Origin: Pirellulales bacterium
Lineage (GTDB): Bacteria > Planctomycetota > Planctomycetia > Pirellulales > PALSA-1355
Length of the DNA: 64,000 bases
Assembly (NCBI GenBank): GCA_963733035.1
Contig: CAVTBU010000007.1
Location: forward strand, 512,001-576,000
Reading direction: 5' to 3'
The position numbers were made by a program, and so were the translations under genes. A model generated the notes under the pieces. It did no database searches. It had not been told where the DNA came from and was given only the letters and a program-made list of their open reading frames with translations. Below, piece after piece: positions 1-64,000 of this stretch. Within the stretch, counting starts at the first letter, position 1, and the number at the start of each line of letters is the position of its first letter.

Positions 1-595
1 AGAACCAGAAGTCATAGAGTGTCTGATTGCGGCCCAGCCACACGCTGGTGGCCGCCAGCGTAATCATCAGGCTATACAGAATCGCCACCCCGCAGGCCAC
101 ATAAAACGGATAGAGCAAGAATTGGGCAATGCCAGGCAGCGTCGGCAAGTGCGACACCGAATACGACAGTAGCGCCAGAGCAAAAAAGAAGTTGGCAAAC
201 GACGACCAATTGATCTTGTGCAGCGAAATCAAGAATTGCGTGTCGATCGGCTTGAGCAGTGCGAAATCCAAGCCGCCTGTCCGAATGAGCTCACTGAACT
301 CCTCGCAATTGGGCATGAACAACGCCTGCACGATACTGTTCACAAACAACGTCGTGGCCAGGAAAATAAAGAACTCATAGCGGGTCCAATCGGCAATGGC
401 CGAGGTAAACTCGTAGATCAACAGGTAGTAGCCCAGGTTCATCGCCATCCATGACAGCGATGTGACGCACTCGATGATGAAGTTCGAGCGAAACGTCATA
501 TCGCGCACCAGGCTGTTCCGCGCAAACGTCAGAAACACCTTCGGATACGAAGGCCTTAGCGCAGACACTTCTCCCTGCATGTCAGATTCAAGCAT
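1..595 (-). CDS. ABC-2 family transporter permease (runs off window start)
   Basis: Minus-strand translation MLESDMQGEVSALRPSYPKVFLTFARNSLVRDMTFRSNFIIE..., hydrophobic; third gene after an ABC ATPase and a permease. Confidence 0.8.
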   Translation of the reverse strand, partial: MLESDMQGEVSALRPSYPKVFLTFARNSLVRDMTFRSNFIIECVTSLSWMAMNLGYYLLIYEFTSAIADWTRYEFFIFLATTLFVNSIVQALFMPNCEEFSELIRTGGLDFALLKPIDTQFLISLHKINWSSFANFFFALALLSYSVSHLPTLPGIAQFLLYPFYVACGVAILYSLMITLAATSVWLGRNQTLYDFWF

Positions 596-653
596 GCTCA
601 TCGCCTGCCTTCAATTCGCATCCTTCGTTCCTCTGGCCTCTGATTTCCCGGCA

Positions 654-1538
654 CTATCCGCCAAAACCGCTGTATCGTCGCACGCCGAGGTGAAATGTCA
701 CCCGACATAGCACGATGAAGAAAACGGTCCAGAACAATTGCAGACCGAGGCCCCAGGCAAGTTCCGAGCCCTGAATCTTTCCCAGGAACACGGCTGCCGG
801 GAAATAGGCCAGGTACTGTAGTGGAATGGCCCGCACAATCGCTCCCCAGTAGCCCGGCAGTGCGTTGAGCATGTCGATCGGGAACATATGCCCCGAGAAA
901 AAAAACGTGAACAGCATATAGATGAACAACAGTGAGCTTACTTCCAGGAACCAGAAGCCAACCAATCCGAGCGTGGCCTCCAGAAAAAAGCCCATCAGAA
1001 ACGACATCACCAGCGACGCGAGGAACGCGAACAGGGTAGTCGCGTCGGGCCAGCCGTCGAAGTAGTCGCGGCACAAATAGAAAACCAGCGCGAACGGCCC
1101 CGCGGCGACCACGTAATAGACGAGCTTGTGCGCGATTCGCCCCAGCAGCAGAAAGCCGATCAGGTCGACGGGTTGGATCAGGTACTTTTTGATTTCCCCG
1201 TTGCGGATCTGCAGTGCAATGTTTGACGCTAGGCCCGGCATGCTGGAAAAAGCGCGGCTGATCTGGGTCAACAGATAGTAGGCGATCATTTCGCGATACG
1301 AGTAGCCGGCGATCGTGCCCGATCCGTCGTTCGAGCGAACGGCTTGGAAGATCGCGCCCCACAGGAAAACCTGCGTCACCAGCGGCAAAAACCGCATCAG
1401 CGTGCCGAGGGCAAAATCGCCCCGGTAAACCAACCGCTCCTCCAGTGAAATGCGCAGGATGGTCCACCACGTTCGCAGCGGATTGGAACGCGCCGTCGCA
1501 TGGTTGCCACTATTCGCGATTTCAGATGCAGTTGCCAT
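654..1538 (-). CDS. ABC-2 family transporter permease
   Basis: About 6 TM segments; 'IRNGEIKKYLIQP' and 'FSGHMFP' motifs typical of ABC-2 permeases; adjacent to ATPase. Confidence 0.85.
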   Translation of the reverse strand: MATASEIANSGNHATARSNPLRTWWTILRISLEERLVYRGDFALGTLMRFLPLVTQVFLWGAIFQAVRSNDGSGTIAGYSYREMIAYYLLTQISRAFSSMPGLASNIALQIRNGEIKKYLIQPVDLIGFLLLGRIAHKLVYYVVAAGPFALVFYLCRDYFDGWPDATTLFAFLASLVMSFLMGFFLEATLGLVGFWFLEVSSLLFIYMLFTFFFSGHMFPIDMLNALPGYWGAIVRAIPLQYLAYFPAAVFLGKIQGSELAWGLGLQLFWTVFFIVLCRVTFHLGVRRYSGFGG

Positions 1539-1554
1539 CGCCGGAAACGAGGGA

Positions 1555-2580
1555 TTAGTTGCGCGTGGCGAGCTGTGGTTTCGCCGTGCCGTTTTCGAAT
1601 TGTTCGGCCGCCAGCGAAAACATCTCGGCGATCACTTCCTCGAGAGGCGGATCTTCGACGCTTACGTCTTCGACCGAATGCTGGGCTAGAATCGTTGACA
1701 GGGCTCTGCCGATGCCGTTGCGATCGACCTTAATTTTGACCTTGGGAGCTTGCTCTTCGACCACTTCGCCAAACTGGCTCAAGCCGTGCGGCAGCGTGTC
1801 GCCGGGAAAGACCAGCGTAATGATCTTGTGCCCGCTGAACCGGTCGACGATGCCCGATAGGGAGCCGTCGTACATGATCGTTCCCTGGGCGATGATGACC
1901 ACGCGCCGGCAAAGCGCGGCCACGTCCTTCATATAGTGGCTTGTCAGCAGCACCGTCATCTTCCGCTGCTGCTGGTAGTAGCGCAGAAACGACTGAATAT
2001 TGTGCTGGGCGACCACGTCCAAGCCGATCGTCGGTTCATCAAGAAACAGCACCTCCGGCGAGTGCAATAGCGCCGCGATCAGTTCCATTTTCATTCGCTC
2101 GCCGAGTGAGAGTTCCCGCACCGGCTGGCTCAACAACTGGCCGACAGAAAGCAATTCCGTCAATTCCGCCAGCCGGCGATCGAACTGAGCCGGTTCGATG
2201 CAATAGATCTGCTGATGCAGTCGAAATGACTCCTGGGCGGGCAGGTCCCACCAGAGTTGGTTCTTCTGCCCCATCACCAGGGCGAAGCGACGGCGATAGG
2301 CGTTCTCTCGCTTCCAGGGCGTAAAGCCCATCACGCGGGCCGTGCCGCCCGTGGGGCTGATCACACCGGAGAGGAGTTTGAGCGTGGTCGTTTTGCCGGC
2401 CCCGTTAGGGCCGAGAAAGGCAACGAACTCGCCCGGCTCGACCGCCAGGTCGATACCGCGCACAGCGTCGACTTCGCGATACGTGCGCTTAAACAGCCCA
2501 CGAACTGCGGCCAGCAGTCCCTCCTGCTTTTGGTAGATGCGGTAGGACTTTGCCAGCCCTTCAATTTCGATGATCGCCAT
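1555..2580 (-). CDS. ABC transporter ATP-binding protein
   Basis: Walker A GPNGAGKTT, signature LSLGE, Walker B LFLDEPT; start chosen at MAIIEIEG. Confidence 0.93.
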   Translation of the reverse strand: MAIIEIEGLAKSYRIYQKQEGLLAAVRGLFKRTYREVDAVRGIDLAVEPGEFVAFLGPNGAGKTTTLKLLSGVISPTGGTARVMGFTPWKRENAYRRRFALVMGQKNQLWWDLPAQESFRLHQQIYCIEPAQFDRRLAELTELLSVGQLLSQPVRELSLGERMKMELIAALLHSPEVLFLDEPTIGLDVVAQHNIQSFLRYYQQQRKMTVLLTSHYMKDVAALCRRVVIIAQGTIMYDGSLSGIVDRFSGHKIITLVFPGDTLPHGLSQFGEVVEEQAPKVKIKVDRNGIGRALSTILAQHSVEDVSVEDPPLEEVIAEMFSLAAEQFENGTAKPQLATRN

Positions 2581-2734
2581 AAGTGCAGGGATTATAGAGA
2601 CCGATAGCACCCTGGGAAAGTTGGACCACCAACGCGGTGTGGCCGCCAGTCGCCAGGGGAGACTGCGCAATGGCTCGCGTTGTCGGTATTTGCGGGGTTC
2701 GCTATAATCCCGCCGGTCCAGATAACATGAGTGG

Positions 2735-3259
2735 TTGGGCCATTACGCGGGAACGCAACCAGGAGACGCCATCACGCCAGCGCATCGGATCGGCATCGGG
2801 CACGACACGCATCGGCTGACGCCGGGGGGGCCATTGCGGCTGGGGGGCATCCAAATTCCTGCCGCCGTCGAGGCCGTCGGACACAGCGACGCCGACGTGC
2901 TGTTGCACGCCTTGACCGATGCCCTGCTGGGTGCGGCCTCGTTGGGTGACATCGGCGAGATGTTTCCTAACACCGACCCGGTCAACCGGGGACGCGACTC
3001 GGGCGAAATGCTGTCGTTGGCTTGGCAGGCTGTTGCACAGCGTGGATTTCGCATCGTGAATCTCGATTGCATCGTGTTCTTGCAGGAGCCCAAGTTGTCG
3101 ACTCATAAACAAAACATTCGCCAGCGAATCGCCGACCTCTTGGGTTTGGCCGTCGACCAGGTTGGGGTCAAGGCCAAGACGGGCGAGTCGGTCGGTCCGA
3201 TCGGTCGCCAGGAAGCGATCATGGCCGAATGCGTGGCCCTGCTGGAACGAAACGAATAG
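2735..3259 (+). CDS. ispF: 2-C-methyl-D-erythritol 2,4-cyclodiphosphate synthase
   Basis: RIGIGHDTH, GHSDADVLLHALTDALLGA, GDIGEMFP, VKAKTGE motifs; start uncertain. Confidence 0.95.
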   Translation: MGHYAGTQPGDAITPAHRIGIGHDTHRLTPGGPLRLGGIQIPAAVEAVGHSDADVLLHALTDALLGAASLGDIGEMFPNTDPVNRGRDSGEMLSLAWQAVAQRGFRIVNLDCIVFLQEPKLSTHKQNIRQRIADLLGLAVDQVGVKAKTGESVGPIGRQEAIMAECVALLERNE

Positions 3260-3325
3260 ACAAAACGCGAACTTGTGCCGCGATGCAGGGTTCGTAGTTC
3301 CCGACACTACTCTCGAAGGATTGAG

Positions 3326-4921
3326 ATGCTCACCGTTAAGGAAAGTTCTTCTGCCAAGAAAAGCGAGTCTCGGATGTCCCTGCGAGTCTACAACACCCTG
3401 TCGAAAACCAAGGAACCCTTCGAACCGGTTACGCCGGGACAGGTGGGCATGTATTTATGCGGACCGACGGTCTATAAGCCGAGCCACATCGGACACATGG
3501 TCGGGCCGGTGATTTTCGACGCGGTAAAACGCTATCTCAGCTACAACGGCTACAAGGTAACGTTCGTCGTCAACGTGACCGACGTCGACGACAAGCTGAT
3601 CAAGGAATCGGCCGCGCGCAAGGTGAGCATGTCGGAGTTGGCCGAGGAAATGACGGCCGACTACCTGCGCAACCTCGACGCGATGGGCATCGACACGATC
3701 GATCACTTTCCCCGCGCAACGCAAAATATGGGCGAGATCATCAAGCTGATCCAGTCGCTCGTCGATAAGGGCTTTGCCTACGAATCTGACGGCGACGTCT
3801 ACTTTGACGTTGCCCGCGACGCCGGTTATGGCAAGCTGAGCAATCGCGATGTGGCCAGCATGCAGGGTGAAGGGGGCGACATGGCCGAGCGCAAACGCTC
3901 ACCGGCCGACTTCGCTCTCTGGAAAAGCGCCAAGCCGGGCGAACCCTCCTGGGATAGCCCCTGGGGCGAGGGCCGGCCAGGCTGGCATATCGAGTGCTCG
4001 GCCATGAGCCGTGCAATCCTGGGCGAAACATTCGACATCCACGGCGGCGGACTCGACTTGGTGTTTCCACACCACGAGAACGAAATCGCCCAAAGCGAAT
4101 GTGCCCACGGCAGGCCGCAGGCCAAGTACTGGATGCATAACGGCCTGATGCAGGCCTCCGGCGAAGTCGGCAAGGTGGGTGGCCGTGCGACGCGCGAAGC
4201 GAGTGCCGGCGATCAGCAGGCGCAAGAAGCCGGCAAGATGGGCAAGTCCAAAGGGGCGAGTGCCTTCAGCGAACTGCTCCAGCGTCATGCGCCCGAAACG
4301 ATTCGTTTCTTCCTGCTCTCGACGCACTATCGCCGACCCATCGACTACAGCGAGGCCCGCATCGAGGAAGTGAACACGGGCCTTGAGCAATTCTACCGAT
4401 TCTTCAAACGCTACGAGCGGATCACTGGGCACAGTTTTTACGAGCTCCCAACGATTGATCGTCGCCAGGAGGGCGAGTTTGACCCCGGTCAGAGCGTTAC
4501 GCTCAAGCAAGTAGGCGAACATCGCAGGCATTTTCTGGAGGCGATGGACGACGATTTCAACACCGGCGGCGCCGTGGCCGATTTGTTCGAATTGGTGCGC
4601 ACGCTGAACAAGTTTGCCGACGATGAAAAGTTGGAAGCCAAGAAGCCGACCGAAGAACAACTCGCAACGCTCAAGCTGGGCGCCAAGACGCTGCGCGAGC
4701 TTGGCGGCACGCTGGGCCTGTTCCGCAAGCCGATTGATAAAGCGGCCGCCGGCGGCAACGACGAACTGGTCGGCAAACTGATGGGCCTGATCATCGAATT
4801 GAGAGCCGGAGCCCGATCGAAAAAGGACTTTGCCACCGCCGATCGCATCCGCGAGGTGCTCACCGAGCTGAACATCACGCTGGAAGACCGTCCCGGCGGC
4901 ACCGAATGGACCACCAAATGA
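3326..4921 (+). CDS. cysS: cysteine--tRNA ligase
   Basis: [55 protein letters not shown] before ATG 3326. Confidence 0.97.
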
Positions 4922-4931
4922 GATTGCCCGC

Positions 4932-5454
4932 ATGAGCAGCCCCGTAGTACGGATCTTGGGCATCGATCCCGGGCTGAACATCACCGGCTACGGCGTGCTC
5001 GAAGTTGGTCGCAACGTAGTCCGCGTATGCGAGGCCGGCGTGGTGCGCGGTCGAACGAAACAATCGCTCGCCGCCCGACTGGCCGAGATCCGCGCCGGCG
5101 TTGCCGATGTAATCGCATCGCTCAAGCCCGAGGCAATGGCGCATCGAACAGCTTTACGCCCACTACAAGCACCCGCGGACGGCAATCCTCATGGGCCACG
5201 CGCGGGGCGTGATCTGTTTGGCTGCCGCCGAAGTTTCGGTGCCGGTGATTTCCTACTCGGCCACCCAGATCAAAAAGGTGCTGACCGGCAACGGCCGCGC
5301 CCCCAAGAGCCAGATGCAACTGGCCATCCGCCGCGAGCTGGCGCTGGCCGAAGTGCCCGACCCGCCCGACGTCGCCGACGCCCTGGCGATCGCCCTTTGT
5401 CATTACTACCTACAAGTGCGGCGCAACCTGATAGAAAAGAGACCCGCATCGTAG
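4932..5454 (+). CDS. ruvC: Holliday junction resolvase RuvC (frame break near 5140, probably sequencing error)
   Basis: ILGIDPGLNITGYG N-terminus; downstream frame EQLYAHYKHP..MGHARG..GNGRAPKSQ..DVADALAIA; upstream of ruvA/ruvB. Confidence 0.92.
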
Positions 5455-5577
5455 CCGGCAGACTTCGCCGTGCCTCAGGGGCCGCGTGCGGGCCGGTTAC
5501 GGTAGCACGATTCGAATTCATTGCCGTTGATCGCGACTAATCGGGCGGCCGGTAAACCACAACTGAGGTCCCAACCT

Positions 5578-6201
5578 TTGATCACCAAGATTACCGGCCA
5601 ATTGCTGGCGCTCACCGACGACACACTTACGCTCTGCGTTGGCGCGTTTGAATATGAGGTGCTGATTCCCGAATTCTCCCGCCGCCAGCTGCAGGACAAG
5701 CTGCACAGCGAGGTCCGGTTGCATACGATCGAGTATCTCGAGGGCAACCCGATGCAGGGTCGCCTGACACCTCGGCTAATCGGCTTTCTCTCGGAAGTCG
5801 AACGTGAGTTCTTTGAACTGTTCTGTTCAGTCGATGGCGTGGGGGTCAAAAAAGCGCTCCGCGCAATGGTCCGTTCCGTGCGCGAAGTGGCGACCGCGAT
5901 CGAAGAGCAGGACGTCAAAGTCCTCGCGACCCTGCCTGGAATTGGCCCGGCCACGGCCGAACGTATCGTGGCAAAACTCCGCCGCAAAGTCCCCAAATTC
6001 GCCCTGATGGTCGCCCGCGACGAGCCCACGGTCGCCGAAGTGGCCACCGATGTTGTCGGCGAAACCTACGAAGTCCTCCGCAAGCTCGGCCACAGCGAAA
6101 GCGACGCGCGTCGGCTGCTCGACGCGGCGTTAGGGCAGAAAAAGAAGTACAAGAGCGTGGAAGAGCTGCTGCAAGCGGTGTATCAGTCGAGCCAGAGTTG
6201 A
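5578..6201 (+). CDS. ruvA: Holliday junction branch migration protein RuvA
   Basis: ITKITG start, HhH motifs VDGVGVKKA and [13 protein letters not shown]; between ruvC and ruvB. Confidence 0.93.
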
Positions 6202-6296
6202 CGGTGTCGATCGCCGCACCTCGCTTGACGCCCCCTACGCCCTTGCCGGTATATTGGGCGGTGTTCAAACGTTCCGTTTCCACGGAGGGCTGTGCC

Positions 6297-7319
6297 GTGC
6301 GCGAGCCGGTCTTGAAGGGAGTTGATGACGCCGCCGACGATGCCGATCGCGACTTGCGCCCGCAGCGCATGCAGGACATGGTCGGCCAACGCGACGTCTT
6401 CGCCCGGCTGGAAATCGCCGTCGACGCGACCCGCAAACGGGGAGGCACGCTGGGGCATATCCTGTTTGACGGCCCGCCTGGGCTCGGCAAAACGACTTTT
6501 GCCACCTGCATCCCCCGCGACATGGGAGTAGCCGTGCAGATCGCGAGCGGCGCGACCCTGGCAGCCCCCAAGGATCTCGTCCCCTACCTGACGAACGCCG
6601 AGGAGAATTCGGTGCTCTTCGTCGACGAAATCCACCGCTTGCCCAAGGCGGTTGAGGAATTCCTCTATCCGGCGATGGAGGACTTTCGCATCGACATTAT
6701 CCTGGGTGAAGGCGTCAACGCCCGCACCATCAATATGTCCTTGCGGCCGTTTACGCTAATCGGCGCCACGACGCGCGCGGGGCTGTTGTCGGCGCCGCTC
6801 AGAGATCGATTTCAGATTCGCGAGCACTTAGAGTTTTACAACGTCGAAGAGCTCACCGAAATCGTGGTACGCAATGCCAAGAAGCTCAACACCCAGATCA
6901 AGCCGAATGCCGCCCAGGAGATCGCTTCGCGGAGCCGCGGCACGCCGCGCTTGGCGAACAATCGATTGCGATGGGTGCGCGACTATGTAACCAGCAAGGC
7001 CGATGGCAAAATCACCCTGCCCCTCGCGCACGCCGCGCTCGACATGCAGGGCATCGATTCAATGGGCCTTGATGGGCAGGACCGTCGCTACCTGGAAACC
7101 ATTGCCCGCGTCTTTCACGGCGGACCGGTGGGCGTGGAAGCGGTTGCGCACACCATGAACCTGGCGATTGACACGTTGGAAGACGAGATCGAACCGTTCC
7201 TGCTGCGCAGTGAATTAGTCATTCGCACGCCTCGTGGGCGCAAGGTGACTGCCCGCGGCTTCGATCATCTGAAGCTGGTGCCCCGCCTGCCGGACGATGC
7301 CCAGCGATCGCTGTTCTGA
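6297..7319 (+). CDS. ruvB: Holliday junction helicase RuvB
   Basis: LRPQ, GPPGLGKTT, FVDEIHRL, LYPAMEDF, GATTRAG, RGTPR, RTPRGR. Confidence 0.97.
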   Translation: MREPVLKGVDDAADDADRDLRPQRMQDMVGQRDVFARLEIAVDATRKRGGTLGHILFDGPPGLGKTTFATCIPRDMGVAVQIASGATLAAPKDLVPYLTNAEENSVLFVDEIHRLPKAVEEFLYPAMEDFRIDIILGEGVNARTINMSLRPFTLIGATTRAGLLSAPLRDRFQIREHLEFYNVEELTEIVVRNAKKLNTQIKPNAAQEIASRSRGTPRLANNRLRWVRDYVTSKADGKITLPLAHAALDMQGIDSMGLDGQDRRYLETIARVFHGGPVGVEAVAHTMNLAIDTLEDEIEPFLLRSELVIRTPRGRKVTARGFDHLKLVPRLPDDAQRSLF

Positions 7320-7695
7320 TTTTCTCGCTTTGTCGGGTTGGGGCGTTTTCCCCCAAAATCCACGGGAAATATCGCGCCGACAACCGTTGTTGGTCGCCCG
7401 GCGTTCACATTGGCGTTCTGTTTACCTACCGTTTGGTAACCATAAACCGTGGTGGGTAAGCACTTTACTTCAAGAATATTTTTCCAAAGTGCTTGTGCTC
7501 TTGAGGTGAGATGCGTTAGATTGAACAAACGCGAAGGGACTCAGATCGCTGAGAGTAGCGTGCGTTTCGGGCCTATCTTCGACAAATCCGTCACATCTTA
7601 AGCGGAATAAACCTGGCCTGCAGGGGCGAATCGTAGGGAGCCTGTGCCAGGGCCCAAAGTCGAGGAAAACGGCCTCCTGGAACGGGAGTGCAAAA

Positions 7696-8205
7696 GTGGC
7701 ACTAACACAGGCAGCCTTCGATCGCCTGGTCTCCGAGCACGGGTCGGCATTGTACCGCATGGCCTACCGTATGTTGGGTGACAGGCACGAGGCGGAAGAC
7801 ATCGTTCAAGAGACCTACCGTTCGGCGTGGAGTAGCCGGCGGGGGTACCAGTCGGGCCATAGTCAACGGGCCTGGCTGGCTTCGATCCTCAGGCGACGCG
7901 TCGTCGATCGCTGGCGGAGGCATCCAGCCCCCGCCGCCACCGGTGGCGAGTTCATGTTGGATGTCGAAGTGAACGGTGTCGATCCGACGGCCCACGAGTT
8001 TACTGATGAAATGCAACACGGCCTGAACCGTTTACCAACAGAGCTGCGTGAATCGCTCTTGCTGGTGGTGGTTGGCGAACTGACCCATCAGGAAGTGTCG
8101 AACATGCTGGGAGTGCCGTTGGGAACGGTGCTTTCGAGAGTCAGCCGAGCCCGGCAGAGACTGCGTGAGTATCTGTTGGTATCGGCAAAATCGATGGCTG
8201 GTTAG
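7696..8205 (+). CDS. ECF RNA polymerase sigma factor
   Basis: Region 2 (AEDIVQETY, AWLASI) and region 4 (LTHQEVSNMLGVPLGTVLSRVSRARQRL). Confidence 0.92.
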   Translation: MALTQAAFDRLVSEHGSALYRMAYRMLGDRHEAEDIVQETYRSAWSSRRGYQSGHSQRAWLASILRRRVVDRWRRHPAPAATGGEFMLDVEVNGVDPTAHEFTDEMQHGLNRLPTELRESLLLVVVGELTHQEVSNMLGVPLGTVLSRVSRARQRLREYLLVSAKSMAG

Positions 8206-8245
8206 TCGATCCCGCTGGATTGGTCCTACCCTACGATAGTTTGCC

Positions 8246-10289
8246 ATGCCAGACTTTGGCTTCGACGATTGGATGGACGCGGAGCTGCGTAATGTGTCCG
8301 TGCCGCGCGATCTTGATGCACGGCTGCGGGCGTCTCGCCCGTCGCCTGAAGAAGTCGCGGCAGCCCAGGGCGATCCGCACGATCCGGGTGATGCCCGGAT
8401 GGATGCCGTGCTGCGCAACGTCCAAGTGCCCGCAGGGCTCCACCGTCGTCTGCACGCTATCCCTCACCGAAGCCGCTTGCTGTTTTTGCCCAGGGCCGTT
8501 TCTCAAAGAGCTTGGGCTGCCGCCGCGTCGCTGCTGATCTTGGCCAGCGCAGGGGCTTATCTGGCGACGGTGCGGCAGACGGGTCGGCCGGAGCAACCAA
8601 ATGTTGCAGTAAGGTCCCCTGCGCCGACTAGCCCCGAACGGGGACGGACGGTGGTCGTTCAGTCCGATCCAGCGGGCGGCCGAGCCCGCACTGCACACAA
8701 GTCGACGCGGCAGACTCCGGTTACGGTTCCCTTGGGTCAGCCCCAACTGGCTGAGGGCGAATCCTATCGGTTATTGGAAAACGTGGCCGGTGTCGGCGCG
8801 TCGATACGGCAAGCCATCGAAGCGAAGATGCGGGCCGAGTATGCCCTGGGGGCCGGCGGAAAAATCGAGCAATTGCCCGACTTGGAAGTGCTGGAGCGTC
8901 CGATCGACTTGGGCGTGAGTCCACCCCGAGTTCGCGGCTACGACATGTTGTTTCAATTGCGTCACGGGGAGCATCCGTTCGTGTCGCCCGGGGCGAACGC
9001 GGCCCTGGAAACCAGTCGCGTACCGTTTACGTTTCGCACCGCAAGCTACGACCGGGCCACGGCCAGCATCGCCGAAGGGCACCTTCCGGCAGGCGACGAA
9101 GTGCGCGTTGAAGACTTTCTGGCAGCCCAACAATACGCCCTCCCCTCGGCTCCTCAATCGGGTTTGGCGCTGCACGTGGCCGGCTGCCCGGCGCCGTTCG
9201 GCGAGACGGGTAAGCACGTGTTACAAATCGCCGTGCAGGCTGCCAGAGCCAGACGCTCGAACCAAAAGCCCACCCGAGTCATCGCGGTCGTCGATACGTC
9301 GTCGGCCATGCAAGCCGGCGCGAGACAAGTTGGCCGTGCGGGCAATGTCGAAGCTCGGTCCGTATCTCTCGCCGGGAGACAGGTTGACGCTGATTGGTTT
9401 TTCCGAGTCGCCACGCGTGCTCTTGGAAAATGCCGGGCGCGATGAACTAGCCGCGTTGTCTGCCTCGGGGGGGCTGGAGCCAACGAGCGGCTCGGCCGAT
9501 TTGTTGGCTGCCGTGCAAACTGCGGCTGAAGCCGTCGCCACCCTGTCCAGCTCGGAAAATCGCCGGGTGATATTCATTACCGCGGGCGGCAGCCTCGAAG
9601 GATCTCGGCGCGACTCCGCTCGCCAGTTGTTGGCTCAGTTAACGACCAGTGGCGCCGGTTGGCATTTCGTCCGGCTCTCCGGCGGTACCGACGATTCCAG
9701 TTGGCAGGATCTCGCGCAAGCTGGTCGCGGACGGGCCCGGACCGCCACTTCCGCCGATGAACTGTTCGCCGTATGTCTGGAAGCGCTGACGGGCCGGCCG
9801 TCGGTCGTTGCTCGTGACGTCGCCATGCGAATTCGGTTCAATCCCAAGGCCGTGGCAAGTTATCGCCTGGTGGGGCACGAGGCGGCGACGCTTACCGGAG
9901 ACGCCAACGATCCGCTGGTTGTCGATTTGAATGCCGATCAGACGGCAACATGCCTCTACGAGTTATGGCTCCGCCCTGGCGGCAAGGGCGACCTGGCGGC
10001 CGTTGAACTGACCTGGGTCGATCCCAACGGCGGCACACGGCGGCGTCGCGTGCAGCCGATTCGCGATGCCCAGATGGCCGCGTCATTTGCCCAGGCGGCT
10101 CCCTGGCTTCAGCAGGGCGTGGTCGCTGCAAGTGCGGCCGAATTCTTACGTGGCAGCCATTATTTGCCCAATCCCAGGCGGCTCGGCCAGTTGCGAGAAC
10201 TTGCTGACGAAGTCGAGCCAAACGCCGCGAAACTTCCCGAATTCCGCGGTTTGGTTCGCCTGATCGAGCAGGCCGAGCGGCTCCGGTAA
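8246..10289 (+). CDS. putative membrane anti-sigma factor fused to YfbK-like von Willebrand A/DUF3520 region (frame break near 9320)
   Basis: Duplicated N-terminal LRNVxVP motif, TM AAASLLILA, 'TASY..VRVEDF', VVDTSSAM MIDAS-like, 'FNPKAVASYRLVGHE' YfbK-like; two ORFs joined by one indel. Confidence 0.75.
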
Positions 10290-10430
10290 CGCTGCCCGTC
10301 TGGACGCTTGCTGCGTCCGCCGATAGCCGGTGTTCCAGTTCCCGGTCCTGGTTACACTGGAAGACTTTGCGGCGCGTCATATATAGAACTTTGTGCGGCG
10401 GCTTTGCGCTGTTTGGGTGGCTGGGGTGAA

Positions 10431-11279
10431 ATGAAGAAGAATCTGCTACGCATCTACGACGGCGCCACAGCCATCGTCACGGGCGCTGCCTCAGGCATCG
10501 GCTACGGGATTAGTAAAGCGTTAGTGGAACGGGGCGCCAACGTCGTGCTCGCCGATCGGCAAGGTGAGCGCGTGGAGGAAATCGCCTCGTCGTTACGACA
10601 CGCAGGCGGAAAAGCTACGGCTGCCGAGGTGAACGTAACCGACGCCCGGACCGTGCGCCAACTTGTTGAGGAAACGGCCGCCACCTACGGGCGGCTGGAC
10701 TTCATGTTCAACAATGCCGGTATCAGCATCGGCGGCGAAGCCCGGCATTATCAACTCGAAGACTGGAACAACGTGTTCGACGTCAACTTGCGCGGCGTTG
10801 CCCATGGCGTACAGGCGGCCTACCCGTTGATGGTTAGCCAAGGCTTCGGGCACATCGTCAATACGGCGTCGGTTTGTGGGTTGTTGCCGTCGCCGTGGTG
10901 CGTGAGCTACGCGGCCTCGAAATTTGGCGTCCTGGGGCTTTCCATATCATTGCGTGTCGAAGCCGCCGCGGCCGGCGTGCGCATTAGTGCGCTCTGCCCC
11001 GGGGTGGTTCGCACTGCGATGCTTGAAGACTACGGAAAATTTGGCAAGCTGCTGCAGCCGGTGCCGCTTCCAAAGCAACAGGCATTTTGGAGCCGCCTCA
11101 ATCCAATGGAGCCCAACGAATTTGCCAGACAGGCACTTAAGGCGATCGCCAAAAACCAGGCGATTATTGTGATCCCGCGGTGGTGGCGCGTAATTTGGTG
11201 GCTAAATCGCGTGTCGCCGTCATTGGGACAGCGAATGGCTAGTCGCGAACTCAAACGCACCAAGACCAGTATGGAATAG
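10431..11279 (+). CDS. short-chain dehydrogenase/reductase
   Basis: TGAASGIG, NNAG, YAASK. Confidence 0.92.
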   Translation: MKKNLLRIYDGATAIVTGAASGIGYGISKALVERGANVVLADRQGERVEEIASSLRHAGGKATAAEVNVTDARTVRQLVEETAATYGRLDFMFNNAGISIGGEARHYQLEDWNNVFDVNLRGVAHGVQAAYPLMVSQGFGHIVNTASVCGLLPSPWCVSYAASKFGVLGLSISLRVEAAAAGVRISALCPGVVRTAMLEDYGKFGKLLQPVPLPKQQAFWSRLNPMEPNEFARQALKAIAKNQAIIVIPRWWRVIWWLNRVSPSLGQRMASRELKRTKTSME

Positions 11280-11614
11280 GCCGGTTGTGCCGGCGCGGTA
11301 CGGCCGCTCGAATGCGAGTCTTGTCGTAATTGTCACTGCAACTGCAAGGCTGTGGTGGGAAAAGGGTTGCGTTTGTTCCTGCGGCACTATAATCTGGCAA
11401 GTATAGAGGACGAGGCAGGCCTGAGGCGGTCCGGAACTCCGCCCCCGGCAGCAATTGCGCTCGGGCGCCCTTTCTATGCGAGTCGTCATGACTGCTTGGC
11501 CTCTCGGACTGCGTCATTTTGGCGGGCAACAGCCGCGTCATGACGGCACGGTCCGCTAAGATTCGTGAGTGCCGTGTCGCGCGGCAAACGGTGCATTGCG
11601 CGTCGAGGGAACGG

Positions 11615-14600
11615 ATGATAGCAAGACTCCAGTGGCTGCTCATGGCACTCGCGCTCGCTGCCGGTCCGTCGGCAGCTGCACGCGGCGTCGAGCCCGTGGA
11701 ACAGTTCCTCGATGCGCTGCGCCACGGCAAGTATTTCGACGAGGCGCTCGTCTACGTCGATCAGTTGCAGACGCTGCCCTCGACGACTGAGGCGATTCGG
11801 CAGCGTGCCGACTACGAACGCGGCCTCACGCTGCTAGCTCAGGCTAGTGAACCGGGCGATCCAGCGCTGCGGCGCAGTCAGTTGGCCCGGGCCGCCGAAG
11901 CCTTCGAGAAATTTGCCGCGGACCAGCCGCAACATGAATTGGCCGGTTCGGTACGCAACCAGCTGGCCAATATCCTGGTCGAACGCGGGCGGAGCGAGTT
12001 GAAAGCCGCCCCCGATGTCGGCAGAGAGGCGGCCACGGTCGCTGCCCGTGAGCTTTACCAACAGGCTCGCGAGCAGTTCATCAAGGCCGAAAAGCTGCAA
12101 GGCGAACAATTGAAAACGCTGCCCAAGCTGATCCCTCCCGATCGGGCGGATTTGCACGCTTTGAAGCTTCGTCTGGCCGGCGACCAAGCGCAGGCGCGCT
12201 TGATGCTGGCCAATATCGACTACGAACTGGCCAAGACGTTCGATTCCAAGAGCGGTGAGGCCAAGGACCATTTCACGGCCGCGGCTAAGAGTTACGCCGC
12301 CCTGCACGACGCTTATCGCACTCGTGCCGTGGGCCTGCTGGCCCGACTGTGGGAAGGCCGCTGCTATCAGGAATTGGGCCGTTTCGATCAGGCTTTGGGT
12401 TGTTATCGAGAATTGATGGACTTGCCCGACTCGGCCGAAACGCGGGCGATTCGCAGTAAGAGCACGCGGCAGGCGATGGAGTGCTGGACGCAGGACACCG
12501 TCCAGAAATATCAAGCGGCCGTCGAGCGGGGAGGACTTTGGCAAAAAGAGCATGGCGATCAGCCCTCCGACGCCGATGACTTGGCGATTCGCTATCTGAC
12601 GGCCGTGGCCTATCAACAGCAAGCCAAGTCGCTTCCCGAGAAAGACCCCAATCGCAAGCGGTTGAGCGGCGTGGCGCGGCAGTACGTGCAACCCGTCGCT
12701 CGGCATCCCGGCGAATTCCAGCGTCCGGCGAAAATGCTGCTCGTGGCGTTACAAGGTAAGACCGCGGCCGAGAAGGAAACCAAAGTCGCGCCCAAGAACT
12801 TTGCCGAGGCGTTCGAACAAGCCCAGGCAGCCTTGGCAAAGATGCAGGAAGCGGCAGCCAAGAACGCGACGCAAGAAAAAAACGCGGCGGCCCTGGAGGC
12901 GATGGACTTGTTACGGCTGGCCATCAGCATGCGTGACGCCCAGACTCCTGCCGACGCGTTGATTTCCGCCCGCTACTATCTTTGCTATCTCAATTGGGAT
13001 TTGGGCAACTACTACGATGCCGCCGTACTCGGTGAGTACCTCGGCAAACGCTTTCCGCAAACCCTCCCCGGGCGGCAAGGCGCCAAAATTGCCCTGGCCG
13101 CGTGGGTGCGGTTGTACGGCGAGTCAACGGCCGAGGATCGTTCGTTCGAGGTGGCGCAAATCCAACGCGTGGCCGAGATGACGTTCCGGCAATGGCCCGA
13201 CCAGCAAGAGGCCGAAGAAGCGGCGCTCACCCTGGTAAATTTCGCGGCTGCTGCCGGGCAGGTTGAAAAGGCGACCGAGTATCTCGCCAAAATCTCACCC
13301 GATTCTCCCCGCCGGGGCCAGGCCGAGCTGGCGCGGGACAGGCATTGTGGTCGACGTATCTCCACGCGTTGCGAGAGCCCGAGGGCGATCGGCCGTCGGA
13401 GGCCGAACTGAACTCCCTGCGCAAGCAGGCTCAGGAAATACTCAAACAAGGCATCGAGCGGGTCAAGGACCGCGGTCTGGTCGACGCGACACTGGCGACC
13501 GCTGCATTCTCGCTCGTTCAGATTTGCCTCGAAAACGACAATGCCAAACAGGCCGTCCAATTGCTTGAAGATCCGAAATTCGGTCCGCTCACGCTGGTCA
13601 CTTCCGGCAGCGACGCCGCCCGCCGCGAGGGCTTCGCGGTGGAAACCTACAAAATGGCGTTGCGTGCGTACATTGCCGACGATCCCCCGCAACTCGAAAA
13701 GGCCGAACAGGCCATGAAGTCGCTTGAAAAGCTCGTGCAGGAGAGCGGCGACGCCAAAGCGGGCGAAAACCTAACGGCCATCTACATCAGTCTTGGCCGC
13801 CAACTGCAGGCCGACCTCCAGACGCTGCGTAAAAGCGGCAAGACGAAGGACGTCGAGCGCACCGCCGAAGCCTTTCAGGTGTTTCTCGATCGTTTGCTTG
13901 CGCGGAGCGCGGGAGGCAGCCTGCCCTCGCTCAACTGGATCGCTGAGACCTACACCCAACTCGGGAAGGATTTTAGCGACGCCGAGGGGAGCGCTTCGTC
14001 GCGCGCGCAGCAATGCTACGCAAAGTCCGCCTCGGCTTACAAACAGTTGTTGGCCGCCGCCGAGAAGGATCCCCGCTATCAGGCCGCACCGGATTCCCTG
14101 TTGGCGATCCGGCTGCGGATGGCTGATGCCTATCGCGGCGCCGGCAACTATGACCAGGCGACGCTCGCCGTCGACCAGGTGCTGCGCGACAAACCTTCGC
14201 TGCTAACGGCGCAAGTGACCGGCGCGGCCATCTACCAGGCCCGCGGCGCGACCGACCCGACGGGTTATGTCAAGGCAATCATGGGTGGCTCGCCCGATCC
14301 GTCTGGACGCAACCGCATTTGGGGTTGGTCTCAGCTTTCGAAGATGACCATGAACAACGAGAAATTCTCGGACACGTTTCACGAGGCCCGATTGAACATC
14401 GTGGAATCTCGGTATCGCTACGCACTGGTTCAAAAGGATGCCCAGCAGCGAGACAAGATTCTGCGAGCGGCCGTGGAAGATGTCCGCACAACCTACAACG
14501 TGAAGCCCGACCTGGGTGGTCCCGAAATGACGGCCAAGTACGACCGGGCGCTCAAACGCGTGCAAAAGGCGCTGGGACAACCGGAGACCGGGCTTAAGGA

Positions 14601-14640
14601 AATCACGAAACCCACGGACAACGCGGCGGTGACCAAATGA
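11615..14640 (+). CDS. large secreted TPR-like helical repeat protein (frame break near 13330)
   Basis: Signal peptide, repeated TPR-like helices; ORFs 11519-13411 and 13345-14640 join (AELRAGQALW) with one base. Confidence 0.75.
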
Positions 14641-14666
14641 CAGACTTCTGTGCCAAGAGGTGTGCA

Positions 14667-15698
14667 ATGCGAATCCTTTCAAGCGGATTGGCAATCACGT
14701 TGGCTTTGTCCTTGACCGCGCCGGCGGCGCTTGGCATTGACCGCGTCAAGGTATTGCAAGGGGCCCAGCAGAACGGCGACGTGTCCGACACGACCGCGAC
14801 GGAAGTTACCGTCAAGGTCGGCGCTACGACCAAGCAGGTGCCGGTCAACGAGATCGACTCGGTGCAGTTTGATTCCGAGCCCACCGAGCTCACTCAGGCC
14901 CGCGCGGCCATCAAGAGCGGGCGGTTTGACGATGCGCTGGCGAACCTGAACAAGATCGCCCCCGGTGAAATGCGACGTCCGCTGATCGCCAAAGACGTGC
15001 AGTTCTACGAGGCCCTGGCTTCGGCGCGGTTGGCTTTGACCGGTCGCGGTGCGATTGCCGAGGCGGGCAAGAAGATGTTCGCTTTTGAAAAGAACAATAC
15101 AGAAAGCTATCACTACTTCGAAGCCTGCGAGGCCCTGGGCGATTTGCTTGTCGGAGCGGGCAACTTCCCGGCCGCCGAAAGCTTCTACACAAAACTCGCC
15201 AAGGCTCCTTGGCCCGAGTACAAGATGCGGGCGGCCGTGCTCGTGGGCCGTGCCTTGGTTGGTCAAAAGAAATTCGAGCCCGCGATCGCCAAGTTTGACC
15301 AGGTGCTCACCAGCGATGCCGCTGGCAGCGAAGCCCGCAATGAAAAAACCGCAGCCAAGCTCGGCAAGGCATCGGCCCTTAGCGGAATGGGGCAGACGGA
15401 GGAAGCGGTCAAACTAATCGACCAGGTTATCGCCACGGCCGATCCGGACGCCGAAGAACTGTACGCCCGCGCGTACAACCTGCTGGGGCATTCCTATCAG
15501 GCGGCCGGAAAGGTCAAGCCAGCAATCGTGGCCTATTTACACGTGGACTTGTTGTACCCGCGATTTCCCGAACAGCATGCCGAGGCACTGGCCAATCTGG
15601 CGAAGTTGTTCGCCGAGGACAAGAAGGCCGACCGCGCCGCTCAGGCCCGCAACACACTGAAGGAGAAGTATCCCCAGAGTGCGTGGGCGAGCAAATGA
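14667..15698 (+). CDS. secreted tetratricopeptide repeat protein
   Basis: GAGGTG RBS, signal peptide, TPRs, C-terminal 'LKEKYPQSAWA' BamD/CpoB-like ending. Confidence 0.8.
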   Translation: MRILSSGLAITLALSLTAPAALGIDRVKVLQGAQQNGDVSDTTATEVTVKVGATTKQVPVNEIDSVQFDSEPTELTQARAAIKSGRFDDALANLNKIAPGEMRRPLIAKDVQFYEALASARLALTGRGAIAEAGKKMFAFEKNNTESYHYFEACEALGDLLVGAGNFPAAESFYTKLAKAPWPEYKMRAAVLVGRALVGQKKFEPAIAKFDQVLTSDAAGSEARNEKTAAKLGKASALSGMGQTEEAVKLIDQVIATADPDAEELYARAYNLLGHSYQAAGKVKPAIVAYLHVDLLYPRFPEQHAEALANLAKLFAEDKKADRAAQARNTLKEKYPQSAWASK

Positions 15699-15874
15699 TG
15701 AACCACCAGTCCGCCTTGGCGAAAACCACCCGGCGGCGATAAACTGAGCCGGCACGAGGGAGATCTCGACTCACGATGTATGCTTAATCGGCGGTTTTCT
15801 GCGACGAAGCGGGCCGCCGAACTGAATCAACCGAAATATAAACTTCCGGAACCAAGGAACTTCGAGGAATTCTT

Positions 15875-16669
15875 ATGCGGTATGACTCTCGCCTGCGTAG
15901 GCATCTTGTCGCGCTCGTATGTGCGATCGCTGTGGGCATGGCGATCGGTCCCGTGTTGGGCACGACGATGATTCAGACCGCCCGTGCCCAAGAGGCCCCT
16001 GCCGATGGCGGCGACGCCGCGCCCCCTGCCGAAACCAGCGCACTGGGGTTTTACTACCGCGCGCTCGGCCCAATCTATACGATCGTATTCCTTTCACTCT
16101 CATTTATTTTCGTGGCGCTGATCGTCATGAACATTATGTCGATTCGCCGGCAGAGCGTGGTGCCGCCCGATCTAGTCGAAAACTTCGAAGCCATGCTCAA
16201 CGAAAAGCGGTTTCAAGAGGCCTACGAACTGGCCAAGAATGACGAGAGCTTTCTGGGCCACGTACTGGCTGCCGGGTTGGCCAAACTGCAGGAAGGCTAT
16301 CCGCAGGCCGTCGAGGCGATGCAGGAGGTGGGCGAGGACGAAAACATGCGACTTGAACAGCGGCTCAGTTACATCGCGCTGATCGGCACCGTCAGCCCGA
16401 TGATCGGACTGCTGGGCACGGTCAACGGCATGGTCGACGCCTTTCAGACGATCGCCCGCACCAACTCGCAGCCCAAGCCCTCGGAACTGGCCGGCGGCAT
16501 TTCGACGGCTCTGATCACCACGCTGGTTGGCCTGCTGTTGGCGATTCCGGCGATTGCGTCGTTCGGCATCTTCCGCAACCGCCTGGCAAGGTTGGTGCTT
16601 GAAGTGGGCATTTTCAGCGAACGTCTGATGAGCCGATTCCAGAACGTGGGTCCCAAGAAGCCGATGTAG
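15875..16669 (+). CDS. MotA/TolQ/ExbB proton channel family protein
   Basis: SPMIGLLGTVNGM and GISTALITTLVGLLLAIPA motifs. Confidence 0.93.
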   Translation: MRYDSRLRRHLVALVCAIAVGMAIGPVLGTTMIQTARAQEAPADGGDAAPPAETSALGFYYRALGPIYTIVFLSLSFIFVALIVMNIMSIRRQSVVPPDLVENFEAMLNEKRFQEAYELAKNDESFLGHVLAAGLAKLQEGYPQAVEAMQEVGEDENMRLEQRLSYIALIGTVSPMIGLLGTVNGMVDAFQTIARTNSQPKPSELAGGISTALITTLVGLLLAIPAIASFGIFRNRLARLVLEVGIFSERLMSRFQNVGPKKPM

Positions 16670-16735
16670 TCCGCCCGCGCTTAGAGCCAACAACGCCCTT
16701 CCGAGAAGTTATCGCGGGTCCCGAGGTCGAACGTC

Positions 16736-17182
16736 ATGCGATTGAAGCCCAAGTATCGACAGGCGAATCCTGAGATGGATATGACGCCCATGATCGATAT
16801 GACGTTTCAGTTGATCGCCTTTTTCATGGTGCTGTTGAACTTCAGCGAAACCGAGCAGGACGCCCGCATCAAGCTCCCCAGCAGCGAGTTGGCCAAACCG
16901 CCAGAAATGGCCCTCGAGTCGCCGCTCGTGCTGCAGTTGACGAACGACGATCGGGTGATCTTTGGTGGCGAATTGTTGTCGATCCCCGAGCTGGGAGGCC
17001 CGCTGCGCAACGAGCGCCGTTTCCTGGAACTCAACGGCCTGAAGCCCCAGGACGCCAACGTCATCCTGCCGCCGATGCGGACGCCAAGACCGGCGTCGTG
17101 CAGGAAGTGATGCAGCAGTGCCAGGAAAACGGCTTTGAAAACTTCGCCCTGCGCAAAACAGGAGCAGGGAGATACGCCATGA
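16736..17182 (+). CDS. ExbD/TolR family protein (two apparent indels near 17068 and 17152)
   Basis: MDMTPMIDMTFQLIAFFM; restored C-terminus ILRADADAKTGVVQEVMQQCQENGFENFALRAKQ; TGA overlaps next ATG. Confidence 0.85.
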
Positions 17183-17667
17183 GACTCCGTCGCTCCGCGG
17201 GCGAACTTTCCGAGAAGGTCGACATCGCCATGACGCCGATGATCGACATCGTCTTTCTGCTGCTCGTTTTCTTCCTGTTCAATTTCCAAATCGTGGTGCA
17301 GGAAGGCGACTTCAACATTCGCATGCCGGTGGCCGGGCCCGCCAGCTCGACGAGCCTCGACACGCAACTTCCCATCAAGGTGCGGCTGCTGTCCGACGCC
17401 GAAGGCAACCTGACGGGCATCCGCATGGACGATCAGCAGTTGCCAAACTTTACTGCCCTGCACGAGCGGATCATGGGCCGCGTGGGTGGCGACGCCGGGC
17501 CGGATGTCGCCGATAACATCGAGGCCGAGCTCGACTGCGACTACAACCTCAAGTATCGCTACGTGATCAATGCCGTAACGGCCATTTCCGGCTACGTCAC
17601 GCCCGACGGTCACATCGTCAAGCTGATTCAAAAGATCAAATTCTCGCCCCCCAAGAAGCCGACCTGA
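17179..17667 (+). CDS. ExbD/TolR family protein
   Basis: IAMTPMIDIVFLLLVFF motif. Confidence 0.9.
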   Translation: MRLRRSAGELSEKVDIAMTPMIDIVFLLLVFFLFNFQIVVQEGDFNIRMPVAGPASSTSLDTQLPIKVRLLSDAEGNLTGIRMDDQQLPNFTALHERIMGRVGGDAGPDVADNIEAELDCDYNLKYRYVINAVTAISGYVTPDGHIVKLIQKIKFSPPKKPT

Positions 17668-17712
17668 TCGGCGCGCGGGGAGCGCTGCGGTTAGCTCGCT
17701 CTCCTTCGGACT

Positions 17713-18744
17713 CTACCCTCGCGGGTGGAACTGTTTGTGAATCTTCTTGAGGCGCGCCGGATCAACGTGCGTGTAGATTTGTGTTGTCGCAATGCTGGCG
17801 TGTCCCAACATTTCCTGCACCTGTCGCAAATCGGCCCCTCCGGTCAACAGATGCGTGGCAAAGCTGTGGCGAAGCGTGTGCGGACTCATGTCTGACGAAA
17901 TGCCCGCCATTGCGGCGTGCCGTTTGAACAGCTCCCAAATCCTCTCCCGCCGTAACCTCAATCCTCGCCGCGAAACCAGCAGCCATGGCGGCGGCGGCGC
18001 GCGATGCGCCACGCATTTGGGGCGCTCATGGGCCAAATAGTCGCGCACCGCTTGGATGGCCCGCTTGCCCAACGGCACCAGCCGTTCCTTGTTTCCCTTG
18101 CCCTTGCACAGGCAGTAACCTTCGTCCAGATGAGCATCGACGACCTGCAGGTGCGAGATCTCCGACGCCCGGCAACCCGTGGCATAGAGTAATTCAAGAA
18201 GCGCCCGATCGCGGCGCCACAGTGGTTCGCCCCGTTTAGGGCTATCGAGCAGCCGTTCGACCATCCCGGGCGTCAACACGTGCGGCACGCGCTCCCACAG
18301 CTTTTGGCTGCCCAGCAACTCCGCCAGATTCTCGTGCAAGAGTCCTTCGAGCTGCAGATAGCGGAAGAAAATCCGTAGCGACGCCAGGTGCCGTGCAATG
18401 CTGGCCGGAGCCAGCTTGCGCTCGTGTAGCCAGCCGGCATAGTCGGCCAGTTCCTGAATCGTGAGCGTCTGCACGCGCCGACCTGCCAGCCAACCGTAGA
18501 ATCGCTTCATGTCGCGGTGGTAGGCCGCCACGGTGTTTTCCGACAGGTGGCACTCCGACCGCAGATATTCCACGAACGATTCGATCCAGCGGCCCGTGAT
18601 TGCACCGCTTGCCACGGCGGCCGGCTTGAGCAGTTTTCGACGCGGTCCGCCCATGAACGTGTGCCTAGGGCCTCGTGAGGGAATTGCCGGCCTCGCTGCA
18701 AGCGGGATCTTGGCCGGACTCACCTCTTTGGTTCGTCGGGCCAA
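17713..18744 (-). CDS. xerD: site-specific tyrosine recombinase XerD
   Basis: SENTVAAYHRD, LELLYATGCRASE, GKGNKER, SPHTLRHSFATHLL, LGHASIATTQIYTHV, HPRG; start uncertain. Confidence 0.9.
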   Translation of the reverse strand: MARRTKEVSPAKIPLAARPAIPSRGPRHTFMGGPRRKLLKPAAVASGAITGRWIESFVEYLRSECHLSENTVAAYHRDMKRFYGWLAGRRVQTLTIQELADYAGWLHERKLAPASIARHLASLRIFFRYLQLEGLLHENLAELLGSQKLWERVPHVLTPGMVERLLDSPKRGEPLWRRDRALLELLYATGCRASEISHLQVVDAHLDEGYCLCKGKGNKERLVPLGKRAIQAVRDYLAHERPKCVAHRAPPPPWLLVSRRGLRLRRERIWELFKRHAAMAGISSDMSPHTLRHSFATHLLTGGADLRQVQEMLGHASIATTQIYTHVDPARLKKIHKQFHPRG

Positions 18745-18891
18745 GCCTGCCGGCTGTAATGGGATTTGCGAGGCCCGCGATTTGTGCCTATGCTTCAGGG
18801 CAATCCCGACCGGCCTTGCCGGTAAGGGACCGCCGAAGCGCTCGCAAAATCAACACAATCCGTGCAATTGCCACGGCTTTCCATCGCGGAG

Positions 18892-19884
18892 ATGCTCAAC
18901 TTGAAAGTGCTCGTGGTTGGCGGCGCAGGATACATCGGAAGCCATGCCGTGCGGTTGCTCGCGCGGTCAGGACACGACGTATGGGTCTACGACAACCTTT
19001 GCGATGGGCATCCGCAGGCGGTTCCCGAGGGGCGGCTGATCGATGGCCAGCTCAGCGACCGCCCGCGGCTGGTCGCCGCCATGCGCGAGCATGAGATTGA
19101 CGCAGTGATGCACTTCGCGGCATTTGCGTCGGTGGGCGAATCGGTCGTCGATCCTGCCAAGTACTATCAAAACAACATCGTCGGCACGCTAAACCTGCTG
19201 GAAGCGATGCGCGAGGCGGGCGTCACGCGATTGGTGTTTTCCAGCACCACCGCCACCTATGGCGTGCCAGAACGGATTCCGATCACCGAGGAAGAACCGC
19301 AGCGGCCGATCAACCCCTACGGATTCAGTAAACTAGTTATCGAACAGGCAATGGCCGACTACGCGCTGGCCTATGAGCTGGGTTACGCCGCCCTGCGCTA
19401 TTTTAATGCCTCGGGTGCAAGTCCCGATGGAGACCTGGGTGAGGATCACGATCCCGAGACGCATCTAATTCCGCTGGTGCTGCAGGTGGCGCTCGGACAG
19501 CGTTCGCACATCACCATCTTCGGCGATGACTACCCTACGCCCGACGGCACCTGCATTCGCGACTATGTGCACGTCGACGACCTGGCCACGGCGCACCTGG
19601 CCGCGCTCGAGCGACTGGAACCCGGTAATGGGATCAAGCTGAACCTGGGCACTGGCCGCGGATATAGTGTGCAAGAAGTCGTGGATGCCTGCCGCCGCGT
19701 CACCGGGCATGAGATTCCCGCCAAGATGGGCTCCCGCCGCGCCGGTGACCCTCCGGAATTGGTGGCCGATTCGTCCAAGGCCCAGAAGCAACTCGCGTGG
19801 CGTCCCAAGTACAACGACATCGATTCGATCGTCGCCACCGCCTGGAAATGGCACTCATCGCACCCGCACGGGTATCGCAGCTAG
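18892..19884 (+). CDS. galE: UDP-glucose 4-epimerase
   Basis: GGAGYIGSH, YGFSK, LRYFNA, DGTCIRDYVHV. Confidence 0.95.
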   Translation: MLNLKVLVVGGAGYIGSHAVRLLARSGHDVWVYDNLCDGHPQAVPEGRLIDGQLSDRPRLVAAMREHEIDAVMHFAAFASVGESVVDPAKYYQNNIVGTLNLLEAMREAGVTRLVFSSTTATYGVPERIPITEEEPQRPINPYGFSKLVIEQAMADYALAYELGYAALRYFNASGASPDGDLGEDHDPETHLIPLVLQVALGQRSHITIFGDDYPTPDGTCIRDYVHVDDLATAHLAALERLEPGNGIKLNLGTGRGYSVQEVVDACRRVTGHEIPAKMGSRRAGDPPELVADSSKAQKQLAWRPKYNDIDSIVATAWKWHSSHPHGYRS

Positions 19885-19993
19885 CGATTAGACTTTTCAG
19901 CAATCTTCGCCACGGGAATTGGACTTCCGTCCGGTCACATCGCTAGGATACTAGGACCCCCATAAGGAGGTCTTTAGCAAAGGATACCTCGCA

Positions 19994-20998
19994 ATGTCCC
20001 GTGCAACGCTACCGATCGTAATGCTCTCGGAACTGGTTCACGGCCAGGAGGCCGACCTTTTCGTGTTGATGACGGTCAAGGAGGAGCTGACCACACGCGA
20101 CGGCAAGCCCTATTTTCGCGTGGCGTTTCGCGACCATGCCCGGGAAGTGACGTTTCCCATCTGGCAGGATTCACCCTGGGGCAACGACTGCCGCGAGGCC
20201 TGGCAGCCTGGCTCGTTCTACAAAGTGCGGGCCGTCTATCGCGAAACCAGCTACGGACCGCAGCTCGACCTGCGCAAAATTCGCGAAGTGAACGCTGCCG
20301 ACCGGGCCGACGGGTTCTCACCAGCCATGTGCCAGCCGCAAACGCGATTCGAAGCGGGGGCGATGTACGATGAACTGCTGGGCATGGCCACCGAGCGGAT
20401 TGCAGACACCGAGCTGCGGGCGTTGGTCGTCCATCTGCTCGAGTCGAACCGTGAAGCGCTACTGACACTGCCGGCGGCGACCCACAACCATCATGCCTTC
20501 GTTGGCGGCTGGCTCGAGCACGTGCTCAGTGTCACGCGCACAGCCGTCTACCTGGCCGACAAGTACGACGATTACTACCCAAATTTGAAGCCGCGGCTCG
20601 ACAAAAGCGTCGTCGCGGCCGGCGCGATTCTGCACGACATTGGCAAACTCCGTGAGATCGAGGAGAGCCCGACCGGCGCGGAGTACACGGCCGCGGGAAA
20701 TTTAATCGGCCATATCCTGCAAGGCCGCGACATGGTCCGCGAAGCCGCCGTTGGGAAAAACGTTAACGCCGAACTACTTTTACGCCTCGAACACGTGATT
20801 GTTTCGCATCAGCGGCTGCCGGAATGGGGTTCTCCCAAGCCGCCGATGACGCCCGAGGCCCTGATTGTTCACTATGCCGACGACTTGGACGCGAAGTACC
20901 AGATGATGGCCACGATCCTCGGTGAAGACACGACGCCCGGCCCGATGACATCAAAAAAGAACGCGCTCTATCAGAAGGTGTACAAAGGGGACGGATAA
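19994..20998 (+). CDS. YhaM-family OB-fold/HD 3'-5' exoribonuclease
   Basis: N-terminal OB fold, PAATHNHH, LEH, LHDIGK, GHI, PMTPEA..HYADDLD. Confidence 0.85.
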   Translation: MSRATLPIVMLSELVHGQEADLFVLMTVKEELTTRDGKPYFRVAFRDHAREVTFPIWQDSPWGNDCREAWQPGSFYKVRAVYRETSYGPQLDLRKIREVNAADRADGFSPAMCQPQTRFEAGAMYDELLGMATERIADTELRALVVHLLESNREALLTLPAATHNHHAFVGGWLEHVLSVTRTAVYLADKYDDYYPNLKPRLDKSVVAAGAILHDIGKLREIEESPTGAEYTAAGNLIGHILQGRDMVREAAVGKNVNAELLLRLEHVIVSHQRLPEWGSPKPPMTPEALIVHYADDLDAKYQMMATILGEDTTPGPMTSKKNALYQKVYKGDG

Positions 20999-21032
20999 AG
21001 TCAGGCAGAGGACGAATTCGAAACGAGTCGAT

Positions 21033-21389
21033 TCACTCGTCGTCCTTCTGGGACCGGCCTCTTTTACCTGCGTCCTTGGCATCCTTCGGCAAATCGAGGC
21101 TGCAGCAGCCGAGGTTGAGCGTATTGACGTTGCTGTCTGTGTGGGCGGCGATTTGGGGGTCCAGGCGATAGATCACAAACTTGCCGTTCCTCTCCGTTTG
21201 CACCACGCCCGCGTGACGCAGCACACCCAGGTGGTGCGAGACTTTCACCATGTCTTCGCCCAGAACGTGCGAGATTTGCGAGACGTTCAATGGCCCATTC
21301 AGCAGGCAATTCACGATGCGCAGGCGATCCGGGTCGGCCAGAGCCTTCAGTCGGCTGGCGCATCGTTGGTAGTCGTCGTCGGTTCGCAT
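21033..21389 (-). CDS. ArsR/SmtB family transcriptional regulator
   Basis: LKALADPDRLRIV, VSHHLGVLR, C-terminal LGCC. Confidence 0.88.
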   Translation of the reverse strand: MRTDDDYQRCASRLKALADPDRLRIVNCLLNGPLNVSQISHVLGEDMVKVSHHLGVLRHAGVVQTERNGKFVIYRLDPQIAAHTDSNVNTLNLGCCSLDLPKDAKDAGKRGRSQKDDE

Positions 21390-21507
21390 GACAACGTTCA
21401 AGGCAGACGATTTGGCGGGGGGCCGGTGGTCCATCGGTCGGCTCAGAATCCTAGGCAAAAGGCGAAATGCTAAGGCCGGCTCCTTTCGGCGGCCGCCCCT
21501 TAGAATA

Positions 21508-22899
21508 TCACCCCCCTGCCCCGCTGGGCAAACCCTTCAGCATTCGGTGGCTGTCGACACGATGACGCACATGCGGGCGCGACTTGCTGGCGATGATCAC
21601 GGGGTCTTCGTCCCCTATCACAGACCGCGCCGGAAGCGTGCCGGCTCGCACGATCTGTCCGCCGAGTTGAGCAATTTTGGCATCGAGCTGCTCGTATCCA
21701 CGGTCGAGGTGTTCGATGTTGTGGATCGTCGACTCATGCGCGGCCGCCAGACCCGCCAGCACCAAGGCCGCGCTGGCCCGCAGGTCGGAAGCGACGACTT
21801 CGGCGCCCGAAAATCGCCGTACGCCGTCGATGATGGCGAGCTTCCCGCACCGCTCGATGCGAGCGCCTAGCCGGTTCAACTCACCGAGGTGCAGGCAACG
21901 GTCGGGGAATACGTCGTCGGCCACATGGCTCGTTCCATCCGCCAGCGCCAACAATGCCGTCAGCTGGGCCTGCACGTCAGTGGGAATTCCGGGATACGGT
22001 CGCGCAATGAGCCGGGCGGGACGCGGTCGGCCCTCGGCATGGACCGTGATTTTCTCGTGGCCGCGGGCGACGTCGACGCCCATTGCCGTCAACGCATCGA
22101 GCACGGCGGTCAGGTGCTCGGCCCTGGCACCTACCACTGAAACAGTGCCCTGGGTGATGGCTGCCGCAATCAAGAGCGTGGCGGCTTCGATACGGTCGGG
22201 AATGATTCGATGCAGCACACCTCGGAGCTCCGCGACGCCGCTGATTTCCAGCGTCTCGCTCCCCAGGCCGGAAATCTCGGCACCGGCGGCATTCAGGAAT
22301 TGCCCCAGATCGACGATTTCCGGTTCGGCCGCGGCGCCGGTGATGACCGTCTTGCCCTCGGCCAGCGCTGCCGCGCTCATCACGTTGGCCGTGCCGGTCA
22401 CGGTCGTGCCATGCCTACCGCGCAGGTCGATCTGAGCCCCGCGCAGCTTGGCGGCTTCGGCAATCACGTAGCCACGTTCGATCCGCAAGTCGGCTCCCAG
22501 GGCATGTAGCCCGGCCAGGTGCAAATCGACCGGTCGCGTACCGATGTTGCAGCCGCCGGGAAGCGAAACCACGGCCCTGCCCCGTCGCGCCAGTAGCGGC
22601 CCTAGCACGCAGAAACTAGCCCGCATCCGCCGCACGAGTTCATATGGAGCCGTGGTCGAACGCCGATCCACCGTCGCCAGATGCAGGTCGCCGGCCAGAT
22701 CGCGTTTGACTTCCACGCCGAGCTGGCCGAGCAAAAGCGAGAGCGTTTGCACGTCAGCCAGATTGGGCACGCCACACAGCACGGTCGGTCCCTCGACCAG
22801 GATCGAGGCGGCCATGATCGGCAACGCGGCGTTCTTCGAGCCGCTGCAGGCCACGGTCCCATGCAGCCGGACTCCGCCCGTGATGCGCAAACAATCCAT
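21508..22899 (-). CDS. murA: UDP-N-acetylglucosamine 1-carboxyvinyltransferase
   Basis: SGSKNAALP, MRASFCVLGPL, LPGGCNIGTRP, PDRIEA, DLRASA, HLDRGYE. Confidence 0.96.
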   Translation of the reverse strand: MDCLRITGGVRLHGTVACSGSKNAALPIMAASILVEGPTVLCGVPNLADVQTLSLLLGQLGVEVKRDLAGDLHLATVDRRSTTAPYELVRRMRASFCVLGPLLARRGRAVVSLPGGCNIGTRPVDLHLAGLHALGADLRIERGYVIAEAAKLRGAQIDLRGRHGTTVTGTANVMSAAALAEGKTVITGAAAEPEIVDLGQFLNAAGAEISGLGSETLEISGVAELRGVLHRIIPDRIEAATLLIAAAITQGTVSVVGARAEHLTAVLDALTAMGVDVARGHEKITVHAEGRPRPARLIARPYPGIPTDVQAQLTALLALADGTSHVADDVFPDRCLHLGELNRLGARIERCGKLAIIDGVRRFSGAEVVASDLRASAALVLAGLAAAHESTIHNIEHLDRGYEQLDAKIAQLGGQIVRAGTLPARSVIGDEDPVIIASKSRPHVRHRVDSHRMLKGLPSGAGG

Positions 22900-22998
22900 T
22901 GCTCGCCCCCCGCTTGATGCGTCCTTGCCGCGGCTGTTGTCAGAATATCGATCGGGCAGTTCATCCGCCCAAAGTTTCGCTCGTGGTGGGGCGTCGCC

Positions 22999-23877
22999 TT
23001 ACGCGGTTTTCCGTCGAGCTCGTAACACGCGGGCATGGCCCGCCAGATCCTTCGCCGTTGGGGCGAGCTCCCAGTTCGGATCGGCCGCCACCAGCGATTC
23101 GACTCGCTGTTGTAGCATAGGGCTGATTTCCAGCAAGAGTGTTCCCCCAGGTCGCAGCCGCTCGGCCGCCTGTGGGATTAGCCGTTCGATGACGCTCAGG
23201 CCGCTCTCGCCAGCAACGAGTGCTAGCTGCGGTTCGTGCTCGCGCACCTCGGGGGCCAACGCCGCAAACTCCGCGGCTGTGATGTAAGGCGGATTGCTGG
23301 CAATGAAGTCGAACCGGCGCTCGGCTGGCAACGCCGCAAACAAATCACTTTCGATAAACTCGACGCGGTCCGAGACTCCCAGTCGTTCGGCATTCTCTTT
23401 GGCCACCGCGAGCGCTGCCCGGCTGAGGTCAATGGCGACCGCCCGCACGCGCGGCGCGTGTTTAGCTACGCTGAGGGCGATGATGCCGCTGCCGGTCCCC
23501 ACGTCGGCGAATTCAAGGGGCCCCTGGTCTGGCACGGACTTGATCAAGTCCAACAGCGCGATCACCAGAAATTCGGTTTCAGGACGCGGAATCAGCACGT
23601 CGGGTGTCACGCGAAAGTCGAGCGAGTAAAACTCGCGGTGTCCCACCAGATAGGCAAACGGCACACCCTCGGCCCGCCGCTTCACCAACGCGCGAAACCG
23701 CGTTCGCAGCACCTCGTCGGCCGGTTGGTCGAAGCTGGTGTAGAGATCCACCCGTTTGCAATCGCGGGCGTGGGCCAATAGCACTTCGGCCTCTAGCCTG
23801 GGGCTCTCGGCGCCGTGCTGCTTGAGATAGTCGCTCGTCCACTGGAGCAATCGCCCGATGGTCCAGTCTTCGGCCAT
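22999..23877 (-). CDS. prmC: release factor glutamine methyltransferase
   Basis: VLIPRPETE, DVGTGSG, SNPPY; directly downstream of prfA. Confidence 0.95.
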   Translation of the reverse strand: MAEDWTIGRLLQWTSDYLKQHGAESPRLEAEVLLAHARDCKRVDLYTSFDQPADEVLRTRFRALVKRRAEGVPFAYLVGHREFYSLDFRVTPDVLIPRPETEFLVIALLDLIKSVPDQGPLEFADVGTGSGIIALSVAKHAPRVRAVAIDLSRAALAVAKENAERLGVSDRVEFIESDLFAALPAERRFDFIASNPPYITAAEFAALAPEVREHEPQLALVAGESGLSVIERLIPQAAERLRPGGTLLLEISPMLQQRVESLVAADPNWELAPTAKDLAGHARVLRARRKTA

Positions 23878-23911
23878 GGCAGCTTCCAGAGGGTTGAGTC
23901 GGTCGAGAGGC

Positions 23912-24994
23912 TTACGCTTCGGAGCCCATCTCGCGGCGGAGTTGTTGCCGATCGTAATCCATCAGGGCGTCGGTGAGCACTTGCATGTCGCCGGCCAGAA
24001 TGGCATCCAGCTTGTAGAGCGTCAAATTGATGCGGTGATCGGAGACCCGATTCTCGGCGAAGTTGTAGGTGCGGATTCGCTGGCTGCGGTCGCCCGATCC
24101 GACGAGCGTCTTGCGTTCGCTCGAGCGCTTGGCATGTTCGGCCTCGCGTTTGGCTTCGTACAGCCGGGTTTTGAGCACGCGGATGCGCTTGGCAAAGTTC
24201 TTGTGCTGGCTCTTTTCGTCCTGGCACTGCACGACGATGCCGGTTTCCAGGTGCGTCAGCCGAATGGCCGAGGCCGTCTTGTTCACGTGCTGACCGCCGG
24301 GCCCGCTGGCACAAAACGTGTCCTTGCGAAAATCCTCGGGCTTCAGGTCGATTTCCACGTCCTCCGGCTCCGGAAGCACGGCCACGGTGGCCGCCGAAGT
24401 GTGAATCCGCCCCTTGGTTTCGGTCTCGGGCACGCGCTGCACGCGATGACCGCCGCTTTCGTATTGCAGCTCGCGGAACACGCCCTCGCCTTCGATGCCG
24501 AGGATGATTTCCTTGAAGCCGCCCAGCTCCGTGGAGTTCATATCCAGAACTTCCATCTTCCAGCCTTTGTTCTCGGCATGGTGCTTGTACATTTCGTACA
24601 GATCGCGAGCGAACAGGGCGGCCTCGTCGCCGCCGGTGCCGGCGCGGATTTCCATCACCACGCGATCGCGCTGGGCGTCTTCGCCGCCGATGGTCATGCC
24701 CAGCAGTTCGTCCCACAGGTTTTCGCGCTCGTGGCGAAGCGTTGGCAGTTCGCCCTCGGCCATTTCGCGTAGTTCGGCGTCGTGTCCCTCGATCATTTCC
24801 TGGGCTTCGCCGATCTGCGCGTTGAGCGACTTGAAGCGTCGATACTTCTTGGCCAGGCGCCCCAGCGAGCCATGTTCGCGCGCGGCGGCAGCCACGAGTG
24901 CCGGCTGGGCCAGCACCTCTGGATCGACGAGCTGGCGTTCCAACTCCTCGAAGCGAGCCAGTTTGTCATCGAGCATGGTGCGCAGTGATGACAC
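23912..24994 (-). CDS. prfA: peptide chain release factor 1
   Basis: [41 protein letters not shown] before GTG. Confidence 0.96.
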
Positions 24995-25160
24995 CGGGGG
25001 TGTCCTCCAAAAAGAAAGCGCCTGAATTGACCCTCCGTGGCACCGAACTCTCGAGCATGCAGCCGCGCGGGCTTGGTGTGCGCGGCGGCGGGCAGGCAAA
25101 CAAAAACGCCGCCCACCCGCCAATCTCCGGCAGGCCGCGCGGCGCGATTGTTCTGGTCAG

Positions 25161-25412
25161 CTACGACTCGGTCTTGGCTTCGGCCTTCTTGCCACGCTTC
25201 AGGCTGGCATAACCGGCCGAAGCGAACTTGTTCTTGAACTTCTCGATCCGTCCGGCCGTGTCGACGAATTTCAGCTTGCCCGTGTAGAACGGATGGCAAG
25301 CGTTGCAAATGTCGACCTTCAGCTCGGGACGCGTGCTGCGCGTGGTAAACGAGTTGCCACAGCCGCACTTGACCAAGGTTACGTAGTACTGGGGATGGAT
25401 GTCTTTCTTCAT
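25161..25412 (-). CDS. rpmE: 50S ribosomal protein L31 (Zn-binding type)
   Basis: [29 protein letters not shown]. Confidence 0.96.
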
Positions 25413-25603
25413 AACTTTCACCACGACCATTGTAGCCGCCTGGGCAAGACCCAAACGGACCGTAAAAGGCCGCTCCGCGGGAGAAAAAGGCAAACTAAGA
25501 GTTTAGCAATGCAGGGTTTAAGCCACAAGGGGGCCGCTCTGTAATGGCCGCCGCCAACGTGGAAATTCCCGCGGTTTGCGTCCTTTGGATGATCCCTTTC
25601 ATT

Positions 25604-26388
25604 CTCAAGCGGTGTTCGGCGGATTGGTCTTTGTTCGGCCCGATAGCGCACCGCGCGCGGGTCGCCACCGCGCAGGATCGGCCGACGATTGGCCCGATTT
25701 GGAATTTCGAAGATTTTCGAGTGGCTCGGTTTTCGCGCTGCACTTTTTGTGAATCTTTTCATTCCTAAGGGAGGCCGAAAAACCGAACAATTCACCTCCC
25801 CAAATCCTGCATTTGCCCTCGTTTGACCATCAAAAAAACCTCCATCGCCCGAGTCCGAAATCTCCCGACCGTAGCCTAGCCCAATCGCTGGCCCGATTAC
25901 CAGAGACAAACCGAGCAAGCGCTGCCGACGACCATCGGCGGCACGCATTGCAGCGGAAAAACTCCGCCCACGGGTTTCTCGCAAACGGCCGGCACTTCCC
26001 AGGTGCCCGAAGCATTACAATGTTATCCGGAGGCCCGTTCGAGTAGGTCAGGCCCTGGCCTGACGGATGTTCGACAACGCCTCCCCGTCAGGCCAGGGCC
26101 TGACCTACTTTTAATGCGAACGCGAGGATTGAGAAGGTTCCTGAGAGCCGATTCACAGCGATCGTCTGTACAAAATCCATGCTCACAAAACCCATCGCCG
26201 TTTTCTCGCTTAGCGCGCTGCTGCTGCCGATATCCCGTCGCGGCCGCCCGCACGTGAGTTTCTGGCCGGGCCGGCGGCGGCAAAAGTTCCGGCGGCACCT
26301 ATTTTGGAACGGGGGACTCGGGGCGGAAGTGATGGGAGGGTGCCCCAGGTGGTTTCTGGAAAGGGTTTGCATCCCCTTAGGTTACTCT
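25604..26388. repeat. ~0.8-kb non-coding direct repeat, copy 1
   Basis: Near-identical to 28707-29473 (e.g. gattggcccgatttggaatttcgaagattttcgagtggctcgg; aaaaccgaacaattcacctccccaaatcc). Confidence 0.92.
26043..26108. repeat. GTAG-family REP inverted doublet (REPIN-like)
   Basis: GTAG-GTCAGGCCCTGGCCTGAC ... GTCAGGCCAGGGCCTGAC-CTAC. Confidence 0.85.
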
Positions 26389-26449
26389 TGCAATGGGCTG
26401 GCGTGTCGGAAATGAAGACGCGCTTTTGGGCTAGCTGGCGAGGCGTCGA

Positions 26450-27576
26450 ATGCACTTTTTCTGCATAGCCACCGTCTGTGTTGGCAGTGTCTTGGGATCG
26501 GAGTGTGACGAACTCATCAATGCGAACGCGCAATCGCTGAGTCTCATTCGAACAATTGAAGTTGAGTACGAGCTCGAAACGCTTGATCCCTCGGATTCGA
26601 CCGCACTGAAGTCGCAGTGGACTAAAGACGGTGACTTAGAGCGATTTGGTCGCTCACATGAGCCAGACAGAAACTCGGTTGATGTCGTCCAAGACGGTGA
26701 GACTGTACGGCAGTTGCGGAATTGGGTTCCCAATACACCGCTGACTCCGACGTATCAGAATGGCGTTGAGGCAGAGGTGCGGCCACAGACCATTTACCCG
26801 GCGAGCGCAATTTCGCCAGCGTATCAGCTCTGCATGGAACTCTCGGCGGTTCCCAAATGGTCACTTGCCGAGTTGGCCAAAGTATCGCCTCGCACCGAGT
26901 GCAAGGGAAAGGTTGATCGTGGTGGAGAGACATTGTGGCTGATAAAGCTCGAATCGCCCGATGACGCGCCGGCCGAGGAGTCTAAGAATCGCTTCGAAGT
27001 GTTTCTTGATCCGTCTCACGGGTATGCGATTCGTCGTTTGGTCGTGCATCGTGATGAGAAGCTTCCCGATGGGCGTTCACGGGTGTATTCTCATTGTCAT
27101 GAAGTTTTTGAGTACAAGGATTTTGGCGATGGAGTGTTCTTGCCCATTCACGTTAAGCACGGGACGTACTCTGGGGGCGAGGATCTGTGGGAGACGGAGG
27201 TCAAGGTGCGAGTCGCTCGTGTGAATGAGGTCATTCCGCCGGAGAAGTTTGAGTTAAAATGGCCGCAATTCGCAATCGTCAAGTATTTTCCGGCCGTCAA
27301 TGGGCAAGTGAAATTCGACGTATGGGGAAGCGATGGGCCGATTGAAACCTTCGTTGGCAACGTCGATCTAAGGCGTTGGTCGGAGGACCGGCAACGAACT
27401 GATCCAGAGTTTGCGGAGAGTCTAAGTTTAATGGAGCAAAAGCTGCTTCGCACCAACGCTCAAGGAGCTGGCTTTCGAACGTGGTTGATAGCGATCAACG
27501 TATTTGTGTGTGCAGGCGCGGCGCGTACATTTTCCGCCGATTTCTATATCGGCGCCACCGTGAGGTGCTTCCGTGA
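26450..27576 (+). CDS. hypothetical exported protein with C-terminal membrane anchor (cargo)
   Basis: Lower-GC ORF with signal-like N-terminus; C-terminus WLIAINVFVCAGA then YIFRRFLYRR* after a one-base fix near 27520; stop overlaps next GTG. Confidence 0.65.
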
Positions 27577-28619
27577 AGCCGGCAATTCGGCTGTTGCCAG
27601 TCGCGATTTTCTGCGTTGTTTCCATTGGCATTGGATCCGCAATTGCTCGTTGGGCTCGAACACCGAAATCAGTTGTATTTGATCCGCCGACGGTCAACGT
27701 CGAGCGTGAGGTGCTGCACGGTACTCGTCTCGATGTGCGGTTTGAGTTGGTCAATCAGTCGGCTGAAAGGATAGCGATCAGCAAGCTGGTTGGTTCTTGC
27801 GGCTGCATGGTATTGTCCGGTGATAGCGGTCCGCTGCCCACGCCACTAAACATAGAACCAAATGGGCGTACTGCGATTGCAGTGAAGGTGAGAACCGATC
27901 GTGGGAACGGGGTAGGGTCGCGCGACTTTACTGTCATGGCGTATGGAAAGAGTGCAGGCGGCAAGCAAATAGCCGCGGTCGGCAGGATCCAAGTAACTCT
28001 CTTGTCTGGCCTTCAGGCAGAACCTGCATACGTGCTCCTTCGGAATATTAATTCGCAAGATGAGCGGTCTGTCGAAATTGAGGTGGCGGATACTCTGACG
28101 GACCCAGGTGTCCGGATACGCGACGTTGTAGTGAGCGATCCCGCGCGTATGAGCGTTGAATTGAGACAAGCCGCGGGCGCGTCGAAGGTTTTTGGCGACA
28201 GCGGCCTCGGAAGGCAACGCGCCATTCTAGTGCTCAAGTATCGGCCCTGCATAACTGCGGGGCTCGAGCGTGATAAGGTTACCGTTGTGCCGGAAGATCC
28301 CATCTACCCAATCCTGGAGATTCCGGTTGAGTGCTCGGTCGCTGGCCCCGGTTTCGGGTTCGTTCCTAGTAGCCTCACTTTTACCGAGACATTTGACACG
28401 GTCACTCGTGAGATAGCTTTTAAGGCGGATGATTCGGTGACGCTTTCGGTTGAAAAATGCCCGCCTGGCATAGCGGCTAAGATTATCCAGGGGCCTCGCC
28501 GTCGCATCGTTTCGATAACCTGCGAGAAGAATGCATTTCGGAATGGCGACTGCGAATTGGTGTTTCTCGTTGACGGTGTTGCAACGCCTTACTCGCTTCG
28601 AAGTCGCCCAATCGAATGA
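27573..28619 (+). CDS. DUF1573-like Ig-fold membrane-anchored protein (cargo)
   Basis: N-terminal TM; 'FELVNQS..I..LVGSCGC' DUF1573-like signature. Confidence 0.7.
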   Translation: MKPAIRLLPVAIFCVVSIGIGSAIARWARTPKSVVFDPPTVNVEREVLHGTRLDVRFELVNQSAERIAISKLVGSCGCMVLSGDSGPLPTPLNIEPNGRTAIAVKVRTDRGNGVGSRDFTVMAYGKSAGGKQIAAVGRIQVTLLSGLQAEPAYVLLRNINSQDERSVEIEVADTLTDPGVRIRDVVVSDPARMSVELRQAAGASKVFGDSGLGRQRAILVLKYRPCITAGLERDKVTVVPEDPIYPILEIPVECSVAGPGFGFVPSSLTFTETFDTVTREIAFKADDSVTLSVEKCPPGIAAKIIQGPRRRIVSITCEKNAFRNGDCELVFLVDGVATPYSLRSRPIE

Positions 28620-28707
28620 GTGTGCGAGCAGTGCGAGGCATGCGCGCATCGTACCGCCAGAACCGCTCGTCGGCAAGAAAAAAGGTTCGCGTCCCCTTTA
28701 ATTGCTC
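28620..28707 (-). mobile_element. Y1/RAYT transposase 5'-end remnant plus terminal site
   Basis: Minus strand reads site (AAAGGGGACGCGAACCTTT) then ATG CCT CGC ACT GCT CGC ACA (MPRTART); nearly identical to 29572-29660. Confidence 0.7.
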
Positions 28708-29473
28708 TCAAGTGGTGTTCGACGGATTGGTCTTTGTTCGGCCCGATAGCGCAGCCGGCCGTGGGTCGCCACCGCGCTGGATCGGCCGACGATTGGCCCG
28801 ATTTGGAATTTCGAAGATTTTCGAGTGGCTCGGTTTTCGCGCTTCACTTTTTGTGAATCTTTTCATTCCTAAGGGAGGCCGAAAAACCGAACAATTCACC
28901 TCCCCAAATCCTGCATTTGCCCTCGTTTGACCATCAAAAAAACCTCCATCGCCCGAGTCGAAATCTCCCGACCGTAGCCTAGCCCAATCGCTGGCCCGAT
29001 TCCAGAGACAAACCGAGAGCGCTGCCGACGACCATCGGCGGCACGCATTGCAGCGGAAAAACTCCGCCCACGGGTTTTCGCAAACGGCCGGCACTTCCCA
29101 GGTGCCGAAGCATTACAATGTCAGTCGGAGGCTTCGAGTAGGTCAGGCCTGGCCTGACGGATGTTCGACAACGCCTCCCCGTCAGGCCAGGGCCTGACCT
29201 ACTTTTAATGCGAACGCGAGGATTGAGAAGGTTCCTGAGAGCCCCTTCACAGCGATCGGCTGTACAAAATCCATGCTCACAAAACGCATCGCCGTTTTGT
29301 GGTTATCGCGCTGCTGCTGCCGATATCCGTCGCAGCCGCCCCACGATTTCGTCGGCCCGGTGACGGCTAAAGTCGGCGGAACTGTTTTGGAACGGGGACT
29401 CGGGGTGGAAGTGATGGGAGGGTTCTTCAGATGGTCCCAGGAAAAGGTTTGCGTCTTTGCGTCCCCTTAAGTT
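28707..29473. repeat. ~0.8-kb non-coding direct repeat, copy 2
   Basis: Matches 25604-26388 with scattered indels; diverges more in last ~150 nt. Confidence 0.92.
29138..29202. repeat. GTAG-family REP inverted doublet
   Basis: GTAGGTCAGGCCTGGCCTGAC ... GTCAGGCCAGGGCCTGACCTAC. Confidence 0.85.
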
Positions 29474-29518
29474 CTTCCGAGTTGCCGCTGAGCGACAAAT
29501 CAGTGATGTCCGATTTTC

Positions 29519-29672
29519 TACTCGCAGTTGGCGTTGGCCCGATTGAGGATATGATAAACACATCCGCCAGAGTGTGCGAGCCGTGCGAGGCATGCGCGCA
29601 TCGTACCGCCAGAACCGCTCGCCGGCAAGAGAAAAGGTTGGCGTCCACTTTAATTGCTCCCTTTAACTGCTC
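29519..29672 (-). mobile_element. Y1/RAYT transposase 5'-end remnant plus terminal site
   Basis: Minus strand MPRTART/(frame shift)GGCVYHILNRANA, resembling the N-terminus of IS200-like Y1 HUH transposases. Confidence 0.72.
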
Positions 29673-29693
29673 CAATTAGAAGCAGAACTCCTC

Positions 29694-30766
29694 ATGAGCA
29701 GCGTAGAAGATGAAGCAACAAAGCAAGGCGATTTGCTGCGGGACAAAGGCGATCTCGATGGAGCGATAGCTGCTTACACCGAAGGCCATTCGTCTGCATC
29801 CACAAAACGCTCAGTCGTATTTTCGCCGGGGCCAAGCTTACTTGCGAAAAGGCGAATTCAACAAGGCCATCGCCGACTGTAACAAAGCCATACAGCTTGA
29901 TCCGATGATGGCCGAGGCATATTGCTGGCCGGGGTTGCTCCACGGCAGGAACGGCGACCTCGACAAGGCAGCGACTGACTGCACGGAGGCTATTCGCCTC
30001 GACCCGCACATATGCCGAGGCATACTATGTCCGAGGGATGCGTTTTGGGCTGAAGGGTGATTTTGACAGAGCGATTGCTGACTGTACAGACGCTATTCGC
30101 CTCGACCCGAAGTTGCCTCACGCATTTCGAGGGCGAGCCGGTCTTCATGATAGGAAGGGTGAGTTCGACAAGGCGATTGCGGACTGGACGGAGGCATTCG
30201 GCTCGAACCGCAACGTGCGAAGACATATTGGGGTCGAGCCCATGTATATGAAAAGAAGAGCGAGTTCGACAAGGCGATTGCGGATTTCACGGAGTCCATT
30301 CGGCTCGATCCACAGATATGCCGAAGTCTATTGTGGGCGGGCCTATGCTTATTCTAAGAATGGTGAGTTCGACAAGGCTATCGCTGACTACATCGAGGCC
30401 ATCAGACTCGATCCGAAGCATGCCACGGCGTAATAAAACCGTGCCTTGATCTACAGACAAGAAGAGTGAGTTCGACAAGGCGATTGCCGACTTCACCGAG
30501 GTCATTCTGACTGAACCCGAAAGATGCCGAGGCGTACTACAACCGTGGCTGCGCCTACGGCAAGAAGGCTGACTACGACAAAGCGATCACCGACTTTAAA
30601 GAGGCGATTCGGATCAATCCGAAAAATGGGTACACGTTTCTATGCTCGGGGCTGGTGCGTACTGGCAGAAAGACGAGAAAGGCAAAGCCACGCCGATTTC
30701 GCACAAGCCGAGAAACTTGGGATACAAAGCGGGCCAGGTCGACGAACATCAGAGGACGGGGAGTAA
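29694..30766 (+). pseudogene. decayed tetratricopeptide repeat gene (cargo)
   Basis: ~102-nt periodic TTCGACAAGGCGATTGC (FDKAIAD..EAIRLDP); several frameshifts and in-frame stops (30431, 30508). Confidence 0.85.
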
Positions 30767-31086
30767 CTTAAAGGGACGCAAAGGACGCAAGCCTTTTTTC
30801 CGTTTTGTTGCCGGCACGGAACACTGCCGTGCGATGTAGCCTAATGCCGCGCACTGCTTCGTGATACTTCTGGGTGCACATGTTTACTCATCCCGCCATG
30901 GGGCCAGCGAGCACGTTACACGATGGCTACAGATGACCTGCCACGGCCGCCCGCACATGAGTTTTATGCCTGGCAGGCGGCAAAAGTTTCGGCGGCACGT
31001 GTTTCGGAACGGGGACTCGGTGCCGAAGTGATGTGAGGGTTATCCGGGTGGTTCCAGCGAAAGGTTTGCGTCCGCTTAGGTTACTC
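30761..31086 (+). mobile_element. MITE-like internally deleted Y1-transposase element
   Basis: Ends GAGTAACTTAAAGGGACGCAAA and TTTGCGTCCGCTTAGGTTACTC are imperfect inverted repeats; inside are an ATG CCG CGC ACT GCT (MPRTA) remnant and a segment homologous to 26240-26388. Confidence 0.68.
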
Positions 31087-31107
31087 TGGACCAAGACGAT
31101 AGCACAT

Positions 31108-31536
31108 ATGCGGTTATCTCGACTCATAATGGCGCTCGCCCTGATTGGGATGTGCATTGGTGTTGTCATTCTGTTTTTTGCACCGGTTTTGCACTTTGCG
31201 TTTACGATTGACGAGGCGAAGTCAAGATTCCGAAGTAGATCCGCCGAGGCTCGCGAGACGATCGAGTTCGTTTATGGATACTACCTACGTCATTACAAAT
31301 GGCCGACAGAAGCGGAAACGGCCCAAATGGCCGTCAAGCCTCTTCCGCCCGAATGGCACTACGAGAGCCACCCTGACGGTCCGATAATCTATTGTCAGGG
31401 ACCCCACCATATGGCAATTGCCTACTATTTTTCTCCACCAATACGTGGAAAGATAGCCAACGAGTGGGTGTTGTCGGTCGAAGGAACTAAGGAGCGGTTT
31501 TCTTTTGAACGTGAATACACCGCGAATACATTCTGA
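31108..31536 (+). CDS. hypothetical membrane-anchored protein (cargo)
   Basis: Lower-GC ORF, N-terminal TM, starts ~21 nt after terminal site. Confidence 0.65.
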   Translation: MRLSRLIMALALIGMCIGVVILFFAPVLHFAFTIDEAKSRFRSRSAEARETIEFVYGYYLRHYKWPTEAETAQMAVKPLPPEWHYESHPDGPIIYCQGPHHMAIAYYFSPPIRGKIANEWVLSVEGTKERFSFEREYTANTF

Positions 31537-31907
31537 AGAGGAGCCCGTTGCCGCGGTCGTGCTTTCGACGGACCATCGGCGCAGGCTAGGGCGATAGCAC
31601 GTTAGGCAATTTCAAGAGGAAACAAGCGCCAGCGGACCTTAGACACTCGACTCATGCGAGGGTGGCCCGGACAACTTTGTTGTCCAGGTGTCGCAGGCAC
31701 AGGAGGGTCGAGAATTGCCGCGTTGCGCCCAGTTGAAATGGGATCGCGCTGACGACGGCTCCAATTGCTTCGCAACACCGACAACGAGTTGTCCGTGCCG
31801 CCCGCGTTATTTCCGCGCCCGTGCGACAAGGACTTATATACGACTGTTGAATTAGCGTTGTCTAGATCCAAAGGTAGTCCCAAGATGCGCTGGCTCCTGG
31901 GTGTAGT

Positions 31908-32396
31908 TTGGTCGACGGTTTAGCGATCAAGGTGCGAATGCTGCGACATCTGATGCTTAGCGTGTGCCTATTCGCGTTTGGCGCGATCGTATACTACGGT
32001 TGGAGTTTTCTTTCCATCAGGTCGTCATTACATCACGCAACGGCAACCGAGATTGTCGACAGAGTCCGCGTTAGCCTTGAGTCTGCCGACTATATTCGAA
32101 TAACTCCGTATGAGGATGGGCAGCCTGGACGAGTGCGCTTGATAGATGACAAATCCGAATTGCGGCGCTTAGCATCACTCATTGGTGCCGCGTCAGACCC
32201 GGAGGATTGGGCTATCGCTGCCGTATATTCGTGTAGGATCGATGTCTACGGCGATACCCGCGTCACGCTGAATATTGCAGGCGGCTACATGTCTGTGGGC
32301 AATTGGGGAAGCAATTCGCGATTAGTGCGCATGAATGATGAGTCCGTTGATGAACTGGCAAGGCTAGTCGGACATTTGTATGTCATGAACAAATGA
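31908..32396 (+). CDS. hypothetical membrane-anchored protein (cargo)
   Basis: Lower-GC ORF with N-terminal TM; start may be 31938. Confidence 0.6.
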   Translation: MVDGLAIKVRMLRHLMLSVCLFAFGAIVYYGWSFLSIRSSLHHATATEIVDRVRVSLESADYIRITPYEDGQPGRVRLIDDKSELRRLASLIGAASDPEDWAIAAVYSCRIDVYGDTRVTLNIAGGYMSVGNWGSNSRLVRMNDESVDELARLVGHLYVMNK

Positions 32397-32484
32397 GCGT
32401 GTTCTTGTGCAATGGAGGATTGTCGGCACGCATCGCGGGTCATGTTCACGTCTGAACGCTTCGCGTGCCACGGAACGTTCGACG

Positions 32485-32640
32485 GGGGTAGCTAAAGGGG
32501 ACGTAAACCTTGTCCTTGCGAGCGGACGACACTGCCGGTGCGATGCTTACCGCGCCTCGCAGTGCTCGCACGTCACAGTGCGGACATGTTTATCATATCC
32601 GCAATCGGACCAATGTCCGACTGCGGGCGTTTCGCGGGTA
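32485..32640 (+). mobile_element. terminal site plus Y1 transposase 5' remnant
   Basis: CTAAAGGGGACGTAAACCTT followed by PRSARTSQCGHVYHIRNRTN, homologous to the 29519-29672 reverse complement. Confidence 0.7.
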
Positions 32641-32757
32641 CCGCTGGGTCGGACGTGTGCGACTCACGCCTCGGCCCGCTGGATTCGGGGCGACTGTCCT
32701 GCCGGATCCGGGTGGGGCTGTGATGCGGTTCGACGGACGGACGTCCGGTGGATTTCT

Positions 32758-32780
32758 GTCAGGCCAGGGCCGTGACCTAC
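32758..32780 (-). repeat. single degenerate GTAG REP
   Basis: GTCAGGCCAGGGCCGTGACCTAC. Confidence 0.7.
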
Positions 32781-32965
32781 TTGGCTAACCCGACGCGCGA
32801 GCGAGGGGGTTTGCTTTTTTCTCCCTCGATTGCGCGTCGGGTTAGTGGGTGAGGCGGCTCAAAATTCTTGGTAATTCCGCCAAGATCAAGCATACTGGAA
32901 CGAATACCTGGCGGCTGATTCTGTTGTGTTCGGGCCAGGGCCTGTGGCCGCTCTAGTCTTTGGGG

Positions 32966-33316
32966 ATGAAACAGATGCATGATCTCATTTCAAAACTGAA
33001 TGGCGGCGAGATTCTGGGCTTGTTCGGGATCATCCTCGGCCTGATCGGCCTGGTGGGCGGATTGTCGGTGGGTTTTGTGAAAGTGATGTCTGAATACTAT
33101 CGCAAGACGCAGCTCGACGAGATGGAAGCGACGCTGAAGATGGAAATGATCCAACGCGGCATGTCGGCCGACGAGATTGCCAAGGTGCTCGAAGCCAAAA
33201 TGGGGTCCTCGAAATCTGCCTGGCAAGAGGTCCTCAGCAAGCTGGCGGTCGCGCCGACTCGCGCGGCAATGCAAGGTCGCTACGGCCGTTTCGGTACGCA
33301 ACAAGACACTCCTTGA
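32966..33316 (+). CDS. small membrane protein
   Basis: TM followed by 'LKMEMIQRGMSADEIAKVLE'; host-like codon usage. Confidence 0.7.
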   Translation: MKQMHDLISKLNGGEILGLFGIILGLIGLVGGLSVGFVKVMSEYYRKTQLDEMEATLKMEMIQRGMSADEIAKVLEAKMGSSKSAWQEVLSKLAVAPTRAAMQGRYGRFGTQQDTP

Positions 33317-33357
33317 AACGCCGGCCGGCACCAAAATCTCAACCGGGCACCGAAATC

Positions 33358-35063
33358 TCAACTGGGCGCGGTTGACGCGTTTTCGCCGCTCTCCGCGGCC
33401 GGTTCGGTTTCGTTCGCGTCGGCCGGTGCGTTTTCCGGCTCCTTCGCTTTTGGCTCTTTCGTCTCGGACTCCGCCGCCTCTTTCGTCGCCGCCGAGACTT
33501 CTTCCTTGAGCCACCTGGCCCGCAGCTGGTTCCCATGGCTTTGCGGGCTGGACTTGTCCGACTCGTAGAGTTCGATGGCCTTGGCGGTTTCGCCCGAGGC
33601 TTCGTAGGCGCGGGCCAGGTTGTAACGGGCCGAGGCAGCCCAGGGCGTTTCGCGTTCGGTGCCCAGCGTTCGTTCGGCCAGGAAGTGAATCGCGTTGGGA
33701 TAGTCTTGCTGCTCGAAGAAGATCAGGCCCAGCCAAAAGCTGGCATCTTGTTTGGCTTCGCGCATCAAGAGCGACTGCGCCGCCTCCATCTTGGCGATTG
33801 TCGAGCGCGTGTATCCTTGCGACATATACTGCCTGGCCGTCTCCGGCGAGAGGCGGAAGTCGAGAATGTAATCGTCGGGCGGCCGCGCGTTCAGGTACTC
33901 GGTCTTCGCCCCGTGGTCTCCTTCGTACTCCCCTTTGAAGTGCAACGCCCGGCCTTTTTTCAACGTTGGCATCACCTGGAAGACGACGGTCTCCTTCATA
34001 GCTTCGGTATTTTGCGTCGGCGTGCGGCGGGCCTTCGCCAGGTAGACTTCAAACGGCATCGGCCATAGCTTCGCTTCGGCCACGTGGGGCAGATTGGCGA
34101 CCTGGTCGGCGAGCTCATGTCCTGGCGACGTGAGCTTCACGCGATGGACGCCGGTCAGCCGCGACTCGACCAGGGCCATGCGCGAGACAGCGCCGGCGGC
34201 GCGGCTTCGACGTATGCCACCACGTGCTTGAGATCGGCGGCCTTCACCGGGTAGGGATGCTTCGCGTCGAGGTCGAGCTTCCGCAGCAGCGAGTCGTCCT
34301 CGGCAACTTCGCTCAGCGTGGCGACGCTGCCGGGCTTGGCGCCCGGTATCGGCAGGCCGAGCCGCGTGTCGAACAAGTAGAGCTGGTCGTTGGCAACCAA
34401 TGCCGGCAGCCAGGGACGCACATTACCCCCCTTCTTGTCGGCGAGGCCCAGAAACACGACGTTCAGCCCTTGCTGGCGGGCCAGCAAGACAAACAGCCAG
34501 GCCCTTTCCTGTGCGGTGCCGCGGCCATGCAGCAGCGTTTCGAAGGGCCGGTGGCGGATCCGCTTTTCCTCGCTTCCGCTCCAGTCGGCCTGGAGTTGGA
34601 TATTGCGCACGGTCCAATCAAACAGCCGCCTGGCCACGTCCAAATCCTCGAATTGATCGGCCCGGGCCTGGTTCGAGACGTTCCTTAGCCACACCGCTTC
34701 TTGCAAGTACCAGCCATCGTCGGGAGCCTGAAAGCGCATGCCCTCGAGCGAGCTCAATTCCGGCTGATTGCGGAGCTCGGGCGATAGTTCGGCCAGCAGC
34801 GGATCGGGCTTCCAATCGACTTGTGGCGTTTCCTGCAAGTACCACTGGTTCAGCCGATCGCACGTCTGTTTGAGAATCTGATCCGTGTCGAACTGTTCGA
34901 GCTGGTCAAGGTTCTCCGCAACCGACTCGAACAGCCCGCCGCGCGTGTTCGACTGCGAAGGGCCGCGGCGAGACGTGCCGGGCGATTGATCGTTGCAACC
35001 GACAAGCAGCGCAACCATCGAAAGCATAAGGGCGGCCATGCTGCAAAACTGCGCCAATTTCAC
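33358..35063 (-). CDS. lipoprotein with transglutaminase-like region and C-terminal TPR (frame break near 34180)
   Basis: Lipobox LLVGC; '[21 protein letters not shown]'; TPR '[10 protein letters not shown]'; two ORFs join. Confidence 0.72.
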
Positions 35064-35890
35064 GCCAGATTCTCCACGGTTTCGCGTATTTGCACCAGCC
35101 GGCCGAGCAGCGGTTCGAAATCGTCCAGCGGAATCATATTGGGCCCGTCACTGGGCGAGCTGTCGGGTGATGGATGCGTTTCAAAAAACAGACCGTCGAC
35201 GCCGATGGCCGTGGCCGCCCGCGCAAGCGGTTCGACCATGGCTCGATTGCCGCCGGTCGTGGCACCCAGTCCGCCCGGTTCCTGAACGCTATGGGTCGCG
35301 TCGAAAATGACGGGGGCTCCCAACTCGGCCATCTGCACCAGCGAACGCATGTCGTTCACCAGGCGGCCGTAGCCGAAAAAAGTGCCGCGCTCGCACAATA
35401 AGATGTTACGGCAGCCGGCCGCTTGGAGTTTGCCCAAAACATGCCGCATGTCCCACGGGGCCATGAATTGCCCCTTTTTTACGTTCACGGCCCTGCCTGT
35501 CGCCGCCGCCGCTACCAGCAGATCGGTCTGTCTAGCCAGAAATGCCGGGATTTGCAGCAAATCGCACACCTCGCCGGCCGGGGCGGCTTGTTGGGTTTCG
35601 TGGATATCGGTGGTCACCGGCAGGCCCGTTTCGCGGTGCACCTTTGCCAGAATCTCCAGCCCGCGCTCGAGTCCCGGACCGCGATACGAATCGAGGCTCG
35701 TGCGGTTGGCCTTGTCGAACGATGCTTTGAAGACCAGCGACACGGGCAACCGCTCGGCCACGCCGCGCAAGTGATCGGCAATGCGGAGCGTCAGTTCGTC
35801 ATCTTCGATGACGCACGGCCCGGCGATGACGAGCAATTGCTCGCCCCGACCGCAGCGATACGGGCCGATTTCAGCGGGATTATTCGACAC
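35060..35890 (-). CDS. kdsA: 3-deoxy-8-phosphooctulonate synthase
   Basis: [48 protein letters not shown]. Confidence 0.96.
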
Positions 35891-36872
35891 GCGATTCGAC
35901 TCCAAGGGATTCCGGTGCTGCCGGCGCGAGCCCCAGGGCAGCGGCCCGGGCTGCCGGCACCAGCAGCGTAAGCCGCGCTGGCAGGATTTCAATTTCAACC
36001 GGCAGCAGGCCACCCGGGTCGCCGTCGAGTTGATAGGGAACCGGCTCGTCGGATTCGATCCGCACTCGCGTCGCCGTTTGGCAACGGTAGTCGGCCAATC
36101 GCTGATGGCGCCGCAGCAGCACGTGCCCGACGTAGTTCAGACCGTGCCACAGCGAGCCGCCGCGCAACGTGCAAACGTCGAACACGCCGTCGTCGGCCTT
36201 GGCCTCCGGCGCCACGATGAGCCCGCCGGCATACACGGGCATGTTGACCGCAAACGCCCACCGCGCCGCGTGCGAAAGTTCGACTTCCGGCTGGCCAGGC
36301 GACTGGCAATAGACGCGTAGCTCAGGGTAGCGATAACGGCGAATCGATTCCAGTATCGGCTGCGCCCAGGTCCAGTAGCTGATATGCCCGCCGCGACGGC
36401 GGCGATGCAGTCGTTCGACCACGTCGGCATCAAAGCCGCAGCCAACCATTAGCAAGAAGATGCGTCCGCCGGCGCGTCCGGCGTCGAGCCGCACCAAGGC
36501 TCCGTCGGAAACAAGCTGTGCCATGGCTCGCGCATCGCGCCGAATCGAGAAGTAGCCGGCCAGCAAGTTGGCCGTTCCCAACGGATACACCGTGACCGCG
36601 GTCGTCGGCGAGGTTCGATTGACGACCTCGGCCACCGTGCCGTCGCCTCCGGCGGCAATCACGGCTCGCAATCGTCCTTCGGCCTCCAGCGCGTGGGCCA
36701 GCGGCCCCAAGGCGTCCAGATCGGTCACGATCTCCGCGATCAGTCCGCGCTCGGCGATGCTGTCTCGCAGTGCCCGCAGCTCGTCGGCTCGGTGGCGCGA
36801 GCCGGCCGTCGGATTGCCGACAATGAGCACGCGGTCGAGGGGCCGTAATTCGGTGGGAGAATGGGCTTTCAC
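35880..36872 (-). CDS. diacylglycerol kinase-family lipid kinase
   Basis: [30 protein letters not shown]. Confidence 0.9.
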
Positions 36873-37244
36873 AACGGGCTCTCGGAGCGCGGGCGAGCGG
36901 CGAAATGCGACGGCCGACGACCTGTCCGGCACACCCATCGACGCGGTTGGACGCAGGGTACTGTCACCGCCCGGCGGACGCAATCTGAGCCATCGGCCCG
37001 CGAGGCAAGCCGCTGTTTCCCGGATCGCCGGCCGGGCAGTCCAAATCCTGGATTCAACCGCCCGAGGTCGTGGGACTGTTGTTTCGAAAGGGCACAACTG
37101 CGGCAGAACGCGCCAGCAATGGTGGTTGGGCCAATTCTGATCCAAAAGTTGGACGACTACGCAAGCTATTCTGCCATTTCGAGATACGCAACGAAAGGGA
37201 GTCTAGTTCAAAACTTTCTTTCCATGGCATTCCGCTTGCATAGA

Positions 37245-37377
37245 GGAGAGCCGGTGTCGGTTACGGCACCCTAAACTTGCGGCCCGTGGGGCCTCTGATG
37301 AAGGTAGCCGGATAGTTACCTTGCCCCTAATTATCCGGCAACGCCAAATGTATTTGGCGCATCAGAGGCCCCTTTTT
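37245..37377 (+). ncRNA. putative structured RNA/attenuator ending in terminator-like U tract
   Basis: 13-bp perfect stem 37288-37300/37360-37372 enclosing two hairpins, followed by TTTTT; upstream hairpin GGTGTCG-GTTA-CGGCACC. Confidence 0.5.
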
Positions 37378-37538
37378 ATTGCGCCGCGTTAGCAATCCGT
37401 GGCACCGACATTCTCGTCGCGCTACAATCGCGATCGACTGAAACGGATCGCCTGTTGGCGGTCGGCGACCGCAGCCTCTCCAGCGGCAATTCGTGCCAGT
37501 AGTTCGACCGTCGACACGATTTCACGGGGCGGTACACC

Positions 37539-38321
37539 ATGGAACTCTCGCGCAAAGTAGCCATTGTGACCGGCGGAGGGGGACCGGGAACCGGGCGCGC
37601 GGTGTCCCGGCGACTTGCGCTTGAAGGTGCAACCGTCGTCGTGGCCGACGTTGACGAGATGGCCGGGCAGGAAACCATTCGGGCGATTGCGGCCTCCGGC
37701 GGCTCGGCAGAGTTTGCACGCGTCGATGTCGGCGTCGAAGACGAAGTACGCCAGCTCGTCGAGCACGTGGAAACGACGCTGGGTGGAATCGATGTCCTGG
37801 TCAACAACGCCTCCGCGCCGTTTCCTTCGCAGGGACTTTTGCGCGGCTGGTTCGACGCCGTGCAGGTCGACTTGCTGGGCACAATGTATTCAACCTGGCA
37901 TGCGATTCCATCCATGCGTCGGCGAGGCGCTGGCGCGATCGTCAATATCAGCTCCACTTCCGCATTGGGGCATGGCTACAAGGCCTCTCCGTCGCCTGGA
38001 TACGATGTGGCCAAAGCCGGTGTGTTGCGGCTGGCGACGATGCTTGCGCCGCTGGCCGAGCAGGACAAGATTCGTGTCAACTGCCTGCTTCCCGATTGGG
38101 TCGCGACGCCCGAGCTCGTCGAGTACTGCGATTCGTTGACGCCCGAGCAGCGAGTAGCCCGCGGCGTTCCCGCGGAGTTGACGTCGCTCGAAGAGATTTC
38201 CGACGCCGTATTCGAGCTGATTACAGACGATGGCCTGGCCGGACGCGTGATGGTTTGGTGGAGTGGCGAGCCGCGCCGGCTGATCCCCCTCGGCGATCGG
38301 GGACATGAGGGCTGGCAGTAA
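37539..38321 (+). CDS. short-chain dehydrogenase/reductase
   Basis: TGGGGPGTG, VNNA, YDVAK. Confidence 0.9.
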   Translation: MELSRKVAIVTGGGGPGTGRAVSRRLALEGATVVVADVDEMAGQETIRAIAASGGSAEFARVDVGVEDEVRQLVEHVETTLGGIDVLVNNASAPFPSQGLLRGWFDAVQVDLLGTMYSTWHAIPSMRRRGAGAIVNISSTSALGHGYKASPSPGYDVAKAGVLRLATMLAPLAEQDKIRVNCLLPDWVATPELVEYCDSLTPEQRVARGVPAELTSLEEISDAVFELITDDGLAGRVMVWWSGEPRRLIPLGDRGHEGWQ

Positions 38322-38345
38322 CGTCGCCTTTTCCGCCAACCCGAA

Positions 38346-39704
38346 TTAAATCAACTCTCGGATCGGTTCGCGGCGATCCAGCAAGTATTGGGGTCGGCCC
38401 GCGTGGTCCGGAATGACCGCGGTGTTCACGTCGATGCCTAGCTGCCGGTAGAGCGTGGCGAACACGTCCTGATAGTGAACCGGTCGGTCTTGCGGTACTT
38501 CTCCCAGGCGATTGGTCGAACCGATGACTTGCCCCATCCGCATTCCGCCGCCCGCGAGCAAGGCGCACGACACCTGCGGCCAGTGGTCGCGCCCGCCGCC
38601 GGGGTTAATCCGTGGCGTTCGTCCGAACTCACCCCAGGCCACCACGCTGACGTCCTCGTCGAGACCGCGCGCGTGCAGGTCTTCGACTAGCGCCGTAATC
38701 GCTTGATCCAGCTTGCCAAGCTGCTCGGGCAACCGCTCGAAGTTCGCGCCGTGACGGTCCCAACTGCCGAACGAGAGCGTCACACATCGCACGCCCGCTT
38801 CGACCAACCGTCGTGCCATGAGGAATTGATCCATCCAATGCGGTCCGGCGTCCTCACCGAAGGCCGGGTCAGCACTGCCGCGGCCGTAGCGATCGCGCAC
38901 CGCCGGATCTTCCTTCTCCAGATCGAGCGCTTCGGCCAGCTTGCTCGACGTCAGCACGTCAAACGCCTTTTGCGTCAAGGCATCCACACCACGATACACC
39001 GGCTGGGCATCAACCTGCCGGCGAAACGCATCAAAACTCCCCAGCAACTCCTGGCGGTCACGAAGTTGATCGAGCGTCACGCCGTTCAGACGCATGTCCG
39101 CCATCGCCTCGCCTTCGGGTTGAAACGGCGCATGAGCCTGCCCCAAGAAACCCGGCAACCCGGGGTTCGAATAGGGCGCGTGTCGAGTCTTGATGGTCAG
39201 GCCGACGAACGGCGCCACCGCCGGATCAACCGGACCTTGCAGTCTGGACAGCGCCGCCCCCAGCGACGGATGCCCGTCCTGCCGCCCCTTCGCTCCAATC
39301 GGATAGCCGCTCATGCACAGGTCGGAGGCATGCTGATCGGGGCAGCCGTATAACGAGCGAATGATGGCGAACTTGTCCATCATCGTCGCCAGCCGAGGCA
39401 TATGTTCGCAGATTTCGATCCCGGGGACGTTCGTCTTAATTGGCTTGAACGATCCGCGAATCTCGACTGGGGCCTGCATCTTCAGGTCGAACATGTCCTG
39501 GTGCGATGGACCACCGGACAAATAGATCATGATGATGGCTTTGTGCGAGAGGTTCTTGCCGCGCGTCAAAGGTGAGGCGTCTTCGGCCCGCAGAATCGCC
39601 GGCAGTGAGAGCCCGCCGAGTGCCAGTCCGCCAATCTTCAAGAAATGTCGCCGCGAATACCCATCGCAAAACCGCGACGGGCGCCGTCCAAGTACGGAAA
39701 GCAT
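38346..39704 (-). CDS. DUF1501 domain protein (Tat-like signal)
   Basis: [41 protein letters not shown]. Confidence 0.92.
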
Positions 39705-40163
39705 GGTACTCGTTCCTTTTGCAAACTTCACGAAAAACTCGGCTGCGGGCCACCCACACGATACATTGGCGTCTATTGATGTGTCCATTGCAAGCGAACG
39801 CCGCGTTTTCTTCGCTCGTGCTTATACGCGGCGCAGAGCATCTTTTTGCGGCGATCCTCCGGCGGCCGGTTCGCGTGGATTTCCAGGGCTTGAATCGCGC
39901 GACATTGCGGCACTATCCCAAAGGCGTTTGGCAGTCGCACTGGTTGTTCGAGACCGGCAGAGATACCTCGCTTCCAGCCACATTTGCGACGCTCAAAGAC
40001 GACGCATCGCACACTGCCCTGTTTTTCATCCTTGACTGCCTACGCTGATAGCAAACATCGCCGGCAGGGTACGTGATGAAGAAAATGTTAGCTTGTAACG
40101 CGCCTCGCAAGTCTCTATGTGATCAATGCTTACGGAGTTCGGTCGCGGAGAAATACGACATTT

Positions 40164-40179
40164 TGGCACGTCGATTGCT
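40164..40179 (+). promoter_or_regulatory. sigma54 (-24/-12) promoter of amtB
   Basis: TGGCACG-TCGA-TTGCT, consensus match and spacing; upstream of an ammonium transporter. Confidence 0.8.
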
Positions 40180-40504
40180 TTCGAGCCGTCGCGATCGAAT
40201 TGTTTCCCGTGCTTGCCTTGTAGGCGTTTGGCGGACGTAAGTAATGCCTCAAATTCTGGACGTCAATCCGACCTGCGAGCACGACGTCTACGTGGCCCTG
40301 TGTGCCGGCAGTGGCGGCGATTAAAGCGCTGAGCCGACCGCCAGTTTCCTGAAAATTTTTGTTCCCGGAGTTCAGCTGCGCTCGCGGTGCGCGCCGGGTT
40401 GGTTGTTTCGTTTTTGTATGCCGGACTGACGAATCCCGACGCACTCCGTCGGTCAGGCCGGTAGTCCGAGATCCCAGTCCTTCTGTCAACTAAGTGGAGG
40501 TCGT

Positions 40505-41984
40505 ATGAGTACTTTATTGAGCCCTCGTTTGTGGGCAGTCCTGCTGATGGCGACAACGCTGATCGCGTTGTCGACGCGATCTTATGGTGACGAGCCCGGC
40601 ACGCCCGAGGTCGCCGCTGAAGAGGCTGCCAAAGAGGAAGCCATCGCTGCCGCGGCACCGTCGGAGCCGCCTGGCTGGAACAAAGATCCGGCCAACGTCA
40701 GCATCGCGGCTCGACACGGTTTGGGTGATGGTTGCTGCGTTCCTCGTGATGTGGATGCAGGCCGGGTTCTGCCTCGTCGAGGCGGGCCTGACGCGGGCCA
40801 AGAACGCCGTGAACATCTGCATGAAAAACCTGCTGGATTTTTCCTTCGGAACGCTGGCGTTTTGGCTCGTGGGTTTTGGCTTGATGTTCAGCGTCGGCAA
40901 TAACTTCATGGGAGATAGTGGGTTCTTGCTTCGCGAGTCGACCGTCATGGTCGATGGGACCGAAACGGCCAACTTCGCTCCGCTGAGTTGGACTGCGGTT
41001 CCGCTTGAGTCGAAGTTCTTCTTCCAACTCGTATTTGCTGCCACGGCCGCGACGATTGTCTCCGGTGCCATGGCCGAACGTACAAAGTTTCTCTCCTACA
41101 TGGTCTACAGCATCTTGATCAGCTCACTCATCTACCCGATTTCGGGACATTGGATTTGGGGCGGCGGCTGGTTGGCTGATCGCGGGTTTTGGGATTTTGC
41201 CGGTTCGACGGTAGTGCACAGCGTCGGGGGTTGGCTGGCCCTGGTGGGAGCATTTGTCATTGGACCGCGTAAGGGCAAGTTTGACTCGGCCGGCAAGCCG
41301 CGGGCGATTCCAGGTCACAACATCGTGCTTGTGACGTTGGGCGTGTTCATTCTGTGGCTCGGCTGGTTCGGGTTTAACCCTGGCAGCACCATGGCTGCCG
41401 ATGCCCCCAGCATCGCGCATATTACCGTGACGACGAACACCGCGGCGGCGGCAGGCGCGATCTGTGCCATGCTGACCGCGCGGTTGATGTTCGGTAAATG
41501 GGAAGCCACGATGGCCCTCAACGGCGTGTTGGCGGGGCTGGTGGCCATCACCTGTCCGTGCAACTGGGTGAGCATCGAAGGTGCGCTGGCGATTGGTGCG
41601 ATCGCTGGACCGCTGGTTGTGCTGAGCGTAGTGTTCATCGAACACACACTGAAGATTGACGACCCGGTGGGTGCTGTTTCCGTGCACGGCGTTTGCGGTG
41701 CCTGGGGCACATTGTCACTGGGCCTGTTTTCAACCGCGAACGGCGAAGCTGCTCCCATGGCCGGCTTGTTCTATGGCGGCGACGCCACGCAGTTGATCGA
41801 ACAAGCGATCGGTGTGGGGGCCGTGTTCGGGTGGTGCATGGTGACCGGAGCGATTTGCTTCTTCGGCATCAAGTACACAATGGGCCTGCGTGTGACGCCG
41901 GAAGAAGAGGCCGAGGGTCTCGACTTTGGCGAGCACGGCAACGAGGCCTACCACGGCTTCCAGTTTGTCAGCGAAGTTGCGTAA
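40505..41984 (+). CDS. amtB: ammonium transporter (frame break near 40708)
   Basis: GGAGG RBS, signal peptide; MQAGF, SGAMAER, DFAGSTVVH, WFGFNPGS, DDPVGAVSVHG, GLDFGEHG. Confidence 0.93.
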
Positions 41985-41999
41985 CAATGCCTCGAGTCT

Positions 42000-42036
42000 C
42001 GGCGGCGGCCGCCCTCACCGGTGCGGCCGCCCGCCG
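42000..42036 (+). terminator. GC-rich hairpin after amtB
   Basis: CGGCGGCGGCCGC...GCGGCCGCCCGCCG; U tract weak. Confidence 0.4.
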
Positions 42037-42242
42037 GGGCCTTCTGCGAAACTCGGTAGCGCATTCTGGCTTCTCCGCTTAGCCAGAAGGACGCCCCAAA
42101 TGACTTGGGCGGGTTTGCAAAAGCTCGCCCAAGTCGGGGTGCGCGCGGGCCAGCCCGGGGTTATCCAACGCGGTCCCGCCGCCCGCCTTGTGGCGTTGCT
42201 TTTTGCGCGCGGCGTCTGTTCCGGCTTACCACAACCCCATCG

Positions 42243-42336
42243 GCCCTTGGCGGCCGGGAGGTAGACTTAGGGGCTTAACTCGCCAGTACAGCGTCAATTG
42301 GCAGAGCACGGCATTCGTAATGCAACGGTGCGAGTT
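42243..42336 (+). repeat. degenerate duplicate of tRNA-Thr promoter and 5' two-thirds
   Basis: GGTAGACTTAGGGGCTTAACT-GCCAG..TCAATTGGCAGAGCAC.GCATTCGTAATGC shared with 43494-43590. Confidence 0.85.
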
Positions 42337-42500
42337 GCGGCGCAACGACTTACGTTCACTTGCTGTGCACGCAAGACCCGCAAAAACCTCGGGAAACCTG
42401 CATAGCAGGTGTAGTCGGGCGTAGTCCCCCTCACAAGCAGAAAGTTGCAAGGCAAAAGCAGCATTCGCCGTACACCGGCGCGCCACGCTAAACTTACGGC

Positions 42501-42899
42501 ATGGACTACAAGTTGCTTGCAATCACTGCGCAATCCTTCTTTGTCATTGCGTTCGGCGGTCTTTTTCTCTGCATCGCCGGTCTAGTTGGCGGAGAATGGT
42601 TGTTGATCTCAATTGGCGGTGCTTGGGGCGTGATGGAAGCATGCGCGATGCAATTTGGCATGCGACACGCAAGTGCAGACGCATGGTCTCAAAAGCCGAA
42701 TCGACTGATTCGAGGACTCGTCAGCGGAACGATCGTCATTGTGCTTTTCTTGCCGGCGGCGGCCGCGTTTATAACCAATGGCCCCGTGCTCGGGCTCGCG
42801 GTGGTGGCGGTAATCATCGTCGGTATGAATGTGACCAGCCACTTGTGCAACTGGTGGTTCGGACCAGCCGCGCGCGGAGCGGGCCGCTCAGAATGCTAA
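42501..42899 (+). CDS. hypothetical 4-TM membrane protein
   Basis: 132-aa ORF with four hydrophobic segments. Confidence 0.6.
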   Translation: MDYKLLAITAQSFFVIAFGGLFLCIAGLVGGEWLLISIGGAWGVMEACAMQFGMRHASADAWSQKPNRLIRGLVSGTIVIVLFLPAAAAFITNGPVLGLAVVAVIIVGMNVTSHLCNWWFGPAARGAGRSEC

Positions 42900-42921
42900 T
42901 CTCGCCGCATGCGCAGGCTGC

Positions 42922-43176
42922 TCACAGGGGCGCGAATGCAGACTGTGCGTACCAAGCGCAGAGAAGCACTATCAGCAGTGCGGAGAGCGCGACGAGTATT
43001 AGCAACTGTCGCGGCGTGAATTGCCAGAACCTAGGCTCTCGCCCGTCTTGGACGGGCAGACCTTGCGCAGCTTTGAGCCCCCGTTCCAGCGAGCCCATCA
43101 CGTCCGGCAAACGCCAGAAGAATAGCAAGACGACGATTGCACCAACTATCACAAGCTCCGTCTGCCCTAATCTCAT
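42922..43176 (-). CDS. TatA-like small membrane protein with extra C-terminal TM
   Basis: MRLGQTELVIVGAIVVLLFFWRLPDVMGSLERGL resembles TatA N-terminus. Confidence 0.55.
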   Translation of the reverse strand: MRLGQTELVIVGAIVVLLFFWRLPDVMGSLERGLKAAQGLPVQDGREPRFWQFTPRQLLILVALSALLIVLLCAWYAQSAFAPL

Positions 43177-43497
43177 ACGGGTATTCTATTCGAAGAATCG
43201 TTCCCCGCTCACGCGCTTCCGCGTACGCTTCTCCAGTGGCGGCGAGTTGCTCCGCATTTTCGTGAACTCGTCCAGGGTGGCCTGGGAAATGCGCCACGAT
43301 GGCCGTTTACGCGGGGAATGGACGCTAAAGGCAGGTAGTTCGCCGGATCGAACGCAACTCTGAATTCTGTCCAGGCTGATAGCACCGAGTTGAGCCAGCT
43401 CTGCCGTCGCCAGTTGAATGCGACACCAGGCGGCCAGTCATGATCACAGGCTCCCCGTTTTGCTCGTATACCTCGCCACGTGGCTCATCCGCAGCCC

Positions 43498-43526
43498 TTG
43501 GCGGAAGTGGCCGGGAAAGGTAGACT
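43498..43526 (+). promoter_or_regulatory. sigma70-like promoter of tRNA-Thr
   Basis: TTGGCG-N17-TAGACT, 14 nt upstream of tRNA. Confidence 0.6.
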
Positions 43527-43540
43527 TAGGGGCTTAACTT

Positions 43541-43614
43541 GCCAGCGTAGCTTCAATTGGCAGAGCACCGCATTCGTAATGCGGGGGTTGCGGGTTCGAC
43601 TCCCGCCGCTGGCT
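43541..43614 (+). tRNA. tRNA-Thr(CGT)
   Basis: Acceptor GCCAGCG/CGCTGGC, D arm, anticodon arm CCGCA-TTCGTAA-TGCGG, T loop GGTTCGACTCC; CCA not encoded. Confidence 0.95.
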
Positions 43615-43730
43615 CTGGGTGGTTGCAGCCAAACTCCCTAAAGCAGGTGGGCTTTCTTATTGGGCGCTCTCGGCCCGGTGCTCAAACGCCGCGAGCGGCC
43701 CCGATTTTTCCTGGTTGGAGGTAGAACGAT

Positions 43731-45053
43731 ATGTCGTTGGTCGATTCGGACGTCAAGCAGATCGTGCTCGGTGGCGGACCGTTCGGGCCGCAGGAAATTA
43801 AGCAGATCGTGTCGGCGATTGCCGAGGACTTCGGTCAATACCGCACGCTCCGCGACTCCGTTTCCGAACTGGAGGCTCGCGAGGACCGCAGCCCCGCCGC
43901 CAGCGTGCGGCTGGGAGTCTGTCAATTCTTGCTCGGTCGCTACTCGCTGGCCGTCGAGGCGCTCAAGGCGGGCGACGGCGGCGCGCTGGCCCACTTCTAT
44001 CTGGCCAAGTGCTACTATGCCCAGGAGCATTACGACCAGGCGGTTGCCTCGTACGAAGCCGCCAAAGGCGCCGGCTACAACGGCGACGATTGCAGCCTTG
44101 GCATGGCCGAATCGCACAGGATGTCCGGCAAGCCTGACGCGGCCCTGGCCACGCTCGACGGCCTTTCGGGAGCCGTGGAGCAAACGGCCGAGTATCTCTA
44201 CCAACGCGGCGCCACCGTCGCGGCGCTGGGAGGCAATCCGGCCGAGGTCGTGGCCCTGTATGAGCGGGCCGTCGAAGCCGATCCGAACCACGGAGGCGCG
44301 CTGTTTGGTCTGGCCAAAGAGAACGATCGCCGCGGCAACGACGACGTGGCCGTCGATTTGTACGAGCGTTCGGCCGGTCAGTTTCCCACCAACGTCGGCA
44401 CGCTGATCAATCTCGGCGTGCTGTTCGAAGACCGGCTCCAGTTCGAAAAAGCCCAGCAGTGCTACCAGCGGATCCTCGACCAGTATCCCAATCATGCCCG
44501 CGCCCGGTTGTTCCTCAAAGACGCCCAGGCCTCCAGCGACATGTTCTACGACGAGGACGCCCAGCGCAAGCGCGACCGCGCGAGCCAGGTGCTGAGCGTT
44601 CCGGTCAGCGATTTCGAACTGTCGGTTCGCAGCCGCAACTGCCTGCAGAAGATGGGCATCCATACCCTCGGCGATTTGGCCCGCTGCACCGAGGCGGAAT
44701 TGCTTGCAAGCAAGAACTTTGGCGAGACGTCGCTGGTTGAAATTCGCGAAATGTTGTCTTCCAAAGGCCTCTCGCTGGGCCAGTTTGCCACCGCCAAGGC
44801 CGAGCCCGAACCGGCCTTCGAACCCGAGTTCATGTCGGCCGACGAACAGGCCATGCTCGATCGCCCGATTGGCGATCTGAACCTCTCGGTGCGTGCCCGC
44901 AAGTGCATGATTCGCCTGGGGCTAAACACGATCGGCGAATTGCTGCGGCGCACCGGCGACGATTTGCTCGAGTGCAAGAACTTCGGCGTCACGAGCCTCA
45001 ATGAGGTACGCGAAAAGCTCACCGCCCAAGGGCTCAAGCTGCGGGGCGACTGA
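43731..45053 (+). CDS. TPR protein with two C-terminal RNA polymerase alpha-CTD-like domains
   Basis: GGAGG RBS; TPRs; [21 protein letters not shown] and [21 protein letters not shown]. Confidence 0.9.
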
Positions 45054-45165
45054 TCGCCCGCAAGTCGCTTGCCGCGACATGCCAGATACTCGCGAGCGGG
45101 CCGGTGTTTCGCCGGCCCGTTTGCTTTGGCCGCGGGTCGACGTACTTTCACGGCGAAACGAGCGG

Positions 45166-46296
45166 ATGAACATGAATCGTGCCCCGTTCTCATTCGAAGT
45201 CCACGCGCAAGATGCCGCCACCGCCGCGCGCACCAGCACCTTCCAAACACCTCACGGTGCCGTCGAAATGCCGGCCTTCATGCCCGTCGGCACCCAAGGA
45301 ACGGTCAAAGCCATGACCGTCGACATGCTGCGGGCCAGCGGCGCGCAAATGATCCTGGCCAACACCTACCATTTGGCCCTCCGCCCCGGCGAACAAATCG
45401 TGCGCGAACTGGGCGGTTTGCACCGCTTCTCTGGCTGGGACGGACCAATCCTGACCGACAGCGGTGGCTTTCAGCTCTTCAGCCTGGCCAGCAACACGAA
45501 GATCAGCGAACCGTCGGCCGTGTTTCGCTCGCACATCGACGGCGATCTTTTGGAACTGTCGCCCGAGCGGGCCGTCGAAATCCAGGAAGCTCTGGGCAGC
45601 GATATCGCGATGGTGCTCGATCACGTGGTTGCCCTGCCGAACGAGCCGGAAGTGATTCGTAATGCCATGGAACGAACGCTACGTTGGGCCGCGCGATGTC
45701 AACAGGCGCAAACCCGTGGCGATCAGGCCTTATTTGGCATCGTGCAAGGCGGATTGGATGCGGAGCTACGGGTGGAGTGTGCCCAGCGGCTGGCTGAACT
45801 GAACTTCCCGGGTTACGCCGTGGGAGGATTGAGCGTGGGAGAGACGCCGGCAGAGATGTACCGCGTGCTCGATGTGACGGTGCCGGCCATGCCCGCTGAT
45901 CGTCCACGTTACCTGATGGGCGTCGGCCGTCCCGAGGATCTACTGGAGGCGATCCGTCGCGGCGTCGACCTGTTCGATTGCGTCCTGCCGACGCGTAATG
46001 GCCGCAACGCCTTGGCGTACACCGGCATCGGACCCATTCGCCTGCGCAATTTGCAATACGCCCGCGATCCAAGTCCGCTGGAAGAGGATTGCCCTTGCGC
46101 CGCCTGTCGACACAGCCGCGGATATCTGCGACATCTGTTCTTGGCCAACGAGATGCTGGGTCCGATGCTCGTATCGCTACACAACCTGACCTTCTATCAG
46201 CGTCTGTTGGCCGCGGCGCGCGAGGCCATTTCGGCCGGCAGCTATGCCGCGTTCGCGGACGAGAAACTGCGGGCTCTTGGAGGCTTGGGGGCCTAG
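45166..46296 (+). CDS. tgt: tRNA-guanine transglycosylase
   Basis: [47 protein letters not shown]. Confidence 0.96.
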
Positions 46297-46563
46297 CGGT
46301 GTGCCGCATCGTGCGGTGCCCTTGTCCCTTTTGGGGTAGCACTTTAAGATACGCGTTTCGCATCGGGATCGCGGCAAAACCGTGTGCTGGCGGCTTGTGC
46401 TGCCAGCGGATCGTCGGGCACGGTCGTAACCTGCCGGCGCAAGGCGGATTCTCTGTTGGCCCACGCTCGATGGCCGCGGTGAAATGATCGCGCCAAGCCT
46501 GGCAGGCTGGCACGACGTGCCGTCGGCTCCCGACAACACCGTCAAACCAGAGCGGGACTGATC

Positions 46564-46929
46564 TTGGACCACCTAATCTTCTTCTTGTTGGCGCAAGCCC
46601 CCAAGGCGGCACCGGCCTCCGACGAGGGGCCTCAGATCCTGCAGCTGCTGATCCCGGTCGGCGCGGCAATTGCACTTTATTACTTCATGATTTTGCGGCC
46701 CGAGCGACGCAAACAGCAGGGCCAGCGTTCGCGGCTCGACACGCTCAAAAAGAACGACCGCGTGGTGACCATCGGCGGAATCTACGGCGTGGTCATGAAC
46801 GTACAACGCGACACGGACGAAGTGACGCTCAAAATCGACGAGACGACGAACGCGAAAATGCGCGTCACGTTTGGCGCCATCGCACGCGTCGTCGGCGATG
46901 AGGCGTCCAGCGACAAAACAACCTCCTAG
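46564..46929 (+). CDS. yajC: preprotein translocase subunit YajC
   Basis: YFMILRP, LKKNDRVVTIGGIYG; tgt-yajC-secD synteny. Confidence 0.93.
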   Translation: MDHLIFFLLAQAPKAAPASDEGPQILQLLIPVGAAIALYYFMILRPERRKQQGQRSRLDTLKKNDRVVTIGGIYGVVMNVQRDTDEVTLKIDETTNAKMRVTFGAIARVVGDEASSDKTTS

Positions 46930-46946
46930 ACCAGGGACTATCTCTC

Positions 46947-49900
46947 ATGGCTTGGTATTCGAATCTGGCTTGGATCATCGCTCAGGCGGCGCCCAAGGTC
47001 GAAGCGGCAGCGGCCGACGCCGTGCCGGACGCGGCGGGCGACCAAATGACCGGCACGCTGAAACTACTCGTAGCCTTGGGAATCATTGTCGGCTCCTTCG
47101 TACTCGGTTCATTGCTGGCCAATGCGCTGCGCATGAAGGATTACGGATTTCGCCTGGGCATCGTGATCTTCTCGCTCGTGGCCGGCGTCGCGATTTGCTA
47201 CTTCGGCTGGCCGCCGAAACGCGGCATCGACCTCAGCGGCGGCGTGGTGCTCGTCTATGAAGTCGACACTTCCAGCGGCAGCTCCGACTGGATGGCGACC
47301 GCCGTCAAGGACATCAATGAGGATCTCAACGACGAGGGGGGCGAGAAGCTTGTCGCCCGTCCCGTCGGCGAAGACCGCATCGAGATCGTCGTGCCCGCCG
47401 GCGTCGACATCACGGCGGTCGAAAAGAAAGTCGACGCCATGCGCGACTCGGTGGGCATCGTGCTCAACATCGAAAGTCGCGAGAAACGAGACGGCAACAC
47501 CGTGCTGCAGTATCGGGCCGATGCGCGGCAACAGCGAGCCGTGGACATGTCGAAGCTGATCGGCGCGATCCAACGCCGTATCAATCCCGGCGGCGTCAAG
47601 GAACTGACCATCCGCCAATACGGTGCCGAGCAGATCGAAGTGATCATTCCCGAAGTCGAAGAGCGGGAAGTCGAAACGATCAAGAAAAAGATCAGCACCA
47701 GCGGCCTGTTGAACTTCCGCATCGTGGCCAATCCGACCGACGATCGCGAACTGATCCGGGCCGCCCAGCGAACGACCGGACGCGACGTCTACATCGGCGG
47801 CCGTTTGGCCGGCCGTTGGGTCAAGGCCGGTCCCGAGTTGCCGCAATCGCTGCCGCCCCCGCGGGCCACCTACCGCAAAGCACCGGACGGCAGTATGGAA
47901 GTCCTGGTGCGGATGGATCCGTTCAACGTCGACGGTCGCTATCTGACCCGCGCCGGCCAAGGTTTCGACGACCGCGGCGGCCTGTCGGTCGATTTCTCGT
48001 TCGACAGCATCGGGGCCGAAAAATTTCGCCGGCTGACCAATCGCAATCTGCCGGACGACGCAACCGGCATGAAACGCAGCCTGGGAATCATTCTCGACAA
48101 TGAGATGCTCTCGGCGCCCAACATTATCAGCACGATTGGAGGCCGCGGACAAATCAGCGGCAACTTCACCGAGGATGAAATTGACGTCCTGGTGGGCATT
48201 CTCAATGCCGGCAGTCTGCCTGCCTCGCTCCGGCCCAATCCGATCAGCCAGCAGCGAATCAGCGCGCAGCTGGGCGACGACACGATTCGCGCCGGCGCCA
48301 ATGCGATGCTCATTTCGACCGCCGCCATTTTGCTGTTCATGCTCGTCTACTATCGCTTCGCCGGCATGGTCGCCGACGTCGCCGTGACGTTGAACGTGAT
48401 CATTACCGTGGCGCTGATGATCCTGATCAAGGCCGCCTTCACGCTGCCCGGTCTGGCCGGTCTGGTGTTGACCGTCGGCATGGCCGTCGATGCCAACGTG
48501 CTGATCTACGAACGGATCCGCGAGGAATCCGAGCGCGGGTCGTCGCTCCGGATGGCCATCCGCAACGGCTTCTCGCGCACCACCGGCACGATTGTCGACG
48601 CCAATATCACCACCCTGATCACGGCGGTCGTGCTGTATGTCATCGGCACCGACCAGATCAAGGGGTTTGCCGTCACGTTGATTATCGGTTTGCTGGTGAG
48701 CATGTTCACGGCCATCTTTGTATCGCGGGTGATCTTTGACATCGCCGAACGCAAGCGATGGCTTTCCCACCTCAAGATGATGCGGATCGTGGGCCACACG
48801 AATTTCGATTTCATTCGCTACCGCACTCCCGCCATCGCCGTCTCGCTGATCCTGATCGTGATTGGGTTGGCCGCCATGGTCTCGCGCGGCAAGGAGCTGC
48901 TCGACATTGACTTCACGGGCGGATCGAGCGTGCAGGTAGTGTTTGCCGAGGGCAAGCCGCAGAAGATTGCCGATGTTCGCACGGCGGTGGTCGAGTTGCC
49001 CGACGTGGCCGTGAGCAGCGTCGGTGAAGGCGATCTGGAATTCAAAATCGACACGTCCGACCGCGAGATTACGCACGTTCAAGGCGTGCTGAAGGAGGCC
49101 TTCGGCGACGAACTGAAGACCTATAGCATGAGCTACGGCGAACTGTCGAAGATCGAGCCTGAGCAGCCGGCTGACGAAACCGGCGCCGGCGAAGCAAAGC
49201 CGGAGCAAGAACCAACCGAACCCGCCGCGCCCGCCGCGGCCGACAAGCCGGCCGAAAGTCCTGGCGAAACGCCGTCCCCAGCCGATAACGCGGAAAAAGC
49301 CGCGCCGGCTCCTGCCGCGACGCCGGCCGAAACCGACACGCCGGCCGAGGAATCGCCCCCGGCCGAACCCTCCCCGCCCGAGGAGTCGCAATCGTCGTTG
49401 GCACGGAGCAACCCGTTCCAATTCGCCTCCTACCTGCAAGAAGAACCGCAGGACGACCAAGATAAGCCCGAGGAACCCGCCGCAGAAACGCCGGCCGAAG
49501 ATAAGGCGCCAGTAGAGAAGGCAGCGGAAGCGAAGCCAACGGAGCCGCCCGCCGCGGAAAGCAAAGAGCCGTCTAAGGAAGCGACCCCGGCCGAATCGCC
49601 CGCTGCCAACGAGCGGCCGGCGGAGTCGCGCGAAGTGCCCGTCGATGGCTCGATGGTGGGTGGTACTCGCGTCGAGCTGAAATTTCCCGAAGCGATCTCC
49701 CATCAGCCGCTGAGCGAGCTCGTGCAACAGCAGCTAGACGCCATGAAGCAGACCGATGCCGGGTTTCGGTTGACGAACCCGGAGTATCAGACGGGAAGCG
49801 AGCAGCGGTTTGAAACCTGGACGCTGGAAACGACGCTCGGCACCGCCCAGACAAAGGAGCTGCTCGACGGCATGCAACAGGCCTTGGCCGATACCCCGGT

Positions 49901-50525
49901 CTTTCCCTCGTCGAGCGAAATCGGCGGCAAGGTGGCCGGCGATACACAGATGATGGCCACCTACGCGATGCTGGCCAGCATGGTGATGATCGTGCTCTAT
50001 GTCTGGATTCGCTTCCAAAACGTGATCTTCGGTCTGGCCGCCGTGGTGGCGTTGCTGCACGACGTGCTCGTGTCGCTGGCGTTCCTGGCCATGAGCTTCT
50101 ACCTGTCGCCGTACATGGAAGCGCTGCTGGTCGACCCGTTCAAAGTCAGCCTGCCGGTCGTGGCGGCTCTGCTCACGATCGTCGGTTTTTCGATCAACGA
50201 CACGATCGTGATTTTCGACCGCATCCGCGAAGTCCGCGGCAAGAGTCCGGACCTGACGCCGACGATGATCAATTTGAGTGTCAATCAAACCTTGTCTCGC
50301 ACGCTGCTCACCTCGGGCACCGTGTTCATCGCCAGCATCATCTTGTATATCGTGGGTGGACCGGGCATTCATGCCTTTGCCTTCACGATGGTGGTGGGAG
50401 TCATCGCCGGTACCTACAGTTCGGTGTACATTGCGGCGCCGGTGCTGTTGTGGCTGCGAAAATCTTCGAGCACGCCGTCCGCTGCCAGCGAAGCCTATCC
50501 GGCCGCGGCCGCGCGGGGAAACTGA
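46947..50525 (+). CDS. secDF: fused protein translocase SecDF
   Basis: GIDLSGG, GMAVDANVLIYERIRE, IDFTGG, GFSINDTIVIFDRIRE, GTYSS. Confidence 0.95.
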   Translation: MAWYSNLAWIIAQAAPKVEAAAADAVPDAAGDQMTGTLKLLVALGIIVGSFVLGSLLANALRMKDYGFRLGIVIFSLVAGVAICYFGWPPKRGIDLSGGVVLVYEVDTSSGSSDWMATAVKDINEDLNDEGGEKLVARPVGEDRIEIVVPAGVDITAVEKKVDAMRDSVGIVLNIESREKRDGNTVLQYRADARQQRAVDMSKLIGAIQRRINPGGVKELTIRQYGAEQIEVIIPEVEEREVETIKKKISTSGLLNFRIVANPTDDRELIRAAQRTTGRDVYIGGRLAGRWVKAGPELPQSLPPPRATYRKAPDGSMEVLVRMDPFNVDGRYLTRAGQGFDDRGGLSVDFSFDSIGAEKFRRLTNRNLPDDATGMKRSLGIILDNEMLSAPNIISTIGGRGQISGNFTEDEIDVLVGILNAGSLPASLRPNPISQQRISAQLGDDTIRAGANAMLISTAAILLFMLVYYRFAGMVADVAVTLNVIITVALMILIKAAFTLPGLAGLVLTVGMAVDANVLIYERIREESERGSSLRMAIRNGFSRTTGTIVDANITTLITAVVLYVIGTDQIKGFAVTLIIGLLVSMFTAIFVSRVIFDIAERKRWLSHLKMMRIVGHTNFDFIRYRTPAIAVSLILIVIGLAAMVSRGKELLDIDFTGGSSVQVVFAEGKPQKIADVRTAVVELPDVAVSSVGEGDLEFKIDTSDREITHVQGVLKEAFGDELKTYSMSYGELSKIEPEQPADETGAGEAKPEQEPTEPAAPAAADKPAESPGETPSPADNAEKAAPAPAATPAETDTPAEESPPAEPSPPEESQSSLARSNPFQFASYLQEEPQDDQDKPEEPAAETPAEDKAPVEKAAEAKPTEPPAAESKEPSKEATPAESPAANERPAESREVPVDGSMVGGTRVELKFPEAISHQPLSELVQQQLDAMKQTDAGFRLTNPEYQTGSEQRFETWTLETTLGTAQTKELLDGMQQALADTPVFPSSSEIGGKVAGDTQMMATYAMLASMVMIVLYVWIRFQNVIFGLAAVVALLHDVLVSLAFLAMSFYLSPYMEALLVDPFKVSLPVVAALLTIVGFSINDTIVIFDRIREVRGKSPDLTPTMINLSVNQTLSRTLLTSGTVFIASIILYIVGGPGIHAFAFTMVVGVIAGTYSSVYIAAPVLLWLRKSSSTPSAASEAYPAAAARGN

Positions 50526-50553
50526 CGGTTGCGTAAAGCGTATCGACTAGGTA

Positions 50554-50595
50554 ACGCACGACGGTCGTTCGGGCCGTCGTGCGTTTCTCTTTTTG
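50554..50595 (+). terminator. intrinsic terminator after secDF
   Basis: AACGCACGACGG...CCGTCGTGCGTT followed by TCTCTTTTT. Confidence 0.8.
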
Positions 50596-50860
50596 CAGTC
50601 GCGTGTTGGAACTGTTTCGTCGCCTGGCAGCACGCCATTCGCTAGCGGCGCACGAGTTTGCCTAATGCGAACACCAGTGCCGTTCCGCGCCATGGGGCCT
50701 TCGGCAGAAGCCTAACGCGACTTTGCTTTTTCTTGCGAACTGGTGCCACGGGGACTTCCCTTGTGGCCCTTGCGCTCGGATAGTTATTTGAACGTTGTGA
50801 TGCGCCGAGGGGCGGCGGCGCGAGAGTCGAAGCCGTTTTGTAGTGAAATGAGGTTCGAGG

Positions 50861-51481
50861 ATGCCCGTTGGAAAAAAATTGGCGGTCGTGCTGTCGGTAA
50901 TGATTACCGGCGTTAGCGTGGCCCTGTTTTTCCGCAAGGATGCGTCCCCGTTTTGGTTCTGGAGCCGACGCTCCGACGACCCGTTTGCGCAACAGGTCGA
51001 ACGCCGCGTTGGCGGTCAACCCACTTGGACCCCGCCCCAAGCGGCGTCCCAATTGCCGACGGCCACCGCGGCTATTACCCAGCCCGGCCAGGCTCACACA
51101 AGCCCGCCTGGCTACCCGCAAGACACGCGACCAGTCGGTTCGCTGCTCGCGCCGATTGATGGCGTGGTCGACGGTGCCGATAGCGGACGCTATGAAATTG
51201 GCACGCCGCACGACGCTGCCACGGTCGGCGCCGACGGCCAGCGCAGGCATCGCGTTGAAGACGGCGACACGCTCACCAGGCTCGCCGTCCACTACCTGGG
51301 CAGCGCCGACGCCTATCGTCAGATCTACGACCTGAATCGGGACGTGCTCGATAGCCCGGATTTATTGCCGATCGGCGCGGAACTGCGAATTCCCGCCCGA
51401 GTCCAAACCGGCGCCACGGCCTCGGCCGATCCCGCGGCGGCGACGGGCATGGTTCCACTCCCGCCACGTCCGGGCACATAA
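50861..51481 (+). CDS. membrane-anchored LysM domain protein
   Basis: N-terminal TM; HRVEDGDTLTRLA..IYDLN..LPIGAELRIP. Confidence 0.88.
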   Translation: MPVGKKLAVVLSVMITGVSVALFFRKDASPFWFWSRRSDDPFAQQVERRVGGQPTWTPPQAASQLPTATAAITQPGQAHTSPPGYPQDTRPVGSLLAPIDGVVDGADSGRYEIGTPHDAATVGADGQRRHRVEDGDTLTRLAVHYLGSADAYRQIYDLNRDVLDSPDLLPIGAELRIPARVQTGATASADPAAATGMVPLPPRPGT

Positions 51482-51504
51482 AAGTTTGGCGAGCAATGCC
51501 TTCG

Positions 51505-52443
51505 CTACAGCGGCGGCTTTCGCATTTGCCAGGCCAGCGCCGGTTTGATCAGCCGTAGATTGACGAATTCCACGACCATTTCCTGCACGTCGAGACTCTT
51601 TTCGTTGAGCAGTGAAATACCCTGCAAGCTAGTGGCCGGCGTCCGCAGAAGCAGCGTTTGTCGCTCGATGGGGAGCGAATTCGAAACGTCGTGAAATTTG
51701 GCTAGCGCCGTATACAGCCGCTTCGCTTCCGCCAGCATGTGTGCATTGCGGGCGCCGCTGATGATCAGCAGTGCGATATCATTGCGGACCGCAGGATCGA
51801 CCACCGCATCACTAATTCGTACTCCCTTGAAACTCCACTCCGGCGAGATCAACACCAGGGCTTTCACGTCCTGTCCCTGCTTGCCCGTGGCCAACGCGGG
51901 CCAACTCCAATCGAGTACCGCCCAATTGATTGCCAGGCTGGCACCCATGTCGACGCCCACGAGTCCCAGCCGCTCGATGTTCAACTCACCTAGGTTGTTC
52001 TTCTTCATCAGGAAGCCTTTGACCGCTTCGAGATCGCGACGAATCATGTCGGCATAGTCGTCCGTGCGAACGTGCCGAATGCCCAGCATGCTATCGCCGT
52101 GCCCACGCAAGTCCGGCGCGATCACGGCACTGCCGGCCAGTTGAAGTTTGCGGGCCAAGGAATCGACGTCGGCGCGGCTTCCGTTGTATCCGTGCAGTAT
52201 GATGACGGCGGCGGCCTTTTTTCCTGCCCGACTCGGATAATAGGTTGCCGTCAGGGTCTTGTCGTCGGTGGTTTTGATACTGACGACTTCGGGCGGTAGG
52301 GGCTTGTCCTGCCCCTGCTCTTGCCCCGGGGCCGAAGCAGACCAGCCAAGTATCGCCGCCGAGCAGGCCAGCGTCGATAGCACGATCCGAGTACCGTGGG
52401 CTAAGTCACTATGCGGTGCGAACATGCAAGTCATGGCCACCAA
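51505..52443 (-). CDS. secreted alpha/beta hydrolase-fold protein
   Basis: LHGYNG, APDLRGHGDS, elbow GVDMG; start uncertain. Confidence 0.8.
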   Translation of the reverse strand: MVAMTCMFAPHSDLAHGTRIVLSTLACSAAILGWSASAPGQEQGQDKPLPPEVVSIKTTDDKTLTATYYPSRAGKKAAAVIILHGYNGSRADVDSLARKLQLAGSAVIAPDLRGHGDSMLGIRHVRTDDYADMIRRDLEAVKGFLMKKNNLGELNIERLGLVGVDMGASLAINWAVLDWSWPALATGKQGQDVKALVLISPEWSFKGVRISDAVVDPAVRNDIALLIISGARNAHMLAEAKRLYTALAKFHDVSNSLPIERQTLLLRTPATSLQGISLLNEKSLDVQEMVVEFVNLRLIKPALAWQMRKPPL

Positions 52444-52797
52444 GGCTCCTGGATTGGATTCCGGATAGGATGTCGAACCGCCGGCGCGTCGATTTCACGA
52501 TGCCCGCCAATTTCATCGTAAGTTCGCCAATCGGCGCCCGTCAACGTGGCGCCGGATCGACATTTCGGAAAAGAAATGCTGCCCTGAAGCCCGTTTCAGG
52601 CAATAAACGCGGGTCTTTGGTGCGATTCGGTTGATATGGGAAAATGCGCGCCGCGGTGCCGCTTGCCTGGGAAGCGGTTGCACTTTGGCGCGATGTGGAA
52701 GAAGATGAATAAATTGCCGCGCTTCTCGATTTTCGGGATCGGCAACCGCTTGTAGCAGGGAAACTGGCACACGCACCCCATTCCAGCGGCACCTTCG

Positions 52798-54780
52798 GTG
52801 AATGTACTGACCCGCATGCGGCAATGGTGGATCACGCGCGAGCGCGTGGACGACTCGCCCTGGGACGGCGATACGCCGGCCTGGTTGCTGAGCTTGCTCG
52901 TGCATCTGGGGATCCTTGTCGGGCTGACGCTGGTGGTGATCGCGCGGCCCGAAAAGCAACAGTTCGTCTCGGTGCTGGCCACCACGGTGGAGCCGCCGGA
53001 TCCACTGACGACAAGCGAAGACTTTGCCTACTCGGAAGTGCCGAAGGACGAAATTGGAGCCGCGTCCGCCGGACGTGCCGATGCGAACTTTGCCTTGGCG
53101 CCGGCCCTCTCGCTCGAGCCGACCCCGGCCGAGCTCGAAATCGACGATCAGCCCTTGGTTACCGAAGCGGTGCCGATGCGCGAAGAGATTCGCCTGGCCA
53201 CGGGGCCCAAATTCGCCGAGAACCTGACAATCATGGGTTCGGCCGGCGTGGGAGCCGTGGGCACCGGGGGCGCCATCGATCGACTGACGCAGGAAATCGT
53301 GCTCAAGTTGGAAGAGCGGCCGACCTTGATTGTCTGGCTGTTCGATCAGTCGGGCAGCTTGGAACGGCAACGGGGCGAAATCGCCAAGCGGTTTGGCCGC
53401 ATCTACGACGAACTGGGCGTGATCGAGGCCAGCGGCAAAGAGGCTTTCGCCAAACATGAGGATAAGCCGCTGCTCACCTCCATCGTCGAGTTCGGCCAGA
53501 ATGTGACGTTCCTGACACCCAAGCCAACCGACGACATCGACGAAATCAAGGCCGCCGTGGCCAGCATCAAGACCGACGACAGCGGCATCGAACGCACTTT
53601 TGGCGCCGTGGCCCAAACCATCGAGCGTTACCGTCCGCTCCGAACGCAAGCACCGCGGCGAAACGTAATGCTCGTCATTTTCACCGACGAAGTGGGCGAC
53701 GACGAAAACGACCTGGATCGCACGGTCGCGATTGCCAGGCGACTGGAAATTCCCGTGTATTGCATCGGCGTGCCCGCACCGTTCGGACGGCGCGACGCCA
53801 GCATCAAATACGTCGATCCCGACCCGAAGTACGACCAAACGCCGCAGCCGGTGGCCGTGCGTCAGGGCCCCGAGTCGTTCATGCCAGAGCTCGTCAAGAT
53901 CGGCGAGGAAACCGACGACGCGCTCGACTCAGGCTTCGGTCCCTACAGCCTCACCCGGCTCTGTTATGAAACGGGCGGCATCTTTTTCGCCGTGCATCCA
54001 AATCGACGGGAGGGGCGGACGATCAGTTGGCGCGAGACGACCGTGTTGTCGGCGCAACTCAGCCATTTCTTCAATCCCGATCGGATGCGCAACTATCGCC
54101 CTGACTACGTGTCAATCAAGGAGTATCAGCGGCTGCTGTCCGAGAACAAGGCTCGCCAGGCCTTGGTGCAGGCGGCACAAATGTCGTGGCTTACGCCGAT
54201 GGACAAACCGACCATGACCTTTCCGAAAGTCAGCGATGCCGATTTGGCCAACCGGCTTTCACGCGCGCAGCAGGCGGCCGCCGTGCTCGAGCCAAAAATC
54301 GAGCGACTCTATGAGACGCTCGCGATGGGCGAGAAGGACCGGCCGAAGTTGACGACTCCCCGCTGGCAGGCCGGTTATGACTTGTCGATGGGACGCGTCC
54401 TGGCGATGAAAGTTCGCACCGAAAGTTACAACGCCATGCTGGCCAAGGCCAAACAGGGGATGCGGTTCACCAACGCCAAGAACGATACCTGGCAACTCGC
54501 GAGGGCGGATCAGATCTCCGTGGGCAGCGTGCTCGAAAAGCAGGCCGCCCTGGCCCGGCAATACCTCGAACGCGTCGTGAAAGAGCACCCCGGCACCCCC
54601 TGGGCCCTGTTGGCCGAGCGCGAGCTGAAAGAACCCTTCGGCTGGGAGTGGCGTGAAACCTATACCGGCGTGAATCAGCCCCGGCAGGTGGCGGCCAACA
54701 ACAATCCTCCCCGGCAGCGGCGCGATGACAAAGCCCGCATGCTTCCGCGGCCCGAGCGCCGTCCACCGCCCAAGCTGTAG
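52798..54780 (+). CDS. von Willebrand factor A domain membrane protein
   Basis: SLLVH TM, MIDAS DQSGS, IFTDE, ETGG. Confidence 0.85.
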   Translation: MNVLTRMRQWWITRERVDDSPWDGDTPAWLLSLLVHLGILVGLTLVVIARPEKQQFVSVLATTVEPPDPLTTSEDFAYSEVPKDEIGAASAGRADANFALAPALSLEPTPAELEIDDQPLVTEAVPMREEIRLATGPKFAENLTIMGSAGVGAVGTGGAIDRLTQEIVLKLEERPTLIVWLFDQSGSLERQRGEIAKRFGRIYDELGVIEASGKEAFAKHEDKPLLTSIVEFGQNVTFLTPKPTDDIDEIKAAVASIKTDDSGIERTFGAVAQTIERYRPLRTQAPRRNVMLVIFTDEVGDDENDLDRTVAIARRLEIPVYCIGVPAPFGRRDASIKYVDPDPKYDQTPQPVAVRQGPESFMPELVKIGEETDDALDSGFGPYSLTRLCYETGGIFFAVHPNRREGRTISWRETTVLSAQLSHFFNPDRMRNYRPDYVSIKEYQRLLSENKARQALVQAAQMSWLTPMDKPTMTFPKVSDADLANRLSRAQQAAAVLEPKIERLYETLAMGEKDRPKLTTPRWQAGYDLSMGRVLAMKVRTESYNAMLAKAKQGMRFTNAKNDTWQLARADQISVGSVLEKQAALARQYLERVVKEHPGTPWALLAERELKEPFGWEWRETYTGVNQPRQVAANNNPPRQRRDDKARMLPRPERRPPPKL

Positions 54781-54811
54781 CCGCCGTGCCGGATCTGCCC
54801 GGTCTGCCCCC

Positions 54812-55486
54812 TTAGTTGTACACGGCGGTGCTGTCGTTGGCGAAATCGACCGTTGGGTCGTGATCGTAGAAGTAATGGGCGATCTGTCGGGCCAGGTAGG
54901 AGACAAACTTGCGGCGGAAATGCGCTTCCTGGTTGTCGCTGGCCGGAATCGGAGCCGTCGGCGGATAGACGGCCTGCGGCAGGTTCTTTTCGAAGGCCGG
55001 TTCGCGCGAGGCCTGAACGTCGTACACGAGCAGGTGCACGTTCGCCTTGCCCTGATACAACGTCTGCCCGTGGAAGAGGGTAAAGTCTTCGAGGTCGATT
55101 CCCACCACCATGTCGGCGTTCAGCGCCTTGCCGATCTCGGCGTAATCCTCCCAGTTGTTTTCGTCCGCCCACTCAATCACTTCGCGCTGGTCGATCAAGT
55201 GGATCTTGCTCACGTTTTGCTCGAGGAGCAAACTCACATGTTTGGCCAGGTCGCGCGAGACACTCGAATCGCGAAAGTGCAGCGAGGTGACGGGTCGGCA
55301 GACGACCGCTACCCGTTTGCCCCGCAAGCCATTGAATTCGGCGGCCGTATTTTGGCCCGAAACGACGTACATTGCCGTGGCCATCAGGTTGCAACCGGTG
55401 GCAATCGCCAAAGGCGAAACCAGGAAGAACAAGGCCAACATCAGGCCGAGCCGCTTTTGCAAGCGATCCATCGCCGTACCTCGCAT
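54812..55486 (-). CDS. putative lipoprotein
   Basis: Lipobox ATGC; host-like codon usage. Confidence 0.7.
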   Translation of the reverse strand: MRGTAMDRLQKRLGLMLALFFLVSPLAIATGCNLMATAMYVVSGQNTAAEFNGLRGKRVAVVCRPVTSLHFRDSSVSRDLAKHVSLLLEQNVSKIHLIDQREVIEWADENNWEDYAEIGKALNADMVVGIDLEDFTLFHGQTLYQGKANVHLLVYDVQASREPAFEKNLPQAVYPPTAPIPASDNQEAHFRRKFVSYLARQIAHYFYDHDPTVDFANDSTAVYN

Positions 55487-55570
55487 TCATCCGTGAAACG
55501 TGTGGTAGTTTTCGCACAGCCGGCCGCATCTTGCGGCCATGGGGTCATCTTGTTCGTCGCGTCGAACCGT

Positions 55571-56008
55571 TCAGCCCGACAGCAGTCGAAATATCCATTC
55601 GAACAACACCAGGCCGGTGAGCACGAGACTCGCGCCCGCCACGGTTGTCTCGCCGGGCTGCCAGGCCAGCCGTTTTCCCTGCACCGCCACGATGATCGCT
55701 CCGAGCCCCACGACCAGCGCCACAACCGCCAATAGCGTGCCCGTCGCGTGCGTTGCCAGCGCGTCGAGCGCCCGGCCCTTGGTAACCAGAGCCCACGACG
55801 TCGTCATGCCGCACGCCGGGCACGGAATGCCTGCCACAATTGTTAGGGTGCAAGGTGGTAAACCGAGTTGCTCGTGCGTGCCTCTGCCGCGAGGGTCGGG
55901 CCTGAGCAGGCCTGCCAGCACCAAGGTGCCCAGCAATCCGGCTCCCACTAGCGCCGCCAAGAAACGTGAGCGGCGGGAAAGCTCGGCCGACTTATTTCCC
56001 GTGGACAA
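55571..56008 (-). CDS. DUF2752 domain membrane protein
   Basis: GTHEQLGLPPC..GIPCPACGMTTSW. Confidence 0.82.
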   Translation of the reverse strand: MSTGNKSAELSRRSRFLAALVGAGLLGTLVLAGLLRPDPRGRGTHEQLGLPPCTLTIVAGIPCPACGMTTSWALVTKGRALDALATHATGTLLAVVALVVGLGAIIVAVQGKRLAWQPGETTVAGASLVLTGLVLFEWIFRLLSG

Positions 56009-56965
56009 AGTCACGCGAATTCTGAAAGGGAGGCGGAGCATAGCGATCGCCGGCGAGACGTGCAAGGCCGCTTCGCTCGGCAGTTGCCGGTCCTGGGTTG
56101 ACGGAGTTCAGGTCCCTGCCAAAACGATCTCTAGACTGTACCGCGCCCGGCGCGGCCGCGGCTAGCTGATCCACCTCGGCCTGCTTCAAGCGGATCCGCT
56201 CAATGGCCGTCGCCTTTCCCGTTTCCGGGTCGACGTCCACCAGCGTTGCTAGCAATTGTACATCGCCGTGGGCCACTTCAAAATGCGTGGGATTGAACGT
56301 GAGCGTCGATTCGAGCACGCGCTCGACGCGCCTTCCCAACACGCTATCCAGCGGGCCCGTCATGCCCACGTCGCACTGAAAAGCGGTGCCGGCGGGCAAG
56401 ATCGTTTCGTCGGCCGTCGGCACGTGCGTGTGAGTTCCCAGCACGGCGCTGCAGCGGCCGTCGAGATACCGCCCCATCAGCTGTTTGTCGCTGGTGGCCT
56501 CGGCGTGGAAGTCGACTAAAATCACCTTAACTTCCGGCGGCAACGCGGCCAGCACCCGATCGGCGGCCGTCCAGGGACAATCGACCGGCCGCATGAACAC
56601 CCGACCCAGCAGGCTGACCACGGCGACGTCGACACCGTTGCGAGCGCGCACAATCGCGAACTCGCGCCCGGCGCCGTGCCGGGAAAGTTGGCCGGCTTGA
56701 CGATGTTCGGCTGCGTTTCGAGCACCGACACGATTTCGCGGCGGCGATAAATGTGATCGCCGAGCGTGATGCAATCGACGCCCGCGGCGATGAGCTCCTG
56801 GTAGTTGGCCGGCGTCAGCCCCGATCCGCCCGCGCAGTTCTCGGCGTTTGCCACGACCAGATCGATGTCGCGCGTGGCGACCAGGCCCCGCACCGAACGA
56901 ACCACGATCTGCCTGCCGGGCTTGCCGACGATATCTCCGATCAACAACAACCGCACGCTGTTCAC
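55992..56965 (-). CDS. ymdB: YmdB-like (TIGR00282) metallophosphoesterase (frame break near 56665; 3' end uncertain)
   Basis: IGDIVGKPG, NAEN, TLGDH, DFHAEATSDK, GTHTH, DVGMTG; downstream of rny. Confidence 0.88.
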
Positions 56966-56974
56966 GCTGCTTTC

Positions 56975-58528
56975 TTACTTGGCCATCTCGGTGATCCGCG
57001 TTTCACGCAGGACGGTAACTTTGATTTCGCCGGGATACGTCAGTTGCTCTTCGAACGCGTGGGCAATATCGTGACAAATCTTGGCCGCCGAGGCGTCCGT
57101 CGTGTCCTTGGCGTTCACCAGCACCCGCAGTTCGCGCCCCGCCTGAATGGCAAACGCCTGATCCACTCCGGCAAAGCTGGTGGCGATCTGCTCCAGCTCT
57201 TCCATCCGTTTGATGTAACGTTCGAGCGTCTCGCGTCGTGCGCCCGGCCGCGACGCGCTGCACGCGTCGGCCGCGGCAACCAGCACCGTGTACGGGTGAT
57301 CGACGCGAATGTCGTCGTGATGGCCGAGCGCGGCATGGACCACTTCCGGGCCTTCGCCGTAGCGCTTGAGCAATTCGGCGCCGATTTTGGGATGTCCCCC
57401 TTCGGCTTCATGGTCGGCCGCCTTGCCGATGTCGTGTAACAACCCGCAGCGGCGTGCCAGGCGGGCATCGAGCCCCATTTCCTCGGCCAATAATCCCGTC
57501 AAGAACGCCACTTCGATCGAGTGCCGCAGCACGTTCTGGCTGTAGCTGGTGCGAAACCGCAGCCGGCCTAGCAAGTGAATGATCTTGGGATGCAGACCCG
57601 GAATGTCGGCTTCCTGCGCGGCCTCCTCGCCCCGTTTCTGGATGTGCGTTTCCATCTCGGTTTGGGTTTCACTCACGATCTCTTCGATGCGGGCCGGATG
57701 GATGCGGCCATCGGCAATCAGTTTGTTGAGCGACATCCGGGCGATTTCCCGGCGCACGGTGTCGAAGCCGCTGACGATTACCACGCCCGGCGTGTCGTCG
57801 ATGATCACGTCGACGCCGGTGGCCTTTTCGAAGGCCCGGATATTGCGGCCTTCGCGGCCGATAATGCGGCCCTTCATTTCGTCGTTGGGAATGTCGACGG
57901 TGCTGGTCGTGGTTTCGGCCGTATGGGCCGCGGCATAGCGCTGGATACTGGTTAGCAGGATGTCGCGCGTCTTGGCCTCGGTCACCTCGGCCATCTTCTT
58001 CTCATGCTTGAGAATGACGGCTCCGGCTTCGTGCTGGAGCTCGCCTTCGAGCATTTCCATCAGCCGTTTGGTGGCTTCCTCGCGGCTCATGCCGCTCAGC
58101 GAGTGCAGAGTCTGCCGCTGAACGTCCAGTACATTGGCCAGTTCTTCATTGCGGCGATTCGTATCTTCGATCTTCTCGGTCAGTTTACGCTGGGTCGTTT
58201 CAACCATCTTCTCCTGCCGGCGGAGCTGATCGAACTGTTGCTCGACCGTGTCCTGACGCTTATCGAGCAGACGCTCGCGCTCGTGGAGCTCCTGCCGCAT
58301 CTTGCTCAGCTCACGCTCTCCCTCGGCCTTTTGCTGGATCGCCAGCTCCTTGATTTCGAGCTCGGCCTCCTTGCGGCGATTGGCGCTTTCCCGATCGGCC
58401 TGAGAGATGATCTCGCGGGCTTCCGTTTCGGCATCGCGCCGGCGGAGCCGGTCGATAAACTTGGTAACGATGAAAGTGAGAACAACGGCCACAGCGATGG
58501 CCAGTGCGGCGATGATAGGATTGGACAC
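56975..58528 (-). CDS. rny: ribonuclease Y
   Basis: TM, coiled coil, KH ([12 protein letters not shown]), HD (LHDIGK), YPGEIKVTV. Confidence 0.96.
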
Positions 58529-58690
58529 GGTGGTTCCCTCGAATTCCTGCGCCTTCATTGCCGGCGAGGGAAGCTTCGACGGGCTCACCCCGCGCCGCAG
58601 CATTCAGCGCGCGGAGGGCCACGTTATGAGGGAGTTGCGCCGTTTGCTTTAAGTCGAATCGCTGATGTGAATGGCGCTGTGCGCGGCAGT

Positions 58691-59047
58691 TCAGCGACGC
58701 GAGCTTCCGGCACGCGGATCAGAAGTCGACTTGGGAACCAGTGCTGGACAAGCCTGCCGTACGCCCGCCAACTTCCGGATAATCCGGACCAGGGCGCCGA
58801 GAGGATGGTTTGGTCGTTCGAAAGCCTCGCGCAGCAAATGTCTTGCCGCTGGAGAACTTTCGCTGAGGACATAATCCATGCTAAACCAATCTTGCGGGAC
58901 TCCCCCGCGACGATCGACGCGCTTCGTGCCTGTCCGATCTTGCGCCACAAGCGCCGAAGGGATCGCCGAAACGGTTGCCGTACGGAGGAATTCAACTGGT
59001 CTCGAAATCAGGCCGAGAACCCATCGCAAAAAAGCTAGCAGATACAT
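58691..59047 (-). CDS. possible small hypothetical protein upstream of rny
   Basis: ATG preceded by GGGAGA; MYLLAFLRWVLGLIS hydrophobic start; no recognisable motif. Confidence 0.3.
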   Translation of the reverse strand: MYLLAFLRWVLGLISRPVEFLRTATVSAIPSALVAQDRTGTKRVDRRGGVPQDWFSMDYVLSESSPAARHLLREAFERPNHPLGALVRIIRKLAGVRQACPALVPKSTSDPRAGSSRR

Positions 59048-59487
59048 CGTGGTTGCGATCTCCCGCAATACGCTTGTCTTAATCACCCGCTACAAAGTCG
59101 TTCTGATCGCTGCGCGCCCCAGAGAGGCGGCAACTCCCCCCGAACTTCACTCGGAGGCTCTTCAATTTGTTTGAATCGCATTCGGCGTTTCAGCGGTCGC
59201 GATCCGTGGGAAAACTCCCTAACGGTTTTCCAAATCGGCCCTTTCGACGAGCCACACGTTTCGAGGCGACTTTACGCCTAACCCCTTTATGGTATCACAC
59301 TGGCGGTTGGCTGCAACCAAATTCGGGGCGCTTTGCTCCTAAGCTAAGCCGCTTGCCAATCGGCACTTAGCTCTGTGCCAGCTCGGCCGGATGGGAAACC
59401 TGGCAATTCTGTCCGTCGCGGGCCTAATGGTACGATAATGCTCGAAACGAATATCCACGCTGCTAGTTTGAAAGCCCCGGTGAACCT

Positions 59488-60501
59488 TTGCCGACCCCGG
59501 CTCGCGAACCCTTGGAACAAAAGATCACCCAGGCCTGGCCGACGGGTCTCTGGGGGCAGGTTCGCGTGCTGGTTGCCGTGTCGGGCGGAGCCGATAGCAT
59601 CGCCCTGCTACGTGCGATGCAACATCTTTCGGCGCCTGGACTTGGCGAATTGGTTGTCGCCCACTTCAACCACGGATTGCGCGGAGCGACGGCGCTTGCC
59701 GACGAGCAATTCGTCGTGACCTTGGCCGGATCGCTAGGCCTCAAGTGTGAGGTCGGCCATGCCGCCTCCCCCGTGGCCGGCATGATGCCCGACGGCATCG
59801 AAGCGGCCGCCCGATCTGCCCGCTATCAGTTTCTGGTGCAAACGGCCGAGCGACTCGGAGCACGTTACGTTGTCACCGGCCACACGGCCGACGATCAGGC
59901 CGAGACCGTGCTACATCACATTGTGCGGGGCACGGGGCTGTCTGGTCTGGCCGGGATGCGTCGCATGCGAGTGCTTAGCCCGGCGGTCACCTTGCTGCGT
60001 CCGATGTTGGACGTCCGGCGGGCGGAAGTGATTGAGTACCTCAAGATGTTAGGGCAGCCCTATCGCGACGACGAGTCAAACTTTGATCAATCCCTCACGC
60101 GCAACCGCATTCGCCATGAGCTGGTGCCACTACTGCGCGATTCGTACGCACCGTCGATCGTGGAATCGTTGAACCGTCTTGCTTCGCTCGCAGGCGATGC
60201 GCAGCGTGTGATCGACGCGGCGGCCGAGGCGCTGTTGCACGGAGCGCTCGAAAGCGCCGAAGTCGACCGCGTCGTGCTTGATTGCCAGAACTTCAAGTCC
60301 GCCGATCGGCATCTGGTGCGCGAAGCGTTCGTGGCCGTATGGCGCCGCCAGGATTGGCCGCGGCAGGCCATGGGCTTCCAGCACTGGGATGCATTGGCCG
60401 ACATGGCGATCGCCCAGGAATCGGTTGCGGCCTTCGTCGTGCCGGGTGCCATCAGAGCGCAAAAAACGGGCGAGCAACTTGTGCTCGCCCGTAAGTCGTG
60501 A
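59488..60501 (+). CDS. tilS: tRNA(Ile)-lysidine synthetase
   Basis: AVSGGADS, HFNHGLR, EAAARSARY, GHTADDQAET, RPML, RNRIR. Confidence 0.95.
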   Translation: MPTPAREPLEQKITQAWPTGLWGQVRVLVAVSGGADSIALLRAMQHLSAPGLGELVVAHFNHGLRGATALADEQFVVTLAGSLGLKCEVGHAASPVAGMMPDGIEAAARSARYQFLVQTAERLGARYVVTGHTADDQAETVLHHIVRGTGLSGLAGMRRMRVLSPAVTLLRPMLDVRRAEVIEYLKMLGQPYRDDESNFDQSLTRNRIRHELVPLLRDSYAPSIVESLNRLASLAGDAQRVIDAAAEALLHGALESAEVDRVVLDCQNFKSADRHLVREAFVAVWRRQDWPRQAMGFQHWDALADMAIAQESVAAFVVPGAIRAQKTGEQLVLARKS

Positions 60502-60519
60502 TCAACCAGATAAAACCGG

Positions 60520-62001
60520 TCAGGCCTGATCGGCTCGCGAGTCTTCGTAAATCGCCTCGGCGGCGGTCGGCTCGTGCGTGGTTTCCCGCTCCTGCCCGCT
60601 CGGTCCGATTTCCACAAGTTTGTATCCGCCAATGGCCCGGAAGTAGATCAGGAGGATCAGATAGCCAACGGCCATGCCGGCAGGAATGAGTGCGGTGATC
60701 TTGAGCGCCTGCTGCTTGCCGTAGACTTCGGCCGACTTGACCTCCTCGTAGATGGGGCTCTTGGGTTTGAGCTGCGCAACGGCGGTGCCGTCCAGGCCAT
60801 GCACCGGTGGGAAAAAGAGAAAGTGATTTTCTTCCGGGGCGGCAACCTGCTCATAGGCGGCAGGGCTCAACTCTTCGAGCTTATGCGCCGTGTTCACGTC
60901 CTGCGTGTAACCGATACCTGGGCCCCCCAGCACGCCAGCCGACAGCATGCCAATTCCGCCCATGGCCCCCATGGCCAACGCGCCCCCTTTGGGAAAGCGT
61001 TCGCCCACCACGCCGAGCATCGTCGGCCAGAGGAACGTTTTGCCAACACCGTAAATCGTGGCCGGAATCAGGATCAACCACACGTTTGCCGACCCGAGCA
61101 TGCTCCCCATCGAGAACAGGCCGATGCAGCCCAGGATCGAACTGACAAATAGGAGCCCTAGCGGATTGATGCGTTCCACGATCGGACCCGCGAAGAATCG
61201 CAGCACGAACATCAGGCCCGCCGTGTAAACCAACAGCAACACGCCGTTCTGGATAAAACCGCCCATGATGTTGGCAATCCAACTGTCGGTTCCCAGTTCG
61301 ACATAGCCGACCATGGCATGCAACAGCAGCAGGAACAACAACACGGGCGCGGCGAACTCGGCCAACATTTCGCCGAACTTGATACCCGCGGCTCGCGCTT
61401 CGGACTGTGGAAAGCGTTCCTTGAGCACGATCACTCCATACCACAGCGTGGGCACGAGAAAGAACATCATGGGGATTTCCCAACGAAGTTGCGTAATGAC
61501 GCACTTTTCGCCCACGAAGCCATAGGCCAGCAAACCACCCAGGATCAAACCACCGGGCCAACCGGCATGCAGAATGTTGAGATAGTGCGTTTTCTGTTTG
61601 GGATAGAGCGTGGCGACGAGCGGGTTGATCGCCGCCTCGCACATGCCGTTGGCCAGCGAAAACATGAACATGCCCCAATAGAGGCAACTATACGTGGCGT
61701 CTTTGCCGTAGCTTTCAAAAACCGGCGTCGCGGCGAGCGTCAGGGCCGCTGAACTGACGTGCAACAGAAAGGCACCGATCAGGATCAGCTTGTAGCCAAT
61801 CCGGTCGGCGAACAAACTGAAGCCGATGATCGTGAACGCCATGCCCGTCAGGCCGCCACCGGTAATTTGTCCCAACTCGGTTTGTGTGAAACCGAAGGCG
61901 GCGCCCCACTCGGCCAGTACGTCGGAACGTACGGCAAAGCCCATCCCCGCCGCGATCAGCGTCAAAAAACTGGCCCAGAAAATCTTGCCCGTCGACTGCA
62001 T
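60520..62001 (-). CDS. MFS transporter
   Basis: About 12 TMs, ADRIGYK, EAAINPLVATLYP, LHAGWPGG. Confidence 0.9.
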   Translation of the reverse strand: MQSTGKIFWASFLTLIAAGMGFAVRSDVLAEWGAAFGFTQTELGQITGGGLTGMAFTIIGFSLFADRIGYKLILIGAFLLHVSSAALTLAATPVFESYGKDATYSCLYWGMFMFSLANGMCEAAINPLVATLYPKQKTHYLNILHAGWPGGLILGGLLAYGFVGEKCVITQLRWEIPMMFFLVPTLWYGVIVLKERFPQSEARAAGIKFGEMLAEFAAPVLLFLLLLHAMVGYVELGTDSWIANIMGGFIQNGVLLLVYTAGLMFVLRFFAGPIVERINPLGLLFVSSILGCIGLFSMGSMLGSANVWLILIPATIYGVGKTFLWPTMLGVVGERFPKGGALAMGAMGGIGMLSAGVLGGPGIGYTQDVNTAHKLEELSPAAYEQVAAPEENHFLFFPPVHGLDGTAVAQLKPKSPIYEEVKSAEVYGKQQALKITALIPAGMAVGYLILLIYFRAIGGYKLVEIGPSGQERETTHEPTAAEAIYEDSRADQA

Positions 62002-62310
62002 GCCTGGTTCTCCAGCAAAGGGACGCGTGGGGCGCTGCGCGGGGCCGCGGTTCCGCCTGGGGAGTGCGGCGAGCGCAGATATAGATTTGTGAGTATACAA
62101 GCCGCGAAGACCAAGTAAACCGACGGAATCTGCACACTTGGGGCAATTCGTCGCGACCGGCTCGGCACGGACAGTACAGCCGGGAAGCAACATCAAATTT
62201 GCCCAGCTTCGCGCGCCGCGGCGCGGCGCCCAACCTGCATTGACCCGCGCGGCTGGCAGCCCCTAACATGGCCGCCCCTTATAGTGGCCATCCGTCTGCA
62301 GCTACCGACC

Positions 62311-63588
62311 ATGCCGCGACTTACATCAAATCGAATCGCCTGGATTTTGATCCTGGCAGTCGCGCTTGCGCGCGGTTGACGTTGGGTGTCGTCTGGCAGG
62401 TGCGGCTTGGCGATCGGCAATTCTTTTTTGGCGACAGCATCGGCTACTGGGAGTTGGCCCGCACGATCGCGGCCGGCGAGCCCTATCAATATCTATCGCC
62501 CGAGGCGCGCGTGTTTCGCACGCCGGGTTATCCGGTCGTGCTATCGAGTGTATTTCTCATGTTCGGCCAGCAGCCGCCACTCTTTGCTGCGCGAGCGCTC
62601 AGCGCGCTATTGGGAACGGTGGCCGTGGGCGTGGCCGGCTGGTGGACCACTCGGCTGTTCGACGCGCGAACCGGTTGCATCGCCGGTTGGCTGACGGCGC
62701 TCTACCCGGGAAGCGTGGCGCTGGGTGTTTTTGTTTTGAGCGAAGCGCCCTTCTGCCCGTTGATGCTAGCGCACCTGGGGCTTTGGAGCGTGGCCTGGCA
62801 AGACACGTCGCGGCGTCGGGCCATCGGGCTGGCCGTTCTGGCTGGCGTGGTTGCCGCCGGCGCTGTGTTGATGCGTCCCAGTTGGCTGCTGTTCACGCCG
62901 TTTGCGATCACGGTGGGACTGCTTTTCGTGCGCGATCGCGCGCGGCAACTTTTGCTTGGCGGCGCAATCGAGCGCCTCGTTGTGTGCCTGCATGGTGCCT
63001 TGGTGGATTCACAATGCGCAGGTGACCGGGCGCTTCGTGCCGACGACGTTGCAGGTGGGTGCCAGCCTCTACGACGGTTTGCATCCCCAGGCGACCGGTG
63101 GCAGCGATATGCGTTTTGTGCCCGAATTTGTCGCCCGGCAGCGGGCCGAAGCAAACGTAATCGACGCCGGAGAATTCGAATACCAGCTTGATCGCCGGAT
63201 GTGGCAAGCTTCGCTCGACTGGGCCCGCCAGCATCCCGCTCGTGTATTGGAGTTGGCGGGAATCAAATTCTTGAGGATGTGGAACGTGTGGCCCAATGAG
63301 CCGGCGTTTCGCAATTGGTTGCTGCGGCTAGCGCTCATGGCGACGTACGGGCCGCTGTTAATTCTGAGCTTGATTGGCGTGTGGCGGTTTACGCCTTGGG
63401 GATGGCCCTACTTGCTCGCCTGGCTTCCGGCCGTCTATCTCACGCTGCTGCACGTGATCTTCGTCAGCTCGTTGCGTTATCGGGAGCCGGCAATGCTTGC
63501 ATTGGCTGTGCTCGCGGCCGGCGTGCTCGCCGGCGTGACAAGTAAAAAGAGTGTTGCTGGAACGACCGGCCCCGCCGCTGCCAGCTAG
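62311..63588 (+). CDS. ArnT/GT39-like membrane glycosyltransferase (frame breaks near 62370 and 62970)
   Basis: DSIGYWELA, FRTPGYP, LSE, MRPS, PWWIHN, RYREP. Confidence 0.8.
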
Positions 63589-63601
63589 AGGAACCTGCGC
63601 C

Positions 63602-64000
63602 ATTATTTGCAAGAGCGTCAATCTCGCCTGGTTCTTCTTCAAATGGGGCATCGCCCTGGCGATCGTTGTTGCGCTGGCCGCGTCGCCGTTTTGGTATCAG
63701 AAAGTGTTCTTCCGGATCGAGGAAGAACTACGCGTTCGCGTGGAAGCGACGCTCGCCAAGCGGTTGGCGCACCTCGACATCCACATCCGCGCGGCGCACC
63801 TGGCCAACGACGGTATTGAAGTCCGTGGCCTGTCGATCTCCGAGCCGGGAGCCGAGGGTCCCCAAGGGGAACTGGCCTACTTCGACGTGGTCTTTCTCGA
63901 GTGCCGCACCAATCCGCAGGAACTGCTCAAGGGCGAACCGATCATCACCAGCGTGAAGATCAGCCGCCCGATTTTTCGCGCCACCCGGCGTCCCGATGGC
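63602..64000 (+). CDS. AsmA-like membrane-anchored protein, N-terminal part (start codon unclear, runs off window)
   Basis: Open frame IICKSVNLAWFFFKWGIALAIVVALAA..GIEVRGLSI..ISRPIFRATRRPDG. Confidence 0.55.
   Translation, partial: MICKSVNLAWFFFKWGIALAIVVALAASPFWYQKVFFRIEEELRVRVEATLAKRLAHLDIHIRAAHLANDGIEVRGLSISEPGAEGPQGELAYFDVVFLECRTNPQELLKGEPIITSVKISRPIFRATRRPDG

Follow-up and report, generated by a model that had tools for sequence, protein, structure and literature searches.

A 27-nt repeat that recurs beside rpmE is very probably the terminal inverted repeat (TIR) of a TIRtron, a kind of element that has already been described and consists of a Y1 tyrosine-transposase gene between inverted repeats. 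The repeat lies in the window, the whole stretch of 64,000 nucleotides that was analyzed, in which each position is the contig coordinate minus 512000. The 7.3-kb segment at 25.54–32.85 kb is probably a species-specific, variable island of lower GC that contains decayed units. The whole account, in which the site is a TIRtron end, the island is made up of wrecks and the cargo is bystander DNA, has a probability of about 0.6 in our estimate. The features of the island are as follows.

25161..25493, minus strand: rpmE (ribosomal protein L31), the conserved left flank (Pfam Ribosomal_L31, 111 bits)
25573..25602, plus strand: site 0, a degenerate copy, by eye
25603..26370, plus strand: unit X, with an M230 copy, a REPIN and an internally deleted small secreted-protein gene
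26223–26360, before site 1: A module, 3′ end of the small secreted-protein gene (repeat family D4)
26358..26389, plus strand: site 1 (TIR; nhmmer E 9e-4)
26450..28619, plus strand: cargo 1, two ORFs (ORF list; Pfam)
28618..28714, plus strand: B module, the leader and first ~8 codons of the transposase gene TIRYT (minus strand, 28618–28680), then site 2
28670–28714, plus strand: site 2 (nhmmer)
28706..29483, plus strand: unit X′, second X copy, numerous 1-nt indels, site 3 at its end
29438–29483, plus strand: site 3 (nhmmer), GCGTC box doubled
29530..29672, plus strand: longer TIRYT 5′ stump (~30 codons, minus strand) and site 4; 89% over 93 nt to locus L008
29622–29666, plus strand: site 4 (nhmmer), last ~12 nt duplicated in tandem
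29694..30766, plus strand: TPR pseudogene, eight repeats, at least five frameshifts
30756..31087: gutted element of ~326 nt, with site 5, a TIRYT 5′ stump, the A module and site 6
30756–30806, minus strand: site 5, inverted (nhmmer)
31058–31087, plus strand: site 6 (nhmmer)
31108..32396, plus strand: cargo 3, two small ORFs, no family match
32483..32750, plus strand: site 7, inverted, then a decayed TIRYT 5′ end on the plus strand (nhmmer, tblastn)
32483–32516, minus strand: site 7 (nhmmer)
32755–32780: GTAG-type REP copy (inverted repeat), right edge of the island
32785–32845: hairpin with a 23-bp stem (inverted repeat), right edge of the island

The initial annotation counted eight copies of the repeat, seven of which (sites 1–7, as listed) were recovered with an nhmmer profile built from copies of the genome itself; the eighth, site 0, is a degenerate partial match that was not reported at the limit of E ≤ 10 and was seen by eye only. 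The strict 27-nt consensus at ≤3 mismatches matched four window copies (26361, 28681, 29633 and 31060), with 0 matches expected by chance (100 shuffles). The rest of the genome contains ~30 further site copies in ~10 clusters. Genome-wide, the 19-nt core matched 24 times at ≤3 mismatches (0–1 for the reversed and three shuffled motifs) and 41 times at ≤4 mismatches (7–11 for the reversed and shuffled motifs). Among relatives the site is multi-copy and patchy, being found in 5 of 41 genomes, including G007 with 11 sites, and in none of the three same-genus genomes. The order of orientations is + + + + + − + − in the window and is mixed in other clusters too (+ − − −; + + − − − − +; + + + + −). 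The weak AAAGG..CCTTT hairpin that had been proposed was not borne out, as the single-stranded DNA-fold z-scores of the eight window copies (−0.68 to +0.80) are those of chance; strong folding is limited to head-to-head doublets outside the window (z of −4.5 and −5.1), of which the genome has four, each ~45 nt long. A REP-like palindrome was likewise rejected as the identity of the site, which is a non-hairpin TIR; the classical GTAG-type REP/REPIN, which belongs to true RAYTs, is a separate repeat of the island, present at 26042–26109 and 32755–32780.

The proposed link to a Y1/HUH enzyme was upheld: inverted copies of the site flank RAYT-like Y1_Tnp genes in this genome as well as in that of a relative and in metagenomes. 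The sole gene of the ~0.8-kb unit is a RAYT-like Y1/HUH tyrosine transposase (TIRYT) of ~225–231 aa. Loci L008 and L010 share a layout of inverted site, ~45 nt, ATG to stop, ~40 nt and site, and in an intact unit the GGAG... and ...CTCC ends of the two sites face outward. In G007, three complete units of 797–804 nt, one on each of three contigs, are mutually 95.7–97.8% identical and each contain a 229–231-aa ORF between inverted sites; no target duplication was visible at these three copies. Around the genes of TIRYT relatives (27 loci from Pirellulales, Phycisphaerae, Tepidisphaeraceae and others), an inverted repeat at the same distances beat all 30 shuffles in 22 cases, and its motif drifts as the protein diverges (GGGGACG.., GGGGTCGGGAGTC, GGGGTCAGG..). 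Sixteen of the 60 metagenome loci with the exact core have a Y1 homologue next to the site, and four (L081, L115, L120 and L125) contain a complete site-gene-site unit. In this genome, five of nine Y1_Tnp matches are located within ~1.5 kb of sites, and it has four full-length TIRYT-type genes. Intact units with both ends were not found in it: gene C6:840986-841678 is without a 3′ site, C7:380069-380737 is disrupted on the 5′ side, and C6:844189-844857 has neither a 5′ nor a 3′ site. The Y1_Tnp domain of TIRYT contains the HUH motif and the catalytic Tyr (33–49 bits with Pfam), the protein scores 58–67 bits against the NCBIfam RAYT model, below the cut-off of 80, and a Pfam scan of the C-terminal ~100 residues gave no HTH domain. 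We know of no experimental demonstration of transposition by any TIRYT. The site also behaves as an element terminus in alignments of site-bearing loci, in which 433 of 465 HSPs end at or before the site, 26 lie beyond it and 6 cross it; homology on one side that stops at the outer end of the site is what is expected of a terminus.

RAYT-like genes with long flanking TIRs that share the sequence GGGGWSAS were described by Di Nocera, De Gregorio and Rocco (2013; PMC3733652), whose TIR families are moderately abundant and occur as single, dimeric or grouped copies. Quentin et al. (2018; PMC6006769) equated TIRtron/TIRYT with TnpA-Y1 subclass 2.1, whose members have a C-terminal extension with HTH similarity. 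As far as these descriptions extend, the elements reported here are alike in the RAYT-like Y1/HUH gene at fixed short distances from long non-hairpin inverted repeats, in the GGGG[AT][CG].. core, and in being a moderately abundant repeat with single, dimeric and grouped copies. They differ, within the same bounds, in a core (GGGGACGC/T) that fits GGGGWSAS at 7 of 8 positions, in the lack of a Pfam HTH in the C-terminal part of TIRYT, and in ends that are mostly solo and concentrated in ~10 island-like clusters. REP/REPIN-RAYT systems (REPtrons) have in common with them a Y1 homologue between inverted copies of a genome-dispersed short repeat, and this genome has a true RAYT (L004 5964–6551; NCBIfam REP_Tyr_transpos, 193 bits) with GTAG-tagged palindromes. 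In contrast, the site described here is non-palindromic, has no GTAG tag and is multi-copy with a patchy distribution, and its transposase falls below the RAYT cut-off. IS200/IS605 elements use the same Y1_Tnp catalytic domain, and the three G007 copies resemble them in having no visible target duplication. However, IS200/IS605 elements lack terminal inverted repeats and have subterminal hairpins that differ between the two ends, whereas here a single non-hairpin sequence forms both ends as inverted copies. MITEs and decayed insertion sequences are comparable in their deleted derivatives with both ends (here 30756–31087, 326 nt, and the four doublets) and in solo ends with gene stumps, but the copies here are mostly one-ended, and several are fused to the unrelated A module or M230.

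The window sites are embedded in remains of these elements. Across the genome, 10 of 32 sites keep a remnant of the transposase gene on their inner side, seven from its 5′ end and three from its 3′ end; for the other 22, which show no remnant at the threshold used, a decayed insertion is an assumption. In the window, TIRYT 5′ stumps adjoin four sites (three from the search and one by eye), and for three of them the partner end expected ~750 nt away is missing. The B module is 94% identical to 29570–29659 (repeat family D5) and matches the 5′ end of the intact gene in L008 at 94.7%, and the stump at 29530..29672 is ~80% identical to the same part of the elements in G007 and L125. In the gutted element, the outer ends point outward as in an intact unit, and its stump on the plus strand (MPRTAS*), missed by the stump search, is the one judged by eye. 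Past site 7, residues 2–28 of TIRYT were found by tblastn at 32555–32635, and the stump search gave 83% over 72 nt. Unit X contains a diverged M230 copy (25687–25910, by profile match) and the REPIN, whose arms are 100% complementary; it is related to the RAYT locus C5:2308608-2310265, being homologous to both flanks of the RAYT gene there, but has no transposase. The A module recurs at 29385–29470 and 31002–31087, and the small secreted-protein gene is intact, with the same 3′ end, at L004 6659–7174. Unit X aligns with 28706–29452 over 769 nt at 92.6% identity, and a 3.1-kb segmental duplication, in which X, site, intervening DNA and B with its site occur twice, contributes two of the window sites. 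The duplicated stump B′ is longer than B; therefore, a single deletion after the duplication cannot explain cargo 1.

All four cargo ORFs (26450–27682, 27573–28619, 31108–31536 and 31908–32396) are on the plus strand, and their co-orientation had been recognized correctly. No family match was found for the first (410 aa), the second (348 aa) matches DUF1573 weakly (24.8 bits against a Pfam cut-off of 26.1), and the last two (142 and 162 aa) each have an N-terminal hydrophobic stretch, as judged by eye only. Searches of 32 other genomes of the family gave no homologue of the cargo proteins, cargo 1 included; paralogues in this genome and homologues beside sites at other loci were likewise not found. 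Cargo had been placed 20–60 nt after forward sites, and this holds for three window sites, with distances of 63 nt (26361), 22–35 nt (29633) and 22 nt (31060); it fails genome-wide, since a crude ORF test placed a co-oriented ORF (≥80 aa) within 70 nt of 10 of 32 sites, a fraction of 0.31 that is below the 0.52 obtained for 3000 random positions. The cargo is mostly located outside the element units, facing the outer ends of sites. The TPR region, previously taken as one gene at 29694–30766, is split into three frames (29694–29882, 30038–30433 and 30524–30766). The spacing of its eight 34-residue repeats (102, 103, 102, 101, 103, 103 and 103 nt) requires at least five frameshifts. The TAA that ends its last frame at 30764–30766 does lie inside inverted site 5, as the initial annotation had it. 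ORF 27573–28619 also ends in element-derived sequence, as it continues into the transposase stump, with its stop at the junction; this stop and the frameshifted TPR are signs of rough insertion and deletion.

The position next to rpmE, whose true start is probably near 25418, and the lower GC (0.535–0.579 over 25001–33000 versus 0.606–0.661 in 3 kb of each flank) were both confirmed. The rpmE-side flank is syntenic in G001–G003, and similarity to relatives stops at ~25435–25448 by BLAST and at ~25535 by eye. The island is absent from the rpmE locus of the same-genus genomes G002 and G003, where rpmE is 717–726 nt from the right-flank genes, with a different small membrane gene in between. G001–G003 have no syntenic counterpart of the site-bearing segment of clusters L004 and L008, and at a fourth locus, L007, a synteny-bracketed 2.6-kb insertion relative to G001 contains M230, a site and 1.8 kb of cargo.

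The initial annotation read the region as an integron-like gene-capture array, for which there is no positive evidence and which is not supported. The likeness to integron arrays and CALINs is in outcome only: variable, mostly promoter-less-looking ORFs with a repeated site at a fixed locus. No integron integrase was found, the best genome match to TIGR02249 scoring 81 bits against a cut-off of 265 (the nearby recombinase is XerD), and on inspection the site has neither attC R″/R′ boxes nor an imperfect-palindrome fold. We consider it unlikely that the unit is variable DNA with one terminal site, with TIRYT acting in trans to cut one strand at the outer ends of two direct-repeat sites and rejoin it, so that units would leave as circles and re-enter at a different site, like integron cassettes at attC. 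Y1/HUH enzymes of the IS608 type act on single strands and join the left cut to the right cut, and the genome does have full-length TIRYT-type genes. The clusters coincide with DNA absent from same-genus genomes, homology stops at the outer end of the site, and X and X′ each begin directly after a site. Four consecutive units in one orientation (X, cargo 1 with B, X′ and 29471–29659) each run from precisely the outer end of one site to a site of their own, a head-to-tail order that a cut-and-join cassette mechanism would also produce. However, orientations are mixed in the window and elsewhere, no cargo unit occurs twice except the X/B pair, whose order fits one 3.1-kb duplication, and the cargo has no relatives beside other sites. 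ORFs are truncated or broken at sites and not neatly enclosed, transposase stumps persist, the site by itself forms no hairpin, and the ~10-kb metagenome loci hold at most two sites each, mostly one solo (more than one in 8 of 60). Exaptation of the sites as an outward promoter, an operator for the C-terminal part of TIRYT or a terminator for adjacent cargo is highly improbable. The three short distances to cargo genes, the TTTAAT in the site sequence, which resembles a −10 hexamer, and the strong hairpins of head-to-head doublets between genes would agree with it, but co-oriented ORF starts show no genome-wide excess in the crude test, single sites do not fold, and both orientations relative to neighboring ORFs occur.

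It is also doubtful, slightly more so than gene capture, that the islands themselves are the unit, with M230 as the proximal border of some two dozen variable segments of lower GC, either as an integrative-element end or as a hotspot for foreign DNA, and the TIR sites as passengers that accumulate in such dispensable DNA. M230, specific to this genome, is a module of 230–350 nt with 26 copies. GC drops from 0.610 in the 4 kb upstream to 0.582 at 0.3–4 kb downstream of it (Wilcoxon p 1.3e-5, the copies being not all independent). In all nine clusters that hold both, every site is downstream of M230 and the module points toward the sites, a regularity that plain random insertion does not predict; within 10 kb, the tallies per M230 copy add up to 35 downstream and two upstream, both of the latter at the internal X′ copy. 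Four M230 copies are fused to a site 467–484 nt downstream, forming a discrete unit of ~505–520 nt, and the L007 insertion contains both, together with cargo. However, 15 of 26 M230 copies have no site within 12 kb, and M230 was not found in the 40 relatives searched, including G007 with its sites; therefore, M230 and the site are not co-inherited. No accompanying recombinase or conserved gene was found in M230 neighborhoods, M230 has no conserved RNA structure or Rfam match, and comparison with relatives at 80% identity defined neither an island end nor a target duplication.

With TIRtron wrecks as the preferred explanation, we infer that units inserted as whole elements via TIRYT and that deletions gave rise to the solo ends, and we infer the order of events as well. 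Several TIRtrons and one classical RAYT/REPIN unit would have landed in the island and decayed by internal deletion, leaving solo ends that persist joined to transposase-gene stumps or other debris. The 3.1-kb segmental duplication accounts for two extra sites, and the cargo ORFs would be island DNA between and beside the wrecks and not cassettes recruited by the site.

The 27-nt repeat of the lower-GC island beside rpmE (25.54–32.85 kb; coordinates without a contig or locus name are window positions) proved to be real: four copies fit the strict consensus with no more than three mismatches, where none is expected by chance. Eight copies had been claimed in the initial annotation. Seven of these were recovered with a profile built from genome copies, and the eighth, at 25573, is a degenerate partial copy recognized by eye alone.

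Island sites found with the profile
26358, +, site
28670, +, site
29438, +, site
29622, +, site
30756, −, site
31058, +, site
32483, −, site

The host genome (6.6 Mb in 10 contigs, of which C3, C5, C6 and C7 are referred to here), whose proteins have relatives in the Pirellulales and other Planctomycetota, contains 24 matches to the 19-nt core of the site with up to three mismatches, compared with 0–1 for four control motifs. The site profile retrieved 32 genome copies at E < 0.1 in approximately 10 clusters, and members of the family occur singly, in groups and as four head-to-head doublets. The AAAGG/CCTTT hairpin that had been attributed to the site did not hold up, as the z-scores of the eight window copies relative to shuffled sequences were between −0.68 and +0.80. 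The doublets consist of the outer half of the site, are ∼45 nt long and contain an 11–14-bp stem; the two that were folded gave z-scores of −4.5 and −5.1. They look like minimal two-ended derivatives that are comparable to REPINs. In many sites, the terminal 11–13 nt are tandemly duplicated, and elsewhere a GCGTC box is doubled at a distance of 3–4 nt.

Doublets and sites with duplicated ends (L, fetched locus; G007, genome of a related genus)
C5:1828537-1828572, head-to-head doublet
C5:2311528-2311568, head-to-head doublet
C5:1449899-1449949, head-to-head doublet
C6:884385-884440, head-to-head doublet
L090 and L137 (metagenome), head-to-head doublets
29641-29672, site with tandem-duplicated end or doubled GCGTC box
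C5:2532225, C3:15235, C5:2318691 and C5:2317457, the same
L010 7993-8038 and L012 of G007, the same

When the 400 nt on either side of each genome copy were compared, homology was one-sided and stopped at the ...ACTC end of the site, which identifies the site as the terminus of an element. At independent metagenome loci, 433 aligned segments (HSPs) finished at or before the site, 26 were located beyond it and 6 ran across. The association with a Y1 transposase that had been proposed was borne out, with five of the nine Y1_Tnp matches in the host genome located within ∼1.5 kb of sites, and inverted site pairs bounding complete units in G007 and in metagenomes. The genes concerned, referred to here as TIRYT, have a site on a single side only at the two host loci that were examined in detail.

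TIRYT genes of the host genome
C6:840986-841678, TIRYT gene with an inverted site ∼45 nt 5′ of the ATG
C7:380069-380737, TIRYT gene with a co-oriented site ∼40 nt 3′ of the stop codon

A scan of relatives detected 11 occurrences of the site pattern in G007, a genome from a different genus of the family, and none in three same-genus genomes (G001–G003). G007 contains three complete units of 797–804 nt on three contigs (pairwise identity 95.7–97.8%), each composed of an inverted site, an ORF of 229–231 aa and a second site, with no target duplication visible at any of the three. Judged from the sequences, these similar copies at separate loci argue for recent movement; no element-free counterpart (empty site) was recovered. 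An inverted repeat at matching distances was found in 22 of 27 loci of protein relatives, exceeding all 30 shuffles; its sequence varies with protein divergence, and the AAAGGGG[AT]C core is kept. The exact core was examined at 60 metagenome loci that carry it; the gene adjoins the site in 16 of them, and four of these are complete units. The TIRYT protein matches Pfam Y1_Tnp with 33–49 bits (cut-off 23), and the HWH and RYVE.NP motifs are present in the translations. Its sole NCBIfam match, REP_Tyr_transpos at 58–67 bits, is under the equivalog cut-off of 80, so TIRYT is a relative of RAYTs and not a RAYT proper. The C-terminal ∼100 residues have no Pfam assignment, and no Pfam helix-turn-helix (HTH) family was detected there at E ≤ 1 in three proteins, although a divergent HTH may be present.

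This arrangement is that of the TIRtrons and TIRYTs of Di Nocera et al. 2013 (PMC3733652), which are RAYT-like genes between long terminal inverted repeats (TIRs) with a common GGGGWSAS, the TIR families being single, in dimers or grouped. Shared features are a Y1/HUH gene of the RAYT-like branch, long TIRs at short conserved distances and a genomic repeat family of TIRs. Quentin et al. 2018 (PMC6006769) equated TIRtrons with TnpA-Y1 subclass 2.1, whose members reportedly have a C-terminal extension similar to HTH domains (Bac_DnaA_C, HTH_23 or HTH_28), whereas no Pfam HTH was found here. The site reads GGGGACGC/GGGGACGT and matches GGGGWSAS at 7 of 8 positions, and certain remoter relatives carry GGGGTCAG, a complete match. 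The repeat of REP/RAYT systems (REPtrons) is a short palindrome with a GTAG or CGTC tag, whereas single sites here fold no better than shuffles; a CGTC tetranucleotide is present within the site core without an adjoining stem. IS200/IS605 elements have subterminal hairpins and no inverted repeats, in contrast to the 26–30-nt inverted repeats without hairpins that form the ends here. The site is thus very probably a TIRtron end, and the Pirellulales element is a new family member of an already described class. TIRtrons, named in 2013, are not known to have been tested biochemically. Their enzyme family acts on hairpins in single-stranded DNA, whereas the ends of TIRtrons are plain inverted repeats.

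Within the island, the cargo ORFs, their shared strand, their spacing from forward sites, the lower GC content and the neighboring rpmE were all as initially annotated. The TPR reading frame differed from that description, as three separate ORFs make up what is a pseudogene; its repeats are spaced at 102, 103, 102, 101, 103, 103 and 103 nt. The TPR gene (29694–30766) contains at least five frameshifts, and many single-base deletions distinguish the repeated segment X′ from its counterpart X, whereas the neighboring ORFs of 410 and 348 aa are intact. At the level of sequence, this combination points to real decay more than to uniform sequencing error.

Remnants in and related to the island
25603-26370, unit X
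28706-29452, unit X′, copy of X (92.6% identical)
28618-28680, −, TIRYT leader and first codons (MPRTAR...) then 5′ TIR, read against intact genes
29530-29632, −, the same, read against intact genes
30807-30925, +, stump (TIRYT 5′ end) behind inverted TIR, read against intact genes
32517-32750, +, the same, read against intact genes
30756-31087, gutted element of 326 nt with both ends outward-facing
Preceding sites 26358, 29438 and 31058, A module (3′ end of a small secreted-protein gene)
26042-26109, ∼29150-29203 and 32755-32780, RAYT-type REP palindrome, distinct from the 27-nt site
C5:2308870-2309635 (L004 5870-6635), classical RAYT gene with flanking GTAG-tagged palindromes (REP/REPIN), NCBIfam REP_Tyr_transpos 193 bits

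X and X′ are a version of C5:2308608-2310265 without the transposase; in that segment, a true RAYT between GTAG-tagged REP palindromes is followed by a secreted-protein gene and a weak site. The small secreted-protein gene is intact at L004 6659–7174. X/X′ and the second pair of debris modules, B/B′, recur at a distance of 3.1 kb in unchanged order, for which a single segmental duplication is the most economical explanation. The stump of B′ is longer than that of B, and the placement of cargo 1 (ORFs 26450–27682 and 27573–28619) therefore required one or more additional events. Rfam matches in 24500–34000 were at chance level only (the best, mraW RNA, scored 26.9 bits against a gathering threshold of 50 and lies on the REPIN hairpin). 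The window has a single tRNA gene, at 43541, and the island has none. Short tandem repeats (2 × 19 nt and 2 × 24 nt) at 33327–33434 adjoin or overlap the 3′ portion of a minus-strand TPR gene (33358–34179).

In both G002 and G003, only 717–726 nt separate the prfA-rpmE flank from the right flank. This interval contains a different small membrane gene, and the island is missing; the 7.3-kb island is therefore species-specific among the genomes searched. The ORF at 32960–33316, to the right of the island, differs from the G002/G003 gene at that position (a membrane protein of ∼115 aa) and has look-alikes elsewhere in these genomes. The site-bearing segments of L004 and L008 had no syntenic match in G001–G003, and at L007 synteny with G001 brackets a 2.6-kb insertion that contains a site. 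Two site clusters contain IS256-family (Transposase_mut) genes with equal Pfam scores (L005 12746–13909 and L010 12265–13428). Genes for an AHH-nuclease protein and, after it, an Imm11 immunity protein (L006 5374–7384; C5:2645374-2647384) lie ∼1.3 kb from a site cluster.

Contigs of four soil-metagenome runs (word shares 0.10, 0.06, 0.00 and 0.00) were compared with the island. Run X1, which may be the source sample, yielded tiny contigs identical to 26049–26311 and 26864–27029, and another with a single gap on 27420–27589. Contigs of run X2 were ∼89–95% identical over 25398–25766, 30458–30711, 31062–32125 and 32500–32803. Every contig joint (26341 to 31062, 32606 to 30976, and 30711/31083 with a strand change) is located in an A module, stump or site and is indistinguishable from alignment ambiguity. 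The segment 27861–28562 had no coverage in any of the four runs.

A second repeat of the host genome, M230, is a module of 230–350 nt with 26 copies, 12 of which are ∼90% alike; a search of 40 relatives did not detect it.

M230 copies
25687-25910, M230
28791-29012, M230
C7:388345-388590, C6:846908-847153 and C3:10254-10499, M230, further examples

M230 is located at the upstream edge of nine site clusters, in every case directed toward the sites, and GC content changes from 0.610 upstream of it to 0.582 downstream. Four copies are joined to a site 467–484 nt downstream, giving a discrete unit of ∼505–520 nt. No accompanying gene was found for M230, and Rfam gave no match for the M230/site unit. 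A structured RNA was considered and rejected (alifold −6.1 kcal/mol over 266 columns, without covariation support). The G001 locus was too diverged to define the junctions of an empty site for the unit.

The initial annotation had read the island as an integron-like array of captured genes. The tests of this gene-capture reading place first, with a probability of roughly 0.6, a variable island peppered with decayed TIRtrons. Cut-and-join shuffling of cassettes by the sites is a live but unlikely minority reading, consistent with four successive units that start exactly at the outer end of one site and close with their own co-oriented site, and with the coincidence of site clusters and variable DNA. 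However, site orientations are mixed, in the island and in other clusters, whereas integron attC sites share one orientation and each closes one cassette. The TPR gene and cargo 3 (ORFs in 31108–32396) lie between outward-facing ends of adjacent wrecks, outside element units; ORF 27573–28619 terminates at the stump junction, and the TPR frame within the TIR. The four cargo proteins have no second genome copy and no homologue beside sites in the fetched loci, and a search of 32 further genomes from the family found none for ORF 26450–27682. Metagenome loci of ∼10 kb have at most two sites each, mostly one solo (more than one in 8 of 60). On balance, mixed orientations, truncated ORFs and single-copy cargo disfavor the integron-like mechanism. 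ORF starts were not enriched after sites, but the test is crude, as many spurious ORFs occur at 60% GC, and it is weak evidence either way.

An integron was rejected: IntI lies beside the array in integrons, whereas no genome match exceeded the TIGR02249 cut-off, and the recombinase ∼7 kb left of the island (17713–18744) is XerD (TIGR02225, 339.8 bits; cut-off 329.6), for which no link to the sites was found. Folding against shuffles revealed no attC-like fold in the sites. It is also conceivable, though quite improbable, that TIRYT acts on single ends too and joins the cut outer ends of co-oriented sites, forming with M230 an integrase-free Y1/HUH cassette system that builds variable islands; units of DNA plus one site may then be shuffled, deleted and imported. 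Plain random insertion does not explain the regularity of M230 and the clusters, which is the main reason why this single-end reading was not rated lower.

The Pirellulales family provides material on the action of TIRtrons, as it comprises complete units in multiple copies (in G007), gutted derivatives with two ends, and 45-nt doublets. One-ended remnants are also numerous and are concentrated in islands missing from same-genus genomes. If the one-ended units are mobile, they would represent an integron-independent route of gene shuffling; if they are not, they would be decayed transposon ends that mimic a cassette array, which calls for caution in repeat-based annotation.
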